Part shown: positions 1-32,000 of the stretch, piece after piece
Position numbering within the stretch: the stretch's first letter is position 1
Layout of the letters: every line of letters begins with the position of its first letter
From: Acaryochloris marina MBIC11017
GTDB taxonomy: Bacteria > Cyanobacteriota > Cyanobacteriia > Thermosynechococcales > Thermosynechococcaceae
Length of the DNA stretch: 32,000 bases
Assembly (NCBI RefSeq): GCF_000018105.1
Contig: NC_009925.1
Coordinates: forward strand, 810,001-842,000
Reading direction: 5' to 3'
Notes under the pieces: model-generated
What the model was told of the DNA's origin: nothing
The model's database searches: none
The model's input: the letters and a program-made list of their open reading frames with translations, nothing else
Program-made: the position numbers and the translations under genes

Positions 1-7477: not shown

Positions 7478-9475
7478 ATGCAAAAGAAGGTTGTGATCCT
7501 TGGTGGAGGCGTGGCTGGACTGAGTGCCGCCCATGAGCTGATTGAACGAGGGTTTGCCGTAGACGTATACGAAGCCAAGAAAATTCCTGGAGGAAAGGCC
7601 CGCAGTATTCCCGTGCCCAATACCGGAGGCATGGGCCCCAATGGTCCTCGAAAGCCCCTGCCCGGAGAACATGGCTTCCGATTTTTCCCTCGCTTCTACA
7701 AACATATTGTTGATACCATGGCGCGGATTCCTTATGGGAAAAACAAAACCGTTGCCGATAATCTGGTCGATACAACGCGAGTTGAAATGGCCCGCTATGG
7801 CCAACGTCCCATCGTATTTCCATCCCGTTCTCCTCGCACCTTTGCAGATGTCCAGGAAATCCTCAATGAGTTTCCCACCATTTTTGGGCCAGACTTTGGC
7901 GTCTCTCCCGAAGAAATTGCTTTTTTTGGCACCAAAGTCTGGCAAATCGTCACTTCTTGCGAAGAACGGCGCTTAGCGGAATATGAGAAAGAAGACTGGT
8001 GGGAGTTTGTAGGGGCAGACCAGCGTTCCCCGGCCTATCAGAAAATTTTTGGTCATGGCATCACCCGTTCCCTGGTCGCGGCAAAGGCTCATCTGGCGAG
8101 TACCAAAACCATTGGCGATATTTTTGTCCAGCTTCTGTTTGATTTAGTAGAGCCGGGACCGAGTAGCGATCGCGTTCTCAATGCGCCCACCAACGATGCC
8201 TGGATCAACCCTTGGCTGGCCTACTTAATTCGACAAGGGGTGCAATATCATCTGGAGGCCAAGGTCTTAGCCATTGACTGTGTGAATGGACTGATTCAGG
8301 GAGCCACGATTGAGCAAGATGGCCAGACTTTTCAGGCTCAAGGGGACTATTACATCGCCGCAGTCCCGATCGAGCGCATGGCGGAGCTGGTGACCGACAG
8401 CCTCAAAACGGCGGATCCAGAATTAGGGAAGCTCCATCAGCTCAGCGAAGGCGGGGTGTCCTGGATGAATGGCATTCAGCTTTATTTAACGCAGGATGTG
8501 CCCCTGTCCCACGGCCATGCGATTTATGTCGATTCTCCCTGGGCGCTCACCTCTATTTCCCAACGACAGTTTTGGCCAGGGGTTGATTTTAATCAATATG
8601 CCGACGGTCGGATTAAAGGCATCATCTCTGTTGATATTTCCGAGTGGGATGAAAAGGGCCTCAATGGCAAAACTGCCAAGGAATGCACGCGGGAGGAAGT
8701 TAAAAATGAGGTGTGGGCGCAACTCAAAAAGAGCATCAATATCCACGGCCAGGAAATTCTCAAGGATGAATATTTAGACCATTGGTTTTTGGATCCGGCG
8801 ATTTACCTGGTCGAGGGGGAAGGAGATACCAATGAAGAACCGCTGCTGGTCAATTTAATTAATACTTGGGTGAAACGCCCAGACGCGGTGACGGATATTC
8901 CCAATCTATTTCTTGCGTCCGATTATGTTCGCACCTATACGGATCTGGCGACCATGGAAGGGGCCAATGAAGCGGCTCGCCGCGCTGTCAACGGCATTAT
9001 TGAGTCGGCCAACATGGATGCCCCTCCATGCAAGATCTGGAAGCTGCATGAGCAAGAAATTTTTGAACCCTGGCGAGTGATCGATCGCATTCGGTTTCAC
9101 CAGGGCTTACCCTGGGATGACAGTTTGGTGCGATGGGGATTATCGGCTCTCAAGTTAGCCCACCAAGGTGGCCGAATTCTGGAGCAGTTGCTCGGGGTCA
9201 CCATTGATCAGCCCCTGGAAAAATTAGGTAACCCCCTCTATGCGGTCGGCACCCAAGGCTTTGACAATGTTGAACTGCGGCAAGAGCTGATGGAGGTGGT
9301 GCAAAAGTCAGTGCTAGATATTGTGGTGCGGATGGCGGAGTCCCAAACGATGCCTGAAACCATCCCTAGCTTGGCTACACTCCAAACATTATCCGAACAG
9401 CACCACCCCTCTTTTGTTCAGTCCTCTAAACAGCCCCCTCAGCGTTCCGGAAAAGTCCGCATTATTCCTGAGTGA
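7478..9475 (+). CDS. FAD-dependent oxidoreductase (amine oxidase / phytoene desaturase superfamily) with a non-catalytic C-terminal extension of about 155 aa
   Basis: 665-aa ORF, ATG at 7478 preceded by AGGAAA. N-terminal dinucleotide-binding motif VVILGGGVAGLSAAHEL...YEAKKIPGGKARS. C-terminal FAD motif FLASDYVRTYTDLATMEGANEAARRAVNGI ends near residue 510. About 155 further residues follow, up to ...QPPQRSGKVRIIPE. Confidence 0.9.
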   Translation: MQKKVVILGGGVAGLSAAHELIERGFAVDVYEAKKIPGGKARSIPVPNTGGMGPNGPRKPLPGEHGFRFFPRFYKHIVDTMARIPYGKNKTVADNLVDTTRVEMARYGQRPIVFPSRSPRTFADVQEILNEFPTIFGPDFGVSPEEIAFFGTKVWQIVTSCEERRLAEYEKEDWWEFVGADQRSPAYQKIFGHGITRSLVAAKAHLASTKTIGDIFVQLLFDLVEPGPSSDRVLNAPTNDAWINPWLAYLIRQGVQYHLEAKVLAIDCVNGLIQGATIEQDGQTFQAQGDYYIAAVPIERMAELVTDSLKTADPELGKLHQLSEGGVSWMNGIQLYLTQDVPLSHGHAIYVDSPWALTSISQRQFWPGVDFNQYADGRIKGIISVDISEWDEKGLNGKTAKECTREEVKNEVWAQLKKSINIHGQEILKDEYLDHWFLDPAIYLVEGEGDTNEEPLLVNLINTWVKRPDAVTDIPNLFLASDYVRTYTDLATMEGANEAARRAVNGIIESANMDAPPCKIWKLHEQEIFEPWRVIDRIRFHQGLPWDDSLVRWGLSALKLAHQGGRILEQLLGVTIDQPLEKLGNPLYAVGTQGFDNVELRQELMEVVQKSVLDIVVRMAESQTMPETIPSLATLQTLSEQHHPSFVQSSKQPPQRSGKVRIIPE

Positions 9476-9515
9476 TGACGAGTCTCCTCCCCTATCCGCT
9501 AGCTAGAGGTGTCTG

Positions 9516-10568
9516 GTGTCCCTAGCTGCCCTTACCCCTCCGGATCTAGAGACCCTTCAGGTCCATCTCGGTCATTACCGAGAGGTGACGTTGGCCGCGT
9601 TGTTGGCTGTGATTCCCACGGGCGAACCCCAACAGTATCTGTATGAGCCGATCAAAAGACACCTCTCCCATATGGGGAAGGGCTTGCGTCCCGCCTTATG
9701 TATGGCGACCTGTCAGGCCTTTGGGGGGACTGAAGAACAGTCCCTCAAATCAGCCGTTGCCTTAGAAATGATTCACAATGCTTTCCTAGTCCATGATGAC
9801 GTGGAAGATAACAGTGAATGCCGCCATCGCATGCCCACCCTGCAGGCAGAGCAGGGGGTGCCCATCGCGGTTAATATTGGCGATGCCATGAATGCCTTAA
9901 GCCTGAGATTGGTCCGGGAAAATATTCCCATGCTGGGTCATCAACTGACCCAACGGATCTATGAAGAGTTTGAGCATTTAATGTTGAAATCCTTAGAGGG
10001 GCAAGCCTCAGAACTAGGGTGGGTAAGGGACAACCGCTGTGATATCACCGAAGCGGATTACCTACAGATGATTTTGAATAAGACCTGTTGGTATAGCTTT
10101 ATGCATCCCTGCCGGATTGGGGGTCTGATTGCCTCTAAAGACACCCTGGACCTGGACCGCTTTAATAAGTTTGGATACTTTATGGGGGCGGCCTTTCAGA
10201 TTCAAGATGATGTGCTGAATTTGGTGGGGGATTCCCACCAGTATGGCAAAGAAATTGGCGGTGATATTTGGGAAGGTAAGCGAACGTTGATGTTAGTGCA
10301 CCTATTTAAACAAGGCACCCCATCAGAGCGGGATGTGCTCCAAGCCTTTATGGCAAAACCTCGGGGAGAACGGTCTGAAGAGGAGGTGAGCTGGGTGATT
10401 CAACGCATGCAAGATTACGGCAGTATTGACTATGCGATCGCAGTCGCCCATCAGTTTGCCGAAGCAGCCTTAGAAGAATTCTCGGTGGCCTATCAGGATA
10501 CGCCCAACTCTGGGGAAAAAGCGTTTATCCCCAAATTGATTCACTATATGATTAGCCGTAATCTATAG
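9516..10568 (+). CDS. Polyprenyl diphosphate synthase (trans-isoprenyl diphosphate synthase, type III GGPPS-like motifs)
   Basis: 350-aa ORF with a GTG start at 9516 and GAGG 6 nt upstream. First Asp-rich motif LVHDDVEDNSECRHRMPT; second motif FQIQDDVLNL; also GKGLRPAL and GKRTLM motifs. Confidence 0.9.
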   Translation: MSLAALTPPDLETLQVHLGHYREVTLAALLAVIPTGEPQQYLYEPIKRHLSHMGKGLRPALCMATCQAFGGTEEQSLKSAVALEMIHNAFLVHDDVEDNSECRHRMPTLQAEQGVPIAVNIGDAMNALSLRLVRENIPMLGHQLTQRIYEEFEHLMLKSLEGQASELGWVRDNRCDITEADYLQMILNKTCWYSFMHPCRIGGLIASKDTLDLDRFNKFGYFMGAAFQIQDDVLNLVGDSHQYGKEIGGDIWEGKRTLMLVHLFKQGTPSERDVLQAFMAKPRGERSEEEVSWVIQRMQDYGSIDYAIAVAHQFAEAALEEFSVAYQDTPNSGEKAFIPKLIHYMISRNL

Positions 10569-10606
10569 GACCACTGGTTTTGAGTCGCAAGTAGAGGACA
10601 GTCAAG

Positions 10607-11368
10607 ATGAAACACTATCGACGTAAACCCCTCCAGCTCATCGATCAAGGGCTACCCGAATCGGTCACTGGCCTTCTGGAACAGGTTGAAACACTTCCAT
10701 CTACGGTGTCTGAAGCGGGAGGGTTAGCTGCTGAGCCCAAAGCGCTCACAGATCCGGTTGCTCAGGTTATCCAGCCCATGGCCGGTGAAACAATACCCAC
10801 CCCTGAAGCTCTCGTACAGCAAGCAGCCACTATTCTTGATAACGATCTATCAACTCCCCTCGAATCTGCTCAGACCGTAGCCTCTCCCCTAGACCTAGGA
10901 ACGACGACTCCTCCTAGACCCAATAGCTATTCTGTTCCAGGCTTAGTGGACGAAATGCATGGATTTGTCAATGAGTTGGCTAATCTACTCTCCCTCAAAT
11001 CAAATTTGCCGGGTAGCGTATCAGAATCAGCACCATCGAGCGAGGCAGGTGTTCCTCTACTGCAGCCTGCATACCCCAGCCACGCGGGAGAGACAGTTCA
11101 GATCTCATTTAAGGTTCACAATGATCGATCAGAATCCACTCAAACCAAAGTTTTTTGTACGGATTTGCACAGTTGCCAAGGCGATCTAATTGCTCAGGAT
11201 GCAATATCTATTACCCCCAATCCCCTCAGTCTTGCACCCGACGCAACAGAGTCCATTCATATTTCCATTCAACTCCCCCAGAATCTTCCTAAAGGCGAGT
11301 ATTCAGGGATTTTAATGGCAACGGAATTGTCTTACCTAAAAGCGATGATTTCGGTAGTAGTGACTTAA
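10607..11368 (+). CDS. Hypothetical protein: ~150-aa low-complexity (P/S/T/E/A-rich, likely disordered) N-terminal half plus ~100-aa beta-sandwich-like C-terminal domain
   Basis: 253-aa ORF, ATG at 10607 with GAGGA upstream, 38 nt after the prenyl synthase stop. The C-terminal pattern GETVQISFKVHN...ISITPNPLSLAPDATESIHISIQLPQNLPKGEYSGILMA resembles CARDB/NEW3-type Ig-like folds. Confidence 0.7.
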   Translation: MKHYRRKPLQLIDQGLPESVTGLLEQVETLPSTVSEAGGLAAEPKALTDPVAQVIQPMAGETIPTPEALVQQAATILDNDLSTPLESAQTVASPLDLGTTTPPRPNSYSVPGLVDEMHGFVNELANLLSLKSNLPGSVSESAPSSEAGVPLLQPAYPSHAGETVQISFKVHNDRSESTQTKVFCTDLHSCQGDLIAQDAISITPNPLSLAPDATESIHISIQLPQNLPKGEYSGILMATELSYLKAMISVVVT

Positions 11369-11464
11369 CCAATGTCGTCTCTTTAAGGGAAGGTGAGGGT
11401 CAGTGTTAAAGTTCTTCCGATTAGGATTCAGCATATTTTGGTTGTAATCACTGAATTGACCTAC

Positions 11465-11483
11465 ATGGGGACGAATTCCCCAT
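11465..11483. terminator. Short hairpin in the convergent gap between the accessory operon and the 175-aa gene
   Basis: ATGGGGA-cgaat-TCCCCAT, a 7-bp perfect stem with a 5-nt loop, 8 nt from the stop of the minus-strand 175-aa ORF. Only a weak T/A tract follows. Confidence 0.3.
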
Positions 11484-11490
11484 CTATTAA

Positions 11491-12018
11491 TTACAGGTCC
11501 ATATCCAGGATAGTGTGCATCGTCCCGCACTGAAGACATTTTCCTACAAAGACAGCATGGCAAAAATAGTCTTGAATGGGTAAATCAGGCTCATCTTCAA
11601 GAAGTTCGTCACAGGCGTCCCAATAATTTAATTGCAATAAAACATGAAACCAATCATGGTCGCAATCACTGCATAAATAGACCTTTGGCAGCCCTGAACC
11701 GCGAAATTTAGCGGATGCATTCATCTCACCGTGATAGCCATGTATTTGACTATCGAAAACACAAATTTCGGGGCCATTGAACCATTTAAGATAAAGCGGG
11801 CTGATAAAGCTGGAGTCATCTCTGCAATTGGGATTGTAGTCTACCAGTGGATGGCCCAAAACCTGTACCTCTAAAGCGCTATCTAGTGGTGATGTCAATG
11901 TAAATGCCGTAGCGATGGCATCGTTGGGGCTGAATGGGGGAATTGAAATGGCTTTAACCTGCTCAAGACAGCGCGGTAACTCTATTTTGAGAAGAGATTC
12001 AAGGTCAACCATGCTCAA
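11491..12018 (-). CDS. Hypothetical Cys-rich protein (two CxxC pairs, possible zinc ribbon)
   Basis: 175-aa ORF with TTG at 12018 (alternative ATG at 12012), 6 nt downstream of the NIL-ferredoxin stop on the same strand. CSDCDHDW and KCLQCGTMH motifs. Confidence 0.6.
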   Translation of the reverse strand: MSMVDLESLLKIELPRCLEQVKAISIPPFSPNDAIATAFTLTSPLDSALEVQVLGHPLVDYNPNCRDDSSFISPLYLKWFNGPEICVFDSQIHGYHGEMNASAKFRGSGLPKVYLCSDCDHDWFHVLLQLNYWDACDELLEDEPDLPIQDYFCHAVFVGKCLQCGTMHTILDMDL

Positions 12019-12024
12019 TGCCTA

Positions 12025-12474
12025 CTAAAAATTGGTAGAGATTGCTTGAACCGGACAAGTAGGGACACATTGCTCACAGACAATGCAGCGCGATCGGGTA
12101 AAATTCAGCAAAAAAGATTTAGGGTCAAGGGTGAGGGCCTGAGTGGGGCAGATGCCCGTACATAAACCGCAGTGAACGCAGCTATCTTCATCGATCAGAA
12201 TTTCGCGATTCGATGAAGACACATCAATATTTTGGGAAATCATCCAATCGATAGCCGCATCAAGCTGATCAATATCACCCGCCAATTCCACCACCAACTT
12301 ACCAATTTGGTTTGGGGCCACCTGGGCACGAATTATGTTTGCCGCTACATTGAAATCTTTTGCCAATCGATAGGTAACTGGAACCGGAACGGCTCGTCGA
12401 GGGAACGTAAGAGTAACGCGCTTTTTCACGGGCCAGACAACGGTAGGGGCACTTTTAATTGTAAAGCAGGTCAA
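12025..12474 (-). CDS. NIL-domain protein fused to a 2x[4Fe-4S] ferredoxin domain
   Basis: 149-aa ORF. KKRVTLTFPRRAVPVPVTYRLAKDFNVAANIIRAQV is NIL-like. Two cluster motifs are present: CVHCGLCTGICP and CIVCEQCVPTCP. The start is uncertain: TTG at 12474, or GTG at 12429 giving MKKRVTLTFP. Confidence 0.85.
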   Translation of the reverse strand: MTCFTIKSAPTVVWPVKKRVTLTFPRRAVPVPVTYRLAKDFNVAANIIRAQVAPNQIGKLVVELAGDIDQLDAAIDWMISQNIDVSSSNREILIDEDSCVHCGLCTGICPTQALTLDPKSFLLNFTRSRCIVCEQCVPTCPVQAISTNF

Positions 12475-12558
12475 AAGGATATAAATTCCCCCCTCGCCTC
12501 GTAAAAGTTTAGGCTAATCTGTTAGAGATGAGCTGTTCATAGGAAAAGCACGTTAACC

Positions 12559-14049
12559 ATGCCCAACGCCCACCGCAACCGATTTCTAAGTAAAACCCTA
12601 CAGCGGTTAATTGCCTTCGCGGTCATTCCCCTCTTGCTAGTCATCGGTTCGATTCGTCCGGGTACAGCAGCCACAGCTAAACACTATACAGACTTAGAAT
12701 TTCCACCCCTCCCTGAAGTAACCATCCCAGAATATAGTCGGTTCCAACTGGATAACGGTTTGACTGTTTACTTGATGGAAAATCATGAACTGCCTTTGGT
12801 CAACGGCATTGCTCGCATGCGGACGGGGTCACGGCTGGAGCCTGCCGATAAAGTCGGCTTAGCGGATATCGTTGGCACCGTGATGCGGTCGGGCGGTACC
12901 AAAACACATCCCTCTGATCAGCTCAACCAAATGCTAGAGCAACGGGCGGCCTCTGTAGAAACTGGGATTAGTACCGCTTCCGGCAGTGCCTCCTTCGCGG
13001 CCTTGAGTGAAGACTTAGATACCGTCTTTGGCTTATTTGCGGAAGTCATTCGCGAACCGGCGTTCGAAGAGGACAAGCTCGTTTTAGCCAAGACTCAGCG
13101 TCGAGGAAACATTGCCCGTCGGAATGATGACCCCGATGACATTACAGGCCGAGAATTTAAAAAACTGATTTATGGGGGAGACAGCCCCTATGCGCGCACC
13201 CAGGAATATCAAACCCTCGACAATATCACTCAAGCCGATGTTGAATCCTTTTACCAACAAAACTTCCACCCCAACTGCATGATTTTGGGCATTGTGGGAG
13301 ATTTCGATTCTGCCGCTATGACTCAGCGGATCAAACAGGAATTTGGCGATTGGCCCGCAATACCCGAGCGGGATGAAGCACCACCTGCACCGGGAGCAGA
13401 GCAAATCAAAGCTGGGGAGACATTTATCGTTGATCAGCCTCAACTCTCCCAAAGCAATATCCAAATTGGTCATTTGGGAGGGAAGTTTGATAGCCCTGAT
13501 ATTTTCTCCTTACTAGTGATGAATGAAGCCCTCAACAGCTTTGGGGGACGGTTGTTTAACGAAGTACGATCTCGCCAGGGATTAGCCTACTCTGTCTATG
13601 CAGTATGGAGTGCCCGTTACGATTATCCAGGGCTATTTATTTCTGGCGGGCAGACGCGTTCAGAAGCAACCGTGCCATTTATCAATGCGGTGTTGGGTGA
13701 ACTGAAAAAGGTCCGTGAAGCGCCCTTATCGGCGGATGAACTTCAACAGGCCAAGGATTCAATTCTCAACTCTTTTGTCTTTAACTTTCAGGATCCCGGC
13801 CAAACCTTGTCTCGTTTAATGCGATATGAGTACTTTGGTTATCCCGATGATTTTATCTTCCAATATCAGCGGGCAGTCAAAACCATGACGGCTGAAAAAG
13901 TTCAGGCTGCAGCGAAGAAATATCTGCAGCCTGACCAGATTGTCACTTTAGTCGTGGGGAACCGCTCAGCAATTCAACCCCCATTAGAAGACTTAGGAAA
14001 AACGGTGACCCCAGTTGATATCACAATTCCTCAACCCGTGTCTTCCTAA
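12559..14049 (+). CDS. M16 (pitrilysin/insulinase) family peptidase-like protein, apparently the non-catalytic type, with an N-terminal signal/anchor
   Basis: 496-aa ORF, ATG at 12559. Hydrophobic N-terminus LIAFAVIPLLLVIGS. M16 fold signatures are present (YLMENHELPLV, GLAYSVYA). The position of the HxxEH zinc motif reads GLADIVGTVMRSGGT, with no His-x-x-Glu-His. Confidence 0.88.
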   Translation: MPNAHRNRFLSKTLQRLIAFAVIPLLLVIGSIRPGTAATAKHYTDLEFPPLPEVTIPEYSRFQLDNGLTVYLMENHELPLVNGIARMRTGSRLEPADKVGLADIVGTVMRSGGTKTHPSDQLNQMLEQRAASVETGISTASGSASFAALSEDLDTVFGLFAEVIREPAFEEDKLVLAKTQRRGNIARRNDDPDDITGREFKKLIYGGDSPYARTQEYQTLDNITQADVESFYQQNFHPNCMILGIVGDFDSAAMTQRIKQEFGDWPAIPERDEAPPAPGAEQIKAGETFIVDQPQLSQSNIQIGHLGGKFDSPDIFSLLVMNEALNSFGGRLFNEVRSRQGLAYSVYAVWSARYDYPGLFISGGQTRSEATVPFINAVLGELKKVREAPLSADELQQAKDSILNSFVFNFQDPGQTLSRLMRYEYFGYPDDFIFQYQRAVKTMTAEKVQAAAKKYLQPDQIVTLVVGNRSAIQPPLEDLGKTVTPVDITIPQPVSS

Positions 14050-14061
14050 TTTGCTAAGGAT

Positions 14062-14104
14062 TTAGCCTAAACATAAATTTCGAGAGAGATTATGTTTAGG
14101 CTAA
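14062..14104. terminator. Bidirectional hairpin between convergent genes
   Basis: Perfect 15-bp inverted repeat TTAGCCTAAACATAA (14062-14076) / TTATGTTTAGGCTAA (14090-14104) with a 13-nt loop. It sits between the M16 stop (14049) and the minus-strand ORF stop (14108). Confidence 0.7.
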
Positions 14105-14107
14105 CCG

Positions 14108-14449
14108 TTAATTTTCAGCAGCAGATTCTGCTTCGCTATCTTCAGCATCGGATGAGTCCGTTTCGGTTGCATCGGTTGCTTCAGCTACAGCTTCTTTACC
14201 TTCTGGGGCGGTTTCTGCCTCCTCAGGGACCTCTACAGGTTCAGGCTCTGCTACCTTGGCGGATGGCTTGGGGCCTCTCATCAAAGCTAGGGGAACAGCA
14301 GGCTTTTTCCTGTCTCTATCTTTGTTGTTTCGACCTTTTCCTCGTCCACCTTTACGGCCCTTCTGGTTACGGTTTTTGTCATCGCCTGTTTGGCCTTCAG
14401 CCTGGGCACGCTTTTCTAATTCAGACTTTTTAATCGGTCGCTCAGCCAT
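14108..14449 (-). CDS. Hypothetical charge-bipolar low-complexity protein (K/R/G-rich N half, E/A/D-rich C half)
   Basis: 113-aa ORF, ATG at 14449. The mirror ORFs on the plus strand look like artefacts of the low complexity. The position between the terminator hairpin and a divergent gene fits a real transcription unit. Confidence 0.5.
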   Translation of the reverse strand: MAERPIKKSELEKRAQAEGQTGDDKNRNQKGRKGGRGKGRNNKDRDRKKPAVPLALMRGPKPSAKVAEPEPVEVPEEAETAPEGKEAVAEATDATETDSSDAEDSEAESAAEN

Positions 14450-14584
14450 TGTTCAACTAGCTATAGATGTAACTTGCAGATCCTACCTCGAAAGCTGCCG
14501 TTCCTGCTAAAGGATATGTCTAAGCCCCACAAGACAGCCCTATGCTAACGCCCAATCGGCCATGTTAGATTCAAAATAGATTCT

Positions 14585-15040
14585 TTGAGCAACAGCATGG
14601 CGACACCGCAACTTTCAAATCAGACGGCCAGCCAACCGACCGCCACTCAGCAGCCCATCGTGTTTTTTGATGGGGAATGTGTGATGTGTAATGGCTTTGT
14701 TGACCTCTTACTGAAGGTTGATCCTTTGGGAACTATCCTGATTGCTCCTTTACAAGGTCAAACAGCAAGACAGTATTTGCCCCCATTGCCCTTAGATCGG
14801 GAAGCCTGGTCTATTTACTATCAGGATGAGAGAGGACTTTACAATCAGTCCGATGCCTTTATCCAAGTCTGCAAACGTCTGGGTGGAGTTTGGTCTATCT
14901 TTACAGCCATTGGGTTAATTCCGCGACCGATTCGCGATCTCATCTATCGTCTCATTGCTCGCAATCGCTATCGACTGTTTGGACGACGAGACACCTGCCG
15001 AGTGCCCAATAAATCCGAGCAGGCTCGGTTTCTTCCCTAA
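14585..15040 (+). CDS. Thiol-disulfide oxidoreductase DCC family protein (DUF393)
   Basis: The motif FFDGECVMCNGFVDLLLKVD is typical of the DCC family. The ORF opens at TTG 14585, and ATG at 14597 (MATPQL...) is a likely true start. Confidence 0.85.
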   Translation: MSNSMATPQLSNQTASQPTATQQPIVFFDGECVMCNGFVDLLLKVDPLGTILIAPLQGQTARQYLPPLPLDREAWSIYYQDERGLYNQSDAFIQVCKRLGGVWSIFTAIGLIPRPIRDLIYRLIARNRYRLFGRRDTCRVPNKSEQARFLP

Positions 15041-15291
15041 GTGCCTCTTTCTGCTCACTCCCCCCAAACGTAAGAAATCACTCTTGCTGAAGGTTGGCTT
15101 CTCTGTGGTTCAAAAAATATAGTTTTATCGATAGAAAAGCTATCCCTATTTCCCATCGATTGGGGTAAAAACAACACCTTAATTTTTCTGAATGACTCCT
15201 GAATTAAACTGTATTTTTTCTGACTGACGGTTCAACGATAGTAAGGACAAGTTAAACAACTTGATTCTTTTACTAAATGAGGTTCTGAATA

Positions 15292-15573
15292 ATGTCTACT
15301 ATCCTAAACACTCCCGCTAAAGTTGTCCTCAGCGCTGGGCTATTCTCTCTCGTGTTGATGACATCTACTGCACAGCAGGGCATGAGTAAAACAACGGAAC
15401 TCCAGCACCCTTTAATCACAACCAGTACACCTGCTTCAACTCGGCTGGAACATCTCTCCAAGGCAAGTGATGAGTCTTATGCTGAGTCAGAGAAACTCGA
15501 ACGTGATGCTCTACATGAGACTCACTCTTTAACGAAGATTGAAGGTCAAAAAATAGCTTTCTACTGGTGGTAA
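15292..15573 (+). CDS. Small secreted hypothetical protein, 3' end truncated by the IS630 insertion (the stop codon is formed at the insertion junction)
   Basis: 93-aa ORF, ATG at 15292 with GAGG upstream. Signal-peptide-like AKVVLSAGLFSLVLMTSTAQQ. The TAA stop at 15571-15573 is made of the TA target duplication plus the first IS base. Confidence 0.5.
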   Translation: MSTILNTPAKVVLSAGLFSLVLMTSTAQQGMSKTTELQHPLITTSTPASTRLEHLSKASDESYAESEKLERDALHETHSLTKIEGQKIAFYWW

Positions 15574-15666
15574 GTAGCCAAGCCTTAAAAATTGTCTGTA
15601 CGTAAAGGCTCATGAAGCAGCGAGCCGTGATGGGAATCTCAACCGTTTTGCTTCATAGTTTCCCGC

Positions 15667-16273
15667 TTACGCTCTAGCCTTCACGCCATCCATCACCGCA
15701 TAGGCTAAATCCAGCTCATGCTCAAACATTTGCCCCCTCAATTGGTGCGCTTTGAGCTGGTGCCACTCTGTTTCTCGGATTCATCTGTGAACAGTATTTG
15801 GGCAGAAAGAACAAATAGAGCCCTTGGGTTTGCCACTGTGTCCATTTTTGCTTCGCTTTGTTGCAAGTATGACTAGAGCCATTGTCTTGAACGATGACCC
15901 GAATTCGTCCAGTTTTATCCAGTTGTTGTTGGGCCTGGCATGCTTGTTCATCCATTATTTTGATGTAACGGTCGGCATTAAAACTGCCGACAACTAGCCC
16001 ATAAACAAAGGTCGTCAACGGTTGGAGAAGCCCCAAAATACTGATACGTCTTCCCTTACGTTTAGTCTGTTCCATCCGCTTTTGCTCTCCCTTGAAGAAA
16101 TAGCTATATTCCACGGGCATCCATAGGCAAAAACCAGACTCATCCAGGTAATACAACTCAATCTCTCCACTCGCTGCTGCCCACTGCAACATCTCTAAAT
16201 CAGCGAGTTTGATAGCTTTCTTAACAGGGTCTTGCTTATTGCGGTGACTATGACGAGTTCGTTTCCAGATCAC
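15667..16273 (-). pseudogene. IS630-family transposase, ORF B (DDE catalytic part), frameshifted just before the catalytic Glu
   Basis: YYLDESGF and VQDNGSSH carry the two Asp residues. At about 15775 the frame breaks: AAT CCG A GAA ACA GAG TGG. The listed ORF then reads NPRNRVAPAQ..*, while the shifted frame gives the expected NP(I)ETEWHQLKAHQLRGQMFEHELDLAYAVMDGVKARA* and ends at 15667. Confidence 0.75.
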
Positions 16274-16686
16274 CCCCTTTTTTTGAGAATCTGCCTAATG
16301 CGGTCTGCACTTAAGTGAACGTTACGCTCCTTCGCCAGTTTCTGGGACAGTTGTTGGCTATTGTAGGTGCGTTCTTCCTGACGCAAACAGGTTTCAAGAT
16401 ACTCGATATCCTCGGGGTTCCAACGTCGCTGAGCACCCGGATGTGGTGCATCCCATAGCCCTCCTAATCCCTTCTGTTGCCAGCGATGAAGGGTTTGGCG
16501 AACGGTCCGAACATTACACTGGAATAGGGCTGCAATTTTCTCTACATACATCCCCTGATGACTCAATCGAATCATTGCGGCTCGATCTTTGACCCGTTGG
16601 GGGACTGTTGTTGCTGTCCTCAGTTCAAATAAGGTCTGTTCTTCTGAGCTATTCAATAAAGTACGTAATCGGGCACCCATCCTCAC
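16270..16686 (-). CDS. IS630-family transposase, ORF A (N-terminal HTH DNA-binding part)
   Basis: 138-aa ORF with GTG at 16686 and a likely ATG at 16680. HTH-like segments are present ([39 protein letters not shown]). It ends ILKKRG* inside an A7 run. Confidence 0.85.
16278..16284 (-). other. A7 run at the ORF A/ORF B junction: candidate programmed -1 frameshift or transcriptional slippage site
   Basis: The minus strand reads CTC AAA AAA AGG GGG TGA. The -1 frame reads ..CAA AAA AAG GGG GTG ATC TGG.., joining ..[15 protein letters not shown].. without a stop. Confidence 0.5.
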
Positions 16687-16848
16687 AATCTCCTAAACGA
16701 TAGTGTGGGTAGATTCATTCAACTTCATCTAATTGAGCTTTTCAAGGCTGGGCTACTTATCGTCGTATTCGTCGGTGGTTTTAATATCGTCAATACATTA
16801 TTGATTGAGCTCCCTATTTTTAGGATCAGAGACTTTAAAGGGCTCTGG

Positions 16849-16890
16849 TAACAACCTTCCCACTTAATGAGAAGGTTGTTATTTTGCTTT
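16849..16890 (+). terminator. Rho-independent terminator, plus strand
   Basis: TAACAACCTTC (16849-16859) / GAAGGTTGTTA (16871-16881) form an 11-bp perfect stem with an 11-nt loop, followed by TTTTGCTTT. It lies about 65 nt downstream of the reconstructed stop of the IS-interrupted small gene. Confidence 0.7.
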
Positions 16891-16958
16891 ATGTACCTTG
16901 TTTAAGCGCCACCTTGAACTGGAGAGAGAAGCTAGCAAGGGCGATTTGCTTAGGTTCT

Positions 16959-18758
16959 TTAACGAGATGGTTTTGGTTTTGCCTTCAATTCTGCAGGATG
17001 ACTGGGAGGAATGCCCTTAACGCTAATCAAAGTTTCCAACACTGACTTCACAACCGGAGCGGCAACTGTTGAGCCATAAGCATTGCCCCCCTGCGGTTCA
17101 TCCACTACGGCCAACACCACATATTTAGGAGACTCCAAAGGAAATGAGGCGACAAAGCTGGTAATGCGGGCATTGCTGTAGGTACCACTATCTGCTTTTT
17201 GGGCTGTTCCTGTTTTACCCCCTAAGCGATAGCCGGGAATTTTGGCGGGTTTACCCGTGCCGTTTTGGACAACGCTGCCCATCATAGTCCGAACTTTGGC
17301 GGCTGTATTTTTCGAAAAGATGCGTCGGGGTTGAATTAGGTTTAATCCCTTGGTTTTCTTGCCAGCAGGGTTATACAGACCATCGACCACATGGGGAGTT
17401 ACTAACTCGCCCCCATTAGCGATCGCGGCATGGAGCTGCGCCATTTGTAGAGGCGTTACCGAAAATCCTTGGCCGAAAGCTGCGGTTGCTGCTTCAATGG
17501 GATAGTCTAAAAACTGCTGCTTATCCTTAAACTGGCCAGGGGTTTCAAAGGGAAGATCAGTACCCGTAATTTGGCCAATCCCAATTTTTTTCAGGTAATT
17601 GTAGTAAGCCGATCGATCCATCCGCTGCATGACATGAACCATGCCCACGTTGCTGGAATATTCCAAGATGCCAGTAATGGAAAGGTTGCCGTGACCTGAG
17701 TTGTCGGCATTATTAATTGGCCAGCCCCCTACGGTAATTTGACCGCCATCATGGAAAACACTGTCGGCTTTGATGGCATTGGATTCTAATGCGATCGCAA
17801 TATTGATCGGCTTAAAGGTCGACCCTGGCTCATAGAGATCCGAAATGGCCCAGTTTTTAAACAGCTCGGTATTCGCTTCAAAATAACGCTGGGGATTAAA
17901 GGAGGGTTCCGAGGCCAAAGCCTTAAGGGAGCCATCCTCAACATCCATCACAATAACGGTGCCTCGCTTAGCGCGAAACTCTGCCATCTTTTTATGCAGA
18001 GCCTGTCGAGCTGACCGCTGGAGTCGGGTATCTAGGGTTAGTTTCAGAGTCAGGTCATTGGCATTCAGGGACTCTAAGGGAAATCGATCCGGTAAAAGCT
18101 TGCCCTGGCCATCCCTCGCTACCAGTAAGGGAATCGGATCTCCCTTTAAGAGAGGCTGCTGGCTATATTCAATGCCAGACTGTCCTTGATTTTCGGTGTT
18201 GACATACCCAACCAGCCCCGAAGTTAGTTCCGATTGGGGATAAACCCGTTGCCATTCCCGAGTAATTTCTAATCCATCTAAATAGAGATTGTTGATTTTT
18301 TCCGCTTCGGTTTCCGACAAGCGATACCCAATTGGAATCCCACTTTCTCCAGTTTTGAATAGCTCCATCAGAGAATCGGAAGAGCGGTCAAGGACCGGAG
18401 CTAGAGCCTGCGCGATTTCATCTGGCTGTTTTTGGAATAAAAAGGGATGGGCAAATAGACGAAAGACCGGTTCATCCTTAGCCAGTAGATTCCCCTGGCT
18501 ATCGACAATCGGATAACGAAAGGTACGTTCAGGCAGACTACCTAGCTGCTGATTTTGGGCTTTTGTTCGGAGAAACGGGGCCGCACTGACTTGCAAATAG
18601 ACTAAACGGGCTAACAAGCCCACAATGCCTCCAAATACCACCAACCAAACAAGAAATAAGCGTAATCGCTGATTTGGAACTCGATGGGGCTGCTTCGTTT
18701 GGATTCGAGCCTTGATTGCGGCCCGACGATCTTGAATGGGGTGAGAGGGAGTGGGCAT
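16959..18758 (-). CDS. ftsI: Peptidoglycan D,D-transpeptidase FtsI (class B penicillin-binding protein)
   Basis: 599-aa ORF with an N-terminal TM segment (LFLVWLVVFGGIVGLLA) and transpeptidase motifs STFKP, SSN and KTGTA. It lies in an rsmH-ftsL-ftsI arrangement. Confidence 0.9.
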   Translation of the reverse strand: MPTPSHPIQDRRAAIKARIQTKQPHRVPNQRLRLFLVWLVVFGGIVGLLARLVYLQVSAAPFLRTKAQNQQLGSLPERTFRYPIVDSQGNLLAKDEPVFRLFAHPFLFQKQPDEIAQALAPVLDRSSDSLMELFKTGESGIPIGYRLSETEAEKINNLYLDGLEITREWQRVYPQSELTSGLVGYVNTENQGQSGIEYSQQPLLKGDPIPLLVARDGQGKLLPDRFPLESLNANDLTLKLTLDTRLQRSARQALHKKMAEFRAKRGTVIVMDVEDGSLKALASEPSFNPQRYFEANTELFKNWAISDLYEPGSTFKPINIAIALESNAIKADSVFHDGGQITVGGWPINNADNSGHGNLSITGILEYSSNVGMVHVMQRMDRSAYYNYLKKIGIGQITGTDLPFETPGQFKDKQQFLDYPIEAATAAFGQGFSVTPLQMAQLHAAIANGGELVTPHVVDGLYNPAGKKTKGLNLIQPRRIFSKNTAAKVRTMMGSVVQNGTGKPAKIPGYRLGGKTGTAQKADSGTYSNARITSFVASFPLESPKYVVLAVVDEPQGGNAYGSTVAAPVVKSVLETLISVKGIPPSHPAELKAKPKPSR

Positions 18759-18779
18759 AAACTTGCAAAGAAGTTGGAC

Positions 18780-19289
18780 TTAATAACCAATCGGAGCAAC
18801 ATCAATATGGGTGATGCCATTTCCCTGAGAAGGCGCAGGCTGAGCCGGACGCGCCGGGGCTGGCTTAAAAAACACGGTCGTCTTAGAACTTTTAGGGACA
18901 AAGCCCGCTGGATTATTTTCTAAGTTTTCAGAAATTTGGAATTTGCGCTCTTCATTGCGGGTGATCCAATCACGCTGATCACGCTGCAGTTCCTCTAGTT
19001 TGGTATATTGATCCCCCCACGATTGTTGCGTATTGACTCGCCAAGCATAGAGGGGCAAAATTCCCAGGACTGTCACCATCAAAATTGGGGTTGACAGCTT
19101 TCGAAACACCATCAATAGTATGAGCCAATTGGGAAATTGGGGTGAACGGGAATCAATGAGATCCAAGGGCTGTTCTTGCCGAGACAAAGTCCTCGTTTTT
19201 CGTCGTCCCTGAGGGGGATGGGAGCGGGCTGAAGAGCCAGCCTTTTTCGATCGAACAGGGACAACTTTAGATCGGCTAGCGACGGCCAT
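18780..19289 (-). CDS. FtsL/DivIC-like cell-division membrane protein (cyanobacterial type)
   Basis: The ORF opens at TTG 19295. ATG at 19289 is preceded by GAGGAG (MAVASRS...). It has a basic N-terminus, a single TM segment (WLILLMVF..ILMVTVLGILPLYAW), then a charged coiled-coil-like segment. Its position directly upstream of ftsI fits this call. Confidence 0.6.
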   Translation of the reverse strand: MAVASRSKVVPVRSKKAGSSARSHPPQGRRKTRTLSRQEQPLDLIDSRSPQFPNWLILLMVFRKLSTPILMVTVLGILPLYAWRVNTQQSWGDQYTKLEELQRDQRDWITRNEERKFQISENLENNPAGFVPKSSKTTVFFKPAPARPAQPAPSQGNGITHIDVAPIGY

Positions 19290-19369
19290 ACTCAACTCCT
19301 CAAGCCCAGGAAATCACCCGGTAATGGGTTCGGAAACTTTGTTTTATAGCAATTTTCAGTGGTTACCAC

Positions 19370-19386
19370 ATGCATTATAAATGCAT
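19370..19386. promoter_or_regulatory. 7-3-7 perfect inverted repeat ATGCATT-ATA-AATGCAT upstream of the ftsL-like/ftsI genes
   Basis: Read directly in the 230-bp AT-rich gap between rsmH and the ftsL-like gene, about 80-100 nt upstream of ATG 19289. Confidence 0.25.
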
Positions 19387-19526
19387 AAATTCATAATTGT
19401 TTCCAGAATACTTATCTTTTGTTCATAGTTTGCATCAAGTTGCTGCTTCCCTATAAATAGAGCGCTTCGTTTATCCTTTGCAAACACTAAACAGGATAGT
19501 TGCAAAACCAGGCGTCATTATATCCG

Positions 19527-20423
19527 TTACGATTCAGCTTCATCTGCCAAAGGAACCCGTTCAGCAAACCGTAGCTTAGCGGAGCGAGAGCGGCTGTTTT
19601 CTCTTTTCTCTTGTTCAGAGGCAACAATCGGTTTTTTGGTGACCACCTGCAGTAGAGAATTCTGACGGAAGTGAATTTTAACAATTCGATCTTCCAGACT
19701 ATGAAAACTAATGATGCCAATTCTGCCCCCTGGTTTGAGCCAGGTAGGCGCAATCTCAATAAATTTTTCAAGGACCTGCAATTCCTGATTAACGGCAATT
19801 CGCAGGGCTTGAAAGACTCGGGTTGCTGGATGAATTCGGCGGCGACGCCCTTTGGCAGCAGGCAGGGAAGACGCCACCACCCGGGCTAAATCAGAGGTTG
19901 TACGCAGGGGACGTTTGGAGACAATTTTGCGGGCAATGCGTCGAGAAAACCGTTCTTCACCATAGTGATAGAAGATGTCGGCTAAATCCCGTTCTGAATA
20001 GGTGTTGATGACATCGGCAGCGGTCAACCCTTGACTCTGATCCATGCGCATATCTAGATCTGCGTCGTAGCGGAAACTAAAACCCCGCTCAGGTCGATCC
20101 AGTTGGGCTGAACTCACTCCTAAATCCGCGATAATGCCGTCAAACCGAAGTTCACCGGGGTGATAGGTGGAGAAATTTCCTTGCCAAAACTGGATGCGAT
20201 CGCAAGCATCATGCAACTTAGCTCGAGCGGCCTCTAAAGCCTGAATATCTTGATCAAGGGCGATCACCTGAGTCTGGGGATATTGGGACAAGATCAAGGC
20301 ACTATGGCCGCCTCCGCCTACGGTGGCATCCAAATATAAGCCCTGCTCCTGCAGCATCAGTCCTGCCATCAGTTCATGGCTTAAGACGGAAATGTGGTTA
20401 AAGGCCCCAGGGTCTGGTGTCAT
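19527..20423 (-). CDS. rsmH: 16S rRNA (cytosine1402-N4)-methyltransferase RsmH (MraW)
   Basis: Typical RsmH sequence: [39 protein letters not shown]. The ORF opens at TTG 20444, but ATG at 20423 is preceded by AAGGGAG and gives [14 protein letters not shown]. Confidence 0.92.
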
Positions 20424-20651
20424 ATACTCCCTTGAGTTGAACAAGGTACTGTTCTTAGATCTAACCTAAACTTCCAGATTGTACCTGGCTCCTGGCCCAG
20501 GAAATAAACTCAACACAAAGCTGACGATTTGACTGTTTAGCTAAATCAGACAAGATTAAGGGCAGAAGACAAAAAATCTGCTAAAAGAATATTGCAGTCT
20601 TAAGTAAAACTGTTTAGAGTCATCCCCTACATAAAGGGGATACTAATAAAT

Positions 20652-21131
20652 ATGACAGGTAGATAGAGAGCAAAAGCGGGTGGATTCCTCAAGAACTTTG
20701 GCGACTTCCTTATGCAAGGGACTGTCGTAGACCTAGCGGTTGTCGTCGTTATTGATGGAGCCTTTGGCAAGATTATCGGTTCTTTAAGTTTAAGGATATG
20801 ATTACCCCAGATCTGTTAAATCCTGCCATGAAAAAAAGCGGGGTAGATGAGTTATCTAAGTTGTCGATGAACGGCATAAAATAGGGTTCATTTCTCGCCA
20901 CAGTGCTGAACTTTATCGTGATTGCCTTTGTTATCTTTGCTGTTGATCCGGTCCTTTGAACAAACCCGGAAGAAGATGCAGCGCAAGCAAGAAATGGCAG
21001 AAGGAATGACGCCAGATCCTGTTCTTGAGGCAAACGAGCGCTTGATCGCTTCCATCGATCAGCTTAATCAAACCCTGAGGGACGCAGTTAATCCTGGGGC
21101 TGCAGTGCAGTGGGGTCTCCCAACTCTGTAG
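20652..21131 (+). pseudogene. mscL: Large-conductance mechanosensitive channel MscL, pseudogene with at least four inactivating lesions
   Basis: Pieces in three frames reassemble a full MscL: [44 protein letters not shown] / [49 protein letters not shown] / LIRSFEQTRKKMQRKQE.... Compare E. coli [40 protein letters not shown]...[20 protein letters not shown]. Confidence 0.8.
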
Positions 21132-21834
21132 ACCACGGAGTCTGCCGATTTCTACGAGAGCGGGTCAGATGACTAAAGATCATCTGACCAATGGCTTGAA
21201 TCAAGTTACCTTCTACTTCTTTGAACAATTCCATATTGAGCTTAAAAGCCAGGTTAGCTTCATCAACAATGCGGGTGATGGTGGCTTCATCTAGATGCAA
21301 GCTATCCAAAGACTGTCGATAGGTGGCCTTGAAGGTTTTGGGGGTCTGGATATCGTCAAATTCATAAAAAGCGATGCCTTGGCCTTGAGGTAAACTCATA
21401 CCTCTTTGGGCAAGCTTCTTGAGCAGTTGTCCTCCGGAAAGGTCTCCAAGATACCGTGTATAGCTATGGGCAACTAGCAGGATTGGATCTGCGATCGCAA
21501 TATCATTAATTCTGTCAACATAACGCTGGGTGGCATCGGAAGGGGTAATTGCCGTTTGCCACTGAGGTCCCCAATAATAACTGAGATCTGTCGCTAAACT
21601 CTGCTGGCGATATAGCTCTGGAAAATAAAGTTGACTTAAAAGTGGATGATTTTGATGCTGAGTCAGCTGCTCTTCTAGGGCAGTATAGACAAAGTAAAAA
21701 TTTCCCAATAGTTGGCGATAAGACGTTTTCTCAACCACTCCTTTGAGAAAACATTGGATGAAATCCGCATTTTCTGCCAAAGAATGAGATTGTTTCGTCC
21801 CTTCTCGTAGCCGGGTCGCCAACTTACCACTCAT
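21088..21834 (-). CDS. ho1: Heme oxygenase 1
   Basis: MSGKLATRLREGTKQSHSLAENADFIQCFLKGVVEK...AHSYTRYLGDLSGGQLLKK is near-collinear with remembered Synechocystis HO-1. The ORF opens at TTG 21837, and ATG at 21834 is the likely start. Confidence 0.92.
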   Translation of the reverse strand: MSGKLATRLREGTKQSHSLAENADFIQCFLKGVVEKTSYRQLLGNFYFVYTALEEQLTQHQNHPLLSQLYFPELYRQQSLATDLSYYWGPQWQTAITPSDATQRYVDRINDIAIADPILLVAHSYTRYLGDLSGGQLLKKLAQRGMSLPQGQGIAFYEFDDIQTPKTFKATYRQSLDSLHLDEATITRIVDEANLAFKLNMELFKEVEGNLIQAIGQMIFSHLTRSRRNRQTPWSTELGDPTALQPQD

Positions 21835-22175
21835 CAATTTGCAGCCTCTACACGAATCATCATTGGAGTTGGATAAGCAGTGTGAGGCGAAAAGAAATCG
21901 CCTTTACCGGTTAAGCTTACACAAAATTATGAACTTATTTTGCCCCACAGATGACATTAACTAGACAATTCCATCGTCGGATTCCGGATGCTCATCACCC
22001 ATTGATTTTTTCTAAGACCCTTTCTAAGCCTCAGATTTATTGAGCTAAACCATACTTCTATAACCCTTAGTGGGACAGGTTTACCAAGCCTACCCTTTAA
22101 GTGTATTTACTTAGCCATCTGACCTACATCTTTAAGTTTCTAGGAACTTTATAAAAATAAATATTGAAGTTGGAT

Positions 22176-22191
22176 CAATCTTTAAAGATTG
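22176..22191. promoter_or_regulatory. Perfect 16-bp palindrome CAATCTTTAAAGATTG in the long ho1-upstream intergenic region
   Basis: Read directly; the sequence equals its own reverse complement. Its function is unknown. Confidence 0.2.
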
Positions 22192-22431
22192 TGTTACACT
22201 CTTATCCCAATACGACTGGAAATACTTACTGAAATTTCAACTACTGATTGGTAGTTTGCAGTAATTCTTTTCCTAGGGTCCGGGGGAAGCCTAATTGTCG
22301 ATTGAAAGTTTTTTTGTGTTGCGTTTGATCGGCTTTTCGCAATTTTTTCTGCAATGTTTAGCTAGTGCAGCGCAAGTTATCTGGTTTGCTCTTAGAGCCT
22401 CATATCAACCATTCCAATAGCTTCTTTCTTT

Positions 22432-22473
22432 AGAGGCTTTTGCGATGATATCGCATAGGCAAAGCTCTTTTTT
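22432..22473 (+). terminator. Terminator-like imperfect hairpin plus T6 tract inside the intergenic region (possible 3' end of a small RNA)
   Basis: AGAG-G-CTTT-TGCGAT gat ATCGCA-TAGGC-AAAG-CTCT pairs about 14 bp with two bulges and is followed by TTTTTT (22468-22473). No annotated plus-strand gene ends here. Confidence 0.3.
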
Positions 22474-22668
22474 GGTTGTAATTCAATTAATGTCAGTTGA
22501 TTTTAGTTACACCACGATTTGGTTAAGAGTCCTAGAAGGTTCTTGGTAGTGAAATAGGTCAAAAACTATCTCTACTATCACCTTTTTGGTTTAAGTCCGT
22601 AGGATTCTTTTTAATACGCTTTAATACTCTCCTCTCATAGGTAAAACTCGGTTTCTTAGTTAGTAACA

Positions 22669-22896
22669 ATGGCAGTATCTCGGTTTACAAAAGATTTTTC
22701 TGGCTTGAAATCAGCATCGCAGAAGCGATTGCTGACTTTTCTGCAGGAAGAGCTAGCATTGCCGAGCGACTCTATTGGTCTCGCCCTTCGCCACCTTGAG
22801 CAAGATCCAGGACCGTTGCCGATTGTGCTCTGGCAATATGGTTTGATTACTTTGGATCAACTCAATCAAATTTATGACTGGCTGGAAACAACATAA
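22669..22896 (+). CDS. Conserved cyanobacterial hypothetical protein (DUF2949-like)
   Basis: 75-aa ORF, ATG at 22669. The LLTFLQEELALPSDSIGLALRH...PLPIVLWQYGLITLDQLNQIYDWLE pattern is remembered from the DUF2949 family. Confidence 0.65.
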   Translation: MAVSRFTKDFSGLKSASQKRLLTFLQEELALPSDSIGLALRHLEQDPGPLPIVLWQYGLITLDQLNQIYDWLETT

Positions 22897-22938
22897 TTTG
22901 CAAATTTAAGGGATTTGAAACATAGGGTTAGGCAAATC

Positions 22939-24093
22939 CTAACTCCCTTTGAAGATGCGGTGAGCAGCCTCCACACCTGCCCCAACCTGAAATGGATAGT
23001 CTAAATCTTTTAAGGCTGCTTCTATAGCGGCAATGGTAGTAACGATACTGCGATCGCAAACATAACCCAAGTGGCCGATGCGGACAAGCTTACCTCGCAT
23101 ATGATCTTGCCCTGCAGCAATCACCACCCCGTATTGCTGCTGTAGTTTGAATCGAAGGGTTTCTGGCGCCACCTGATCAGGGGCAATGGCAGTAACAGCG
23201 GGGCTAGCTACATAATGATCCGGTACAAATAAAGGCAGGTCCAGGGCGTGCAGAGCGGCTCGGGTTGCCTGCATCAACCGCTGCTGATGGGCAAACATAG
23301 CGGAAAGCCCTTCTGCCTTCATCAGGGTTAAACTCATCTGCAAAGCAAAGAATAAATTGACCGGTGGGGTAAACGGGGTCGTATTCGTCGCTGCATCCGT
23401 GCGGCATTTCCCTAGGTCAAAATAAAACCGAGGGAACCGAGCCGTTTCATAAGCCTGCCACGCTTTAGGGCTGACGCAAACAAACCCCAGTCCCGGCGGC
23501 ATTCGATACCCTTTTTGGGATGCAGAGACCACCACATCCAGACCCCATTCGTCGACGGGAACGGGACAAATTCCCAAACTGGTGACTGCATCGATAATGC
23601 TAAGAGCTTGACCATGGGCTTTGATATGACGGCTAATGGTTTCAAGATCGTTCAGAACCCCGGTGGAGGTCTCGCTGTGGGTGACAATCACTGCTTTGAT
23701 TTGCTTATCCAGATCCGCCTCTAAATGCTGCCGAAACCGTTTTGGATCCAAAGCCTTTCCCCAAGGGGCCGTAATCCGTTCAGTTATCAGGCCAAATTGT
23801 TCACAAACCAGCGTCCAGCGATCGCCAAACTTACCATTGCATCCCACCAATACCCGATCACCTGGGCTCAGAAAATTAATGATGCCAGCCTCCATGGCTC
23901 CGGTACCGCTGCTGGCTAGTATCAACACCTCATTTTGGGTTTGGTGAAGCCATTTTAAATGGACCGTAATATCAGCCATCAAATCCCGAAAATCCTGGCT
24001 ACGATGGCTGATGGGCTGTCTAGCCGAAGCAAACAATACGGGTTCAGGCACTGGAGTGGGACCCGGAATCATCAGCAACAAGGGATTTTCCAT
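22939..24093 (-). CDS. Class V pyridoxal-phosphate aminotransferase (alanine-glyoxylate / serine-pyruvate aminotransferase type)
   Basis: 384-aa ORF. MIPGPTPVP N-terminus, SGTGAMEA, THSETSTGV, and PLP-lysine motif SASQKGYRMPPG. Confidence 0.88.
   Translation of the reverse strand: MENPLLLMIPGPTPVPEPVLFASARQPISHRSQDFRDLMADITVHLKWLHQTQNEVLILASSGTGAMEAGIINFLSPGDRVLVGCNGKFGDRWTLVCEQFGLITERITAPWGKALDPKRFRQHLEADLDKQIKAVIVTHSETSTGVLNDLETISRHIKAHGQALSIIDAVTSLGICPVPVDEWGLDVVVSASQKGYRMPPGLGFVCVSPKAWQAYETARFPRFYFDLGKCRTDAATNTTPFTPPVNLFFALQMSLTLMKAEGLSAMFAHQQRLMQATRAALHALDLPLFVPDHYVASPAVTAIAPDQVAPETLRFKLQQQYGVVIAAGQDHMRGKLVRIGHLGYVCDRSIVTTIAAIEAALKDLDYPFQVGAGVEAAHRIFKGS

Positions 24094-32000: not shown

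Follow-up and report, generated by a model that had tools for sequence, protein, structure and literature searches.

Does the long C-terminal tail of a flavoenzyme that is encoded directly behind an encapsulin gene in Acaryochloris marina MBIC11017 serve to bring the enzyme into the encapsulin shell? The locus lies within a window of 32,000 nucleotides, the whole stretch of DNA analyzed here, to which all nucleotide positions refer. The shell belongs to the "New" cluster of Family 1, which has been known since 2017 and the shells of which assemble amid isoprenoid genes. As noted by Giessen and Silver, "New" clusters hold genes related to lipids and isoprenoids together with a P-loop NTPase, and when produced in E. 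coli, the A. marina representative forms 35-nm capsids by self-assembly (bioRxiv 10.1101/085266); the version of that work published in Nature Microbiology in 2017 appears as reference 25 in PMC13608877. In addition, Andreas and Giessen (2021) recorded 90 unassigned Family 1 systems (PMC8346489). Neither a cargo nor a targeting peptide for the "New" shell cluster is named in the searchable literature including these two studies (10.1101/085266, PMC8346489), neither of the two describes the tail or the end peptide of the flavoenzyme, and our literature searches retrieved no description of this flavoenzyme as an encapsulin cargo. With both the enzyme and its end peptide defined, the cargo question can be tested directly. 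The reading that we tentatively put first is that residues ~549-665 form a flexible tether with a short linear peptide that may dock the flavoenzyme to the neighbouring shell.

Flavoenzyme core and anatomy of the tail

The flavoenzyme ORF (7478-9475, + strand) encodes 665 amino acids. A first-pass annotation had the enzyme fold end around residue 510 and assigned the interval 9007-9475 to a C-terminal extension. The last ~155 residues and the stop codon do fall within this interval, and TMEGANEAARRAVNGIIES (...NGIIES) ends at residue 510, but the fold does not end there: the first ~38 residues of the presumed extension are part of the core and are also found in tail-less homologues of 540-560 amino acids. 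The core as delimited here (residues 1-548, 7478..9121, + strand) has an amine-oxidase/phytoene-desaturase-like fold, carries FAD Rossmann motifs, is spanned by PF01593 (Amino_oxidase) from residue 12 to residue 508 and includes the conserved segment 511-548, in which C518, W521, L523, E525, P531, R533, D536, R539 and G543-L544-W546 are invariant or near-invariant among 79 homologues. In the AlphaFold model, pLDDT is mostly >85 up to residue ~555, and residues 527-541 form a helix at pLDDT ~90. Since segment 511-548 is conserved, shared with tail-less relatives and confidently modelled, the lineage-specific extension comprises only residues ~549-665 (nt 9122-9472, ~117 amino acids).

The best fold match of the core was rice phytoene desaturase (5MOG; TM 0.82, 17% identity), and a sequence search of the flavoenzyme against the PDB returned solely weak matches to the N-terminal Rossmann region. 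With the NCBIfam models for PDS and CrtI the core scored 24-41 bits at cut-offs of >230, which places it outside these curated families. An identity as HpnE, suggested by UniRef names, was rejected because the score of 83 bits is far under the cut-off of 283.

Four parts make up the tail (~549-665): two helices, the proximal one amphipathic and the distal one conserved, a disordered linker and a terminal peptide; the helices, the polar linker and the end GKVRIIPE that had been pointed out in the first-pass annotation are all present. The proximal amphipathic helix, SLVRWGLSALKLAHQGGRILEQLL (residues 549-572, 9122..9193, + strand), is modelled by AlphaFold with pLDDT values that decrease from 66 to 48. 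It could be taken as a sign that the tail is an anchor to a membrane or lipid surface, or else a regulatory or turnover element, the restriction of which to encapsulin operons would reflect shared ancestry. Monoamine oxidase and oleate hydratase possess C-terminal membrane segments. Structural neighbours for which PDB titles or known biology indicate C-terminal membrane association include, e.g., 8UR3 OhyA and MAO-A. Furthermore, in many tail-less relatives GLPWDG is directly followed by a terminal amphipathic or transmembrane helix, and with a hydrophobic moment of 0.55 helix 549-572 is as amphipathic as the terminal amphipathic helices of tail-less homologues (0.40-0.74). Such a function would, however, explain the proximal helix only and not a conserved, charged 7-residue peptide at the C-terminus behind a variable disordered linker, and we regard it as improbable.

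The proximal helix is followed by a variable region (residues 573-597, 9194..9268, + strand) with pLDDT <50 and low column conservation and by the distal conserved helix VELRQELMEVVQKSVLDIVVRMAES (residues 598-622, 9269..9343, + strand), which AlphaFold models as a helix at pLDDT ~52 and which is moderately conserved among tailed homologues. The disordered polar linker (residues 623-656, 9344..9445, + strand) is rich in Q, P, S and T, shows near-zero conservation and pLDDT values of 33-47, and contains one short low-confidence helix (632-640) in the AlphaFold model. Across the family the linker measures 9-42 amino acids (median 30.5) and is rich in A, S, G, R, T and P. Residues 564-601 and 623-665 are mostly below a pLDDT of 50, the end peptide being modelled as coil.

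The terminal peptide SGKVRIIPE (residues 657-665 plus stop codon, 9446..9475, + strand), a candidate docking or targeting peptide, is conserved more strongly than any other part of the tail and stands out in the conservation profile as a sharp peak after the near-zero linker. Of 124 tailed homologues, 112 share its core, G-[RK]-V-[R>Q,E]-I-[ILV] (in fuller form G-[KR]-V-[R/Q/E]-I-[I/L/V]-P), which in every case lies at a distance of 1-3 residues from the C-terminus. Among the 112 motif-bearing sequences, the six core positions are occupied by G (107), R/K (103), V (106), R (76), I (105) and I/L/V (108). Given this conservation and the fixed placement near the C-terminus, the peptide is not a product of chance. 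Hydrophobic and basic residues alternate, resulting in a beta-strand hydrophobic moment of 0.70. Lineage variants read GN[VI]RFVE, LRRLR[ILV]V and RRIRITQK; GSL is absent from the A. marina peptide and from all of these variants, which counts against shell binding and agrees with the earlier statement that the ending does not match the canonical Family 1 consensus. Two operon-linked homologues (P0082, P0071) have no recognizable motif, which counts against a shell-binding peptide. A frameshift as cause was rejected, the motif being found in no alternative frame of either.

What holds of the targeting-peptide architecture that had been ascribed to the extension are the disordered, variable linker and the conserved C-terminal peptide, but its first ~38 residues are core and its first helix resembles the end helices of tail-less relatives.

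Neighbourhood of the gene and distribution of the tail

The flavoenzyme ORF starts 47 nt 3' of the stop codon of the shell gene, on the same strand. The latter (6552..7430, + strand, 292 amino acids) encodes a shell of the "New" cluster, a divergent member of Family 1, and thereby a candidate partner for the tail. It carries the Linocin_M18/encapsulin signature PF04454 (75 bits, cut-off 24), scores 79 bits with NCBIfam encap_f1, under the cut-off of 100 of that model, and is the sole PF04454 locus in the whole A. marina genome. A profile built from "New"-cluster shells matched M. xanthus EncA with an E value of 5e-30. Upstream lies a gene for a DUF3237 protein with an extra N-terminal domain (5541..6425, + strand; PF11578 107 bits, residues 147-293), a constant member of the operon that is present in nearly all linked loci. 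Downstream follow a prenyl diphosphate synthase (9516..10568, + strand, 350 amino acids; PF00348 202 bits) and an Ig-like beta-sandwich protein (10607..11368, + strand, 253 amino acids), both of which are rival partners for the tail, the Ig-like protein possibly as an adaptor. A gene for a cyclase-STAND regulator adjoins most of these operons.

Our survey covered 80 genome loci and four further contigs. An encapsulin gene was found in 29 of 29 long-tailed loci with enough flanking sequence, nearly all of which also contain genes for the DUF3237 protein and the prenyl synthase, while none of these three genes occurs within 10 kb of the ~50 tail-less homologues. The four further contigs followed the same pattern. 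A check proposed with the first-pass annotation, namely whether the tail is present in encapsulin-linked homologues only, was thereby answered in the affirmative, as long tails are all shell-linked and tail-less enzymes never are. The linked enzymes originate from Cyanobacteriota, Armatimonadota, Actinomycetota, Pseudomonadota, Myxococcota and Nitrospirota, and the shell is always kept. At the same time, they form essentially one clade, implying that the association of tail and shell goes back to approximately one evolutionary event and was spread by transfer; with approximately one origin, co-occurrence is not enough to identify the shell as the partner. The single clade also fits an anchoring or regulatory tail inherited by common descent, but tailed enzyme and shell have stayed together throughout the spread of the operon through at least six phyla.

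The confinement of the conserved end peptide to relatives within the same kind of operon indicates that it is probably a tag tethering the flavoenzyme in a previously undescribed isoprenoid nanocompartment, and docking of the tail to some component of the encapsulin system is considered likely. No other protein with the same ending was encountered: among 18,258 stop-to-stop ORFs of at least 80 amino acids in the 8.36-Mb genome the only further occurrences were four spurious short ORFs, and among 1,870 ORFs of the linked loci the ending is found on the oxidoreductase alone. The absence of a second protein sharing the ending, in the genome or in the operons, counts against the peptide binding to the shell.

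Oxidoreductase-synthase fusions and candidate partners of the end peptide

Natural fusions of the oxidoreductase with the prenyl synthase, 983-1048 amino acids in length, occur in 11 loci and constitute one subclade (12 rows, support 100). In these proteins the proximal helix is kept and well conserved, and the synthase stands precisely where unfused homologues have distal helix, linker and motif. The shell gene is retained although distal helix and end peptide are gone, which counts against the shell as partner. The linker alignment of the fusions revealed no conserved remnant of a degenerate internal motif copy, and the shell alignment contains no column that distinguishes shells of the motif-bearing class from those of the fusion class. 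Of 17 unfused, motif-bearing operons, 15 encode an Ig-like homologue, and the contigs of the other two (L006, L020) are too short for a decision; the fusion operons contain none. As the fusion subclade possesses the shell but lacks both the end peptide and the Ig-like gene, the binding partner of the peptide may be sought in the shell, the Ig-like protein or the synthase. The earlier targeting-peptide reading is consistent with long tails being limited to shell operons; it is weakened by the roughly single origin of the association and by fusions that keep the shell without the peptide.

Joint absence of the Ig-like gene, the distal helix and the motif from the fusion operons is what would be expected of interacting partners. 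The end peptide, perhaps together with the distal helix, could bind the Ig-like protein of the operon, e.g., by edge-strand addition, for which its alternating hydrophobic/basic pattern would be suited. The Ig-like protein would then link enzyme and shell as an adaptor or scaffold, or be a subunit of an enzyme complex, and the tail would be a docking element and not a direct shell-targeting device. The disordered N-terminal half of the Ig-like protein, which is long and bears a conserved N-terminal peptide of its own (M-x-[YH]-[YF]-x-R-[KR]-P), is reminiscent of a scaffold. However, this joint absence amounts to just one event, confined to one clade; the Ig-like gene is in some lineages located several kb away or on the opposite strand, and Ig-like adaptors in Family 1 loading are without precedent in the literature searched. 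On balance, docking to the Ig-like protein appears rather unlikely.

The synthase itself comes into consideration by "Rosetta stone" logic: the tail would tether the flavoenzyme to the prenyl diphosphate synthase for substrate channelling, and in the fusions a covalent link would take over. Eleven natural fusions in a well-supported subclade, with the synthase in the place of distal helix, linker and motif, are in line with this proposal, as is the fact that the two genes are neighbours in almost every operon, the stop codon of one often overlapping the start codon of the next. On the other hand, fusion could equally serve the co-loading of both enzymes. In a read-through single-chain model for locus L007, consisting of the tail, 46 linking residues and the synthase, the synthase was modelled with pLDDT >95, the distal helix reached ~47 and the motif remained a coil at 27-31, no docking being apparent. 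This lack of order of the end peptide in the tail-synthase model weakens the case for the synthase, and we deem tethering to it very improbable.

Direct binding of the end peptide to the shell itself is, in our estimation, a possibility to be held with some reserve. According to this reading of the sequences, the tail (~549-665) would act as a flexible tether and its last eight to nine residues (SGKVRIIPE) as the docking peptide. During shell assembly the peptide would bind to the inner face of the adjacent encapsulin protomer in an extended or beta-strand form, and docking would load the phytoene-desaturase-like flavoenzyme into the ~35-nm compartment for an isoprenoid reaction. As a cargo-loading peptide of the Family 1 type, the end peptide would be divergent and would represent a new sequence class, basic-V-basic-I-I/L-P and not L-x-I-G-S-L-K. 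More broadly, and just as cautiously, SGKVRIIPE-type endings (G-[KR]-V-R-I-[ILV]-P) might define a new class of encapsulin cargo loading by which the flavoenzyme is packed into "New" Family 1 shells, by itself or along with the synthase and accessory beta-sandwich proteins; this would be the first Family 1 nanocompartment for isoprenoid/lipid oxidation, distributed over at least six bacterial phyla. If this proves true, Family 1 would gain a new cargo class, a flavoenzyme for lipophilic substrates, as well as a new pair of peptide and pocket that is orthogonal to the GSL peptides used in engineering, and a reactive or hydrophobic isoprenoid intermediate would seem to be sequestered in bacteria from cyanobacteria to myxobacteria.

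Relation to known systems

The known targeting peptides of Family 1 are C-terminal, comprise 7-12 residues behind flexible linkers and are bound via two or three Leu/Ile/Val side chains and a terminal Lys/Arg; examples are GGDLGIRK of T. maritima Flp, LTVGSLRR of M. xanthus EncB/C, SGSLNIGSLK of the K. pneumoniae DyP and TVGSLIQ of the Q. thermotolerans IMEF (PMC10960027, PMC7925596). The peptide described here resembles them in its position at the extreme C-terminus of the product of a shell-adjacent gene, behind a flexible, unconserved linker, and in being short and conserved with two or three aliphatic anchors and basic residues. It differs from them in the motif G-[KR]-V-R-I-[ILV]-P, which is without the Gly-Ser-Leu core of canonical L-x-[IV]-G-S-L-[KR], and in a far longer tether of ~117 amino acids with two helices. 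While established Family 1 cargo comprises ferritin-like protein, DyP and hemerythrin, the candidate cargo in the present case is a phytoene-desaturase-like flavoenzyme of ~73 kDa. Plant-type PDS (5MOG) and the CrtI/HpnE relatives have the core fold in common with it and lack the tail.

With regard to the shell, residues R35 and D39 of EncA align to G30 and A34 of the A. marina protein in the profile alignment, and the cluster consensus at these positions is small or Pro. Judging from spacing and numbering, EncA R35/D39 presumably correspond to Arg34/Asp38 of KpEnc, which contact the peptide. Provided that this equivalence applies, the Arg/Asp peptide-contact pair of canonical Family 1 shells is absent here, which counts against the shell as binding partner. 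The shell is the same as in the "New" cluster of Giessen and Silver, who reported its capsids and named no cargo.

An association of isoprenoid enzymes with an encapsulin shell is otherwise found in Family 2B systems, the cargo of which is a terpene cyclase or polyprenyl transferase (PMC8346489). Family 2 shells differ in carrying cNMP-binding domains and have no flavoenzyme cargo. In Family 2B, which includes the 2-methylisoborneol and geosmin systems (PMC11550324, PMC13739066), disordered terminal regions are suspected or have been shown to mediate loading; it makes use of N-terminal or internal disordered domains with motifs of the GPTGLGT type, whereas in the flavoenzyme studied here it is a C-terminal peptide that is the candidate for this role.

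The operon and its flavoenzyme

Five consecutive genes on the plus strand of the window encode a DUF3237 protein (5541-6425), an encapsulin shell protein of 292 aa (6552-7430; PF04454, 75 bits; NCBIfam encap_f1, 79 bits, below the cut-off of 100), a FAD oxidoreductase of 665 aa (7478-9475) whose residues 12-508 match Pfam Amino_oxidase, a prenyl diphosphate synthase (9516-10568) and an Ig-like protein of 253 aa (10607-11368) with a disordered N-terminal half and a C-terminal Ig-like domain. No PF04454 locus other than this shell gene occurs in the 8.36-Mb genome. Giessen and Silver assigned the A. marina shell, which formed 35-nm capsids in E. coli, to their 'New' sequence cluster, pointed out that lipid/isoprenoid genes and a P-loop NTPase lie in the neighbourhood and named no cargo for the cluster (10.1101/085266); Andreas and Giessen list 90 Family 1 systems without assignment (PMC8346489). 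No published description of this candidate flavoenzyme cargo or its end peptide was found in the literature searched.

Among the matches listed, the nearest named homologues of the oxidoreductase stem from Acaryochloris. The best structural match of the enzyme model is plant phytoene desaturase 5MOG (target-normalised TM 0.82, 17% identity), followed by oleate hydratases, nicotine oxidoreductase and monoamine oxidases. As the models for HpnE, CrtI and PDS score far under their cut-offs, these fold matches point to an enzyme, as yet uncharacterised, from the amine-oxidase-fold group active on long lipophilic substrates, consistent with the adjoining prenyl synthase gene.

A cyclase-AAA_16(STAND)-TPR gene (2073-5531) precedes the five genes. 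Its homologues adjoin the operon in most encapsulin-linked loci, across phyla (70 ORF matches over all fetched loci in an iterated search), and a TIR_2-AAA_16 protein (478-4236) replaces it in locus L086. The Mesorhizobium operon carries a 147-aa ORF without Pfam match between the shell and oxidoreductase genes (L003:7082-7525), which has no counterpart in the window. Shell, DUF3237 or oxidoreductase genes split over two to three frames in contigs of metagenome-assembled genomes (L004:11008-12107, L016, L029, L039, L040, L041, L044 and L047) most likely reflect assembly indels, not pseudogenes; in L004 the shell gene had been overlooked by gene callers.

Extent and anatomy of the C-terminal tail

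The first-pass annotation placed the end of the enzyme fold at about residue 510 and regarded the remainder (9007-9475) as a possible cargo-loading or anchoring module. Its coordinates and strings are accurate, with TMEGANEAARRAVNGIIES ending at residue 510 and 155 further residues leading to GKVRIIPE, but the fold runs further. Residues 511-548 hold invariant positions (C518, W521, L523, E525, P531, R533, D536, R539 and G543-L544-W546), are also found in homologues that end at 540-560 aa and include a helix modelled by AlphaFold with a pLDDT of about 90 (527-541), so that the lineage-specific extension comprises residues ~549-665.

This extension begins with a helix (549-572) along which pLDDT drops from 66 to 48, followed by a variable stretch (573-597), a moderately conserved distal helix (598-622, pLDDT ~52), a linker rich in Q/P/S/T with almost no conservation (623-656, pLDDT 33-47) and the end peptide SGKVRIIPE at the C-terminus (657-665). 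Across tailed homologues, 9-42 residues (median 30.5), rich in A/S/G/R/T/P, separate the distal helix from the terminal motif. The helical hydrophobic moment of helix 549-572 is 0.55, compared with 0.40-0.74 for the end helices of many tail-less relatives, the C-terminus of which is a short amphipathic or transmembrane helix. Examples of such hydrophobic or amphipathic ends are L038:10001-12154, L071, L072, L075, L078 and L085, and in a Chlorobiota homologue the C-terminus is extended by 167 aa that include several predicted transmembrane helices; relatives without encapsulin linkage may thus be membrane-anchored.

The end peptide is among the best-conserved short elements beyond the catalytic core. 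The pattern G-[RK]-V-[R>Q,E]-I-[ILV] plus one to three residues occurs in 112 of 124 tailed homologues, and most of the other 12 have similar sequences, for example GKVKIA, GRARVV and RRGRIV. Variants of more distant lineages are GN[VI]RFVE in Actinomycetota, LRRLR[ILV]V in Myxococcota and RRIRITQK or GRLRIVQKP in Alphaproteobacteria and Nitrospirota, with basic-aliphatic-basic-aliphatic-aliphatic as the general pattern. Two homologues without recognisable motif nonetheless reside in complete operons, and frameshifts do not account for its absence there. No second carrier of the motif was detected among the other proteins of the genome or linked loci. Downstream of a myxobacterial operon, a 593-aa ORF (L017:15035-16816) ends in the loosely motif-like AGKRVRVVRDRMGAPE, which may be due to chance.

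Linkage of the tail to the shell gene

The oxidoreductase family is very large (at least 8,000 scored proteins). We surveyed 80 loci with 10-kb flanks from species-representative genomes and annotated their six-frame ORFs by iterated HMMs seeded with the window proteins. The expectation that the tail is present only in enzymes encoded beside encapsulins was borne out: all 29 loci whose homologue extends more than ~50 residues past GLPWD adjoin an encapsulin gene, nearly always together with DUF3237 and prenyl synthase genes, and none of the three lies within 10 kb of around 50 homologues that measure 540-600 aa. One further long-tailed locus (L020) lies on a 5.6-kb contig that stops short of the expected shell position. 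The entire operon is present in the individually fetched Mesorhizobium locus and on a 912-kb metagenome contig, where assembly frameshifts break the shell gene; a tail-less homologue of 549 aa, 62% identical, has no shell gene on its contig.

In a maximum likelihood tree of the core domain, linked enzymes from Cyanobacteriota, Armatimonadota, Actinomycetota, Pseudomonadota, Myxococcota and Nitrospirota form one clade (SH-aLRT 94), within which a single tail-less, unlinked Flavobacteriales sequence is placed with weak support. The association is therefore real, but it reflects about one origin, after which the operon spread laterally as a unit. The tail is confined to the encapsulin operon and has the build of a cargo tether; a function unconnected with the compartment, ranked third among the readings, is improbable. 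From the linkage it follows that the tail is part of the encapsulin system, but not which partner it binds.

Candidate partners and comparison with Family 1 targeting peptides

A subclade of 12 rows within the linked clade (support 100) comprises one assembly-broken copy and 11 natural fusions of oxidoreductase and prenyl synthase (983-1048 aa; L025, L030, L041-L044, L046, L047, L053, L055 and L057, match near 10001-12970 in each). Only the STAND regulator, DUF3237, shell and fusion genes are left in their operons. The fusions retain the proximal helix, better conserved than in unfused enzymes (SL.QVAAHA.RGASPLLEQVRPLLEQVAPF), and lack distal helix, linker and end peptide, with no detectable degenerate remnant of the motif. 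The Ig-like protein is likewise absent from fusion operons and present in 15 of 17 unfused ones; the contigs of the remaining two do not extend far enough to decide. Since the fusions keep a shell and lack both end peptide and Ig-like protein, three partners are possible: shell, Ig-like protein and synthase.

Tentatively, the likeliest mechanism is that the end peptide represents a novel class of Family 1 loading peptide and docks directly on the luminal side of the shell. In a test of low power, shells from unfused and from fusion operons could not be told apart at any alignment column; loss of the peptide thus left no visible mark on the shell, a result between neutral and slightly unfavourable for direct binding. 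Docking via the Ig-like protein, whose distribution parallels that of the end peptide, comes second as a somewhat doubtful option. Tethering to the synthase ranks fourth and appears very unlikely. In L007, oxidoreductase and synthase share a frame, and the read-through translation (tail, 46 residues, synthase) was modelled from aligned natural fusions and synthases; pLDDT exceeded 95 in the synthase, was near 47 in the distal helix and only 27-31 in the motif, a coil, and this unordered motif speaks weakly against the synthase.

The Ig-like proteins (window 10607-11368; L004:10203-10934; L012:13141-13587 and L015:13190-13666, both minus strand; L086:9002-9709; L087:9218-9925) share an N-terminal peptide M-x-[YH]-[YF]-x-R-[KR]-P-[LI] before a disordered region (MKHYRRKPLQLI in the window; MPYFQRKPIEQL, MQYYRRRPLETY and MHYYRRDLLQP elsewhere), which may serve the system as another terminal docking peptide. 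In a Nitrospiraceae locus (L033:6820-8145) Ig-like and DUF3237 domains are fused in one 441-aa protein, which suggests that the two accessory proteins act jointly.

Family 1 targeting peptides are C-terminal and preceded by a flexible linker; 7-12 residues occupy a luminal pocket, anchored by two to three Leu/Ile/Val residues, and a terminal Lys/Arg pairs with an acidic shell residue, as in GGDLGIRK, GSLGIGSLR, LTVGSLRR, TVGSLIQ and SGSLNIGSLK (PMC10960027; PMC7925596). The window peptide keeps this general grammar but not the Gly-Ser-Leu core, in line with the first-pass description of a departure from the common consensus. For shells of this cluster no structure has been solved. A profile of New-cluster shells matches M. 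xanthus EncA (E 5e-30) and aligns EncA R35 and D39, taken by spacing and numbering as the peptide contacts Arg34 and Asp38 of the K. pneumoniae shell KpEnc, with G30 and A34 of the window shell. A canonical peptide would consequently lose its polar contacts there, which fits either a divergent pair of peptide and pocket or a different loading route.
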